Shown piece after piece: positions 1-64,000 of a stretch of DNA of 64,000 bases. The position numbers and the translations under genes are program-made. Source of the DNA: Euglena gracilis. Lineage: Eukaryota. How positions within the stretch are numbered: position 1 is the first letter of the stretch; every line of letters begins with the position of its first letter. The notes beneath the pieces were generated by a model. It searched no databases, was not told the origin of the DNA, and worked only from the letters and a program-made list of their open reading frames with translations. The stretch spans positions 9,550,634 through 9,614,633 of the forward strand of contig CP154954.1 in the NCBI GenBank assembly GCA_039621445.1, in the 5' to 3' direction.

Positions 1-693
1 AACCCCCTCCACAAAAAGTTTGGCTTTGAATTCATCAGCCACCAAAAGTTCTGTTTTGAGCACTTCCAACACTCTCCTCAAATCTTTTTCATGTGCCCCC
101 ACTAGATCCTCCCCTTCCCCGACCGTTGTCCACACCAGTATGTCGTCTATGTCCCCTGTGGCGATATCCCTTACTGGTGTCAAACGGTCATCGATCATTT
201 GCTGAAATTGTTGGGGGGCATTTGTCAAACCCATTACGTTCACCCTCCACTGAAAAATCCCTTTGGGGGTGAAACAACACGTTATGGGTCGACTTTCTGG
301 GTGTGAAGGTTGTTGGTGAAAAGCTTGATTTGAATCAATGATCGAAAACATTTGGTTTGCACCATGTTTGACAAAATGTCTTCAATTTTGGGTAAGGGGT
401 AGTTGCATCGCCTTGTTTGGCTGTTTGGGCCCCTGAGGTCCACCACCCCCCTCCAAGGAGAATCGTTGGATTTTTTTGGAACTGGAAAAGTCTGGGACAG
501 CCATTCAGAATTTTTGGCTGTGGCTGGCTCAATGTATTTTTTGTCGAGCCAGTCTTGGGTGATTTTTTCAAGTTCCTCTTTCCTCTCAGCATACATGAAA
601 AAAGGCTTCTGTCTGGTTGGCTTTGCCCCCTCCTTCAAAGGTATGTATGCATAACCATATTGTCCTCTTTCGGGGGGGGTCTGGAAATGGCGA
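1..693 (-). pseudogene. Reverse transcriptase (Ty3/Gypsy type), frameshifted, truncated by window edge
   Basis: Reconstructed: DPP/ERGQYGYAYIPLKEGAKPTRQKPF...SEWLSQTFPVPKK..WRGVVDLRGPNSQT..YPLPKIEDIL/KHGANQMFSIIDSNQAFHQ...FTPKGIFQWRVNVMGLTNAPQQFQQMID...TGDIDDILV. Frameshifts lie in the G8 run at 672-679 and near 371. The YxDD motif reads DIDD (142-153). Confidence 0.92.
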
Positions 694-1049
694 TTACCGA
701 AATACCGTCCCCCGGTAATCTTCCAAAACTTGTTCCCTCAACTTGACTACCCGTTCCTCCTCTTTTTTGTCCTCCCCCTCCCTTGCAATTATCATTCGGT
801 TGACAACTTGCACTGGGGGGTCACTTCCTTCCAAATTTGTGGCAACCTCCCCCAAGTCCTCGTCACTCAAAAATTGCAAGTCCTGGTCCAACCCTTCCAA
901 TGGCAAACAAAGACCAAGTTTTTGCAACCCAAACGAAGACCCGTCCGCCACAGTCACATTGTCCACTAAAACATTTGTGTCATCCCTGAATTTTTGCGGA
1001 CCCCTCCGTCCTTCAACACCCCGCAAAAAAATCAGGTCGGGGCTGTCTT

Positions 1050-1400
1050 TCACCAATGCCTTGTGGTGTGGAAAAATTCCCAGTTTTGCCTCCGCCAACC
1101 ATGGATAAGAAAGAATGGCATCAACTTTGATGTTTGCCTCATAAAATTCAAACTCATATTCCACAAACTCAATTTCCCTTTCCTCATTCGAATTTTGTTG
1201 AAGGATCATTTTCACCTTAGCACATCTGCTCCCCCCCGCCAAAGTTTGCCCATTGGCTGTTTCAAACCTTAACGGGTCCTTAGCAGGATACATTAGGTGG
1301 TCCCCTATCAACCCTTGTCGAATGAGGTTTGCCTCAGCCCCCGTGTCAATTAAAATTCTGGCCGTTTTTTCCTCCCCATTTGCCAACCGTATCTGTGTTT
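1050..1400 (-). CDS. Retropepsin-type aspartic protease domain (part of ORF 694..1761)
   Basis: ARILIDTGAEANLI (catalytic DTG at 1339-1347), flap-like FETANGQTL, and C-terminal AILSYPWL (ILGxxWL-like). Confidence 0.9.
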
Positions 1401-1533
1401 TTAACAGCAGTTGTCTGTCCTCCCCAAGTTTCTTTGCTCCTCCCCGAGTGTTTGTCCCTCTCAACATTCTTTTTTTCAGCCGCACCAATTTTTTCTTTCC
1501 TGGGGCTGCCCCCCCCTGGGAGGGTTGCCTTCT

Positions 1534-1917
1534 ATCAATCAACAAGGCCCACACCCCCCAACGGGTACCCCTCAAAATCCACCCATCAGCCTCAAACAAC
1601 TTTGTCCCCTTGGGAAAATAAATCTTTTTGACAGCAATAGCCACCAGATTTCTCACCCACCTCCTATTCCAGTCTGGGCAAATACAAATTGCCCGACAAT
1701 TGGAATTTTGCAATTTTTCAGCCACCTCAGGCCACAAAGTCCAGGGGGGGTTCATCCACAACGTTTCCTCCGCCCCCCATTCCTTTTTCGTGGCATCATC
1801 ATCCTCCCCATAAAACTTTTCACACCTGGCATTTTGGCTGGTTGCAAAACAATCCCGTTACGCCTTAACCCGAAATTCATTCTCAATTTCCTCCATACAA
1901 ACTTTCCTAACAGCATA
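1534..1917 (-). pseudogene. Dam-like (phage/DIRS-type) N6-adenine or amino DNA methyltransferase domain, one in-frame stop
   Basis: YAVRKVCMEEIENEFRVKA*RDCFATSQNARCEKFYGEDDDATKKEWGAEETLWMNPPWTLWPEVAEKL...AICICPDWNRRW. It has DxFA-xxxNA-C (SAM-binding-like, 1843-1854), catalytic NPPW (1741-1752) and a downstream PxW. ORFs 1858..2364 and 694..1761 share a frame and are separated by one TAA at 1858-1860. Confidence 0.85.
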
Positions 1918-1959
1918 ATCCTCCCTACGATATCCGCTTTTTCGTTCCAACACGGTTAA

Positions 1960-2545
1960 CAAATACTCCACCAGTTGTTTGGGCACCCTCCATTTTTTCT
2001 GAGTACCAACTGTCATTCCATATCCTCCCAAATTTTCTTGGTGACTCCTCCCCCCAGGAATCAAATTCGGGCAGGTCTGGCCATCACAAAGTTTGTTTTG
2101 TAGCTTGCTCAGATTTTCGCTCCCCCAGATTCGGGTGGGCTTTTGATATCCCCATTCTGAAAATTGACAATAATCAACATCGACAAAGGTCAGATTTTGA
2201 ACACAGGGTCTTTTTCGAAGCAACCCATGACGGGGATTTTCAATCCACCACAACTTTGGGTCGAAATATTCGACAATTTCCAAAGTTTTTTTGACCAGCC
2301 GATCTGCCTCCTCCAAATTTCTGACTCCCAACGTTTTGGCCAAGCTATATTCTGTACAGGGCACCCCCGCAGCGATGATCTGAAAATATCCGGGGGGTTA
2401 CCTCCAATATCTCCACTCCAAAATATTTGCACAGTGGGTTGGGTTAAATCTGGGGTTTATGTCCACTGACACAACCTTAAACCCCTGCTCTCTCAGGCAA
2501 TCCCCAACCGAGCCTTTACCGCAAAAAAATGTCTAAAGCTCTTTT
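1960..2545 (-). pseudogene. C5-cytosine DNA methyltransferase domain (compact), one frameshift and one stop
   Basis: Removing one base from the A7 run at 2523-2529 gives RALDIFCGKGSVG (motif I FxGxG), VVSVDIN (II), IIAAGVPCTEYS (IV, catalytic Cys at 2356-2358), WWIENP (VI, 2233-2241), DVDYCQF..GYQKPTRIW (VII-VIII) and WRVPKQLVEYLL (X-like). There is an in-frame TAA at 2398-2400. Confidence 0.92.
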
Positions 2546-2809
2546 CCTTACGGAAGGCTGTGCACGACCTCTTATGAGGTCTGATTCTTTACAGATTTGG
2601 GCCGAGTCACAGATTTGCACGTCACGCAGGCACGCACCCGACACACTGGACACACCTTGTGCAGAGATCTCCTGGGATGGCAGATTTTTCATCGTGGTTT
2701 CACTCGCACGAGATTTTTCATGCCACCTGGGATTTGTGTATGTCTTTGTGTGGGGCTGGGTATGTGAGCCCGGGGCGGCCCCCGCCCCCAACGGTCCACC
2801 CCGGCTATC

Positions 2810-3352
2810 CTAGCAACGGTTTCCTTTCCCCCTTCCTTTGCCTTTGCCTTTTCCACCATCTTGGCCCTTTCCCCTAGACCAGTCATTTCCATTGTTTCCT
2901 TTCCCCCAAGAATTGTTTCCTTTGCCCTTTCCTTTGCCTTTGCCTTTGCCACCACCAAACTGTGAATCAAAATTCTGTTGATTTGAGTGCCACCACTGAT
3001 TTCCCTGAAAATTGGCATTGGCATTGGAATTCCTCCCAGAATCGTTTCTCCATCCACCCCCATTGCCAAATTGAGATTGCTGGGGGGGTGAATATGACTG
3101 TGATCGAACCACTGGCACTGGATTTTGCACTTGGGGGTTCGCGTTTGCATCGGTCGCCGGAGCTGCCACCTGTGAATCTGATTTTTCAACGGACGGTTTT
3201 ACCACCGTTTCGCCCCCCTTTGCTGACCGTGCTGGGGAGGGTGTCCTGGACCCCTTGGCCCGATCTGCCTTTTCAGTCCTGGCCCTCCGGTTTCCGGACC
3301 CATTTGGCTCTCCGGAACTGTGTAACATGTCTTGATTATCCCTGGATGACAA
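2810..3352 (-). CDS. Low-complexity Gag C-terminal/linker region (Gly/Lys/Asn-rich, GKGKGKG repeats)
   Basis: ORF 2810..3352 lies between the Gag-like and MTase domains. No intact CCHC knuckle is visible. Confidence 0.55.
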   Translation of the reverse strand: MSSRDNQDMLHSSGEPNGSGNRRARTEKADRAKGSRTPSPARSAKGGETVVKPSVEKSDSQVAAPATDANANPQVQNPVPVVRSQSYSPPQQSQFGNGGGWRNDSGRNSNANANFQGNQWWHSNQQNFDSQFGGGKGKGKGKGKGNNSWGKGNNGNDWSRGKGQDGGKGKGKGRGKGNRC

Positions 3353-3422
3353 TTTTCGCTCAACAAAACGGAAAATTTCTTCAGCTCACATTTTTGACTG
3401 TTCCTCCACAATTTTGATTCTT

Positions 3423-4010
3423 TTATCCGTGCCTGTGATTGGTTTCACACTGACCTCTTTCAGTTTGTAGCAAATCGTAGTATAGGGCAAAAAGACTTCG
3501 AACTCCAGCGGTGAAACTTTCGAAACCTTGCAGGGCTTTTTCCCCAGTGACCCGTTCCACAGCACACATACTGTTTTCCTCCGTTGCTGGCACTCCAGGG
3601 TACATTTTGACTTTCGGTCCACACGTTGATTTCCTTTCCTCCTCATCGGCGACCCAATGCAAAATGAAATTTGGCAGTTTTCCTTTGACCAGTCTTTCTG
3701 CCTCATCGTCAGTGGCGCTTTTCACCTGTCTCCAGGCCATTTTGAAATTTATGACAAAGTCTTGCCATTCCCGTACAGTAATTTTCCCTTGGTTCACAAG
3801 GTGGACATCATTCCATTTTTTTTTGTTATTTTCGTACTTAGTTCCAGCATATTTCCCGTCAATTCTGTCAAATTTCTCGTCGAAAGATGTTTTTTGGTTC
3901 AATTCCATTCTGGATTGTAATTCCTTTTTATTTGTGTCGTCCAGCGTCATTGCAAAAAGCCTAAGTTTGAGTGAATCAGACACATGTCCATTTTTGTCAA
4001 AATAACCAAC
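3423..4010 (-). CDS. Gag/capsid-like domain, 5' end interrupted by a repeat insertion
   Basis: Helical charged ORF (SDSLKLRLFAMTLDD..KKKWNDVHLVNQGKITVREWQDFVINFKMAW..LPNFILHWVADEEERK) in the Gag position. The sequence above ~4010 belongs to a dispersed repeat family. Assignment is by position and composition only. Confidence 0.6.
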   Translation of the reverse strand, partial: VGYFDKNGHVSDSLKLRLFAMTLDDTNKKELQSRMELNQKTSFDEKFDRIDGKYAGTKYENNKKKWNDVHLVNQGKITVREWQDFVINFKMAWRQVKSATDDEAERLVKGKLPNFILHWVADEEERKSTCGPKVKMYPGVPATEENSMCAVERVTGEKALQGFESFTAGVRSLFALYYDLLQTERGQCETNHRHG

Positions 4011-6399
4011 GTCCTGAACTACGCAAAAAACGCCGGAACTTTGTTTAAAAGGGGTCAAAAAAATAGCCAAAAATAGCCTTTTCTGGTAGTTTTTTTGGGG
4101 GGGGCTTTCACCTCAAATTTTGGGCTGAAAAAAGCCAAGCCAGCTGGATCTGAAGGCTTTCTTTGCCTGTTCTCGGGTGCCGGCCGGGTGCAGCCTGGCA
4201 TCTAGTCGGACCCACCCCCCCCGGACCCTCCACCCCCCAGGGGGGCCCATCCAACACCTTTTTTCCAGCTTCTGGGCTGGCCCCCGGGATCCTCAAAAAA
4301 GTCCCTGCCTCAGGGAGGTGTGGTTTTATTTTGGGGAGGGGGGTTGGATTGGGCGGGAAAATCGAATTTCCATGACCAAACATTTTTTTCCAAAAAAATG
4401 CATTTTCAGTGAGAAAGATCGTTGAGATAAATCTGTCAGGTGACAGGTCAGCGAGTACAGAGGTAGGTGACAGGTCTCCATGGTGACATGGTGACAGGTC
4501 AGTGAGTACAGGGCTCAGGTGACAGTTTCCAGGGGGGGGGGGAGGTATGTGCAGGTTACTGAATGTCAAAAACCTGGCACCCGGGAGAAGGTTCACTGTA
4601 ACCCCAGGTGGGGTGAAGCTTCGGTCACCCACCCCTTGGGGTCACCCACCAATCGCCATGCATCACGCTGCATCGCGATTGGTGGGGGTGAGTTGGGCCG
4701 AAAGCAAACCCTCTCAAGAGCGTTTCACCACCTGCCCACCACGGTGAAAACTCAACTCTGGATATCAGTGCGTCCTATGCAGCAAAAATGTGCAATAGGC
4801 CAACACCCGTGGCTTCGGCCGAAAACTGAGCTCTTGTGTGCAGAATTTCAGGCTAGAGTGGCCATCATGGGTGGACTGGAGAGGATGGGAATGGCTTATT
4901 AGAGAGAGAGGCGGACGGGGGCGTCAACACCAAATGATGAGCTCGGGCGACTCAGCGCTGACGGCAGACCAGCTGCCAGATGACAGGAGATGACTGAAAG
5001 ACAGGAGGGGGGGGGTGGTGGTTTGGAAAGCTTGGATGGCCCTGTCGGGCATGGCAACAAACACAGTCTGGCTTCCCACGGTTCAGATACAGCCGATGCG
5101 CGCAGCCAAAGTTCGGCACAACAATGCTCAAATGGACGTGCAGCAGCCACCTACAAAAAGGAAATTTTATTGAATGGCAGCGAAGGACACCTACATCAAG
5201 TAGCACAAAATGGCTCCTTAAAGAGCCTTGTCTGCGGGGGTGGAGTTTCTGAGACCGCCCGATTTCTTTCACTCTTCAGATGCTTAAAGAAAAGCCTTGA
5301 AGCATTGAAAACATGGCACTTTAATCCCCCCCAACATACATCCTCCCCAATTTTTTCAGATTTGTGCATTCTTTGTGCATGCGTTTTTTTGCAACGTGAC
5401 ATTTTCCTCAAATTCCCATTTGACTTTTTTAAAAAGTGCGTCATTTTTGCATTTTTGGTATTTTTTGCACTTCCGGGCTTCTTGCTCCTTTTCTACCAGA
5501 TTGCACATTTCTGTGAATTTTAAAAGGGGGTTATGTCTCCCAAAATTTGTGGATATTGGCAGCCTCCCTTTCCATAACCAGAGGGAATGCACCAGCCTGG
5601 CTGAGAAAAAAAAAATGCGCAAAAAAGAGCGCATTTTCACTCTCAAAAAAATCTAGCAAAAAATGCACAAAAAATCGATAAGCATTCCCCCCCATGCCAT
5701 AATCCACACTGGCGCACACCACCTCTTTTCCAAACCATACATCTCTTTAAGGACCCCGGGGAGGGGGGTTGCTGGGCTAGGGCTAGAAATTTGGGTTGGC
5801 AAGAAATTTGGGCGGCTTGCCCCTCCCCCCCCGGGGGGGGGGGGGGGGGGGGCTGGACCCCGGTTTGACCCGAGCCGGGGCGAGCTGGACTGAAATTGGA
5901 AAAATGCCCAAAAATGACCTGCGAAACACAGTTTTGAAAAAATGACGCATCTGAAACCCCCCAAAAATGCCCCAAACGGCCCCCAAACCCCATTTTTGGC
6001 CACTTTTGAACACAGTTTTTTTCAAAAAATTTCGGCGCTTTGCGCCGAAAAATTTTGGGCTGGACCCCCAAAAAGGGGCTGGCTAGCTAGGGCCAGCAGC
6101 ACCCCCCCTCCCCGGGGGAGGGGGCTGCTGCGGCTGGGCTGGGCCCAAATCGGGGCTGGCTGCAACCGCCCCCCCGGGGGGGGGGGGGGGCGCAAAACCT
6201 TAGAGAGATGTATGTCCCAAACCCTCATCTGATGCATCCCTATTTGTCTTCTGTCTGCAAATGTCCACTCGAATTCTTATCTGTGCCAGTCTGAATTATG
6301 GCGATCATCCGCACAAACACAAATGCATCCTTGCGCCTCCACCCCCAAAAATCCACAAAGACATCCGGTGAAGGGGCAACCCCCTTGGGTTCCCGGGCC

Positions 6400-6593
6400 T
6401 GGCAACAGCCTGGTCGCCACTGGCGCGCACAAAGCAGCCGGCCCCTCTGTCGGGGGTCTGCAGGAGCACCCCGCCTTCCACGGGCACCGGTGTGACGGCC
6501 GTGAGGAGGGGGCCAGCCGCAGCGTCCACCAGAGAACGGATGGGGCTGACATTTGAGATTTGGGAGCCACACACACGCGCACGCACACCCCCA

Positions 6594-6638
<45 letters not shown>

Positions 6639-7002
6639 ACACGCACACAACACGCACACACACACACACACAACACACACACACACACACACAACACACA
6701 CACACACACACACCACACGCACACACACACACACACACACACAACACACACACACACACAACACACAACACACACACACGCACAACACGTACACAACACA
6801 CAACGCACAACACACACACAACACACAACACACACACACAAAACACGCACAACACGTACACAACACACAACACACACACACACACACCGCACACAAAACA
6901 CACACACACAACACACACACAACACACCCACAACCCCCACACACACCACACACCACGCACACAAGACAAACAACACACAACACACACACACACACACACA
7001 CA

Positions 7003-7039
<37 letters not shown>

Positions 7040-10000
7040 TATTATGTAGATTATATATATATATTATTTCAAACTGAAAAGTGACTCTCTTAAATTGGAA
7101 AGTCTTCCCACATATCAAAAATCTGCTTGCGGGTGGGGGCTGACCCTTTGCGATCGGGATGGCAGCGTTGCCCTCAGGGGTCATGGTTTGACAGTCTTGC
7201 ACACCTACAGCCATTGACCTAAATGGAGAATCAGTTGTGAATCACAGAATCGTACCCCTGGGACAAAAGGTTCGGGAAACTTTGGCCGACAGGACGTCGC
7301 AAGTCAGGCGCAAACGTCGAAACCAAAAGTGGAATTGTTTAGCCGTTGGAAGGGAAGACTCCTGTCCATCGTGATGCGGAACGTCGGCGTCGGAAGGGTC
7401 CTCTTCCTTTGGGACTTGTTTGCGGGCACTCTCTTATCCAGACCCAAGAATGATTTTTTTTCTTGGACATTCTTCTGGACATCAAATATAATTCTGGACA
7501 TCAAATATGCGACCCAAAAGCAGACTGCCATCTCCCCCAGCCAAGAGCAATGTGCGGCTGTATTTTCTGCGGCAACCCCCTACTCGACTGTTGGGCAATA
7601 TGGCTGCGTCAAATGAGCCGAGGGAGGTTGATTCATTGGTTCCTTCACTCATAGCTATACTCCCCCCCCCCGGAAAACTGTCACCTGACAGGTCGAGGGT
7701 GTACGGGAAAACCTGAGGGGGGTCCACCCCCACAACACCAACCATGGCACTTGGGGACATTGATTCTGCGGAAGAGGCTGAAGAGGAAAATTCTGACTGA
7801 AAAAGGGGTCGGACCTCTGGATATGACTTGCCAACTGTTACGGAGGGACGTTTTTTTTGGGTCAGCACCAGCCCGGTGGCAGTCTTCCCAGGGTGGGGCT
7901 GTGCTGGAAACCTGGAAGCCCTGTGGGTGGAGGGCCGGGGGTCGACCCTTCTCCCCATCCAATCCTTCCAGGGGGGCCCCTGAAAAGCAAATCGCATCCA
8001 GCGGCCCCTCAGCTTGACCACCGCGAAACCACAGCATGGCAAACTTGTTAGGGTAATGAAAAGCCAATGGCGGGCAAAAAAAAAATATTCAAAAAAATAA
8101 AATAATTAACATAAAAAATATTGCGTACAAAAAAATGGGAAAAAAAGTAGTTCCCAGAGGCAGCCCGACCGGTCCACCCGCTGCCGCACCTTGGAGAACA
8201 GGCGGGCCGTGAAACCGGCCGGCCTTCGTGGCTCGGCCGGGGCGGGCTCCGGCAGCAGCCGGGCGGCGCCCCGGCCGGTCCCGGGGCTCTGTGGCAGGCC
8301 TGCGATGATGGGCCGGTGGGGCCAGGCTTCTGTCTAGTCCCGTGGTGGTCCCGAGGGGTTTGGGGAGGGGGGGGGGGGTTTGTTTACGACCCCGGGGGGG
8401 GTCCCGGGGAACCCACTCACTTCACGGCCCGAAGGCGCCAAAGTTTTGTTGAAAAAGGTGCTATTTTTAGCACTTTTTCGTGAAAGAGTGCTAAAAATAG
8501 CACCGTTTTCAACAAAAATTTGGCGCCTTCGGGCCGGACCCACACACCCAACCCCCCCCCCCAGAGTCCAAGACTAAAACACCCCTGGAGGGGTCCACCC
8601 GCCCGCCCACCCAGCCTGGTCCGGGGCAGGACCACCAGGGGGTGGGTGTCCGGCCCCAGACCCACCCGCCCAAAAGGGGGGCTTCCGAGGTACAAAGCAG
8701 CCTGGGTGTGGGGGCGTGCGGATGGCGCGGGGGTCACCGCCTGGGTGGAGGTCGCAGACCAAACCCATGCCGGTGGATCATGCAGAGTGTTTGAGGAACG
8801 CCAAGGGGCACACTTGAGGGACACCTCCCACGTCCACCACCGAACCCGGTGTGAGCTACAAAGAAAGGACGTGATTTGGCACTCTACTCCATCGTCCACA
8901 GCAAGAGCAACAGAGTTTCCAACTTTGGACAAATTCGGATTCTCACGAAGCCTTCCTAATGAACCCTACTGAGTACAGATGACGGTCACGTTCAGATAAC
9001 AATAAAACCCCCAAATATAACCCCCCCCCAAATATAAAACCCCCCTGAGGACCTTGAAATCTCGCCCAAATATCCCCCTCCGGCGCGAAGCGCCGGAAGG
9101 AAAAAAATTCGAAAAAATATCTCCTGAAATTGTGATTTATGTCAGATTTGGGAACAATTTTCACCAAAAACATGTGAAGGTTGCTCCTTCGCCCGAAAAG
9201 TGAAATGTTTGGACCCCGGGGGGTGGGTGTATTAGTGATTTTGGACCGAAAAAGTGACAACTGGATCCCGCCAGGAAGTTGAATTTTCCGACCGAATATA
9301 AAACCCCCAAATAGAAAAACCCCCTGGGGATCTTGAAATTTGCGCCCGAATATAAAACCGGGGGGGGTTGTATTTGGGGGGGGGGGTAACTTTCCTCCGC
9401 TCCAAATTCTTCCACCATCGGGAGAAAAACGTATTGCACAAAATCAGTTGGTAGGGGTGAAAATCAAACATTTGGTGCCAGTAAATTGGCACCTCGGAAC
9501 ATTTTGGGGGGGTCAAACATTTTTTCCCACACACGAGGGAAACGTGCGAACGGGACACAAATCTGCCATAAACTGAAATAAGCGGTGAACTAATAAACTG
9601 GCACGAATGGAATTGATGCGGCTCCCTCTCCACCCAGACCAAATAGCGTCCGGGTGGCCCACACTCCGGACTCCGGAGCTTCCTGCGAGAGCCGCAGCCG
9701 GCTGGGCAGCGCGGCCGACGCGGCTGCGGGGCCGGCTGGAAATGGGTGGGCGGGAGACCGCCGTCGGTGCAGGGAGGGCGAGAGGAGGGCAGGGGACTGG
9801 GGCCAGAACCTGCCTTTGGCAAAGAGTTCTTCCATGCCAGGGATGGGGAATGAAGATAGACAGGCAGAAATCACAGACTGCAAACACACATGAGGTGAGG
9901 TTTGCATGCATGGGTGTATGTGCTCGCGGATGCATGTGCACATGTGCATACCCATGTGCACATATTTGGACATACGTGCCAGAATCGGAGGTGTGCTGGC

Positions 10001-13000
10001 ACTTCTCTGTGGCATATGCATACCAAATGAAAACTCAGTGACAAATACACAGGCAATAATCCCCCCGATGCCCAAAAATACGACGAGAGAACACTTGCAT
10101 TTGTAAATTAAATTGGCCTTTGCAAGACGCCGGACTCAAAAACGTTCCGTGGGGGAATGCTGCATGATTATTCAGAAGCAGCTTGGCAGGTTTGAACTGA
10201 AAGGAAGGGAGAAATGCTGTCATCGACGCAAGGGAAAAGGTCCTGGGCGAGAGTCCGTGTGCGAGAGCCTCGAAAGGGTGTCGCAGTTGTCCAGACGGGG
10301 AGTTTGAGCTGGGGATTCGGTTGGAGTCTGGGACTTCAGTTGTGACACCCGCCTCTCCACCATAGATCCACTTGGTGGCCCCTGGGGGCACTTTTGCCCG
10401 ACCCAAACCCACCCACTTTTTGGAAAACCCACTCACCCACAACCCCCCCCCCCGGGTCAACCACCCACCCACCCACCCACCCAAAACCCGGCCAAAATCG
10501 GTCGAAAACGCTGAATTTTGCTAGTTTTTATGACATCCGCATGTTTTTCACACCCGTAGACACTAATCCGGCCGGCACGCTCGAATAACTATCCCAGAGA
10601 ACACAATGAGAACCCCCGATGGGTTTCCAGTTTCAGGGCCGTATGACCCTTTCCCTTGGGTCCGAGTGGGCAGGCCTTTGGGTACCCACATTTGGGGTCC
10701 CAGAGGACCCATCCAGATTCTTTCAAATTTTGCTAGTTTTATGAAAATTACGCCGCTGCGGTCAACCAGGTGTTAAATGAATCCATGCTCTCCACTGCCT
10801 CTGTGGAAACTTTAGGGACGGGGCTGAACTCGCATCTCTTGAGGTGTGATGAGTACCTCGGACACGAAGAAGGAATAATGTGACGATCCTGTGTGCTGGG
10901 TTGGAAAACAAAAACCTCTGAAGGAACGGGAAATGGTTTGAAAATCATCGGACGCACATCAGCCAGCGGCACGTAACATCCGGTGGGGAAGTCCACAAAC
11001 ATGAGCAGAAAATCAAAAAATACAAAGCCTTGGGGAACTGGATTTTGCAACACCTTCATTGAGTGGCAGTTAGACATCTGACTTTGGACGCTCACCCCCA
11101 AACGGACCAAACAAAACATGCGATCAGTTGCATGTACATCATGTGTGAGAGTTCAAGCGGCCCACGCGCAACCGACCAGCTCCTGCATTGTGACGTTGGC
11201 GGGAACATACGTATTGCTCACCGAGCCCGGTTGGGCCGCCAGTCAACGTTCTCGGGAAGGTCAGTCACTTTGGGTCTCCCCCACCAGGCTGAATTCAACC
11301 AACCCCTGGTGGGTCTGAGGGTGCCGTGGAGTGCCTGGTCGTGGGCAGAGTTTCAACCAAAAAGAGCCATTGCTGAAATTCCGGCGCCTTCGGCAAGCGC
11401 CCGGGGGCTTTTGCCATAGTGTCCCACCCACCACTCAACAGCCACCGCCTCAAGTCAGCCCCCCCCCCTGGTGGGTTAGCCACACCCTAAACTTCAGCCT
11501 GTCGATGTGGTCACCACTGCCACTCCGGGGGAACGACCCCCCGCAAAGGGCTCACCCAGGGAGAGACTTCAAGGAATGGAGGGTGTTGCCGTTGCATAGA
11601 GAGAGCCACAGGCTGAGCAACAGGACGGTTGGGAGTGAAAATGAACTGCGGCCGGGCGGCTGGCGGATCCGTCTGCTGGGGTTCGGCCAAGACTTGCACA
11701 CTGTGGGCTGAGAGGAGTCCAGCCATGAAAGTGCGGCATGAAAGCGTATTGAAATGGAATCATGAGGAGATCCATGCAAGTACCTGTGCGCCGGCAAGCA
11801 CGCCAATATTGACTGGCCAAATGTCCACAGTGGCAGCGATACAGTGATAATATTTGCACACCATCATCTGGCGCCATTTAAAACTCAAGGTTTTTTGGCA
11901 CAGTGGACAGTTGACCCCCTCACCGTCAACTATTCAATCCAAATTGCGGAGTTCAGCGGGCCACTTTGGTGGAAAGCCCCAGCCAAATCGATGCAGCCGC
12001 CATTGCCGAAGCGCTTGGCGGTACTCAGTGTGCCTCTCCCGGTACAGTGCCCGAACAGTCCCCTCCTTCAACTCGGCTGCAGGACACCGCTGGGGGGAGG
12101 GGGGAGTCTCCAAAAGTGCCTCAAGCTCTGGAATTGAAACTCAAAATTATTCCATTTTACTTACTTGTCCCTTTTATTTTGTCCTTTGGCACAAACCAGT
12201 CAACCAGCTCAACCAGAGACAAAGTAAACTATTAATATCGTGTCATATATATAGTATGAATTTATTTATGTATATTTTATTTATATATTTATTTGAACTA
12301 TAATATTATATATAAAATATATAAATATATATATCGCAAAAATATGGTGGTGTTCTCAATCCAGCAGTTGCCTGGCCATCGGGGACAATGGAAGGACGCA
12401 GCTAGGTTGCTTCTTTCAAACAACAGCCCCGAAAACGTGCGCAAGGATGGGGGACAAAGCGACACAAAAGAATTAAAGGGGGGCGAAAGGAGTTCTGCTG
12501 GGACGTTCCGTTGGGCGTGTGTTGGGACAGGAATGTACAAACATATATGCATGCATATATAGGGGTTTTGAAACACAATTCTCTACAGTTCTCTTTTTTT
12601 AGTTTTTTCTGGGATATTTTTGGAAGGGGTTTCAAAGATTGGAGAGGGGGCTTTTAAGGGGTGTATGCCCCAGCTTTCTCGGATTTTCAACAAATGTCCG
12701 GGACTTGTTTTCGAGTTTTTGGTGACGTACCAATTCAAAAAAATATTATTTGTTGATCAAAACAGAAAGAAAAAAAAAGCGAAGACCTTCCACAAGCAAA
12801 AAACAAAGGTGAAAAGGAGATTCTTATGTCCAAATCATTTGAACTTGAAAAAAGCCAGAGGGAAAACAACAAAAGACCAAAACAGACAAAAAATGCAAAA
12901 AAAAATGTGTCCATGCCGCATCTGTGTATTGCCGCATTCACAGTGTGAAAAAAATGCTCACCTCTGAGAGGCCGAAAGAAGCTTTTTTCTCATAAAAGCA

Positions 13001-16000
13001 CAACCTCATTTCCATTAAGGTGTGCCTTTGTCAACGCATGTGGTTATCCAAAGAAAGCCAATGTGCACAGTACACAGGACTACTTTAAAAAAAGCATGCA
13101 GCCCAGACGAAACGCCATACGACGCCGCTGGCCCGCCCTGACAGGGGACAGCCCCGCCTCTCGGATCTGAGCTTCGCGGATCCGCCAGCTGTCCAACACG
13201 GCGGCGATGCAATGATTCTTCGCCCTCAGGTACGAGTTTGCCGGCAACATCCTGCTCCCTTCATTGGCAAAAGCGGGCGGCATTTATCCCAACCCGTCGG
13301 TATTGTGTCCACGTTGCATCAATTCCTCAGGGGAGTTGGGATGAATGACTCCGTATGTAAAATTTGGGTATCTCGAAACCACAGCTGAAAGCTCACAATC
13401 CTTTGCCGAATCTGGGGACTTGGTGCCCCCCTGCCCAGAGTCGGCAGCATACTCGTGAAGGAGCTCCATCAGAAGAGATGTGGTGCAGGTGCTGTGCATC
13501 CGTGGCAGGCCGACTCCCGGGAAAAAAAAAACAAAAAGAGTGAGTTGGCGGTGAGAATTGTTTCAGCCGTCAAAAAACTCAAATTGCAAAAAAAATTGCT
13601 TGTGCCCATGCAGTCACGATATGCTTTCGTCAACTGGCATCGCTGAAGCAGTCTATATTTGTTCATCTTTTCATTGTGAACGCTCCTTTCTATCGTCCTC
13701 CCACTGCGCTTTGATTCCTTTCAATGTGAACTTTCAGGCAGTTGGCACTTTGGAGAGGGGTAGGCATTCATTGTTCGTTGTGTTTCTTTTCGGAGGGGGG
13801 TCGGAATAAATGGAGGGGAAGTTCAACTGCCATCTTCTGCCGAAAATGAGGGTGCTACGCCGCTGACGAGCCATCACATTGCACAATGACCCCCTAAAGA
13901 AGAAGGAAAAGAAGGGAAGTTGCTGTTTGAGGCGCCAAACCCTCACAAATTTGATTCCCTCCAGAAAAAAAAGGCACCAGAGCGTGCATCACCAGGGCCA
14001 ATAACATGAATGATGCACAAGATACGCTGCTCTTCTTTTACAACAACGCATGCAACAACACATTATCGCTTTCCTTTTGAAAAATGCTCGTGATGGCCAG
14101 AAAAAATATCCTATGCTGGTGCTGGTGGGCACGGTTTTGAATGTTGGGAGGTTGCCAACTGTTTTTGTCAGTTTGGGAGATTTAATTCAAGATGATTGGT
14201 TGGCAGCTTCCCCATTGGCAATCCAAGCGTTGGCAGCATTTCATCCACCAGGGAATTCTTCTGGAAGTTTTTGTTCCAGCCCCTATCCTAAAATTAGGCA
14301 ACCAGGATTTTTCTTAAGGACCCGGGGGTGCCCGCCCTAGAGGATCTTAGTGGGGGGGTCCAGGACCTCTTTCCCAACCAGCAGACACCAGCCAGGCTGT
14401 AGAACCAACCCGCGGGTTCGGGCCCGATGAAGCTGGCTTGTGTCAAAAAAATTTCACCACTGTCAAATTTTCACGGTCAAATTTTCACGGCTTTTAGCGC
14501 AAGGCGGTGAAGATCTTGACGGCAAAAAAAAAATTGGATTTTTGACAGGTTTGACGAATTTAACAAAATACTGAAATTTGGGGTTCGTTTGAGTTTGGGG
14601 TTCTTGCAGATCGATAAATGGTCACTTAAAGTGCTTATCTGTTTCACCAAAAGATCAAAACATGGTGGCAACACATTTTTGGGAGTCAAAATGTGTGCCT
14701 TCACATTTGCATTAAGAAAAAGAGTAAAAACCGTAGACATAGAGTGTTATTGGTTACAAAAAGCAGCTGCCAGTTGGTATTTTTGGCTACTTGTTCCCTT
14801 CATTCTACTTGCAGTTTAAAGAGGTTGCTTGAATTTGCATTTTGGACAGGTCCCATTCAGCAAATTGAACAGGTGAGGGATTCAGCTAACAGCACGTGGC
14901 GAATTAGTTATAGGCCGCAGGAGTATCAGCACACATCGAACCTTGGGCAGCAACCCCCCGCTCCCCTCTCACCCCACGATTTGTGGCACTTGACACCAAA
15001 TTAGCCGTAAGCCACTGCGCAAATGGCGCTGAGTACTTCACTTCTTCTGGTTCTGTGGCATATGGATCCATGCCCTGCCATTCACAAAACCTCCATTCAC
15101 ACGGCCGACGGCGCAGCGGGAGGAGGGCGTCGGACACGTGCTTCCGCAGCACCGCGAGGGCTCGGCAGTACCGCCGAGCCCGCTTGGCCAGCGCGAAGCG
15201 CCTATGGTCATCCAGGATCCCACACCCAGTCACGCCCCAGTCACGCCCCAGTCACGCCCCAGTCACGCCCCAGTCACGCCCAGTCACGCCCCAGTCACGC
15301 CCCAGTCACGCCCCAGTCACGCCCAGTCACGCCCCAGTCACGCCCAGTCACGCCCCAGTCACGCCCCAGTCACGCCCCAGTCACGCCCCAGTCACACCAC
15401 AATCAGTTCATAGGTGCTTGGCCAGCACGAAGGTGCGGCTCCCAGCTGTCAGGAGGAGGGCCTCCGCCACGATGTCCACCACAGCGTTGAGCCGGGGCCC
15501 GTACGGCGGCCCGGCAGGCGGCCGCCCACCTGATGGGCCCATGGGGTGTTTTGGGGTCCCCCCGGTCAAAAGAAAGACCCCCCCAAAGAATAATGCCGGC
15601 ACCTCCAGGAAAAAAACAGCGCCCCCCCCCCCTCCGGGGTGATTAGGCGGGGCTGGAGTGACCCGTGTGGAAAGTCAACGTGGGCCAACCAAAATTAAGA
15701 AAACGCCTTTTTTTGCTTAAAATGAAAGTTGGATGGCGGAAAGCGGCCGTCCAATGAGACCGCTGGAGTTAACTGGAAGCGAGCGGCAATCTGGCCGGGG
15801 GGTCTCGGAGCCGGTGCGCGGCGGTGAACTGGGCGTACGTCGCGAGGAAGGCCACCCGCGGGTTGGCCCCGTGTCCTTCTTCGCCGAAGAGGGCAGCTTG
15901 GCAGAGGGGCGGAGAAGCTCTGGGGTGCAGCTTCTCTCCTTTATGAAAGGCATACCATGTGCAAAAAAAAACTTGTCTGAAGTGACATGGGGACGGTGTT

Positions 16001-16955
16001 GACCATGGTGGGTCAACAGGAACGATAAATGCTGGTGTCATACTTAGTTTAATGGCACTCAAGACGACACACAAATGGAAAAAATGGACAAATGGGTAAA
16101 CCAAAAATAATGTGAAATATTGCACACAGAATATGATGCAAGAACATTGATATTTGCATAAAATAACCGAGCTAATCTCGTGATTGCGAGTTCTTGGGAA
16201 AACTGGAAATAAAGATTCAGCCAGGGAATTCCTTGCGGGAGTCCCGAGGGCTGGCTGGAAAAAGGTGCTGGCTAGAACTCCTCCCCCCCCCCAGAATAGG
16301 TGGGGTCCAGGGGGGGGTCCTGGCTGCTGGGCTGGTCCCAGTTGCCACCCAAAAACAGCTATATCCAGCTGCGTTGGATTTTTTTAGACGAATCAGCCAA
16401 AAAATTCAATCCTAATGAAACATATCGGTAAGTGTTTGAACAGCTTCTTTAAAATAAAACACATCTGTTTCTGATTTTGGATTAATATGCATTCATTCAT
16501 ATGGATTCATTCATTTGTAGTTGGTGCTGTGGTATGTGGACTGTTTCAGCCACTGCAGGTTCATACATGGGTATACACGTTTGGCAATTTTGATGTGTGT
16601 TTGTGTGTGTGTGTGTGTGGCTGTTTGCAAAAAAAAAAAGATGCGGATTGGCCCTTCGGCAGCACGAATTCGCATACCAACTCTTCAACGCTTTCCCGGC
16701 AACCTTTGCAGGAATCCATTTCCGATTTGACATCTGACATCTGACATCTGACATCACCGCCACGAAAGTGCCGGCGGCGTGTGAACAGATGCCTGCCCGC
16801 CCGTTGCCATCCCAGCCCCTGCCGGGCGGCGCAGAGCGACGCCCACTGCGGCGAGGCGGCAAGGCGGCCCCGGGGCATGGCCCGCCGCCGCTCATCGGCC
16901 CCGGGGGGGCATGGCCTGCGGGGCAGGACGCACACACCGGCAGCCCCGCCTGGCG
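6400..16955 (-). CDS. Multi-exon gene A, uncharacterised protein, paralog of gene B (ends uncertain; candidate further exons at ~4.9-5.15, 17.6-18.0 and 20.65-20.77 kb)
   Basis: Exons whose translations align in order to gene B: ~16765-16955, ~15790-15905, 15417-~15528, 15114-15182, ~13110-13226, ~11985-12092, 11631-~11700, ~11156-11200, ~10790-10830, ~10230-10285, ~9670-9775, ~8170-8330, ~6400-6530. Confidence 0.75.
6567..7035. repeat. Compound (CA)n / (GA)n microsatellite
   Basis: Imperfect CA repeat 6567-7003 followed by a GA repeat. Confidence 0.95.
8170..8330 (-). CDS. Gene A exon
   Basis: LPQSPGTGRG..EPAPAEPRRPAGFTARLFSKVRQR matches gene [11 protein letters not shown] (~35.92 kb) and [21 protein letters not shown] (~34.9 kb). 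Confidence 0.65.
11201..11630 (-). other. Nonconventional (non GT-AG) intron in gene A
   Basis: Removal joins QFIFTP|ANVTMQELVGCAWA, matching contiguous [20 protein letters not shown] in gene B. A GGGA direct repeat lies at both junctions, with imperfect inverted ends at 11204-11220 and 11614-11630. Confidence 0.7.
11985..12092 (-). CDS. Gene A exon
   Basis: PAAELKEGTVRALYRERHTEYRQALRQWRLHR versus gene [33 protein letters not shown] (41322-41435). Confidence 0.85.
13110..13226 (-). CDS. Gene A exon
   Basis: HCIAAVLDSWRIREAQIREAGLSPVRAGQRRRMAF versus gene [36 protein letters not shown] (43550-43680). Confidence 0.85.
15114..15182 (-). CDS. Gene A exon
   Basis: RARRYCRALAVLRKHVSDALLPL versus gene [18 protein letters not shown]. 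Confidence 0.85.
15183..15416 (-). other. Nonconventional intron with 16-bp flanking duplication, terminal inverted repeat and internal 11-bp minisatellite
   Basis: cttggccagc(g/a)cgaag occurs at 15183-15198 and 15417-15432. Inverted ends are cgcctatg (15199-15206) and cataggtg (15409-15416). (cagtcacgccc)n spans ~15227-15398. An in-frame TGA lies inside. The intron is absent from gene B. Confidence 0.8.
15417..15528 (-). CDS. Gene A exon
   Basis: LNAVVDIVAEALLLTAGSRTFVLAK versus gene [26 protein letters not shown]. Confidence 0.85.
15790..15905 (-). CDS. Gene A exon
   Basis: LFGEEGHGANPRVAFLATYAQFTAAHRLR versus gene [30 protein letters not shown] (54065-54165). Confidence 0.75.
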
Positions 16956-18303
16956 GACAACTTTGCCCAACCCCCGGCCATGGGTTGGGCTGTCGGCTGC
17001 TACGGGACGGCCTGGTTGGTGGTCGCCCCATTTTCCATCTTCCACACCTGTATATACAGACATATGTATACATATATACATATATATGTGTGTTTGTATA
17101 TATACATATATGTACATGTATATATATGTACGCATATGTATATATGCATGTATATGTGTGAACACATATATATACACACACATATGTATATAAATAGATA
17201 TACATATACAGGTATATATATATACGTATATATCTCTCTCCCATCTTTCAGAGCACTGTGCAAGGTCAAAAGCGGCACCCAACGAATGATGGGAGTAAAG
17301 ACCTCCCCTCCCACTTGTAGGGTTGCTGGGACGCCGGTTCGATCCAGTCTCTGGGGTGACGGGTCAAAGTTTGGCGAAAGCAGCAGCGGAGCAATACCGC
17401 AGCACCAGAGTTGCCTGAGAACTTGTTATTGAATGGAGCACCAGAGCAGTGGGGGAAGCGCAACATTGGGCAAACGGAAACTTAAGACGCAAAAGCAGAG
17501 AATGAAAAAAAAATAATCTTTTTTTTGAATGCAGGAAAACCGTGGGGAGAGGGAGATCGCTGATTTTTTGGAGGAAAAACGCAACACCACCCAACGCAAA
17601 AGAACAGCTGATCCGGAAGGGTGCTGACGGAGCGAAGAGCCTTCACCGGTGACCCCTGCGTTTTCCTCCCAGCCTGCCAATTCCCTCTCGTGACACGTTT
17701 CCAGGGGCCGTGTTATGTCACTTCTGCGGTGTCCTGGAACGCTGGAAACCAACTCCAACTCCAACTCCACGGACAAGGGAGTGGCGTCCAAGTGGGGGAA
17801 AAAGTGGGGTACTCACAGCACGCCACTGAAAATTGCAGCACAAGTCCGGGGAGATACATGAAAGAGTCGGGCCATGAGCGGCCGACGAGCCCCCATCTGA
17901 GGGAGCTTTAAAACACCAGCCGAGTGCACATCACAGCTGCACCATCTGGGACGCCATGCCGACGCCCATCGTCTCAGCACTCGGCAGCACTCGGGCAGCT
18001 CGGCATGCATGACACAAAAAAAAATCGAAAAAAAAACTTTTGATTCAAGTACACACACGTGCACATCTTTAATTCTTTTTACCCTTGACCAAAGAGTCAA
18101 ACCCCACTGTCAGACAAACCCGACAAATGTCAGCAACAAACCCTTGATGTTTTTTAAATGGTCAACCAGAAAATCTGACTGGACTGATCGTCAGGGAACC
18201 AACTGCTCTCGGGCTCCAACCCCAAAGAGAGTTGGTGGTGGGGGTGTAGAATATATGCATATGCCTGTGTGTGTGTACAGATATACACACACACACACAC
18301 ACA

Positions 18304-19939
18304 TCACTTACATAAGTACATACATATGAAAAGCAAAAACAACGAATTTTTTTTGCTTTTTGAATAACTTTTTCTGTGTGCGTTGTCAGGTCCCGAAAAC
18401 AACAAAAGTGTATTATATTAGGATAGGAGGACAAATGATGGTATAGGTCCCAGAACTCGACGAGACACCTAGGTATGGTGAACTGGTGGTACCCCCGGGG
18501 TCCCTTCCGACGGAAAAATTTTCGTCTCGGGGGCCATTTTGGGGTCAACAAATCGATCTTTCCAAAATATCTCGAAACCCGTGGGGAATTGAAGGAAACA
18601 CCCCCCCCCATGCAAAATTGAAGCCCCTGGGACCCCCCAACCACTGGTGGAGACCCGGGGGTCCAGCTTGGCCCAGATACGGGCCGTCGAAGGTCCAAAA
18701 AAGGGGGCCCCAGGGGGGGGAGACAGGCAATTTTGGCCATTTTGGGGTCAAAAAATTGATTTTTTGAAAATTACCCAAAACGGATGGGGAACTGCACGGA
18801 CCCACCCAGGGACCCAAACCAACCACAGGGGACCCCCAAGTGGCTCGTATACACCCCACATACCCCCGGCCCCTCCGGACCGTTTTGGGGCCCGTACGAG
18901 ACCCCGTACCGAGCTTCGCAAAATGGGTACCCACATGAAATTTTTTAGCCTTAGTTTTGGCCCGGCCCGCCGGCCTGCCTGGCTGGGCCTCCGGGCAGCT
19001 GGCCGGGCCCGGCCGGGCCGTGCCGCCGGCCGTGCCGCCGGGCCGCCGGCCATGCCGGGCCGGGCCAGGCCGGGCCGTGCCGTCGGGCCGCCAGCCGTGC
19101 CGCTAGGCCGCCGGCCGGGCCGGGCCATGCCACCGGTCCCGCCGGCCATGCAGGGCCAGGCCGGGTCAGGCCATCGGGCCGCCGGCCGGGCCGTGCCGCC
19201 GGTCCCGCCGGCCGTGCCGGGCCGCCGGCCGGGCCAGGCCGGGTCAGGCGGCCGGCCGGGCCAGGCTGGGCCGTGCCGCCGGGCCGGGCTGGGCCGGGCC
19301 GCAGGGCCACCGGCTGGGCCGGGCCGGGCCGCGGCCATGCCGGGCCGGGCTGGGCCGTCCCGTGCCGCCGGGCCGCCAGCTGTGCCGCTGGGCCGCCGGC
19401 CGGGCCGGGCCATGCCGCCGGCCGTGCCGGGCCGGGCCGCGCCGAGCCAGGCCGCCGGGCTGTGACGCCGGGCCGGGCCGGGCTGTGACGCCGGGCGGGG
19501 CCGGGCCGGGCCGCTGGGCCGCCGGCCGGGCGGGACCGGGTCAGGCCGCCGGACCGCCGGCCGTGCCGGGCCGGGCCGGGCCGGGCCACCGGGCTGGGGC
19601 GGGCCGCCGAGCAGGCCGGGCCGGACCGCCGGCCGTGCCGGGCCGGGCCGGGCCGTGCCGCCGGGCCGTGCCGGGCCGCCGGCTGGGCCAGGCCGGGTCA
19701 GGTTGCCGGGCCGCCGGCTGTGCTGGGCCAGGCCGCTGGCCCACAGGCTGGGCCGGGCCAGGTCAGGCCACCGGGCAGGCCATTAGCAAATCCATAATTC
19801 GAAAGGCTTTGTGCATTCGGCCTGAAAAGGAGATTGATGGGAAAATTGCGACCACATTGTGAGGATGTGACTCACCACGCTTTTGGGGGAGGGGGGGGTG
19901 AGCGAAGATCACGCGCGTAGCGAAGCCAGCGAAGACTTG
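18304..19939 (+). mobile_element. Non-autonomous Helitron-like element, copy 1
   Basis: Starts A|TCACTTACATAAG and ends GACTTG|T. The left ~480 bp and right ~150 bp recur at 47947-49388. No TIR or TSD. Flanked by CA/TACA repeats. Confidence 0.6.
18958..19780. repeat. Extremely GC-rich degenerate minisatellite (GGCCG/GCCGG units)
   Basis: About 820 bp of ccgggccgggcc / gccgtgccgccg variants. Confidence 0.9.
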
Positions 19940-20647
<708 letters not shown>

Positions 20648-23600
20648 GAATAGCGTCGGAGCAAAGTGTCATGGCGCCCTTGTGGATGCAGTGCACGGGG
20701 AGAGGGAGATCAAGAGCAATGGCATTGCTGGCCAACTCTCCTCCAGTCCAGGCTTTGAGACGGAGCATCCACCATACATCTGTGCCCTATAGTGTCAGCT
20801 GCCATGCTCAGGGGTGTTCTTAAGGACCCTGGGAGGGGGGGGGTCCCGCAGGCCGGCTGGAAAAAAGGTCCTGGCTGGACCCCCACCCATGGGGGGTGGG
20901 TGTTCCAGGGAGGTTCGAGCCCGAATGGCAGCTGGACCCGACAGCTGCCAAAATGCCCCCAAAAAAGTCCAAATCCAGGAGGGTTGGAATTTTTCAGCCA
21001 AATTTAGGTGGAAAAAATCCCAAAAACCACCCAAAAAGGCCATTTTTGCCCATTTTTTGCCGCTGTTTCCAAAAACTTGGTCCAGCCCAAACGTTATGGG
21101 TCCGGAGGGGACGCCCAGCTTGGAGGTGCTCGTTAGAAAAAAAAGGTGCTGGCTGGCTGGACCCCCCCAGGGGGTAGGGTCCCCTCCGGCTCAAGGAAAC
21201 CCCTGGCCATGCTGGAGTCAGAGGTTCTTAAGCACTGGGGGAGGGGGGAGGAGGCACCCACCCGCCTCAGGGGTGCCCTGGGGGACCTCGGGGGGCCCCC
21301 AGGGGGACCGGACCCACTTTGGGGGCCACTTTTGGTCCGGTTCTGGGTCCAAAGAAAACCCCCTGGGTGGGGTCTGCCCCATCGCGGTCAGTAATATGAT
21401 CAAGCAAAAGGGTGAAATGGTTTTAAAGACTGAAGTGAGCCTTGACCTGGAAAATCTGTGCAGAAACGGGTCCGCAAACGTTACTCGAATGGTGGCGAGT
21501 GGTAGGATTGTTAAAATAGATGTTTTATGTGGTATGATTTTCAAGAAAGAACACCCACAAACACCACCGTGCATCCCTGTTTCGCGGACCGTCTTCTATG
21601 TGCTCCCTTTCACAAACGGAGCATATATGTTTCGCTATAAAATCCAAACACAAATGGTCTGCGTTGAAACTTGGGGGAGGGCTTAGAGTACAGAGCACAC
21701 CTACCCCCCCCCCTCTAGAAGCTGTCACCAAGCAAATCAATGAGTGCACACGTGGGGTGAAAATTTTCTGGGAGACCCAGGGGTGCAGGGGTGGACTTTG
21801 CAACATGACAATGAGTGCAGTACCACAAATAATGTGTTGGTAAAATCATGAGTGCAACGCTACACAATCAAAAAATTTCAGCGCCCATCCGAAACATCCA
21901 TCCATCCATTCATCCCATCAACCAACCAACGACTTTTGTGAGCATCCGTGAACATGTGCAGGTGAAAATGCAGGTTGCGTTCAAACCAAGCCAATCCTGT
22001 CAGAAGACCCCTAGAATATATAACGCGCCTTGCGGTAATGAAGGAGAGTCAGAAAGGGGCAGCACCTGACGTGAAGGCCTGCCACTGACAGCAGCAGTCA
22101 CGCGCGACGCGGCAGGAGGATAGACCCCTGGACGAATGGATTGTGGGCGACGATCGCATGGACCCCAGGGGGAGGCGGTAAGCGCCGCATGAGTCCGGTG
22201 TTGCCACGCCGAGAAAGTCCCTGGTTTGGCACAAATATACCCCATTTGGGGAGAGAAAGAGCACCCTTACCACCAACTTTCAGAGACAGTTTCCTTCATT
22301 GTCTTTTTTTCCGCTACGTTTTCAAAGGATAATTCCCAGGCAGCAGGCTGGGGAAGAAGGTCTGGAAACGAGACCTATGACTCGACCCGTCCTCCCAGCA
22401 CCACCACAGGTGCTGGTCATGTAATTGGAAATGCAATGCAAAAAAAAAACAATAAATGCACCAAGGTAATTCCTCAAGGAAACTTCAACAATAACATCGA
22501 TAATATCATTATAAGTCAGGGAGGGGAACAAAACATGGACCCTCGGAAAACGGGACGCAAAAAAAACACAAAATAAACACAAAATAAACGCCAAAAATGC
22601 AAGTAGCATGTAAATTCCTGCAGAAGCTCCCCCCGGGATGTACATTTTCTGGTCGAGAGGAAGAATTATCACCCCCTTTTGGGGAAAAAATTCATTCTGC
22701 AACATTAAAAATTGTGCAACATGAGCCATATTTGAGACAATGTTTCGCATTTTTAACAAAAAAAAATATATTAAAATTAACACAACAAATATCAGCAAAA
22801 AAATGCAAATTGTGCAAAAAAAAATGCAAATTGAGCAAAAAAACTTTGAGCAAATTTCAAAATTTTGATTAAGTTTTGATGTATATTATTGGTTAAGTTT
22901 TGGGAAAATGCTGATTCAAAATGCGCAACTTTCGGCAAAAAAAATGAAGTTTTTCTAAGTCCAAAAAAATTACACCGGAAATCAAAAAATAAACAGAAGA
23001 AAAACACACAGAAAAAAAGACGCAAAACATGCAAACTTTGCCAAAGTTAAAAACCGCAAAAAAAACACATTTGCGATTCTCCCCTCCTGTATCATTAAAA
23101 TTATGATTAAAATAAAGTTCAAATGACGAATATTTGTTTTTGTGGAACATACCCAAATATCAAAAAAAAAGGAAAACGCATTTTGTTCAAGAGTGAAATG
23201 AAAACATTTTTTTCCAATTCCCGGTGCGCAGTGCAGGAAGGTTTTTTCTCCTTTTTGGAACCTGCCAAGAAGAGCACCCCTCCCAGCATCCAGGGGGCAT
23301 TCAGGATTCTCCCCCATCACCATGACGAACGACATGGGGGAACCCCCCCCCCGCCACCTACTTCAATACCGAAGGTCCTGCCTTTTGACCTGACATTTTC
23401 TCCAGCATTTCACTGATTTTTTTTTGCACAGGGGAGGAGGGGTCTGGAGGAGGGGAGGAGGAGGCCTCCTTCTTCCTTACTCAGCACTTGAGTACAGCCA
23501 GCCAGAAACTTTTTCCAACATGCAGCTGGCCAGACTCGCCCCCAGGGGTCTCTGGGAACCCCCAAACTCGTTTTTGTGCAATTTGTTTCGAAAACTGCAA

Positions 23601-26600
23601 AAACCATATGTGATAACTTAAATAACACGAAGCTTTGAACAAGGGGGAAAATTGGTTCCCCCGGGGGGAGGGGGCATTAGAACCCCGGGGGGTAATGTCC
23701 TCTGCTTGAGAAGTTCCCTGAATGCCTGAAAATTCTCACTATGCACATTGTTCATTGTCGACCCAGCCCCCTTCAACAACCAATGAAATGCAAACCTGCT
23801 TCCGTTGTTTACGTTCTTACGTATTTTTGGACGAGAAATTTTTTGTATCATAAACTTTTCTTTTTTTCAATGAATGTGATGTTGTTCCCATCAAGGATTC
23901 CCATCAAGGATTGCAAAATGGCACACTGCTCTGCCTAATGCAAACTGTTGAAACAAAAGATTCTGTAAACATCTTCCTGGTAAGAGTATGCCCCCATTCA
24001 GAAACTTTCAACTTGCAGGTCAGTCAGTGCCGGGGACCGTACCAACTTCCTGTAGCCACATATTGGCTGCCAGCAAGACAGTTTTCAGGGTGGACGCTGA
24101 CAGGGTCTCGGGGATAACAGTTTCCCGGGGGGGGGGGGGGGGGTGAGCACTCTGGTGCGGAATCCGGCAGAATTAGTTGAAAAAGTTGCTGCCAAGATAT
24201 GCAACAAATGCAAAGTATCCCAAATCTTGTTTTGCAAAAACTGCAAATCATCAGGGTTTTTCGGACGACGGAAAAACTTCCTCCAATTTGTGCACCTTTC
24301 ATTTTCTACCCTGAATGGCTTTCGCCTGAACAATCATTTTGCAAAAAAGCCGATATTGCCACAAATATCATCAAAATTTTGAAGTCAGGAGCCTAATTTG
24401 CCACGTGATCAGTGTCTTTGGGTCTTCCATTTCAGCCATGAAATGTATGTGCATTGTAGCAAATCCTACCTCCACTCACATCAGGTCACAGGTGAAAGCG
24501 GTGTGCAGCGAAACAAAGCAAAAAGCGTCGTACAAGGCGACTTCCATAACATACACGCAATGCAGTGCTCAAACCGGGAAGTGCTTTGCCTTTTGAGACA
24601 AATAAGAACACATTGAAAATGCCAGTGATTGACGGTTGAACCCAGGGGAAAGTGCATGCCAGTGTCTCGAGTTGGAGAATGATGGCATAGTGTTTGTCGT
24701 GGTGCATGCAATCAAGGAAAGACGTGGTGTCCAACTGGCCTTGTCCCCCCCCCTTGTATAATACCCTTAAGACCCTGGGGGGGGGGTGCGTAAACTAACC
24801 AGGGGTTGTGCTGAGACATGGGGGAAAATATTGACTGCAAAAAAAAAAATACGGCGCTTCGCGCCGAACAGGAAAAATAAACCTCATTTTGGAGGCCCAC
24901 TGTTGAATTTACCGGCATTTGGATGCAAAAAAAAAAATCAACCATATCTCACCAAATCAGGCTTCAGAAGTTTCTAAAATTTCGAACTTTTCCAGAAATT
25001 TATCTCATGGACGCGCACAAGTTAAGCCTCCCCGAGAAGATGACCTTTTAAAAGATGGTTCAAAACTGAGGGGTGCTTAGACGAGGGTGGCACTTAGACA
25101 AGGAGAGGGGAGGTATTTCAGAATAGAAATGAATGAATTAAAAAAATGAATAAAGCACGTTGTATTCCTCCTTTTGGGCAACGCCAAAATTTTGGGACAT
25201 GGTTTCAGGATTAGTATTACCCCCAAATTGTTCCAGTAACATAACGTAACATCCCATGGTAATGAGGCAGCCATTGGAAAGTTGCCAAACACCCATGCTG
25301 GGTTTCGTGCACTCTGTATGCTGCGGTGTTTTGAAAAGAAATGTTGATTTGTACATTTGCACACACCAACAAATGAAGAATCCTTCAGTGCAAGTTGTGC
25401 CACCCAAATGCCTCCGCATCGAACTTTCGAAACAAATTTTGTGAATGTGAGATAATTTGTTGAATCAATTTTGCTCAAGTTTCGGTCAGGCATGCTATTT
25501 AGGAGGCACAACAAACACGAGATACTTTGTAAGGGTGAGTGCCAGTGTTTCAAATTCCTCTTCCAAATAGCTGTTCCACAAATGCTTGTGAAATTGTGCA
25601 AGTGGTGGGCGTGCGCAAATGGGCAAATGGTCTGCTTGCGCATCTGTGCAAACCGACCATTTTTCCAACTCTTCGCACACGTGCCGTTTAGAGGATGCGG
25701 CATCACTGCAGTTTGGAAGTCCTTAAGTACAAATACAACTGCCGGTACCTTCCGTCCTCCGACCGGGGGGGGGGGGGGGTGATCATTGGACATGGAGTTA
25801 TGACTAAAAAGGTGTCCTCTGACTGGTCACTGGATAGGGTCAAAAAAAAGTCGGCAGGTATCCACCAACCAAAAAAGAATTTTTTTCCTTCCCATGCTCT
25901 GCACCAAAAAAATTGGCAATTCTGACAGTTTTTGCCCAAAAATAAACTGGCAAAAATGAAATTTTTGGCCAATTTTTCGACGATTTTGGACACAAGAAAT
26001 TTTCGGCCCAGCACTTCGTGCCTGGACAAATTTGGCCAACCCTCCAAAAAGGCGTCCTCCGACCAGTAGGGGGAGGTCATTGGACATGGAGGGGTTGTTG
26101 GACATGGGGGGTAAAGTAACTTCTTGGCATCGGCAGTTGAGCCTACGGGGTCGTCTACGGGACGTTCCCACGGGGTCGTCGCCTACGGGGTCGTCTACGG
26201 GACGTTCCCACGACCCACGATCCACGATTTCAGGATTTGAAAATTAAAATTTTGGTACACATGCGCCACTTTGCAAATCAACCATAAGAAATGGCTGATT
26301 TGCGCATTTGCACACACCAGCCACTCTAAAAAAAATTATCCCCGTTGCTCTTGGGAAGGGGGTCCAGCAACACAGGAATTTGGAGAGAAAAATAGCCCTG
26401 TGTCCTGGGTCAAGTTGGGCCCAACAGAGGAGGGGGCCGACTCAGGGATAACCGGACGAATCATCCAAAAAAAATTCGGGTCCAAGAATTCTCCCCCCTT
26501 TAGGTGATTCCAATAAACTTAGAGTCACCGACAACACCACACCAACTTTGAAAAGAAGGCCTGTTTCACTTTTTTTTTTCATTTCCAAACAGTAAGAAGC

Positions 26601-27233
26601 CATATGGAGTCATGGGAAACAATGAGAATAACGCGGACAGGAAAAAATGGAGAAGCAAAAGAAAAAAAAAGAGCGTCCATCGGGTTGGACGGTGGACCAG
26701 AAATGTGCACAGAAGAACAGCACACGACAAAGACATTTCTCGAGGAAAACGTTCCCCGTTGTGTATTTCGAACTGAAAAAAAAATGTGGGGGGGCAGGTT
26801 GGGCCCAGCAGAGGAGGGGGGGGGGTCAACTTTGGGGGTCAAGGAGCCAACAGCCAGGGGTTATAATAGGGGGGGGGGTCATTACATTCATTTTCCTGCT
26901 CCAAACACGCTGACATGGGAGGCTCTTGATGGTCTTAAGTGGTTGGTGTGCACAACTGCGCACACCAACCATTTGCGCATTTGTGCACATGATCATATGA
27001 CCATTTCTGCAGTTGTGTGGATGTCGCGAAGTCTTAAACATCAATCAGGTAGTGTAGGCAACTTGCCACCTGGCAGTCCTCCTGTGTGCTGTATCCCTCT
27101 CATCCACCACCAAACAAAAATGATGGAAAAGCACTCATTTTCCCCCATCATTCGTTTCCCCATCATTTTGCCATTTTGGGGAGCGACGTTTGGGCATAGT
27201 CAAATTTCATACACAAAAAAAAAGGTTGTATGG

Positions 27234-27554
27234 CATACCTACCCCCCCCCCCGGGAAACTGTCACCTGACAGGTTGGCCAGTACCGGGGACCCTGACAAC
27301 TTCCTATACTGACAGGTTGGCCAGTACCAGGGACCCTGAAAGTTTCCCGGGCGGGACCCTGACAGTTTCCCGGGTAGGGCATTTCAAGGGAAAGTCAATG
27401 AAAAATGACCCTGACAGGTTGGCCGGTACCGGGGACCCTGACAACTTCCTATACTGACAGGTTGGCTGGTACCGGGGACCCTGACAGTTTCCCGGGCGGG
27501 ACCCTGACAGGTTCTCGGGCATGACAGTTTCCCGGGGGGGGGGGGGTAGGTATG
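27234..27554. mobile_element. MITE with ~30-bp TIR and internal tandem repeats
   Basis: catacctaC(n)gggaaactgtca ... tgacagtttcccG(n)taggtatg, with internal gacaggttggcc(a/g)gtaccggggaccctgaca repeats. Related ends occur at ~4435-4550, ~7655-7695, ~24095-24143 and ~34740-34825. Confidence 0.8.
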
Positions 27555-28288
27555 GTCAAATCTGGGGCATTTTTAAAATTTTGACCAAATTTGCCAAAAA
27601 AAATGCCAATTTGGGGGTTTGGGGTCATTTTGGGGTCAGACTTTCACCAACTCTCTTGACTTATAAAAACCCCACACTTATAAACCCCCCCCTTCGGCTG
27701 ACCAACCAAACCAGATCCTATAAACCCTGTGAGATAAGTGGGGGGGGGGGGGTGCCGGGGTTTCATGTACTTTTGGTAAAAATTTCTCATTTTAAGGAGG
27801 CTAACCCCGGGGTTTCACAAATCTGCGACACCTTTCGGACGGTCAAAAACACCAACCCCTCGGTGTCGGCGCTGGAAAATAATGCAAATCAACCATTGGA
27901 GGTCCGGCGTGTTACAAGAAGTCTAAAAACCTGGAATCCTCTAAAGCAAAACAAAAGGTCTCAAAGCGCAATAATTTGAACTCAAAATGTGATCTGGTGC
28001 CCCAGGACAGGAATGTGGAAGCATGGACTTTGAAGGTTCAACACTTTCTCACTGGCACGACAATGCTGAAGTGCAAGTTACGCCGCCTAAGAGGCCCCCA
28101 TCCGGCAATGTTTAATGTGTCTGTGTTTGTTTGTTTATTTGTTTGTTTATTTATTTACGTGCGTGGGTGCAGTGGGTGGGGATGGGTGTGGGTGGTGCGT
28201 GCGAGTGTGTATGTGTGTGTACGTGCATGCGGGCGGGCGGGCAGGCGGGCGCATGCGTGCGTGTGAGTGTGTGCGTGCGGTCATGCGT

Positions 28289-28289
<1 letters not shown>

Positions 28290-28374
<85 letters not shown>

Positions 28375-28439
28375 ACGCGCGTGCGCGCGCTTGTGTGTGT
28401 GCATGTGTGCATGCGTGCGTGCGCGCTTGTGTGTGTGTG

Positions 28440-28471
<32 letters not shown>

Positions 28472-28520
28472 TGCATGCATGTGTTTGTGTGTGTGTTTGT
28501 GTGTGCGTGCGTGTGTGTGT
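28290..28520. repeat. (GT)n / (GTGC)n microsatellite
   Basis: Direct reading. Confidence 0.95.
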
Positions 28521-29136
28521 TGTTACAAGTTCACATGATTGTGTGGTTTTCCACATTCATTCACATCTTGAGGAAAGTAGCTTCCCTGACAAGTGCCAAG
28601 CTGGCACATAATACATAATGAATACAATCCGCCTAACCCTGACATAGACAAAACCTGGGCCGTGGAATTTCATCACAGGAATATTCAGGGGCATGACAGT
28701 ACGCCACCGTCACAAGTTGACCACTCATCATCCACTTGTCCAGGTCATCAAGTAGTGCTGCTGATAGCATTACGCTTCAGGAGCGGGAGGGGACGGGAGG
28801 TGTGCTGTGGGAGGTTGGATCGAGTTTGGTTGGACCGCGGCCGACCGCCGCAGACAGCTGTGGTTGGGGCCGCGGCCGGCCGCAGCCGGCCGCAGTCCAA
28901 CCATGACCAAAAATTTCCATGCGTGGTTGGATTGTCATTCGGCCGCGGCCGGCCGCGGCCTATCCGGCCGCCAACCACGGCAGGTCTGCAACGCTGTTGG
29001 TTGGAAAGGATCTGGCCGCGGCCGGCCGCGGCCACAAACTTTTCCAACCACAGGGCGGTGCGGTTGGAAATGGGTTGGCCGCGGCCAGCCGCGGTCAACG
29101 ACTGCTTTCAGCCATTTTCAACCATCAACCATTACT

Positions 29137-29218
29137 GAGCAATTACCCAAGTGGTCCAAGGCCAGGGCTGTCAAAACAGTGCATTCTGTGTGTGTGGGTT
29201 CGAATCCCACATTGCTTA
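29137..29218 (+). tRNA. tRNA-like sequence (type II, Leu-like), probably a pseudogene
   Basis: 82 nt. Acceptor GAGCAAT/ATTGCTT, A-box-like CAAGTGGTCCAAGG, perfect T arm GTGGG-TTCGAAT-CCCAC and a long variable region. The anticodon arm does not fold canonically (gctgt-caaa-acagt). Confidence 0.55.
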
Positions 29219-29261
29219 CTTTGGTAATTCTTTTCAGATCATCCAAAAATGTCAAAAAAAG

Positions 29262-29320
29262 TGAGCAGTGTGGGATTCGAACCCACGACACCGCATACAT
29301 GGACAGCTGTTAACACGGTC
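29262..29320 (-). pseudogene. 3' half of a related tRNA-like sequence
   Basis: The minus strand reads ...GTGGGTTCGAATCCCACACTGCTCA followed by T7 (Pol III terminator-like). No matching 5' acceptor strand is present. Confidence 0.5.
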
Positions 29321-29914
29321 CTACCCGTGTCTGCAAAAGGAGGGGTAAAGAACCGATGATGAAACAGGGAACAAGGAAATTCTTTAGAGATGCAAGCAAC
29401 AACAATACCGGGACCTAATAAACCCCCCCCTTCGGCCGGCCAACCGAACCCTACTGATCCTGCAAACCACGGGGGTTTACAAGTGGGGGGGGTTAATAAA
29501 AACCAAAACAAATGAAAAGACATAAAATTAAAAAAAAAATTGAAAAAAACGAATTCTAAAAATAAATAAATGAATGAATAAATAATCCAAAACGCGCACC
29601 CTACCAAAATACTTCTGTGTGTGCAAGGCAAGGATGGCCAAAACGCGCACCCTAACAAAATGCTTTTGTGTGTGCAAGGCAAGGATGGCCGAAGCGCGCC
29701 TCCCTAATGAACTCAGTCGGCCTACGGCCTCTACCGGGGGGGGCTGCCGCCCCCCCCGGACCCCCCGCCGAAAATAACAAAATATCCTTGTGTGTGCATA
29801 TGGACTTAATACAGGTGTCTGGTCGGAAAAATAGCCCATCTGTGTGTTCCACAGAGTTTGGCGGCGGGGGGCGCCTGGGGCGTCATAAATTGGCCCCTCA
29901 AAGGTACCAGCTAC

Positions 29915-30028
29915 CCCAAAGAGCCGCCCAACTAGGGTTAAAAACATGGGGGGGCGCGAGCGAGGCGCCGGAGGCGCCGAACGAGGGTCCCCCCATGTGT
30001 ATTAACCCTAGTTGGGCGGCTCTTTGGG
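29915..30028. mobile_element. Small MITE/foldback with 27-bp perfect inverted repeat
   Basis: cccaaagagccgcccaactagggttaa (29915-29941) and ttaaccctagttgggcggctctttggg (30002-30028). Confidence 0.8.
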
Positions 30029-30287
30029 TTCGCTGAGTACCTTGTAGAGACCAATCTAACAACGTTGAGCGGGAAATATTCCGCTGTTTGGACAAGAATC
30101 GTAACCCTAACCCTACTCCTTCAAATAACCTCACAAACTCTTTTTGGCCACAGTGAAACACCATCAGGAAATTCTTTTGCAGAAACACCAAAAATTAAAG
30201 AATAAAAAGAGAAATGAAAAAAAATATATAATATAAATATAAAAATAAAAATAAAAATAAAAAAGGTCACGTGAAATGACGTGACGT

Positions 30288-30560
30288 GTGGGGGGGTTTT
30301 GGGGGTTGTGGGGGGTGTGTGGGGGGTGGGGGGTGTGGGGGGTGTGTGGGGGTGTGGGGGGTGTGGGGGGGGTGTGGGGGGGTGGGGGGGGGGGGGGGGG
30401 GGGGTGGGGGGGGGGGGGGGTGGGTGGGGTGGGGGTGGGGGTTGGGTGTGGGGGGGGTGGGGGGTGGGGGGGGTGGTGGGGGGGGTGGGGGTGGTGGGGG
30501 GGTGTGGGGGGTGTGGGGTGTTGGGGGGTCTTGGGGGGGCGGTGGGGGGTTGGGGGGGGG
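30288..30560. repeat. G-rich (GnT) low-complexity tract
   Basis: About 270 bp of G runs separated by T. Confidence 0.9.
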
Positions 30561-33500
30561 TCTGGAACGGAATAACAGTGGATGGTCGGTGCTGGTTGGA
30601 ACCGCGGTCGGCCGCGGTCAGCCGCAAGAGGCCGATGCCATTCCAACCAGACCTTTGAAAATCTTTGTTTGGTTGGAAATGGGCCGGCCGCGGCCGGCCG
30701 CGGCCAGCCCACATTCCAACCAGACACTGGCTCGGTTGGAAATTTTGTCGACCGCGGCCGGCCGCGGTCGGCCGCGGCTGGCTAAATTTCCAACCATCTG
30801 AAGGAAAAAAGTGGCTTGGTTGGAACCCCAATTGGCCGCAGCCGGCCGCCAAATAGCCGTGGTTGGGGCCGCGGCCGGCCGCGGCCGCCAACCAAACTCG
30901 ATCCAACCTCCCACAGCAACCCCCCCCTTCAGGAGCAACCCCGTTGAAAATGGACCTTGAAAAACAGAGACCCAGAAAGTCACAAAATGGAGGTCTAACA
31001 CAAGATCCTGCTAGCCGACCTGCAGAAGCTTCAGGAAAAAACTGTCCCCAGCGAACTTCAAGAAGTTGTCACCTCAGAAGAGGGCTAACACAGGACCATG
31101 ACAGTTTCTCAGGCAGCTTTTCTCAAGATCCCAAAAAAAAAATCGACCCAAGGTTACCCAGAGTTCTCAGAGTCAGTAAGTTCCGCACAGACGTTGCAAG
31201 CATGTCTCCAATTTGGAATCCCACGCTTTTCAACGGAAGCCACAGCGGGGTATGCCGCTCCTGGGCACCTCAGTCGGCACCCAGTGATCGATGTGATGCT
31301 GGACACGGTGTGGCACTTCACAGGCACCACACGCATCAGCCCGCCGAAATGGGGCCTGGGCTCAACGACCCATTGTTAAGTCTTGCAGAGGGCCTACAGA
31401 GCAGAGTCCAAATCTCAGAACCCAAACTATCACTGGGGGCATGCCTTCCCCCCCAGAGGCCGGCTTCGACCAAGTTGACACCCTTAGATGAGGTCTCCAA
31501 ACTGTTGTAACAGTTCCAGGTGGGCCAACTTCCTTGGGGGAGGGGTACCTGTGGGTTTGGCCAGGGCAAATCAACAAGACCCACAGAGGAATAGGTCGCC
31601 GGACAAAAAGGTGAACTGCAACCGGGTCAGAAAACCTTCTGCGTCCACCAGTGCAGCCGTCCAGGATTCGCCCCTAGACGTGCACACAGAATGCAGATTA
31701 CGAGGGGGAAGGTGGGTCAGGACGACGTGCATATATAGACGACGTGATGGGCCCTCCGGTGGGCAGGGCATTGTTGAAAGCAATTCCGTGCTACAGGTTT
31801 CAAAAGCGATGCCTTTAGGTTGGTTGAAAAAGATGAGGGGTTGGGAATTTCGCCCCCTCGGATCAATTTCTGTTCCGCACTGAAAAAAAAGCCTTACCGG
31901 TGGTGAAATGCACACAGCGTAAACCGAAGGTCAACCGAACTGCAGAAATATCATCCTGGGACAGGACTGGCACCCCAACCACCACCACAACACGCCTGCA
32001 AGGCAATACCAGATGCAAAACAATACACCGAACTGGTCAGGGGTTCCCCTTTGGACTAAAATCTTTCCAGAGGAGAGTGGAAGTGACCTCGTCCCAACAG
32101 TGGAAGGTTGGATGTTTGGGGCCCTCATTTAGTGCTCTGGGCATAATTAGGGCAGTGCACCTAAGCAAAGGGCAGAAAACACATCCATATTGTGTATCAA
32201 ATATTCCGGCCTTCATCTTCCTCATAACAGCGTATGATGAAGAATGTGTGGTTGGTGGGTGGAGCGGTGGTTTTGACAGACTTCGTCACTCAAAAGTGCT
32301 GGCTGCCACTGGCTCTGAACAGGAAAAGAATAAAAAGAAAGGCTCAAGGACGGGACCGGGCCGACAAACCCCGCTCCAACCGCCACTCCACCACTCCGAC
32401 CACTGGGCCAGGCCACGGGGTTCACTTGGGCCAAACAATGCCTGAGCTGCAGCGTGCCACTCCCGGAGGAAAGCGGACCCCACCGGGACACAGCGGCAAA
32501 GCCGTGTGGCCCGCGGTGCCAACGTCGTTCAGTCAGTTCAGTCAGTTCAAAGATGACAAACAGGTGGATGACCTCAGTGCCATATGTACTCCGGGCGGCC
32601 AGCGCCGGCGCCACCTGTGACAGTCCACCGTTGTGACACGGTTGAGGTTTAGCAAGTTGAGCACAGGGATCTTTTTTGGGGTTTTAGACGCTTTGTGGGA
32701 CACACATGTGGGAGGCAATGGAGTGCCAACGATTAAAATGGGAATACAGAATAGACAGATTTGCAACGCAAAATGCGAGGTTTGTAGTGTGTTAATTCCA
32801 TGGCAGAGCACACTGAGAAGATCCCAACCTCACAAGAAGACATGGGGTCTCCATTAAAAAAAAAGGGTACGTTTTTTGGGTGCAACCGGTAACTTCCAAC
32901 TTTCGGGCCACTGGCCAACCACACCACCGCCATCCACACCCACGGTGGCCTAGTTGGCACACTGACGCACGTAGCACCCCGACGCCTTATCGAGCGTCTG
33001 CAGCAAAGTCCCATCCTTCACACGGACCTCTGACACCAGGCTGTCGGCAACCACAGGCTCAGCACGCAGCAGGTGGGCCTCCCGGCGGAAGCCAAGTGGG
33101 CACCGACAATGGTGGGGGGGGGGCCTAATTGGACTCCAACACCAGAAGTGTGAACGCCCTGGTGGGGGGGTTGGCCGAGCAGGTACCCCGCCGGAGGCAG
33201 GGTTTTCTATATTTTTACATATATATTTATATTTTTATATTTTATATTATTTTTTTACATCATATATATTTTATGTATATTTATATATATGATAGCAATT
33301 CCAACGATATTCCAACGATAGCAAAAGGCACTTCCCTGGAAGCCAATATTAACATGGACATAATGGGTGGGGGGTCTTTACAGTGCAGCCCTGCCTGTCA
33401 TTGGGGGATGCCAGCAACCAATGCGGACAGGGCAGGCCGGAATTGTTCTCCATCCGACAGCAGAAAAGCAGTCCACCCACCCTGATGAGGGTTCCTTCGA

Positions 33501-33769
33501 ATTTGTTGATGTTGTCTTGGAGCGAAGCTCCCCTGTGTCCCAGCAATCAACCACCTGGCCATAGAACACTGTTTTGAACGTTACTTCGACACGGCGCGAG
33601 GAAAGACTCTTTCAGTGCCGTCGATGGCAAAGGAAAATGACCTTAAAATTGGCGCACCCAGAATACATGAAGAGGGGGTTGGACTCCCAGAATAGAGGGG
33701 GGGGGGTGTTGACCCCCGTACAGCCCTGCCGATGGATTAAAGCCGCACATTCTGTGAGTGACGCTGCGT

Positions 33770-36700
33770 GCTGCTCGCGGGTCAGGCGTTTGGCGCCCTG
33801 CAGGGACCTCACAGGGCGTGGGGAACGAGGCAGTTTTGCAGATTGGGAAATGGCTGGCGAATGAAGGTGCGCTATGGGGGGTACACATTGAAAAAATATA
33901 CCAAAGACTGCCATTTGGCTGAATTGGAGCACCGTTGATGGCACACACCGGCGTTTCTCCATTCAACGGCAGCGGGTCAAACCTGCCAACCGCAGTTGAC
34001 CTGGGGGGGGGGGGGGTGAGGGGGTTCCCAAGAACCCAAGAACCCCAGGTCACTACGTCCTGGCCAAAATTCGGAAATTTTATCAGGGGTTTTCGGCCAA
34101 TTTTGGGAGGGGTCTTTTCAGTGCATTACTGAAACAATAAATTGGGAAGCTATCTTTTCGTTCGTGATTTCTGGTTGGAAAATCTTGAAATGTTGTTGGG
34201 ATATGTTGGGATCTGTCCGGGTTTGTCAGGATGATTTGTTGGTCCGCACCTCCGGGAGATCCAAAGACTGCGGGGTGAGTTTCCCCGATCGTTATTTAGA
34301 AGGATTTGATTGAGGCAAATGATGCGTGGTACACAATGCCGTGAAATCAAAATATGTGAGTTCCTTGTCCGGACAGTTTCGGTGTAACTTGACCCCTCCT
34401 GTTTGTCACCCTTCGAGCTCCACCATTGGCAATGACAGTTGTTTGCTGGCAACCAACCTCCTAATTGGCACCTGCCAGATCACACACCCCTTCAAACCTG
34501 TGTGTCTCCCTTGAAAAAATGAGGTGCCTGATTGTCCAGTGGCTGCCCGGGTTCTACGCTGCCAGCCTTGCTGTCCTCCTCGGTGGACGACTAGAGTACA
34601 GGACTCCTCCGTTGCATCATCTGGGCGCCACGGATGCGGACACATCCGCATTCACTCCGCGCTTTTTCACAGACACGAGTGGCGCATTTTGCTCCAAGAC
34701 TTTGCTGCAAGACCTTCTCCCTCGGACCCGGACCCGAGAACAGGTCAGCAAGTACAGTACAGCAAGTACAGGGCGTTGATAACAGTTTTCCAGGGAGGGC
34801 AGCTTCCGAGGGGGGGGGGGGGGTAGACCAACACAAAAAATGTCTGCCCCAGACGAGTTGGGGGCCAGGAGGCTGCCTGGGCCGGCTCGCCGCCGCACCG
34901 CAAAGCCCAGCCGGGCCGCAAAGCCCGGCCGCCGTCGGGGCGCGGGGTCCACCGGAGTCACGACCAGCAGGGGGAGGGCCCCCCTCGGCTCACTGGGGTG
35001 GGCGGAGGTGGGGCGGCGGTGGGGGACGGGGCGCCGGGAGTCGCGCCCCGGGGGGAGCCGGCAGTCGGAGAAGGCCTAGTTTGGGGGGGGGGACCCTCAC
35101 CCACCACGGCACCTCGCAGGTGAAAACTCATGCAGCGGTGAAAAGGAACATTTTGGCTTCAAAACTAGCGCGCACAGAAACGTGGAAAGGCCTGAAGGTC
35201 GGACCCCCCCCAGCCACCGACCGGGATGAGGGGGAGGGGGTTGCCCCCCCTACCACCCATCCCTTGGAATCCCTTTTGGAGCCCTGCGGATCAGGCACCC
35301 ACCCACCAAACCACTTTGCGGGGGTTCAAGATTGGGGCAAAGAAATTTTCGGCAGTTCGCAAAAAAAAAAATGGAAGTCCTCTCCAGGAGGGGGGACAGA
35401 ACATGGACCCTCCAAAAACGCGACATGAAAACGCAAAAAAAAGGAAATAAACACAAATAAATGCAAGTTGCATATAAACTCCTTCACGAGCTCCCCCGGG
35501 ATGGAGACTTTTCTGCTGCAAAATAACTTCGAAAAATATCAGGTTCTCCAGAGAAACTTTTTCATTGTGCAACTGATTTTGATAGATTTTTGATAGACTT
35601 TGGGATTGTGCCAATTCCAGTATCACACAATTTGTTGGTAAAAAAAACCCCTAGAATCTCGGCCCAACCCACACCCCGACACCAACAACATAAAGAAAAG
35701 AATCATACAGGAAATGACTGTGGGACGTCCACCCTGTTCGCCAGAGACAAAACGGAAATCCAAAATCCAAAATCTGTCCAGGTTCGACCGATTGTGAGGT
35801 CAGCTGGCCTCCTGCATGTTGGGTTGGCTTTTCCCGGAGGTTCCTGAAGGCAGATGAGAGGCACTGCAAGACCAAGAATACCTGAGACGGGGGTGGGGGC
35901 GACTCCGTGCTCCTTCCGGTGCCGGGCAACTGGCCGGCAGAGCGCGGGACCGCGGACCCCATGCCTGCAGAGCTGGCCGGTGGCGGCCGGGGTGCGGCAC
36001 AGAGGCTTTGTTTTGTTCTTTTCAAGGAACCGGGTTGGGGGGGGTCGGCACCCAATGAACCTGAGGGGGGCATCTGGGTGTTTGTGGGCAGAGGTCTTTT
36101 TTTAGGACCCGGGGGGACCAGACCCACCCACCCCCCCCCAGGGGGGGGAGCCCATGGGGGGGGGGGGGGGGCTCGGCGGGCCTCTTTTAGGGTGTCAATT
36201 TTGGAGTCCCAAATTTTGGGACTAGATGGAAACTCCTGTGGAGCCTGTGTGTAACGCCTGTGGGGTGTCCGTTCGGCCCACCCCCCCCTGGGTCACCAAA
36301 CTTAAATAAAAAAAAAGAATCTCTGGTTGGGGGGGGGGGGGGCAGCGCTGTGAGGGGATTCGCCAAAACGTCGGCACTTCACGTCAAAAATAGTGGAAAC
36401 CTGTGGGAGGTGGTGCCCACCAGCCGGACTCGCAGCCGTGGGGGGGGGAAGGTGCACTCCCCCGGTGACCAAGCTGTAAAAAATCTCTGGAGCAGTTGTT
36501 TAAAAGACCCCGGGGAGAGGAGGGGATCACATCATTTCCAAAAAAAAAATTTCCGCCCGTGTTGGGGGGGAGGGGTCTTCTGAATTAAAAAGAAGCCTAA
36601 GTGGGGCGGCTGGGGAAGCGGCGGTGGTGCTGGGGCGTGTGGGGGCAGACCGGCGCCGTTTGCACTCTGCCGGGGGAACGGTGAGGAGCCGGCGGTGGCT

Positions 36701-39700
36701 CCCGGGCGCTGTGCTCCCGATGACGGCACTCAAATGGCATGTGCTTCCTGGGACGATGACGGATGGCGTGCCGATGGACGATTCCGAATGCAAAGCCTAA
36801 AGGTTTGTAAGTTTTTTGAAACAAAGATGCATTGTACGCCATTTTTGGGAAGCATGGCCGGCGCAGCCACCAGTGAAGAAAAAAACAACAACGTTCTAAC
36901 AAATGGTTATTTGGACCCGTTGCAGAGAATTTTGTTTGCAAAATTCTACAACCGGTGGTTGTCCAAAAAAATCCGTGATCCATCAGCTTTGACTTGGTAA
37001 TCCCACCACACACAAGTTGCACACATACACACACGTGCCCCACACACCAAACACACACACACACATACCACCACCACCACCACCACCACCACCACCACCA
37101 ATACCACCACCACGCACGCAAGCACTCATCAGACAGAGGTCACACACACGCGTGCGTGCACACACAAACACGCATGCATGCACACCACAAATCACACACA
37201 CACACACACACACACACCACACCATACCGCACCCCACCCCACCCTTTGGGGAGTTCTATTGTGCAACCAAACATCTTTCCAACAACAATACTGGATGAAC
37301 AGTGCTGGACCTACCTTGCAAATGCAGGATCATCTTCACCACCATTTTGCCAGTTTCGTCCGTAGTTGATTGCCCCTGCTTGACCAGAAATGAGAGGTGA
37401 TTCTGTTTGTGAACTATTTCACCAACACTACTTATGTTCTCTGACGTTCTCAAATTGCACTGAAAGTGGGGTCAACGTTTTGTTGTGCTGACATCTGTGG
37501 TGTGGTGTGGTGTGGTGTGGTGTGGTGTGGTGTGGTGTGGTGTGGTGTGGTGTGGTGTGGTGTGGGGTGTGGTGTGGTGTGGTGTGGTGTGGTGTGGTGT
37601 GGTGTGGTGTGGTGTGGTGTGGTGTGGTGTGGTGTGGTGTGGTGTGGTGCGGTGCGGTGCGGTGCGGTGTGGTGTGGTGCGGTGTGGTGTGGTGCGGTGC
37701 GGTGTGGTGTGGTGCAAGGGAAAAAAATGCGCACGGAGCCAGACATGATCCCCCATTGGCAGGCATGGAGTTCGCATCGGTCTCACAAACGTCAGGCTTG
37801 GGTCGCGCAAACAGCCTCATTTTCCCCTCCCTTTTAAGCCAAATGTGTCTGGGACGATTTTCATCTGGACAAACAGCCAGCAAGGACCACACTGTGAAGA
37901 TAACCATCAGCGTCCCTGGAATTTCTTTGAACCCTCTGCACATGTAGCTACTTTTGTACATATAAAAAAGTAAATAAAAATAAAAAGGTAAATAAATAAT
38001 CATAAACAAATAATAAATAAAAAGGTGAATAAATGATAGTAAACAAATAATAAATAAAAAGGTCCATTTCCAGTTCAATCAATGAGTTGTAGACCAAATG
38101 CCAGCGGTGAGGTTATTTAGGCGGTGGGATCAACCAATTGCGGACGAGGTTGGAGAGGACACTGGAAAAGAGCCCAATTGTCCGATAGCTAATTAAAAAC
38201 CCGAAAATTGGATCAGTCAACTCATTCAGCTTCTTGGGGCCCTTGTTAGGGGGATGAGTTGGGTGTTTTTTTTTTTGCGCCACCCGAGTCCGAGACCTCA
38301 CCCAGGCTCGAGGCGGGCGACTCAGACGCCTCCGACCGCAGCCGCGACAGGCGGCGCTCCACCGCCCCCGGCGACACCGGCGGGATGCCCCCACGCTGCC
38401 ATGGCCGAGTGAGTCAGCCCCACATGCCCCGGGCAACGGGTGGGCAGTCGCGCTTGTTTGGCCCAGGGTTAGACCTAGGCCTTAGGGAATTTTGCTTTGT
38501 AGGACGCCCTCACCTGCTGGGAGGTGGGGGGTTGCTCAGGGTAGGTGGGGGGTACGGACCCCCTCCCCAGCTAAGGAGAGGGATCTCCCCTTGTAGACAG
38601 TGGCACGGGCACAGTGGACCATTTTCAGCCCATTGCAGTGCCGGGCTAAAAATTATGTACCCGCAAGAATTCCACTCAAAATGCAGTTTTGGGGGCGTTT
38701 GACAAAAATTTTGTCAGAATTGTCAAATACTTTGGTATGAGGTGGCAAAAGGAGAAACTTGACCTGGCTGGAAATCCATCATCCACGCCAGAAGCAAAAG
38801 TAATTTGCAAATTACAGTTTAATCTTCAGGTACAAAAAGGATACGAACTCTGACATGAACTGGGACAGCTGAGCCCAGGCAATCATCTAAATCTCGATAA
38901 GAAATAATTCAGAAAACGATTGAATTTATGCATGATTGGTCAGAATCAGAAAAAAAAGAACATTCACAAAAAATTCTCGATGAAGTTTCTAAAAGTGGCG
39001 CTACCCCCAGCAATTTCCCGGCTGAGACCGAGGCCCACGGCGTCACTGGCTGGGGGGGGGGGGTGGCAGCCTGAACGGCCCACGCCAGGGCCACCAGCTC
39101 TGGCACCGCCACGTTGCTGGGGTGGAACACGAAGCGAGGGCGGGGGGTGGAAGGGTCGCTGGCGTGGCGCACGGCCCCGGCTTGAGGCACCTCGAACGTT
39201 GGATATTGGCCCATATCGGGTTTATCGAAATCTTGAATTTATCGGGTCCCGAAAAAATATCGTGAAAGATCGGCTTTATTGGGGGGGGGTACCTGCCTTT
39301 TTGTTGTTTTGGGGCGATTTTGGGACTCTCCCAATCACAAAAATGAGGATACCGGGGCGCAAAATGATCATATCGGTTTTATCGACTTTTATCGACGATA
39401 TCGGGGTGTCAATCTATCCAAAATTTATCGGGATCCCCCCAAAAACCAATATCAATATCCATCCTTGCTGGCCCTGACATCCGACGGAATGGGCCGCCAG
39501 CGTCAGAACCTGCAAACCACACCTACGCTCGCATTCCTTTCTTTCCGGGTTTCGGGGAACCTTTTCTGTGCCAGCAACTCCCTCGACCGACCAGAATCGA
39601 CACACTTTTCTTTCCCCGCTGTGAGGGGCTGAACAGAAAAAGTTGCTGTTCCTTCGGAAAACGTTGATGCTACCCCCAAAAAAACTCAACCCTGCCCCCC

Positions 39701-42700
39701 CCCCAGACAAAAAGAACCCCAGAAAGCCGACCAAAAAAATGTCCAAAATAGCCCCCCCCCCGCAAATTGAAGCCCCCCTCTTCCCCGGACAGCGCATAGC
39801 GTTGCAAAAAAAAAAATGCCAGAAATTAACAGAAAACTCTAATTTCAAGCACACAAAAGATGAAACTTCTGGTCTCTTGCTACTTTTGAGGCAAAAAAAC
39901 CATAACAAATCCAATAAGACAAAAGAAGACGAAGGCCCCAGAATAAGGCCCAAATTGTATTTTTGGGTCTAATAATAGCAAAATCTGGAAGGGTTTTAAA
40001 TATTTACCTTGATCGATCAGGGTGTCCAAAGCATCGTTTTCTGGGTCCTGTTTAAAAAAGAATTCCCTTCGTCACTTAGGGTCAAAAACATACAATTTTT
40101 TACCGACCCCCCCCCGGGGGGGAGGGGGACCACTCCACTTTTCGAAAAAAACAGTCAGTCACTTTTTTGGGGGGAAACCAGTCAGTCACTACCCTGGGGG
40201 GGGGGGGGTCGGCCACTCTGGAATTCAAAGGAAAATGGACCAAAAACCTGAAAAAAAGGCCAAAAAAATTTCCGGCGCCTTCGGGTCACTTTAGAGTTTT
40301 TGCCGACCCCCCCCGGGGGGGAGGGGGTCCGGGCCAAAAACCAGTCGGTCACTCTGACAAAACCAGTCCCCCCCCCCCCGGGGGGGGGGGGGGGGAGGAT
40401 TGGTCAGTGACTAAGTGATTGACTGGTCAATAAGTTGCAATAAATTGAAACATATTTAATAAAACTTCACAAACTCGGGGAAAATGAAGGAAGATATCAT
40501 CTGAAATGGCTGCTTTGCAAAAATCCGCTTTTCTTGAAACTTCTATTTATTAAGAAGCAGAGTTCCGCAGCTGAATAATTTTGGCTTGAACTAAGTTTGG
40601 GATAAAATGGGGAGGGTTCTTTGTGTTTCATGTTCTGTGTGTAAATATACATGTACGTTGACATTTACATTACATCTACAATCACATTCACATTTTCATG
40701 TACATTTTGGACGTGGCAGTCAGTGCACACACACACCACAGTGACAGCTAAACCCACCTCCCAAATAATACCCCGCCGGGTATTAATTTTTCGCCCGAAG
40801 TCCAGGCAGGAGGGGGGGGGGGGTACCATTTGGGGGGGGGGTGATAGCTCCTCAAATTTTTCGAAATCTTTCGAAGTCCGAGAGGACCCAAAATAGCACC
40901 GAAAACCCCCCTTTGGGGTCATTATTACTTTCACATGAAATTTAACATTTTTGGAGGCCAGAAGATCCAGAAAAGTTGATATTGTTGCAATTTATCGTCA
41001 GAAATGTTGATTTTTATCCACATTTTCAGGGCAAAATCTTGGTCGCCTGCCCGAATAATGGGGGGGGGGATTGACTCGGACGGCGAAGTCAGACCCCAAG
41101 GGGGGGGGATTATTTGGGGTGAGGGTTCACCCAGTGTGCTAGATACCAATATTTTAAAAAAAAATATAGACAACTGGTTGAATTTTTGTCCCATTTTTAA
41201 AAATTTTAAAATGTAATTGCTTTTATGATGCCAAATAAGCTTGTGAGACAAGCAAACTCTTCCTCCTTTTGAGGAGGCAAAGGTGTGACGCTCAACGCTC
41301 TTTGCAATATAAGCCGTGACCAAGTCGCTGTGCTTTCCATTCCCGCAGAGCCCGGCGATATGCGGCGTGCCGCTCTCTGTAGAGGGTCTGCACTGTTCCC
41401 TCCTTCAGCTCCTGGGCAGGGCGCTGCTGGCCGGCATCGTGCGAGACACATGATGAAAATCCCCTTCGGAGTCCTGTGGCCAATTCCCATGTGGCCATCC
41501 CTATCCAGCTGGGCTGAATTTGGCAAACCCCAGGGAGGGCACGGGTCTCCAACAACCCCCCCCCCCCCAGGCACTAACCCCCCCATGGGGGGTTAGTGCC
41601 TGCCTGGCGGGGGGCAGCAATTCACCAAATAAAAACGGGGCCTTTCTGGGCTGACGGCACCCTTGGCGCATGAAGAGACTTGGCCTTGGCCCAGTGCTCA
41701 ACTTTTGGCAATGCCCCTCCTCACTCAGGGGGGAGAGGTGTGGTTTATGGTGCCTTGCAGTGCCAGCCCAGGCATGCACCCCCCCTTCGTTGCACTAAGG
41801 CTTCTTGTCTCTTTATGGCCGGCGCTAGCTTCGTTTCTGGCCCAGTTTACTGAAAATACAGTCTGCCCACAGGGGTGGGCCATGCCCCCCCCAAAAAAAC
41901 TGCCTGAACTCGACTGCAAAGAAGCAGCAGCCGGGTCATCAGGGACAATCGTCGGACAAACACAGGCCTCTTCTTTGGCGCAGGGGGAAATCATTACACG
42001 GCAAAACTTTCCGGAAAGTGTTGAAAAAATGGTGGACAGTTGCGTTGTGTGGATGTTGCGTTTGATGAACATGGACCAGACAGACTAGATGGATTTCAAA
42101 ATTCTTGAATACACATTCAGGGGCCGAGAGTTGAGCAAAACTGGACATTTTTCCTTGGTGGGGGATTTCCACGTTTGCATTCCCCTCGGGTTCAACCCTC
42201 CCCTCCCCTCCCTTTCTGTTCTCCCCGAGGTCGTTGATGCTCAGATCAAAAAAAAAGTTTCGAACCACCATTGGATATGGGTTGACCCCCCACTTGTGGG
42301 GGTTGTGGGGGGGGGGGCAGGGTTCGATATAAGGACAGGTGGGGGGGGGGGCCGGACCCCCCCCCCCCTGCGGGCCGGGGGGGGGGGGGGGGAGGGGGGC
42401 ACCCCCCCCACCTAAACAGGTGCGCGGTCAGGGTGGCCGAATTTTCGGCCCGGCGCAAAGCACCGGGCCGAAAGTTTTTGACCCCCCAAAACGACCAAAA
42501 GTGCCATTTTGGGCACTTTTTGGGCAAAAATGTGCCAAAAATGCAAAAAATTTTCGGCGCGAAGCGCCGGAGGAAAAAATTGACCCTTTTTGGGGGGGTC
42601 AATTTTTGCCCCCGAGGGTCGGTCCGGACCCCCCTTGCAGGTGGGGGCCCCCCCTGCGGGCCAGGAGGGGGGGGGGGGGGGGGGGGCACCCCCCCCCCCT

Positions 42701-45700
42701 AAACCATGTACGCCCTCCTTATATCGAACCCTGGGGGGGGGGGTCGACCTCCCCAGCAGGCTTTTCCCGTCCAGCCCCACCCAGGAGCCTGATCCGGTGT
42801 GCGGTACCCCTTAACTGCAAGGATGGAACCTTAACTGCATACCATTGGAACGCCTTTGTGGGCTTAAGGCTTCGGAGGAACGCAGGGCCACCAGGATAGG
42901 GGGCATGATCAGCCCGCACCCACCACCACCACCACCCCCCGGGGGTTTCCAGGATTCTCGGTCCGCCCTGCTGTGGCGGGGTTGGAATGGCTGGCGGGAT
43001 ACTCCGGAAGCGAACGCGGGTGAAGTGCGGAGGGGCGAAGAAAATGCACTGAAGCAGAGAGTTTGTGTTTGGGATTGGGGTGTGTTTGGGAAGGGGAGGA
43101 TCAGGGTGCGGGTCCCAAACGTGACCCCAAAATAGGCTCCAACTGGGAGGTCTCCTGGTGGGTGTCTGCAAAAAAAGTAGGGGAAACCCACGAAATTGAT
43201 AGGCAGGAAAAAAGGTAGGCAGAAGAACAGTGCAGTCCAGAATATTGTGAAATTTCTTATTTTTTGGGTTAAACCTGGAGGTTTCGCAACTCTGTGATAA
43301 TTTTCGGAGGGTCAGAAAAGTTGAAATTCGGCCTTTATCACAAAAAAAAAAAACGTGCAAGTACACATGCGCACACATAAATATACACACGGAGGGCCAG
43401 CCAGCAGTTCAAAGACGTGGACCCAAAACAAAAAAACGAGTTCCTTTTTGCGGAAACGCACAAAGGAACACACAAATCCTCAACTGCGAGATCCGCTGCC
43501 CCAAAAAGAACGCTCCTATGCGGATGGGAAACAAGAGGAGGCCCGGGCTGAACAGGACGCGGCTCCGCCGGCCGGCCCGGGCCGGCAGCAGCCCCGCCTG
43601 CCGGACCTGCGCCTCGTACGCCTGCCAGCCCCGGAGCACGGCGGCGATGCGGCGGGTCCGCTCCCGCCAGTGCCGGAGCGCGGGCGACGCCCCCGGTTTG
43701 GCACGGAGGGGCGAGATGGGTTTTTTTTTTAGGACCCGGGGAGGCGGATTCGGACCAACGCACCCAACGCCGGGCGGGGGGGGGGGGCGGGCGGACCCAC
43801 TTTTGCGGGGTCAATTTTGAGGCCCAAAAAAAACAAAAAAAATTGCGCAAGGCGAATATCCGCGCTTTGCACCGGAAAAAAAATAGAAAAACCCCGCCTC
43901 CGGCGGGGTACCTGCTCGGCCGACCCCCCCCCAGGGGGGAGGCAGACCAACCCCCCCCCCTGGGTCACCAAAATTAAAACCAAAATTAAAAAACCTCCAG
44001 ATGGGAGCCGCACACCTGGGGTTTCGGCCAGGGGAGAAAATGATCAGCAGAGAAGAAATGAAGGAGGGGATGGCAGAAATGGAGGAGGGGAAGCAGTTCA
44101 AATCGCCCTGGGGAAAGACGTGGGTGGAGCAACGCCTCTGGAAGGCACAATGTTAAAGGGGTTGGCTTCATTCCAGACCCGAAACCGAACCCCTCATGGG
44201 TGTCTACATGTTTTAATACGTTTAATTAATTGAATTTAACTTAATAATATATTTATTATAAATTATAATGAATAATTATTTCTAATTTAGTAAATATTTA
44301 ATGATATCAATTTAATTTTACCCCATTTAACACGTTGACAGGATGAAATAGGAGAAAGGCGGGGTAGAGAATGGGAAAAATTTGGGGACGGTTTTGTGTG
44401 GATCAAAAAATACTGATAAAAAATGCTGGCAACAAAATGACGGTCCATAATAGGGAGCTTCAAATTGGGGTGGGCTGCATTGAATGCACAGCAAGTCGAC
44501 ACAATGAGCAATGTTTCGTTATGGAAACAAAAAAAGAAACAAGTGTAAAAGCAGACCAGAACAGGAAAGATACCCAAGACCCATGATGTGTCCACCATCT
44601 GGGTCCCACCCTCACCTGGGTGAATGCCTTGTGGTGAGTCGATTGGAAAGCCCGTAGATTCAGAATGTCTGTCGATGAATATAATGGTTCCATTCTGCCT
44701 GGTGGGAGGGATGAACTCCTGGGTTTGTGCCCCGTATCAGGTGAAAAAGGGCAGTAGTAACGGGTCTGTAACATGCCTCAATTCAGGAAGGGAGGCATTT
44801 TGGGAAATCATCGAGCGGTGGGGGTCTCAATGCAATAATATCCTGTGGAAGGTTTGGTGAAGCGGAGCTCTCCCGAATCTCATCCCCCAGGTCCGCATTT
44901 TTAAGAATAAAATTAAAAAAAATAAAAAATAAACACAGCAGGCGGCCGCACAAACATTCACGCGGAATGTCGGAAAGGGGGCCTCGGGCAAATGCCGGCG
45001 CAGCACGGCGAGAGCCCGGCTGTGGTGTCGAGCCCGCAGGACCAGCAAGAACGCTCGGTCCCCGGCGGCCAGCAGCAGGAGCTCCGCGACGACGTCCGCG
45101 GCCGCGTCGATCCCCTTCTCCGGGAGCGCTGCCAGGGAACCGACACACTGGAAGTGTCCGTTTGCAACCCAGCGTCGCGTGGCAGTCCATAGGGAAGCAA
45201 AGAAGCTTGGCGGTGTGGGCTCACTGGGACAAAGCTGCTGGTGGGGGGCCAGGTTGTTGATCCGTGACCCCGGGGGAGGGGGGGGGTCCAGGCTGGAAAA
45301 ATTGGGCTGGCTACAAAAAGGCTACTGGCTAACCCCCTCCCCTCGCCCCCCATACAGGAGTCCCCGGTTGGAGTTGGGCCCAACCCGGGGTCAAACTGGG
45401 TACCAAAAAATTGAAACTGCCAAAATCCCCCAAGGAACTGCAAAAAAAAAATCAATCTTTTGGTCCCAAATTTACCCTGGTGAGCCCAAATCCGACCCAT
45501 TTTTTTGCCCATTTTCGCACCCCCGAAAGCCAAAAATCCGTCACCGTCCGGCTAAGTTTCAGGCCGCTGGAAAATAAAATATAACGTAAAACTCGTTTGG
45601 GGGAAGGAGGGGGGTCCGCCGTTGGAAAAAGGCCGGACCCCCTTATGGGGAATTGGGTGCCTTCCGGCTTAAGCGACGCCCTGAATGGGGCAAGGTACCC

Positions 45701-46452
45701 AGCTGGAGGGGTGGGCAAAAAATTGAAGCTGCAGAACGCCCATATATCAGAAGAAACATACAAATCCGATTGGGGAAAATGAAGATCAGAATTCGAGCTA
45801 TGCAATCTGTTTGAGATCCGTGTTTTGCCAAAATATATGGGCAAAAGATGACACAATACGATACCCAGAGGGCAACAGAACAACGGGAATCAAACTAAAA
45901 CGATGGGACGTTAGGTTCCTGGACTGGAAAATAAATCGTTGGCTGCCCACACCCCTCCCCCTAAGCGCCTTGGTCGCATCGAGTCTTTTTGAGTGAGGGG
46001 GTGAACCATGCTTCAATACTTTTGGGGAAATTTACACTCTCAAAAAGCAAAAGGAAGAGCTCGAGAACAGTCTGCCTTCATCGAGCATTAAAAAAAATGG
46101 AACAGGGAACGTTCCAATCAGGCCATTGCTTAAGGATTACTACCACTAATTAATTACTAACCACTTACCACAATTGATTACTACCACTAATTACCGCTAA
46201 TTAGCCATTTTGCTGGACACTGGAAAAAAATGGACCAGCTAGACCCCCTCCCCCCTGGGGGGGGGGGGTCCAGAGGTCCCCCCCCAACTAAAATAATATA
46301 TATAGATATAGATATATAGATATATAGATATAGACAAAAATATATAGGGGGTGCCCAACCTGGTGTCAAGTTTAGTACCCCCCGGGGGGCATTAAACTTA
46401 ACATGCCATATATATATACATATATATACATATATATATATATACATACATG

Positions 46453-46483
<31 letters not shown>

Positions 46484-49400
46484 GGCAAGACTAACTCACT
46501 GCTCCCCCCCACAGGGCCCAGTAGTTTAACCTGGGGGCGGGGGTCCCACTTTTTTCACCAACTCCAAATGTTGGTTTTTGTGCCACGCTTCGCACATATT
46601 TTCCTTAATTTCGGGGGTAGGGTTCGGGTTTTAATCTGGAATAGGGTTAGGGTTACAATTTAAGAAAAAAAGTCAGGCCGAAATAGGGTCGAAATTCACA
46701 CACAAAATTGGACCAGAAATTTGGCCTAAATTCGGCCGAAATCTGGCCCAGCGGCCTAATATCCCCCTAACGCCAACCCTAACCCCAATCCGAACCCTAA
46801 CCCTATTCCTGAAAATAACCCCGGAATCACCCCGCCGGCGAAAAAAGTTTCTGGCGGTAGGTCAATTTCCCCAGGGAAAAGCAAGGGGGGTCCCAGTAGT
46901 TTTACCTGGGCGGCCGAAGTCCCCGGTAGGTACAACTACTGGGACCTCCCCCCCCGGGGGGGTGGGCAGTGAGTTAGTCTTGCTTGCATACACAGACATA
47001 CATACATACATACATACATACATACATACATACATACATACATACATACATACATACATACATACATACATACATACATACATACATACATACATACATA
47101 CATACATAAATACATACATATCATGCATGCATGCATCATGCATGCATGCATGCATGCATGCATACATACATACATACATACATACATACATACATACATA
47201 CATACATACATGCATACATACATGCATACATACATACATACATACATACATACATACATACATACATAAATACATACATACATACATACATACATACATA
47301 CATACATACATACATACTACATACATACATACATACATACATACATACATACATACATACATACATACATACATACATACATACATACATACATACATAC
47401 ATACATACATACATACAGACATACATACATACATACATACATACATACATACATACATACATACATACATACATACATACATACATACATACATACATAC
47501 CTACATACATACATACATACATACATACATACATACATACATACATCCATACATACATACATACATACATACATACATACATACATACATACATACATAC
47601 ATACATACATACATACCTACATACATACATACATACATACATACATACATACATACATACATACATACATACATACATACATACATACATACATACATAC
47701 ATACATACATACATACATACATACATACATACATACATACATACATACATACACATACATACATACATACATACATACATACATACATACAACATACATA
47801 CATACATACATACATACATACATACATACATACATACATACATACATACATACATACATACATACATACATACATACATACATACATACATACATACATA
47901 CATACATACATACATACATACATACATACATACATACATACATACATCACTTACATAAGTACATACATGAACAACAACAACAACAACAACAACAACGAAA
48001 AATTTTTGCTTTTTGAATAACTTTTTTTGTGTGCGTTGTCAGGCCCCGAAAACAACAAAAGTGTAGTATATTAGGATAGGAGGACAAATGATGGTGTAGG
48101 TCCCAGGACTCGACGAGACACCTAGGTATGGTGAACTGGTGGTACCCCCGGGGTCCCTTCCAACTTAGAAAAAATTTCGCCGCGGGGGCCATTTTGGGGT
48201 CAAAAAATCGATTTTTCCAAAATATCTCGAAACCCGTGGGGAATTGAAGGAAACATCCCCGAGGCAACATTGAAGCCCCTGGAACCCCCCAACCACTGGT
48301 GGAGACCCGGGGGTTCGGCTGTCCGGCTTGGTCCAGATACGGGCCGTCGAAGGTTCAAAAAAGGGGCATACATCACTTACATAAATACATACATGAACAA
48401 CAACAACAACAACAACGAAAACTTTTTGCTTTTTGAATAACTTTTTTTGTGTGCGTTGTCGGGCCCCGAAAACAACAAAAATGTATTATATTAGGATACG
48501 AGGACAAATGATGGAATAGGTCCCAGGCCGCGGGGGTCAAAAAATCGATTTTTCCAAAGATAGATATAGATAGACAGATATCTCGAAGCCCGTGGGGAAT
48601 TGAAGGAAACACCCCCCAGGCAAAATTGAAGCCCCTGGGACCCCCCAACCACCGGTGGAGACCCGGGGGTCCGGCTGTCCGGCTTGGCCCAGATACGGGC
48701 CGTCGAAGGTCCAAAAGGGGGGCCCCAGGGGGGACTTAAGCATTTTTGGCCATTTTGGGGTCAAAAAATCGATTTTTCCAAAATATCTCGAAACCCGTGG
48801 GGAATTGAAGGAAACACCCCCGAGGCAACATTGAAGCCCCTGGGACCCCCCAACCACTGGTGGAGACCCGGTTGTCCGGTTGTCCGGTCTGGTTCAACGA
48901 TGCTAACCCATGATCACTGCATTGCATTTCATCACATTGCTTTGTGTTCGGGGATAGGATGGGAATCAAGGCAAGGCATGTGCGGTCGTGCCAATATTCC
49001 CACCTAAGGGGGATGGGGTGCATCATGGTTTGTATTTTAATTGGGAATTTTTTAAGGATATTGTCCAAATTTGGTAACATTTTCGGTGGGATGCTTGAAA
49101 CATGCTGGGGGGGGGGGGAGTGGAGAGTGGGTTTCAATCAATGGGTAAACGGCCCATCAACCCGATTCAAGAGGGCGCTCACTGGCCGAGATTTATTGCG
49201 CTGCAGGGCCAAAATGATCGCAATTGACCATAAACAAATCCATAATTCGAAAGGCTTTTGGCTTCGGCCTGAAAAGGAGATTGATGGGAAAATTGCGACG
49301 GCATTGTGAGGATGTAGCTCACCACCCTTTTGGGGGAGGGGGGGGGGTGGGCGAAGCTCACGCGCGTAGCAAAGCTAGCGCCGACTTGTACATACATGCA

Positions 49401-50040
49401 TCCATGCATACATACATACATACATACATGCATACATACATACATACATACATACATACATACATACATACATACATACATACATACATACATACATACA
49501 TACATACATACATACATACATACATACATACATACATACATACATACATACATACATACATACATACATACATACATACATACATACATACATACATACA
49601 TACATACATACATACATACATACATACATACATACATCACTTACATAAGTACATACATGAACAACAACAACAACAACAACAACGAAAATTTTTTGCTTTT
49701 TGAATAACTTTTTTTGTGTGCGTTGTCAGGCCCCGAAAACAACAAAAGTGTAGTATATTAGGATAGGAGGACAAATGATGGAATAGGTCCCAGGACTCGA
49801 CGAGACACCTAGGTATGGTGAACTGGTGGTACCCCCGGGGTCCCTTCCAACTTAGAAAAATTTTCGCCGCGGGGGCCATTTTGGGGTCAAAAATCGATTT
49901 TTCAAAAATATCTCAAAACATACATACATACATGCATACATACATACATACATACATACATACATACATACATACATACATACATACATACATACATACA
50001 TACATACATACATACATACATACATACATACATACATACA

Positions 50041-50073
<33 letters not shown>

Positions 50074-53000
50074 CTCCGGCGCTGTGTACTGAGTTGGAAA
50101 TGAAGGTTTTCATGTCCTGGCTAATTTTGTTCCGAAAAGTCCCAAAAAATGGCCAAAATGGGCATTTTTGGCCAGTTTTGGGGGTCAAAAATTTTCCACT
50201 AGCTAGTCCTGCTAGGGGACCCCCGAGAAGGACACGTAAACCCCCCTCCCACTTGTAAACCCCCCGGGGTTTTATGGATCCGGTTTGGCTGGTCGGCCGA
50301 AGGGGGGGGGGTTATAGGTGGGGGGGGGGAGGTTATAGGTCCCGGAATTGTTGGTGAAAACCTGAACCCCCAAAATGACCCCAAAACCCCCCAAATTGAC
50401 AATTTTCGTCAACTTTGGGCAAAAATGGCACTTTTGATGATGTTTGGTCTCAAAAAAAAAATCCAAAAAAAAATTTTGGTGGTTTGTTGGCCAAAAGAAT
50501 CGTCCCGGCGGCTTTCGTTTTTCTTCCCGGGGGGGGGGGGGTTATAAGTCCCGGTTTGGGTGGTCGGCCTGAGGGGGGGGGGGGTATAAGTAGGGGGGTC
50601 GCTGAGCTCTTATCTCTTTTGAGTAAGAGCGAAGGTTACCACCAGGGAAAAGAGGGGGTCCAACCCCCCCGTCCCCCTCTGGGTAGGTTGTAAAAACCGC
50701 GGATTATCACCATGATCCCGGCCCGGTTCCCGGAATTTTTTTTCAGTCGCGAGTGACTGGATTTCTAGTTTCCAAATCACCTGGGTTTGACCCCCAACTC
50801 CCCGCCAGTCCCTAGTTATTATTTATTATTATTTATTATTATTTATTCACGCGTGAAGGGGTCCAAACTGGGTAGGATCGGCCCACCACCCCCCTTGATA
50901 AGCCCCCCCCCTTTGACTCTGCCATTTCGGGCCCAAAAATCAATATTTTCAAAATATCTCGAAAATGATGCAAAATCAAAGGAAATGACCTAAATTGAAG
51001 CCCTTGGAACACCCTATCTACCGGTATTCTGGTTTCCACACAGCTCACCGCCTAGCCCGAGACACGGCCGTTTTTCGGCCATTTTAGGCTATTTTGTACA
51101 CTTTTTCCACTGTCCTTTTGGGCCAAAAAAAGTCGAAAAAATCTAGAAAAAATCGAAAAAAAATTTTTTGCCCAGAAGCATAATTTTAGGCCTCCCGGAC
51201 CCCCAAAAAAACCGACTTGGGGTCAAAACCGGGTCAAAAAAGTCGAAAAAAATCGAGAAAAAAATTGCCCGAAACGATGTTTTTTGGCCTCCCGGACCCG
51301 GAAAAGCTGTTTTTGAGCCGAAAATGAGCGATTTTTCGACCCCCCAGGCCCTGTTTTGGGCCCGAAACCATCGACTTGGGGTCAAAAACGGGTCGAAAAG
51401 GTCGAACAAAATTCATTAAAACAGATATGGGGTGTATGGGGGGTTAACATTTCATGTAACGGGTATGGGGTGTATGGGGGGTCGCTGAGCTCTTATCCCT
51501 TTATGGGTAAGAGCGAAGCTTACCACCGGCGAACCCCCCCCCGCCCCCCCCCCCCCGACCCCCCCCCCGGGTCGGGGCCACCAGGAGAACCGACGGATTA
51601 TCACCATGATCCCGGCCCGGTTCCCGGAATTTTTTTTTTCAGTCGCGAGCGACTGGATTTCTAGTTTCCGAATCACCTGGGTTTGACCCCCAACTCCCCG
51701 CCAGGCCCGAGTTATTCACGCGCGAAGGGGTCCAAACTGGGTAGGATCGGCCCGCCCCCCCCTGGATAAGCCCCCCCCCCTTGGACTCTGCCATTTCGGC
51801 CAAAAAAATGTCAATTTTCAAAATATCTCCAAAATGAAGCCAAATCAAAGGAAATGTCCGGAGACCTAAGTTGAAGCCCTTGGAACGCCCCATCCACCGG
51901 TATTTTGATTTCCCCGCAACTCGCCGCCTAGCCCGAGATACGGCCGTTTTCGGCGCAGATGGCCGTTTTGTACACTTTTCCCTCTGTTCGACTTAGCCGT
52001 TTTCGGGGGGTGGGGGGTCAAAAAATCGATGTTTTCCAAATTTCTCGAAAATGATGCAAAATCAAAGGAAATGTCCGGAGACCTAAATTGAAGCCCTTGG
52101 AACGCTCTATCTATTGGGATTTTGGTTTCCCCGTAACTCCCCGCCCAGCCCGAGATACGGGCGTTTTTTGGCCAATTTGGGCCATTTCAGACCATTTTGT
52201 ACACTTTTCCCTCTGTTCGACTAGGCCGTTTTCGGGGGGGGGGGTGGGGGGTCAAATAAATCGATGTTTTCCCAAATTTCTCGAAATGATTGAAAAAATC
52301 AAAGGAAATGTCCCGGAGAGACCCTAAATTGAAGCCTTGGAACGCTATATCTATTGGGATTGTGGCTTTCCCCGTTTACCTCCACGCCCAGCCGGACCAA
52401 TTTGGGCCATATCATCATACCATTTTGTACACTTTTCTCCTCTGTTTGTTCGACTAGGCCGTTTTCGGCCAAAAAGTCGAAAAAATAGAAAAAAAAAAAA
52501 AAAAATTTTTTTTTGCCCGAAACGATGTTTTTTGGCCTCCCGGACCCAGAAAAACTGTTTTTGAGCCGAAAACGAGCGTTTTTCGACCCGCCAGCGCCCC
52601 GTTTTGGACCGCCGACCCATTGACTTTGGGTCAAAACCGGGTCAAAAAAGTCGAAAAAAATCGAAAAAAAAGTTTTGCCCGAAACGATGTTTTTTGGCCT
52701 CCCGGACCCAGAAAAACTGTTTTTGAGCCGAAAACGAGCGTTTTTCGACCTGCCAGCGCCCCGTTTTGGGCCGCCGACCCATTGATTTTGGGTCAAAACC
52801 GGGTCGAAAAAGTCGAAAAAAATCGAAAAAAATTTTTTTGCCCAAAACGATGTTTTTTGGCCTCCCGGACCCGGAAAAACTGTTTTTGAGCCGAAAACGA
52901 GCGTTTTTCGACCCGCCAGCGCCCCGTTTTGGACCGCCGACCCATTGACTTTGGGTCAAAACCGGGTCGAAAAAGTCGAAAAAAATCGAAAAAAAGTTTT

Positions 53001-54812
53001 GCCCGAAACGATGTTTTTTGGCCTCCCGGACCCAGAAAAACTGTTTTTGAGCCGAAAACGAGCGTTTTTCGACCTGCCAGCGCCCCGTTTTGGACCGCCG
53101 ACCCATTGATTTTGGGTCAAAACCGGGTCGAAAAAGTCGAAAAAATCGAAAAAAAATTTTTTGCCCAAAACGATGTTTTTTGGCCTCCCGGACCCGGAAA
53201 AACTGTTTTCGAGCCGAAAACGAGCGTTTTTCGACCTGCCAGCGCCCCGTTTTGGACCGCCGACCCATTGACTTTGGGTCAAAACCGGGTCAAAAAAGTC
53301 GAAAAAAATCGAAAAAAAATTTTTTGACCAAAACAATGTTTTTGGGCCTCCCGGACCCGGAAAAACTGTTTTCGAGCCGAAAACGAGCGTTTTTCGACCT
53401 GCCAGCGCCCTGTTTCTGGCACAAAACCTATGGATTTCAGGCAAAAGAGCTCCATGGAGTGGGCCGGTATGTATGGAGGGGTCAATGAAGGGGTGCGTGC
53501 GCGCGTATTAAGAGCTCAGCACTATTCAAAACCTGGTTAACATTTCATGACACCGTAAAAGCACTGGAAATCACCGTAAAATTGCAAGAGTATAATTTGC
53601 AAACTATGTATTACGTGAAATTTCCAATGCTAGTCCTTTCGGCCTTCCATCACATGCATGTCCCATTAAGAGCTCAGCACTATTCAAAACCTGGTTAAGA
53701 TTTCATATAACGATACAGCAGGTATGGGGTGTATGGGGGGTTAACATCAAATATGATTCAAAAAAAACCTCGCTTTCCACAAGCCAAATTAGGACTAGTT
53801 GCAGTGCAGCCCCCCACCACCCTTAAGCAAAGGCCTGGTTCCAATCCTAATTAAAAAAAAATGGTAAAGAGTTCATCAAGCAGGTCAAAAAAGGAAAACA
53901 AAAATAATGACTGGAAACGGGGGAATGCCCCAATTGCAGAACCTTTGGAGAGCCTTCTTTGGAGAACCAAAATCAGAACAAGCATTTGTGTGTTTTGAAA
54001 AAACCTCTTTCAATAGAAGGGGGAAACCAAGCAAAAAAGAAACGACGTGGGTCTCTGGTCAAGGAGGTTCGCAAGCGGTGAACGGCTGCGAAATCAGCAA
54101 AAGTCTTGACAACTTCCACCTCGTGGCCAGCCTTGCGGCCAAAATCACCGAAGAGGGTGAGTTGACGGACGGGTTGAGGGAGCAGACCTCAATTTCAATA
54201 ATGTGTTCCAGCTCAGGAGACAGAATGGGTTGGGAGGTCGTTATTGAGAGACAGAGAGAGAGAGAGAGCATATTTTACATTTTAATTTTATCTTTTTTTA
54301 CTTTTATTTTCAATTTTTATTTTCCGCTTTGAGCGGAATGAGAGAGAGCATATTTTACAACATACGCATAGAGAGATGGATGAGTGTATGGATGGATGGA
54401 TGGATGGATGGATGGATCGATGGATGGATGGATGGATGGATGGATGGATGGATGGATGGATGGATGGATGGATGGATGAAAAGTGCATGGCACCATGCTC
54501 TCAGTGTGTGTTCAGGTACGCAAAAAAAGCTTACTGGGGTCGTGGCGGGAAGAAAGCCTCCAGAGCTTTTTTCCAGAGTGCAGAGACTCATCACATTCAT
54601 AACTCTGTGCAATGCATATAGTTTGCACAACAGTAGGCAATACACAAGAAACGTCACCAAAGAGCATGCATTCGATTGCCCCCACAGCCTGGGGCAATTG
54701 ACCGAAGGAGGGGATTGTTCATACAAAGAAGCCTCAGCCCCTGGTGGGAGGCATAGAGGGCATCCCACGATGGCGAGGACGGGCCATGTGCCAGACGGAA
54801 CACCATGGCAGG
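33770..54812 (-). CDS. Multi-exon gene B, uncharacterised protein, paralog of gene A (ends uncertain; candidate further exons at ~32.4-33.1, 56.4-56.64, 57.7-57.8 and 62.15-62.25 kb)
   Basis: Exons: ~54735-54812, ~54538-54578, ~54065-54165, 44985-~45165, ~43550-43680, ~41322-41435, 39071-~39190, ~38305-38395, ~36610-36760, ~35905-36000, ~34865-34960, ~33770-33830. Their translations align collinearly with gene A exons. Confidence 0.75.
34130..34450 (-). mobile_element. Possible highly decayed Penelope-like RT fragment
   Basis: [12 protein letters not shown] resembles RT motif A (FDxxxLYT), and [17 protein letters not shown] resembles NxFxFNxxxYxQxxGxPMG. The two are in different frames. Confidence 0.3.
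37495..37713. repeat. (TGTGG)n pentanucleotide microsatellite
   Basis: Direct reading, with TGCGG variants at the 3' end. Confidence 0.95.
39071..39190 (-). CDS. Gene B exon
   Basis: [30 protein letters not shown] versus spliced gene A TDPPAARPQFIFTP|ANVTMQELVGCAWAA. Confidence 0.8.
41322..41435 (-). CDS. Gene B exon
   Basis: [35 protein letters not shown], homologous to 11985-12092. Confidence 0.85.
42280..42750. mobile_element. MITE with 18-bp perfect subterminal inverted repeat
   Basis: cagggttcgatataagga (42318-42335) and tccttatatcgaaccctg (42716-42733). An internal direct repeat lies at ~42367-42417 and ~42654-42704, with central cggcgcgaagcgccg. Confidence 0.7.
43550..43680 (-). CDS. 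Gene B exon
   Basis: [44 protein letters not shown], homologous to 13110-13226. Confidence 0.85.
44985..45165 (-). CDS. Gene B exon
   Basis: [58 protein letters not shown], homologous to the two gene A exons around 15.1-15.5 kb. Confidence 0.85.
46485..46983. mobile_element. MITE with 18-bp perfect TIR containing telomere-like hexamers
   Basis: gcaagactaactcactgc (46485-46502) and gcagtgagttagtcttgc (46966-46983). Internal tagggttagggtt (~46642-46654) and aaccctaaccct (~46776-46804). Confidence 0.75.
46989..47946. repeat. ~950-bp (TACA)n microsatellite
   Basis: Direct reading. Further tracts lie at 49389-49636 and 49919-50070. Confidence 0.95.
47947..49388 (+). mobile_element. Non-autonomous Helitron-like element, copy 2 (duplicated left end at 48373; a third left end at 49637-49916)
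   Basis: Same A|TCACTTACATAAG start and GACTTG|T end as 18304-19939, with a different middle, embedded in (TACA)n. Confidence 0.6.
50590..52480. repeat. Complex repeat: ~500-bp duplication (~50590-51110 / ~51475-51980) plus ~230-bp tandem units
   Basis: gtcgctgagctcttatc...ggattatcaccatgatcccggcccggttcccggaatt occurs twice. aaatcaaaggaaatg..cctaaattgaagcccttggaac-like units occur at ~50975, 51843, 52060 and 52297. Confidence 0.8.
52512..53420. repeat. 161-163-bp tandem satellite, ~5.5 copies
   Basis: The anchor ccc(g/a)aaacgatgttttttggcctcccggaccc recurs at ~52517, 52678, 52841, 53002, 53164 and 53327. Confidence 0.92.
54065..54165 (-). CDS. Gene B exon
   Basis: [32 protein letters not shown], homologous to 15790-15905. 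Confidence 0.72.
54375..54477. repeat. (GATG)n microsatellite
   Basis: Direct reading. Confidence 0.95.
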
Positions 54813-57800
54813 GCACAGTCAGACAGAAGCCATCCTTCTGGAGAGAATGGCAGAGATGCACTCTTCAAACAGCATATGCAATTTGGTTCGATTGAGGACA
54901 GGCTTCTTTTTAAGACCCCTGGGGGGAGGGAGAATTGTGGCTTTTAAGGCCGTGCAAGGGCATTTCCCAAAAAATTTCCTCTGCTTCCCTCCTAAATCCA
55001 TACCTGGGACTCTGGCCCAGACATGGATAGATGGATAGGTGTAGAGGGATCCGACGCCAGACCCCCCCCCGGTCTTCTGAGTTGAAAAAAAAATCAGGAT
55101 CCTTGTTTGGTATTTCTTGCTTTCAGAATTTTTCGGTTGTTCTGGGAGACTTTTCTGCCCTCTTTGGAAATAAGATTTTTCCAACCCATCTCTTTGTATG
55201 TGTACCTGCTACTCGCCGAAGGCACCAATCTGGTCACGTTGTTTGTGTTTGAAGGCCGATTTCTCAATAGCAAGACGAAGCCAACCAGAGGCTAACAAGA
55301 GCCTCTCCCTGAAACCCAATCAAAATGCCACTGAAATGACACAGATCCGGGGGAAACAGATCACAGGCAAACAAACCAGTCTGTTGCGCCTGCCCCTGCA
55401 GGACGGTGAAAACCAGGGTGAAGAAGTTGCATGGCTCGGGATCCCCCCCCCTCTCTCACATTCCTTTCTCGAGGGCCTTAGGATTTGGCATCAGCCTTGG
55501 GACTGGGTTTGAAAGGGGATAAAGTTTAGTCCTAAATTACTGTCATAGGGATAAAAAAATCAATATCTGGGAAAATATGACCCTTTCTCTGGTTTGAGTG
55601 ATCCCATCTCTGAAGCAGTCACAAGCAAGAGTGTGAATTTGTTGAGCAAATGCACCAGATGAGAGAAGATCCGTCCAATTGACTTGGCACCCTCTGGAAC
55701 AACATGCATCTTTCGGAAAAGCAGAAGTGGTCCCATTTTGCAAACTCCCCTCACGCCGACATTGATATGACTTGACTTCCGCTGACTGCTGCTGACATCG
55801 CATTTAAGAAACCTGTGGATGACTAAATAAGGAAATTAAAACGCGAAACCAACATAAACAACAATTAGGCGGGGACTCTCACCACCCATTGCATTCTTCT
55901 TGGTATTTTTGTCAGCCCATTTGGGGTGGCCATGACGTTGCAATACCACAGGCCTACCCACCGCCAACAGACTGGTATGCCGGGTGCAAGCTGCCCATCT
56001 GAATCTAACAGTATAACACTATGTAAGACACATTTCTGAGCGTGGACGAGTGATTCCGATCCGTGCAGCACAAGCTGGTCAATAAGAATGAATGGTAGAT
56101 AAAAGGTCAAGATCTGCGAACTCATGCAGAAACGGCACTTGATTTTTTAAAAATAAATATACATGCATACCCTTTGCATGATCTTTGGTCATGTACACAT
56201 GGCATCTTCACAACTCGCAAACAAAGTGAAATTTTTGAGAGCACAGCAGTGCGAACGCAACAAAAAGTACCGTTCTGAGCAAAGCAAGTAAGGAGTGCAA
56301 TACTATTTTGGGGGGGGGGGTTACGCATTCCAGGAACTCATTGTGTCAGGGGTGCAATTTGCCCCAAATCCAGGGAGGCAGTGATGACAAAAGTCCACTG
56401 GCAAACTGTGTCACAAGAGTTCAACTGGCCGTGCGAGTGGTTCCCAACCCCGAGGCTTTCCAGAATGGAGTTGGAAAAAAAGGTCAGAGGGTAAGAAGGC
56501 GGTGGTTTCCAGCTCACAGATTTGCCTTGGGGGGCACCTGGGCGACTTTCACCGTCACCCACACCTTGCACACCAAGTCCCCTGCGGCATCCTTCAGCTC
56601 GGCCATGGGTTCAAACTCCGTCACGTCGCATGGCACCTGGTGGGGGGGGGGGTTCCTGTCATGCTTGTGCTTCCCGACCGGGGGGGGGGGGGGCATGGGC
56701 ACCCGACTAAACACAAGCCTGGTCCCTGTTGTCGCCTCTGTTGGTGCATGCAAAAAATACACCTCCGAGGTTCTTGTGGTTTTGTATTCAATTTGTTCCC
56801 GGCGGTAGTAGAAACAAATCACTGCAGGAAGATTAACCGATGTTACATCGCGCCGTTCAACGCCTGTTCCCTGTGGATTGATTCAATCCACAGACCTGGA
56901 CCAAATGGTGCATGGGGCAGTGGTGCTAGAAAAAAAAGGAAAGGGTGCCAGATAACACCACCGCTTTTTCTCCCAAAAGAACTTGCTTGCGTCAAAGGGA
57001 GAAGTCATAGCCAGGGGCTCTGTTTAAGATGAACACCCCCAACGTCGGCCTGAGGGGCAAAAGCGTTGGAGGGCCTCGCAATACCCATTCTCTCATCTCC
57101 CCAATCCCAATTTCCAACTCCCAATTCTCATCCCCCCGAACAGCAAAGGGTGAATTGCAATGCCCCCAATAATAATTGGGGAAAAATAAAACCAATTCAC
57201 CCCTTGCTGATCGCATAGGGGGGAATGGGAACAGTGAACAATACAGTGTTCAGGAACTTGTATGCACACCACTTGGTACAAAACCAGCAGGCAAATATTT
57301 GACGGGTTTCAGAAACTCTCCTTTCAACCAAACCCCAATCCAATACCAAAACGAATGTTGTGCAGGTGTAAATCTGGAACATGAGAAGCAAAAAATGGTT
57401 GATTTTGTGTTTTTGAGGATGGTAACGTGGTAACAGTAAGAGAGACATGGTAATCACAAAATCTGAAAACCCCAAAAACCCAAAAACCCAAAAAACCACA
57501 CACCCAATGGGGGAGGGAGTGAAAACTGCTTTCTGGATAATTTTTCCATTGCACCACTTCTTTTCTCTTGACACCATTGGAGCCTCGTCAAAAAAAAAAA
57601 AGGCCACAGCCAGATAATGATAATCATTGTTCCAGAAACCTCAATACTAATCTCAATCTAAATCTCAATACTGTCACAAATAACTGGCACACCTTTAGGT
57701 CGCTTATGGTCGCAGTAATAATGCCGCGAGCCTTCTTGGGAAACTCTGCCCGGCAAGCCACAGGAATGCCCCGCCGACCATCCCGCGATAAGTACGCACT

Positions 57801-58759
57801 GACCGCCATCACAATGGTCTGTGATTGAGGCAACGGAGAGTAGCCATTCTGACAGCACGAGGGAAAGCACATGGGAAACAAGAAATTATGAGATAAATTA
57901 AGCAGAAAAGGCTACGGAGGTCGTTGTGCCTGCTCATTTTCTTTGCTCTTGCCATGTAACTCAACGCTTTGAAAAAAAAAAGTGGAAAATCTGGTTTAAA
58001 AAATATGTGCCTTACAGCGGGGGGATCGGGATACTTTTGCTTGTGGGAGATGAATAAGTATACCCCCAAGGTGCTGATAAAGCATTAACAGGCCCTGGCG
58101 CAATGAAAGTTTTATGAACATCACACTCGAGCACAAACAAAAAATTGATTTGATTTGGTGACAAAAAAAGCAATAAAGACAAAAAAAGGTGTGTACTTGT
58201 GCAAAAAAAAAAGACCTTTTGGGTGTCTGGTGCATACAGAACTCGTGCACAATCCAATTTATGTGACTTCAGTTCGACTAAATGTTTTTCTTTGGAGAGT
58301 GGTTGCAAACCGTTCCTGAATCAAGGTTGACAGCTTTTTTGAAACAAAAAAAAATGTTTTTTTTAAAAATATGGTTTTTTAAAAAACAAAAAAAACCTTA
58401 TGGAGGGTTTGGGGGAAATTTTTTTGAAAATTTTTTTAGAAAAAAAGTTCATTTTTTTAATCTCTGCAGCTTCATTCTCTCACATGCCTGGAAGGAACGA
58501 AGACGGTGTTTTTTTGGGGAGGGTGTTCAACAAATTCAAACCCCATGGGAAGTCTTACCATTGGGGGCGGTGCCAAGGATGCCGAAAGGACAAAAAAAAA
58601 TGACTGAAGAACTTTTCCCTCAAAAAAAAATGGCCATTTGCAAGGAAAAGGGTCAATTTTTGCTTTTTCAAAAAAACATGTTGTTTTTGCTGTTTTTTTT
58701 CCGAAACAAAAAAAAACGAAAGAAAACGTCAACCCTGTCCTGAATTAGCAGTCACACCA

Positions 58760-59500
58760 TTTCACCTAAATTCACCAATGCAGCCAGGTGAATAGAGTCG
58801 AAAGGATTGCAGATGGACCGACGTTGCCTGATGCTCGTTGAGCAGGCTCTGAAATCAACTCTTCATCTCCCACACATATTTCGAATAAAAATGAATTATT
58901 GGACAAAAAATGAGCATTTGTTCCCCAGTGGTTTTGGTGCTGCTTCAAAGAAATGTTGAAAAAAAATCTTGAAAAAGCAAATGTAGAAATGCCCATCAAA
59001 GAGGGGAAAATGACTTGCTTTCCGAACTTCAAACCCACGTTGGCCAGAAAAAGGTCGACCATATGAAATGGGGCATTCAAAGCTTCAATTTACAAACCAC
59101 TCAGTCACCCATGCCTGGAGGAAAATCTGCTGGTTCTCTTCAAAAATTTCACAGCCTGGCAACTTCAGCTTTGGTGTAGTCCAGCTGGTGAATCGTTGGA
59201 GAAATAGTCCCTGCAAGGAAACGTGTGAAATAGGATAACGGCATAATCCCAACGATGGTGCCAACCGTCTGGTCAGCTGTACGGTTGCGAGAGAATTTGA
59301 AATTGCAAGAGAAGGTTGCGAGAGAATTTGCACTGGATCATGAGAATTTAAGATGAAGTTTACCCTCAGCTTCCTTGAATTTGGCATTCAAACCCATACA
59401 AATCTGCTGATTGCTCAACCTGTGCACGACAAAAACGAAAATTGAACAAAATCTCTTGATACGCAGCATTAAAACTTTGGTTTGAAACACCGACTTAAAG
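58760..59500 (-). mobile_element. Decayed Penelope-like retroelement RT remnant
   Basis: In order across frames: FNFRFC, VNFILNSHD, MVDLFLANVGLKFGKQV, GTNAHFLSNNSFLF (cf. GTNCAPLLAxLFL), and TGC ATT GGT GAA at 58771-58782 in the YIDD position. Confidence 0.5.
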
Positions 59501-62500
59501 GTATCTCCCTTCTTTTGTGAGTGATGAGGCTGTCCTTGTCTCCCCAATGCTGCGATTGTGGAGAGGAGTTGTGGTTTGTGTTCGCCCTCCCCACCCTCTG
59601 GAGAACTCTTCCCTCTCTGGAGAACTACCAAAAACTTCTGTGTGGTTGCGAAGAGAGTAGCTGACCCACCCAGGCGGCGGAGGGAAGGTAGTCGCAAAAG
59701 ATGAAAAAACCCTCTTTTCACAATTTTTCAGACCAAAACCAATTTTCCATTAATTGTCTTGCCTTTCAAACCTTCAACACCGTTTCCGGACAATCGGTTC
59801 AATACGGCTCAACCCATATGCGGAGCCAGTGCAATGGAGGTTCAGAACGTCTGATAAGAACCCACGGCATCGCGGCGGGGGGGGTCCAACCTCCATGAGT
59901 TGATACAAGGGCAGGTGTCGGGGTCAGGATCCCCTCTGGCCAAGTGGGGATGCCTAAACAGTGGCGTGGCCAAAGTGAACCATTTTCGGGCCAGCGCTTC
60001 ACTTCGGACCAGGAAGAAAAAATTTATTCCAAAAATTGACCTTTCCGACACTTTTGGGCAAAAAAAATGTCAAAATCACCGAAAAATTCAGGCGTGGAAT
60101 GCCAGAGGGAAATATTTAGCCTTTTGGGGGGGTCCTATGTGCCCCCCATGATGAGGTCCAGAGCCCCATGGAAGCCGTGGGTGGTCCTCCCACCCCATGA
60201 AACCCTCCTTATATCAAACCTGGGTAGGGTCCCATGATGGAGAGAAAAAATACAATTGAAAATCAGATTGGCTTGGTTCAGCATGTTGCGCCGAGGCAAC
60301 CCCGGGGGGGGGGAGGGTCCGGAGTGCCTGTGAGTGCCTGCCCAGGCAGGCACTACCTCCCCCCCCCCCCCGGGGGGTCGGATTTCGGCCTGTGCCCAGT
60401 TCCTTTGAAAATAGGCCATTTTTGGCTCCCCGGTGCCTTCGGCGCCGGGTCTGTGCTAGGGCACTTTTGCCCGTGTGCCCTACCCCCCCCCAGGGGGGGG
60501 GGTCAGATCGGGAGTGCCTTGGAGTACCTGCCCAGGCAGGCACCCCCCCCCCGGGGTGGGGTCGGCACCCGACTAAAATACGGCCTGTTGTGCCAAAGGT
60601 GGGGTCTGAAGGGGACATTTTGGGGGATCTGTCAATCCTCCAAAATGTCGGGAAATGGGTTTGCTAAAAAGGAAATGGAAGTGCTGTTTTATGAGTTAAA
60701 AGCCATATTCTCTCCAAACAGGGATGTGTTTTGACAGCATCATGGATTCATGGTTGCAGTTTTCATTAACTTGAAAGGAAAAAATTGATGACAAAATGGG
60801 GGGTGAAAGCCCTCCAGTCATTGGTCAAATAAATTAGCTTATGACTTTTAACTGATTCAAAAGCAACGCTGGGGCAAAACCTGTGTACGGTGACTGATAG
60901 GAAACCAGAAGAGATGTTAAATATTGTTGCAGAAATTGCGGAAGTAAACATTTTTGAATTCCCTGAGCAGACGTGCCTGGGAGATCCAAAGCAGCAAGCA
61001 AGTGAATGGAGACCATGGGAACCTTGACAAAGGGCCCCCACCCCCCGCCCCACGCGCCGCGGCGCGCGCCATGGTGCAGCCTCCCCCTGCCGAGGGTTAA
61101 AAAAAAAAAGATTTTCAAAACCTCTTCAAATTGATCCGGAATCTATCAGTGCGATTTCCTGACATTTATCACTTTCCAAACCATCACAAATCATTTGGCC
61201 CACTACAACCTGGGTACGGGACAAAGTAGGGTTGGGAGGTCGGAGAGGCCCCAAGCCTTTCACCCCAACAATGAATGAGAAAACTTAATTGAACGTATTG
61301 GGAAACAATGTCTGTGATATTTGCCGAGGACAACAACGGAGGTTCGAGGACAGTTTCCACAGCTTCCCAGGCAGGGGCTGAAAATGGATAAACAAAAGGC
61401 ACTGGGTCAGCAAAAAAGGTGTGGCTAACCTTTCTAATTTCTGCCCCCCAGGCCAGGAACGTCTTGTCCCCCGGTCCCACTACTTTTGCCAGCCTTCCAG
61501 AAAAGATTTGCCCCACTTCCGTACATTTTCATACCTTGACCTGGTTCACTTTGCCCCTCGGTTTTTTCGCCACATCTGTCTGTTTTTCCGCACCCCTTGA
61601 ACCCAAAATATTTGGGTGCATGTGCGGCATTCAACCCGGCACAGCTTGAGTTTTCTTGTTTTGAGAAAAAAGTTTTTGTGAAAAAAAATTAAAAGGCAAC
61701 TTTTTTGGCTTCGTTTTGAACGAGCTGCCACGGTTTGGATGGACAAGCATTCCAAAAAAAGACTGCCAAAGGGGAACAAAAAAAATTGGGAAGTCCCAAA
61801 AACTTGCAAAAAAGTTCTAAAACTGCCAGACCGCGAAGTCCCAAATCTCTGACAAACACCTTTTTTATTTTCAACAAGCTTCCAAATATTAATCCAAAAT
61901 ATTTTGCAAAAGTGCCAAAAAATTATGCCAAAAATCCTGGAAACTGTGAGTGTTAGTTAACTACTGGCCTCCCCAGCCGGCTAAAGGCGGCGATTGTGGT
62001 AAACACGGCCATTACCTCGGCCTATCGGTATGTAGTGTTTGGGTGTTTAGTCCTTGGGCAGACAGACAGTCTCAAAATCCTTGAAGATGTGCCTGGGGGC
62101 TCCAAAGCAACAAACGAGGCGAAAAAGGCAAGTCTGCATACTAAACCAGTGCATTGGGAATTATTGGCTTGCGCCTCTAAAATGTGGTGCACCAATAGAG
62201 ACGAGGTCAGCTGTTTGTCGAAGGCCCGAGCCTGCCCTCCCCCCCCCGTGCTGCGGCGCAAGCCGTGGTGCACCCCCCACCAACTCCCATCTCCCCCACT
62301 CTGTCCAGGTTCAAAAAAAATTTTGACCCCAAAATATGCCTTTCTTTTTAAAAAAAAATGCACCAATGCAACATCTGCCCCACCCCACCAAAACATCGTC
62401 CAAACAATGCCATACCGGTTGCAAACATCAATGTACTCAAAAAAAACAGTTTACTTGTTCTTGGGGCCTAGGTGGTCATTTTCACCACCGGTGGGGAGGG

Positions 62501-64000
62501 AGCCCAAAACGGCATCTAACCCCCCCCAAATTACCTGGCGGGTGCCAGGTTATTGGAACCAATTTATGGCCCTTCCCCCCTGCCAGGTTATTTGGGCCCT
62601 TGTTTTCAGTGCCGTAAAAAATTTTGCCTCAAATGGGGGGTGCCAAGTTATTGGAACCATCTTTTTTGCTCCTCCCCCCACCAAGTTATTCAGCCACTAC
62701 CAGGAGCAAGGGCCCCGCAGGCTATTTGGGAGGTTTACTGCTGGCTCCTAAGGACCCAGCACCACGTAAAATTGCCAAAATCATCTACATTGGGGGGGAT
62801 GGGGCATCTGAGCTTCCGTCACATTGGCAAAACGCTTTATTGGACTGTGGAGAAAACCGATTGCATGGGAAAAAAGGCAACAAAAGATGTGATTCTGCTC
62901 ACTGGTGACACCCTGTGCACCCGTAATCTGTTCGCAGGGTGCACAGAAGTGCCTGGTGACCGGATTTGGGCGTTTACGGGAGCGCCACAGCACACCCATG
63001 AACACCCAAAATTCACCTGTGAACACTGAAAAAACGAAATTCGGTAGGATGCAGGTCCCGTTAAACCTGGCCTGTGAGTTTGGGGAACGGTTAAAAGCCG
63101 AAATCAGGGTTTACCCAAGCGTAGAAACAGGGGGCGCCTTCGGCCCCCCGTTTCCACACCGGGAATTGTGAGTGAACCCCGATATTTCTCATGAAACATA
63201 ACAACAACAACAAACAAACCATGGCTGACCCAAATTTCAGCCTGAAACCAGGTTCAGCAGGGAATGGTTTGTTTCCACCTTCCCATTCAACAGACATGTT
63301 CCATTCTGTTCTGGCAGTGTACTTGTGAGGTACCAAGCGACCGAAGGTTGACCCCTTTATGGGAATTTAAAGCAAAACAAACAAAACCCCGTTCTGTCTC
63401 CTAACTCCCAAAACAAATATGAGTTCACAAAAAATCAGTGATAATTCGCGCCGAGGGGTCAAACCCCCAAGGGGGGGATCCACCTCGGCGGAGTGCCAGA
63501 ATTTCCCAATGGAAAGGAAATTGGTGTGGTGCGGCCGTGCCGAGAGGGGTCGGTCGACAGGGGGGGGGGGGTGATCATTTTGCCGTGCCGAGGGGCCTGA
63601 CGCCGGGGAGGGGTGCCAAACCTCCAAAAATTGAAACTATCAAAAGCCCGAAATTCGGCAATTTATACAAAAAAAATACATAAGCCAATAATTAAAACTA
63701 GGCAGCCCATGAATCATATTTGCCCAATTTTCCCCCCATTTTCTCGCCTTGGAAGGCGCAAAAAAATGTTACCGCCCGACCACGCCTTGGGGGGGGGTCA
63801 GAGGACCCACTTTGGGGGGTCAATTTTGAGGTCAAAAAATTTCGGCTCTTCGAGCCCAAAAAAAAGGGCCAAAAAATGGCCAAAACCCACCCTCCAACCC
63901 TTGGCCTTGGGGGTCCAGCGGAGCTCCCCCCCAACACCTCCCCCCTCCCCCTCCAAACTTTTAAAAAAAAATCCTGGTAGGCCACCCTTTGGCCAGAGAA

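Follow-up and report, generated by a model that had tools for sequence, protein, structure and literature searches.

Between positions 1 and ~4020 of the window, the 64-kb stretch of Euglena gracilis DNA analysed here, the minus strand reads in the order putative gag, C5 methyltransferase, Dam-like (NPPW) methyltransferase, DTG protease (PR) and reverse transcriptase (RT), the last of which continues past the window edge (Table 1). A Pfam search for host genes among ten long ORFs of the window returned no family except for one sub-threshold match, and Rfam identified one tRNA. A second copy of the element was not found within the 64 kb by tblastn or blastn.

Table 1. Features of the element in the window (P0156 is a transcript-derived protein described in the text)
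Feature	Position	Strand	Remarks
RT (RVT_1), Ty3/gypsy type	1..737	-	Pfam RVT_1 41.8 bits; window edge corresponds to residue 632 of P0156
Acidic linker between protease and RT	694..1122	-	95% identical to P0156; TAA 694-696 closes the frame in the window copy
Retropepsin-like aspartyl protease	1123..1410	-	DTG at 1339-1347; 96% identity with PR of P0156
Dam-like (PF05869) amino-methyltransferase domain	1528..1935	-	NPPW 1741-1752; broken by TAA 1858-1860
Compact C5-cytosine DNA methyltransferase domain, ~200 aa	1936..2532	-	motifs I, IV (PC), VI (ENP), VIII; broken at 2523-2529 (one-base length difference) and by TAA 2398-2400
Linker opening pol, ~92 aa	2516..2809	-	ORF; in frame with gag right after its TAG
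Putative gag, C-terminal part, G/K/N-rich	2810..3385	-	ORF; frame differs from the N-terminal part in the window copy; terminated by TAG 2810-2812
Putative gag, N-terminal part	3423..3986	-	ORF; frame open from 4112, likely ATG near 3986; 5' UTR and LTR absent in the window copy

The copy in the window

The pol region forms a single frame that runs from 2532 to 694, is interrupted by two TAA triplets and ends at a third. The coding strand has seven consecutive T at 2523-2529, and upstream of them this frame is shifted by one base; with the T-run length of the other copies, motif I reads ..RALDIFCGKGS.. and is continuous with the ORF 2516-2809. A first-pass annotation of the sequence had obtained one frame by repairing a homopolymer frameshift and two stops. 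These repairs are needed, but so are further frame changes at indels near 672 and 371 in the RT and near 3537 in gag. The RT is read from two ORFs, 282-737 and 1-381, which match residues 396-533 and 508-632 of P0156.

In the N-terminal part of gag, Pfam found nothing at E<=1; its ESM Atlas features are 0.91-0.93 similar to 'polyprotein', caulimovirus coat and Retrotrans_gag clusters, which we treat as a lead only. No CCHC knuckle was seen in the translation of the C-terminal part. Other copies carry a different letter at position 3388, and nearly all of them do so at position 695. As for the linker that opens pol, the relatives P0157 and P0159 begin 78 and 82 aa ahead of their C5 domain. The protease matches the Pfam families gag-asp_proteas and Asp_protease_2 weakly, at 19-20 bits and under the cut-off.

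The high-copy repeat has its boundary near 4020: upstream of it the depth of sequencing-run contigs indicates no high-copy sequence, and other copies diverge from the window copy after ~3994-4020. No LTR is visible in the window, where the repeat stops near 4020 and its 3' part lies outside, and the element is presumed to be of the LTR kind from the type of its pol and from its relatives. Judged by its sequence, the window copy is dead, as it has no 5' end or LTR and carries three in-frame stops and four frameshifts. Since the four frame-changing indels are common to 70-85% of the summed DNA depth, much of the retrotransposon family may be dead as well. The observed/expected ratio of CpG is 0.56 in the element versus 0.66 in the remainder of the window, and no specific signal of CpG decay was found in the window copy, with two of the 11 listed transitions at CpG sites of other copies (40 of 271 differences listed).

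Copy number and relatives of the element

The summed depth in run X1 is 135,000-739,000 over positions 1-4000 versus 161-215 over 4601-5600, a difference of about three orders of magnitude, and depth drops ~100-fold past ~4000. Over the methyltransferase region it equals that over PR and RT. The junction between the C5 and Dam-like domains is bridged by contigs of other runs (X15 record 12, 1568-1927; X20 record 28, 1685-2099), and a further contig leads from the Dam-like domain to PR and beyond (X20 record 27, 724-1680). P0156, whose source name EG_transcript_113 is of the Euglena gracilis type, shares 95% identity with the window copy over 400 aa and reads through Dam, PR and RT unbroken; downstream it continues, outside the window, with RNase H, an H2C2 zinc domain, rve and a chromodomain (Chromo, PF00385, 49.2 bits). 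This transcriptome-derived protein and contigs in the metatranscriptome run X20 indicate some transcription of the element.

A phmmer search of 1.84 billion representatives returned 3734 relatives at E<=1e-3, among them 244 at E<=1e-30, which is far beyond chance. The order C5, Dam, PR, RT, RNase H, integrase is present in six of 38 long relatives, diverged metagenomic polyproteins with single open frames of 1440-1911 aa and 34-55% identity to the query. Three of the six (P0157, P0158 and P0160) end with a chromodomain, and these three as well as P0156 contain RVT_1, RT_RNaseH, Integrase_H2C2 and rve in that order. The pol order PR-RT-RNase H-DDE integrase fits Ty3/gypsy, with PR-RT alone in the window and the remainder read in the same four proteins. 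The first-pass annotation had pointed beyond the window for the choice between a DDE integrase and a tyrosine recombinase; the relatives have a DDE integrase and a chromodomain, and Pfam scans of 13 relatives recovered rve and H2C2 and listed no family of tyrosine recombinases.

The broken state of the window copy could also be explained differently. If the methyltransferase region had entered an ordinary gypsy element by a single nested insertion, or had been joined to it as an assembly chimera, the richness of the copy in stops and frame changes would fit, as would the possible nested or chimeric elements of E. gracilis mentioned in passages of a recent preprint (bioRxiv 10.64898/2026.05.21.726589, May 2026). 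The first-pass annotation had itself raised the nested insertion, which is excluded by the depth, by the junction-bridging contigs and by the six same-order relatives. With equal depth over the methyltransferase region, PR and RT, every junction bridged by contigs of independent runs, no break between Dam and RT in P0156 and the same order in six diverged, open polyproteins, insertion and chimera alike are refuted for practical purposes. Likewise, under a variant genetic code the in-frame TAA triplets could be sense codons in an intact copy, given that three of three stops in the frame of the methyltransferases and the protease are TAA, and that TGA accounts for 74 of the 108 stops in the remaining two frames of this strand. 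We reject such a code as extremely improbable, since practically every other copy has a different letter at 1860 and at 695 that gives a sense codon. The residue of P0156 corresponding to 1860 is Glu; homologues show Asp/Glu/Thr/Gln there, but Tyr/Phe where the window copy has its stop at 2400. In addition, the four frame changes persist under any code. At TAA 2398-2400, no difference between copies is among the 40 of 271 differences listed. At the level of sequence, the two methyltransferases belong to pol as integral components throughout the family.

The two methyltransferase domains

The C5 domain contains FFCGKGS (~2509-2529), PC (2356-2361), ENP (2233-2241) and QKPTR (2131-2145), in the contexts FCGKGS, GVPCTEYS, WIENP and YQKPTRIWG, which we take to be motifs I (FxGxG), IV (PC, with the catalytic Cys), VI (ENV/ENP) and VIII (QxRxR-like), respectively. 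An alignment of 37 sequences (A1) shows next to no variation at residues P58, C59, E61, E98, P100 and R134, while the target-recognition region is reduced, with conserved Cys/His. With 16.7-19 bits the window copy scores below the PF00145 cut-off of 22; of its relatives, five reach 25.3-29.2 bits and five others remain below 22, with 16.3-21.8 bits. A search of PDB sequences with the read-through protein gave nothing meaningful (best E 0.86). Modelled with AlphaFold, the C5 part reaches a mean pLDDT of 92.4, and Foldseek against the PDB returned 134 matches at E<=0.001, of which all those listed are C5 DNA methyltransferases, including DNMT3A/B, DNMT1, DIM2, M.HhaI and M.HaeIII, with DNMT3B as the best (E 1.1e-6). 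The model thus predicts the fold of a C5 DNA methyltransferase.

The Dam-like domain matches Pfam Dam (PF05869) with 36.2 bits (cut-off 28.1, E 6.2e-9) at residues 213-265 of the read-through protein P0001, across the TAA at 1860, and its NPP is conserved in an alignment of Dam-like sequences (A2). In profile searches, the domains named in the first-pass annotation fare differently, as Dam and RVT_1 are recovered and the C5 domain and the protease stay below their thresholds. The tandem of C5 and Dam-like methyltransferases that it had proposed between gag and protease, with a Gypsy-type RT, is confirmed by motifs, the Dam profile, RVT_1 and the C5 fold, on the minus strand where it had been placed.

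For the model of the Dam-like domain (pLDDT 91.4), all four Foldseek PDB matches at E<=0.001 are the cap-specific adenosine N6-methyltransferase PCIF1/CAPAM (PDB 6irx, 6irw), at 12-16% identity; membership in this group is not claimed. PCIF1 also ranked first in a structure search independent of Foldseek (Z 10.9, rmsd 3.5, 130 aligned residues), ahead of E. coli Dam and T4 Dam (Z 9.0 each). The predicted fold of the domain hence appears closest to this RNA cap methyltransferase. PCIF1 is a cellular RNA enzyme of ~700 aa with extra domains and has the motif NPPF, versus NPPW in the Dam-like domain of the window.

These rankings raise the question of substrate. With the element otherwise as described, the Dam-like domain might methylate adenine in RNA or an RNA:DNA intermediate, e.g. 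its own capped genomic RNA, or be merely a binding or structural module. Besides PCIF1 leading both structure searches, passages of the preprint are in line with this: dam-deficient E. coli gained no 6mA from eukaryotic DAMs, these DAMs lack the first catalytic and the recognition subdomains of prokaryotic Dam, and an RNA-DNA hybrid substrate is raised there as an option (bioRxiv 10.64898/2026.05.21.726589). However, Pfam places the domain above threshold in a DNA adenine methyltransferase family, Z scores of 9-11 are a weak basis for telling RNA from DNA adenine methyltransferases, a common fold does not reveal the substrate, and the same preprint describes DAM-LTR insertions as richer in 6mA than other LTR elements. 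We regard this alternative as unlikely.

Among the relatives, the C5 module occupies at least five positions; in the distant relative P0193, for instance, it is placed after the integrase. Its nearest kin outside retroelements are genes of ~220 aa on contigs that we call virus-like for their AT-richness, their DUF5906/VapE-like proteins, one TET/JBP neighbour and the fold match to the Tetraselmis virus 1 enzyme. Pfam named five of the 20 neighbouring ORFs on the contigs with stand-alone C5 genes and found no capsid gene among these 20. On one of these contigs (L056), the C5 relative adjoins a TET/JBP oxygenase, which may hint, indirectly, at methyl transfer to cytosine C5 of DNA. The closest viral fold comes from Tetraselmis virus 1, in the form of its putative cytosine DNA methyltransferase (BFVD A0A2P0VN45, 218 aa), which matches the C5 module over its whole length (TM 0.80/0.78, 35% identity, E 6.7e-18) and is similarly compact, but is a stand-alone viral gene, whereas the C5 domain of the window is part of a polyprotein. 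Cultured phages were rejected as close kin of the C5 module, as a phage collection gave ten weak matches with 24-32% identity.

A more far-reaching scenario, which we consider quite improbable, would make both methyltransferase modules freely shuffled foreign cassettes. The C5 module would be a compact enzyme of giant-virus type that entered chromoviruses once and then moved among at least five pol positions, and the Dam-like module a PCIF1-like adenine methyltransferase acting on element RNA or an RNA:DNA intermediate in the particle, rather than a writer of 6mA on DNA. If true, this would explain the negative E. coli assays.

Known elements and a possible role

We consider it likely that positions 1-~4020 of the window, on the minus strand, are a copy, defective and truncated at its 5' end, of a Euglena gracilis LTR retrotransposon of chromovirus-like Ty3/gypsy type and very high abundance, whose pol opens with two S-adenosylmethionine-dependent methyltransferases (a compact C5-cytosine DNA enzyme and a Dam-like adenine enzyme of DIRS type) and continues with protease, RT, RNase H, DDE integrase and chromodomain, and which is of the 'EpiLTR' kind. 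Passages of the May 2026 preprint describe Euglena gracilis EpiLTRs as LTR retrotransposons with DAM, DNMT and chromodomain. For our element, DAM and DNMT lie in the window and the chromodomain in P0156, P0157, P0158 and P0160. The presumed LTR type, the host and a DIRS-derived DAM of PF05869 type are common to both as well. This is a likeness of domain content, as these passages state no domain order, and nothing in them sets the two demonstrably apart. The same passages give the Asn-Pro-Pro triplet as the conserved core of eukaryotic DAM, place the EpiLTR DNMT as sister to DNMT4 and propose self-marking for the DAM domain (bioRxiv 10.64898/2026.05.21.726589). By these passages, dual-writer Euglena elements and the idea of self-marking are already known, and the window is a confirmed example; the novelty implied by the first-pass annotation fails, and its interpretation is, overall, partly supported. 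Beyond the passages of the preprint go the C5 module at at least five positions, its virus-like kin and the PCIF1-like Dam fold.

Other known elements share part of this architecture. DIRS elements have a Dam-like domain of the PF05869 type, as in the window element, but typically located after RT/RNase H, and are not known to have a protease. The window element has a protease, and its relatives have a DDE integrase (rve) and a chromodomain, while DIRS use a tyrosine recombinase according to the preprint; with a protease in the window, and with rve and H2C2 but no listed tyrosine recombinase in 13 relatives, we rejected an identity as DIRS. The EpiLTR of Cymbomonas tetramitiformis is, in the passages of the same preprint, likewise chromovirus-like with DAM and DNMT, but its DNMT is at the 3' end of pol, whereas both methyltransferases of the window element open pol, before the protease. 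Gypsy-DNMT3 of streptophytes as well as SymbioLINE-DNMT and SymbioDIRS-DNMT3 of dinoflagellates are retrotransposons encoding a C5 DNA methyltransferase that is thought to methylate their own cDNA (Nat Commun 2018;9:1341, PMC5890265; names from bioRxiv 10.64898/2026.05.21.726589). As far as the passages of these sources go, each has one methyltransferase, of DNMT3 or other type, in contrast to the pair of a compact, ~200-aa C5 and a Dam-like domain in the window element.

As a whole, the following mechanism is a tentative proposal. The TAG that terminates gag is in frame with pol, so Gag-Pol could arise from its occasional readthrough. The methyltransferases would then be packaged along with RT and freed by the protease, and the element may methylate its own newly made cDNA, or the fresh insertion, with 5mC and 6mA. 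In this way a new copy would arrive pre-marked like the host genome, which is heavily CpG-methylated and has 6mA at some active genes, and the chromodomain would steer integration.

Several observations speak against the main reading, namely the C5 score below the Pfam cut-off in the window copy, the RNA methyltransferase PCIF1 as best structural neighbour of the Dam-like domain, the negative E. coli DAM assay and the low or undetectable expression of E. gracilis LTR elements, the latter two from passages of the preprint (bioRxiv 10.64898/2026.05.21.726589).

Possibly useful still are the environment-wide view of one C5 module at many positions of chromovirus polyproteins and its relatedness to the compact methyltransferases encoded on virus-like contigs, of which one neighbours a TET/JBP oxygenase. 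The PCIF1-like fold predicted for the Dam-like domain may likewise be of use, as it suggests RNA and hybrids as candidate substrates. Retrotransposons with their own writers of DNA methylation invert the picture of a host that silences its transposons, and an arriving element may itself determine its epigenetic state.

Domains and reading frame of the element

All features of the element are located on the minus strand of the window, and translation and open reading frame analysis of the window showed the coordinates and motifs of the first-pass annotation to be correct. The long frame contains the C5-cytosine DNA methyltransferase (C5) motifs TFFCGKGS, GVPCTEYS, WWIENP and YQKPTRIWG in this order, followed downstream by RDCFATSQNARC, LWMNPPW and ILIDTGAEANLI. 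The window edge corresponds to residue 632 of P0156, a transcript-derived relative, near the end of RVT_1.

Features of the element, with two further features of the window
Feature	Position	Strand	Remark
ORF (gag, N-terminal part)	4112-3423	minus	open frame; likely start near 3986
G/K/N-rich ORF (gag, C-terminal part)	3385-2810	minus	TAG stop at 2810-2812
Open stretch before C5	2809-2516	minus	same frame as the gag TAG at 2810-2812
Seven-T run	2523-2529	minus	precedes the long frame 2532-694
Long C5-Dam-protease frame	2532-694	minus	TAA at 2398-2400 and 1858-1860 inside; ends at TAA 694-696
RT ORFs	737-282 and 381-1	minus	two ORFs; RT extends past the window edge
Microsatellite	6550-7080		long (CA/TG)n-like, then (GA)n; gives rise in every frame to spurious ORFs rich in Cys/Val or in His/Thr
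tRNA match	29137-29218	plus	38.7 bits; sole RNA family found by Rfam in the window

In Pfam searches with P0001, the read-through translation of the long frame with X at the stops, the Dam-like amino-methyltransferase (PF05869) scored 36.2 bits (cut-off 28.1), with a match spanning the TAA at 1860. RVT_1 scored 41.8 bits. The protease families matched weakly (only 19-20 bits), and PF00145 reached 16.7-19 bits in the window copy, under its cut-off of 22. Five relatives passed the PF00145 threshold (25.3-29.2 bits) and five others stayed below it (16.3-21.8 bits). Given this weak score, the C5 call was checked by other routes. A phmmer search of 1.84 billion representatives yielded 3734 proteins at E≤1e-3, 244 of them at E≤1e-30. 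In an alignment of 37 sequences the conserved columns are the C5 motifs, with P58, C59, E61, E98, P100 and R134 nearly invariant. The AlphaFold model built from this alignment (mean pLDDT 92.4) gave 134 Foldseek matches in the PDB at E≤0.001, and those listed are all C5 DNA methyltransferases (DNMT3A/B/C, DNMT1, DIM2, M.HhaI, M.HaeIII).

C122, C149, C154 and H164 (numbered on the translation of window 1897-2532, minus strand) are also nearly invariant among the 37 sequences. These three Cys and one His occupy a short region standing in for the usual target-recognition domain of C5 enzymes and, judged by their conservation, may form a zinc site.

For the model of the Dam-like domain (pLDDT 91.4), the best Foldseek match was PCIF1/CAPAM (E 6.8e-5), with a VIA-align Z of 10.9 and an rmsd of 3.5 over 130 aligned residues; no other family reached E≤0.001 in Foldseek. 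E. coli Dam and T4 Dam (Z 9.0) came after it, and then the rRNA adenine methyltransferases Erm, KsgA and DIMT1. From these structural matches, the domain as modelled has an adenine-N6 (amino) methyltransferase fold.

Abundance and state of the window copy

No second copy of the element was found by BLAST within the 64-kb window. Parts of the stretch are contained in 20 public sequencing runs, four of which (X1, X2, X15, X20) were compared. The summed word depth, which does not equal copy number, was 135,000-739,000 in X1 and 52,000-302,000 in X2 over positions 1-4000, and 161-215 and 69-80, respectively, in the flank at 4601-5600. These depths clearly mark the element as a repeat of very high abundance. 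The depth of the methyltransferase region equals that of protease and RT. The C5/Dam junction is crossed by contigs of X15 (record 12, 1568-1927) and X20 (record 28, 1685-2099), and Dam through protease is spanned by another X20 contig (record 27, 724-1680); X20 is a metatranscriptome and X15, at a guess, an RNA run.

A second very abundant repeat, unrelated to the retrotransposon by BLAST, is located at 5600-6000. Its summed X1 depth (380,000-940,000) is as high as that of the retrotransposon. At 5821-5850 this second repeat has a G-run of ~30 bases, and many contigs jump over some of its sequence.

In X1 the summed depth falls from 135,000 at 3801-4000 to about 1,500 at 4001-4200, and loose ends mark where other copies diverge, beyond about 3994-4020. 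Hence, the window copy lacks the 5′ UTR as well as any LTR. Just past this truncated 5′ end, short direct repeats ('ggtgacaggtc...') at 4436-4540 are covered at elevated depth (120,000 in X1), with numerous back-joints in contigs.

In all four runs, essentially the whole depth at 1860 and 695 carries another letter, which turns the two TAA into sense codons, and P0156 has Glu at the former. Another letter also makes up essentially all depth at 3388 in X1, X2 and X15 (X20 has no cover there), and at the TAA at 2400 the homologues in the 37-sequence alignment have Tyr or Phe. A variant code with TAA as a sense codon was rejected on the basis of the run depths, P0156 and the homologue alignments. 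The frame becomes continuous through one-base length differences at four positions (371, 672, 2523 and 3537). The restoring lengths account for no more than 15-30% of the summed DNA depth and the frame-breaking ones for 70-85%, but the entire depth of X15 has the restoring length at all four positions, as does all or nearly all depth of X20 at the three it covers (371, 672 and 2523; 22.3 of 24.8 at 672). This pattern suggests that the window copy is part of a large, possibly non-autonomous, frameshifted subfamily, beside expressed copies that are in frame. The window element is a decayed member of its family.

Relatives and proposed role of the methyltransferases

A word-indexed search for longer proteins returned 38 at E≤1e-10. 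The best, P0156 (1540 aa, source name 'eukprot:EG_transcript_113'), shares 95% identity with the window along 400 aa, beginning within the Dam region at Met213 of P0001, and continues from Dam with protease, RVT_1, RNase H, Integrase_H2C2, rve and Chromo. Names of the 'EG_transcript' style accompany Euglena gracilis in the literature, including the transcriptome paper, and on the strength of this one name the window is most likely nuclear DNA of that species. BLASTP searches with P0001 and P0156 slices located the modules on the 38 proteins: 17 contain both methyltransferases, 17 C5 only, two neither, and two Dam only, both of which begin inside Dam and are N-terminally incomplete. The window order C5-Dam-protease-RT occurs in six of the 17 with both (P0157-P0160, P0165, P0167), protease-Dam-C5-RT in four (P0162, P0163, P0164, P0166), C5-protease-Dam in three (P0168, P0173, P0177), and Dam-C5 (P0161, P0181) and Dam-protease-C5 (P0171, P0182) in two each. 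C5 is located between RNase H and integrase in P0186, as in metagenome locus L004, and downstream of the integrase in P0193. The shorter phmmer matches (154 proteins) are equally varied. As the relatives are metagenome gene predictions some orders are possibly artefacts, yet each is one uninterrupted open frame, 1100-2200 aa long. P0171 (2215 aa, metagenome) has, besides Dam, a pair of C5-like segments; the first precedes RT and the second separates RNase H from integrase, an arrangement that may reflect a duplication or a merged prediction.

Junction-bridging contigs, equal depth and relatives with the same order support the structural interpretation that both methyltransferases are integral to a gypsy-type element, and the observation itself is confirmed. 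Copies of the RT family lacking the methyltransferases had been named as evidence against this; the close relatives P0157-P0160, with RTs 77-84% identical to that of P0156, all carry both modules. The suggested novelty did not hold, as the available part of a preprint of 22 May 2026 (bioRxiv 10.64898/2026.05.21.726589) describes DAM-LTRs in five lineages and EpiLTRs, LTR retrotransposons with DAM, DNMT and chromodomain. This kind of element is already known, and the very family of the window has probably been described too; that part of the preprint does not state the Euglena domain order and has no passage with 'gag' or 'protease'.

The two methyltransferase modules open pol, and their catalytic motifs are kept in relatives down to 34% identity. 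In the window copy the gag TAG is in frame with pol, and the pol predictions of relatives begin 16-167 aa ahead of C5, which is compatible with a stop at a similar place. We infer that Gag-Pol would be produced by readthrough of this TAG, and that the methyltransferases would be packaged together with RT, freed by the protease and then modify the cDNA or the fresh insertion, with integration targeted by the chromodomain. Such self-marking is a tentative reading, somewhat more doubtful than probable. According to the same partial text (bioRxiv 10.64898/2026.05.21.726589), CpG methylation is near-default in the Euglena host, 6mA is found at some of its active genes, and 6mA is higher on DAM-LTR insertions than on other LTR elements; against self-marking, DAM proteins showed no activity in E. 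coli and LTRs are expressed at a low level in Euglena. The fold predicted for the Dam-like domain is compatible with more than one substrate, and an action on RNA or an RNA:DNA hybrid instead appears unlikely.

Origin of the C5 module

When metagenomes were scanned with the C5 alignment, 599 stretches matched; 586 of these could be confirmed, and the 80 best were retained. Retroelement domains are present at only five of these 80 best loci. Eight of the other 75 are flanked by 2.5 kb or more on either side, and there C5 is a stand-alone open frame of 216-265 aa, with a GC content of 28-34% in seven of the eight contigs. Neighbours of stand-alone C5 include an N6/N4 methyltransferase, DUF5906/VapE-like proteins and, immediately upstream at locus L056, a fusion of a TET/JBP oxygenase with a glycosyltransferase of family 25. 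At 2366-4657 of this 9-kb AT-rich metagenome contig, the fusion protein and the C5 relative directly following it look like a viral cytosine hypermodification cassette. The best C5 match in a viral structure library is the putative cytosine methyltransferase of Tetraselmis virus 1 (218 aa; E 6.7e-18, TM 0.80/0.78, 35% identity). The DNMTs of EpiLTRs are placed as sister to DNMT4 in the accessible preprint text (bioRxiv 10.64898/2026.05.21.726589).

A quick maximum-likelihood tree of 110 rows was calculated, excluding six of the 80 loci (short match or stop inside) and long proteins without a C5 match of at least 150 aa. In this unrooted tree, where the label 'stand-alone' is weak for short contigs, 39 of the 40 retroelement-borne C5 modules are found on one side of a branch with an SH-aLRT of 95; the lone exception, P0193, has a long branch. 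The simplest reading of these sequences is that the C5 module would have entered chromovirus-like elements once and was then rearranged.
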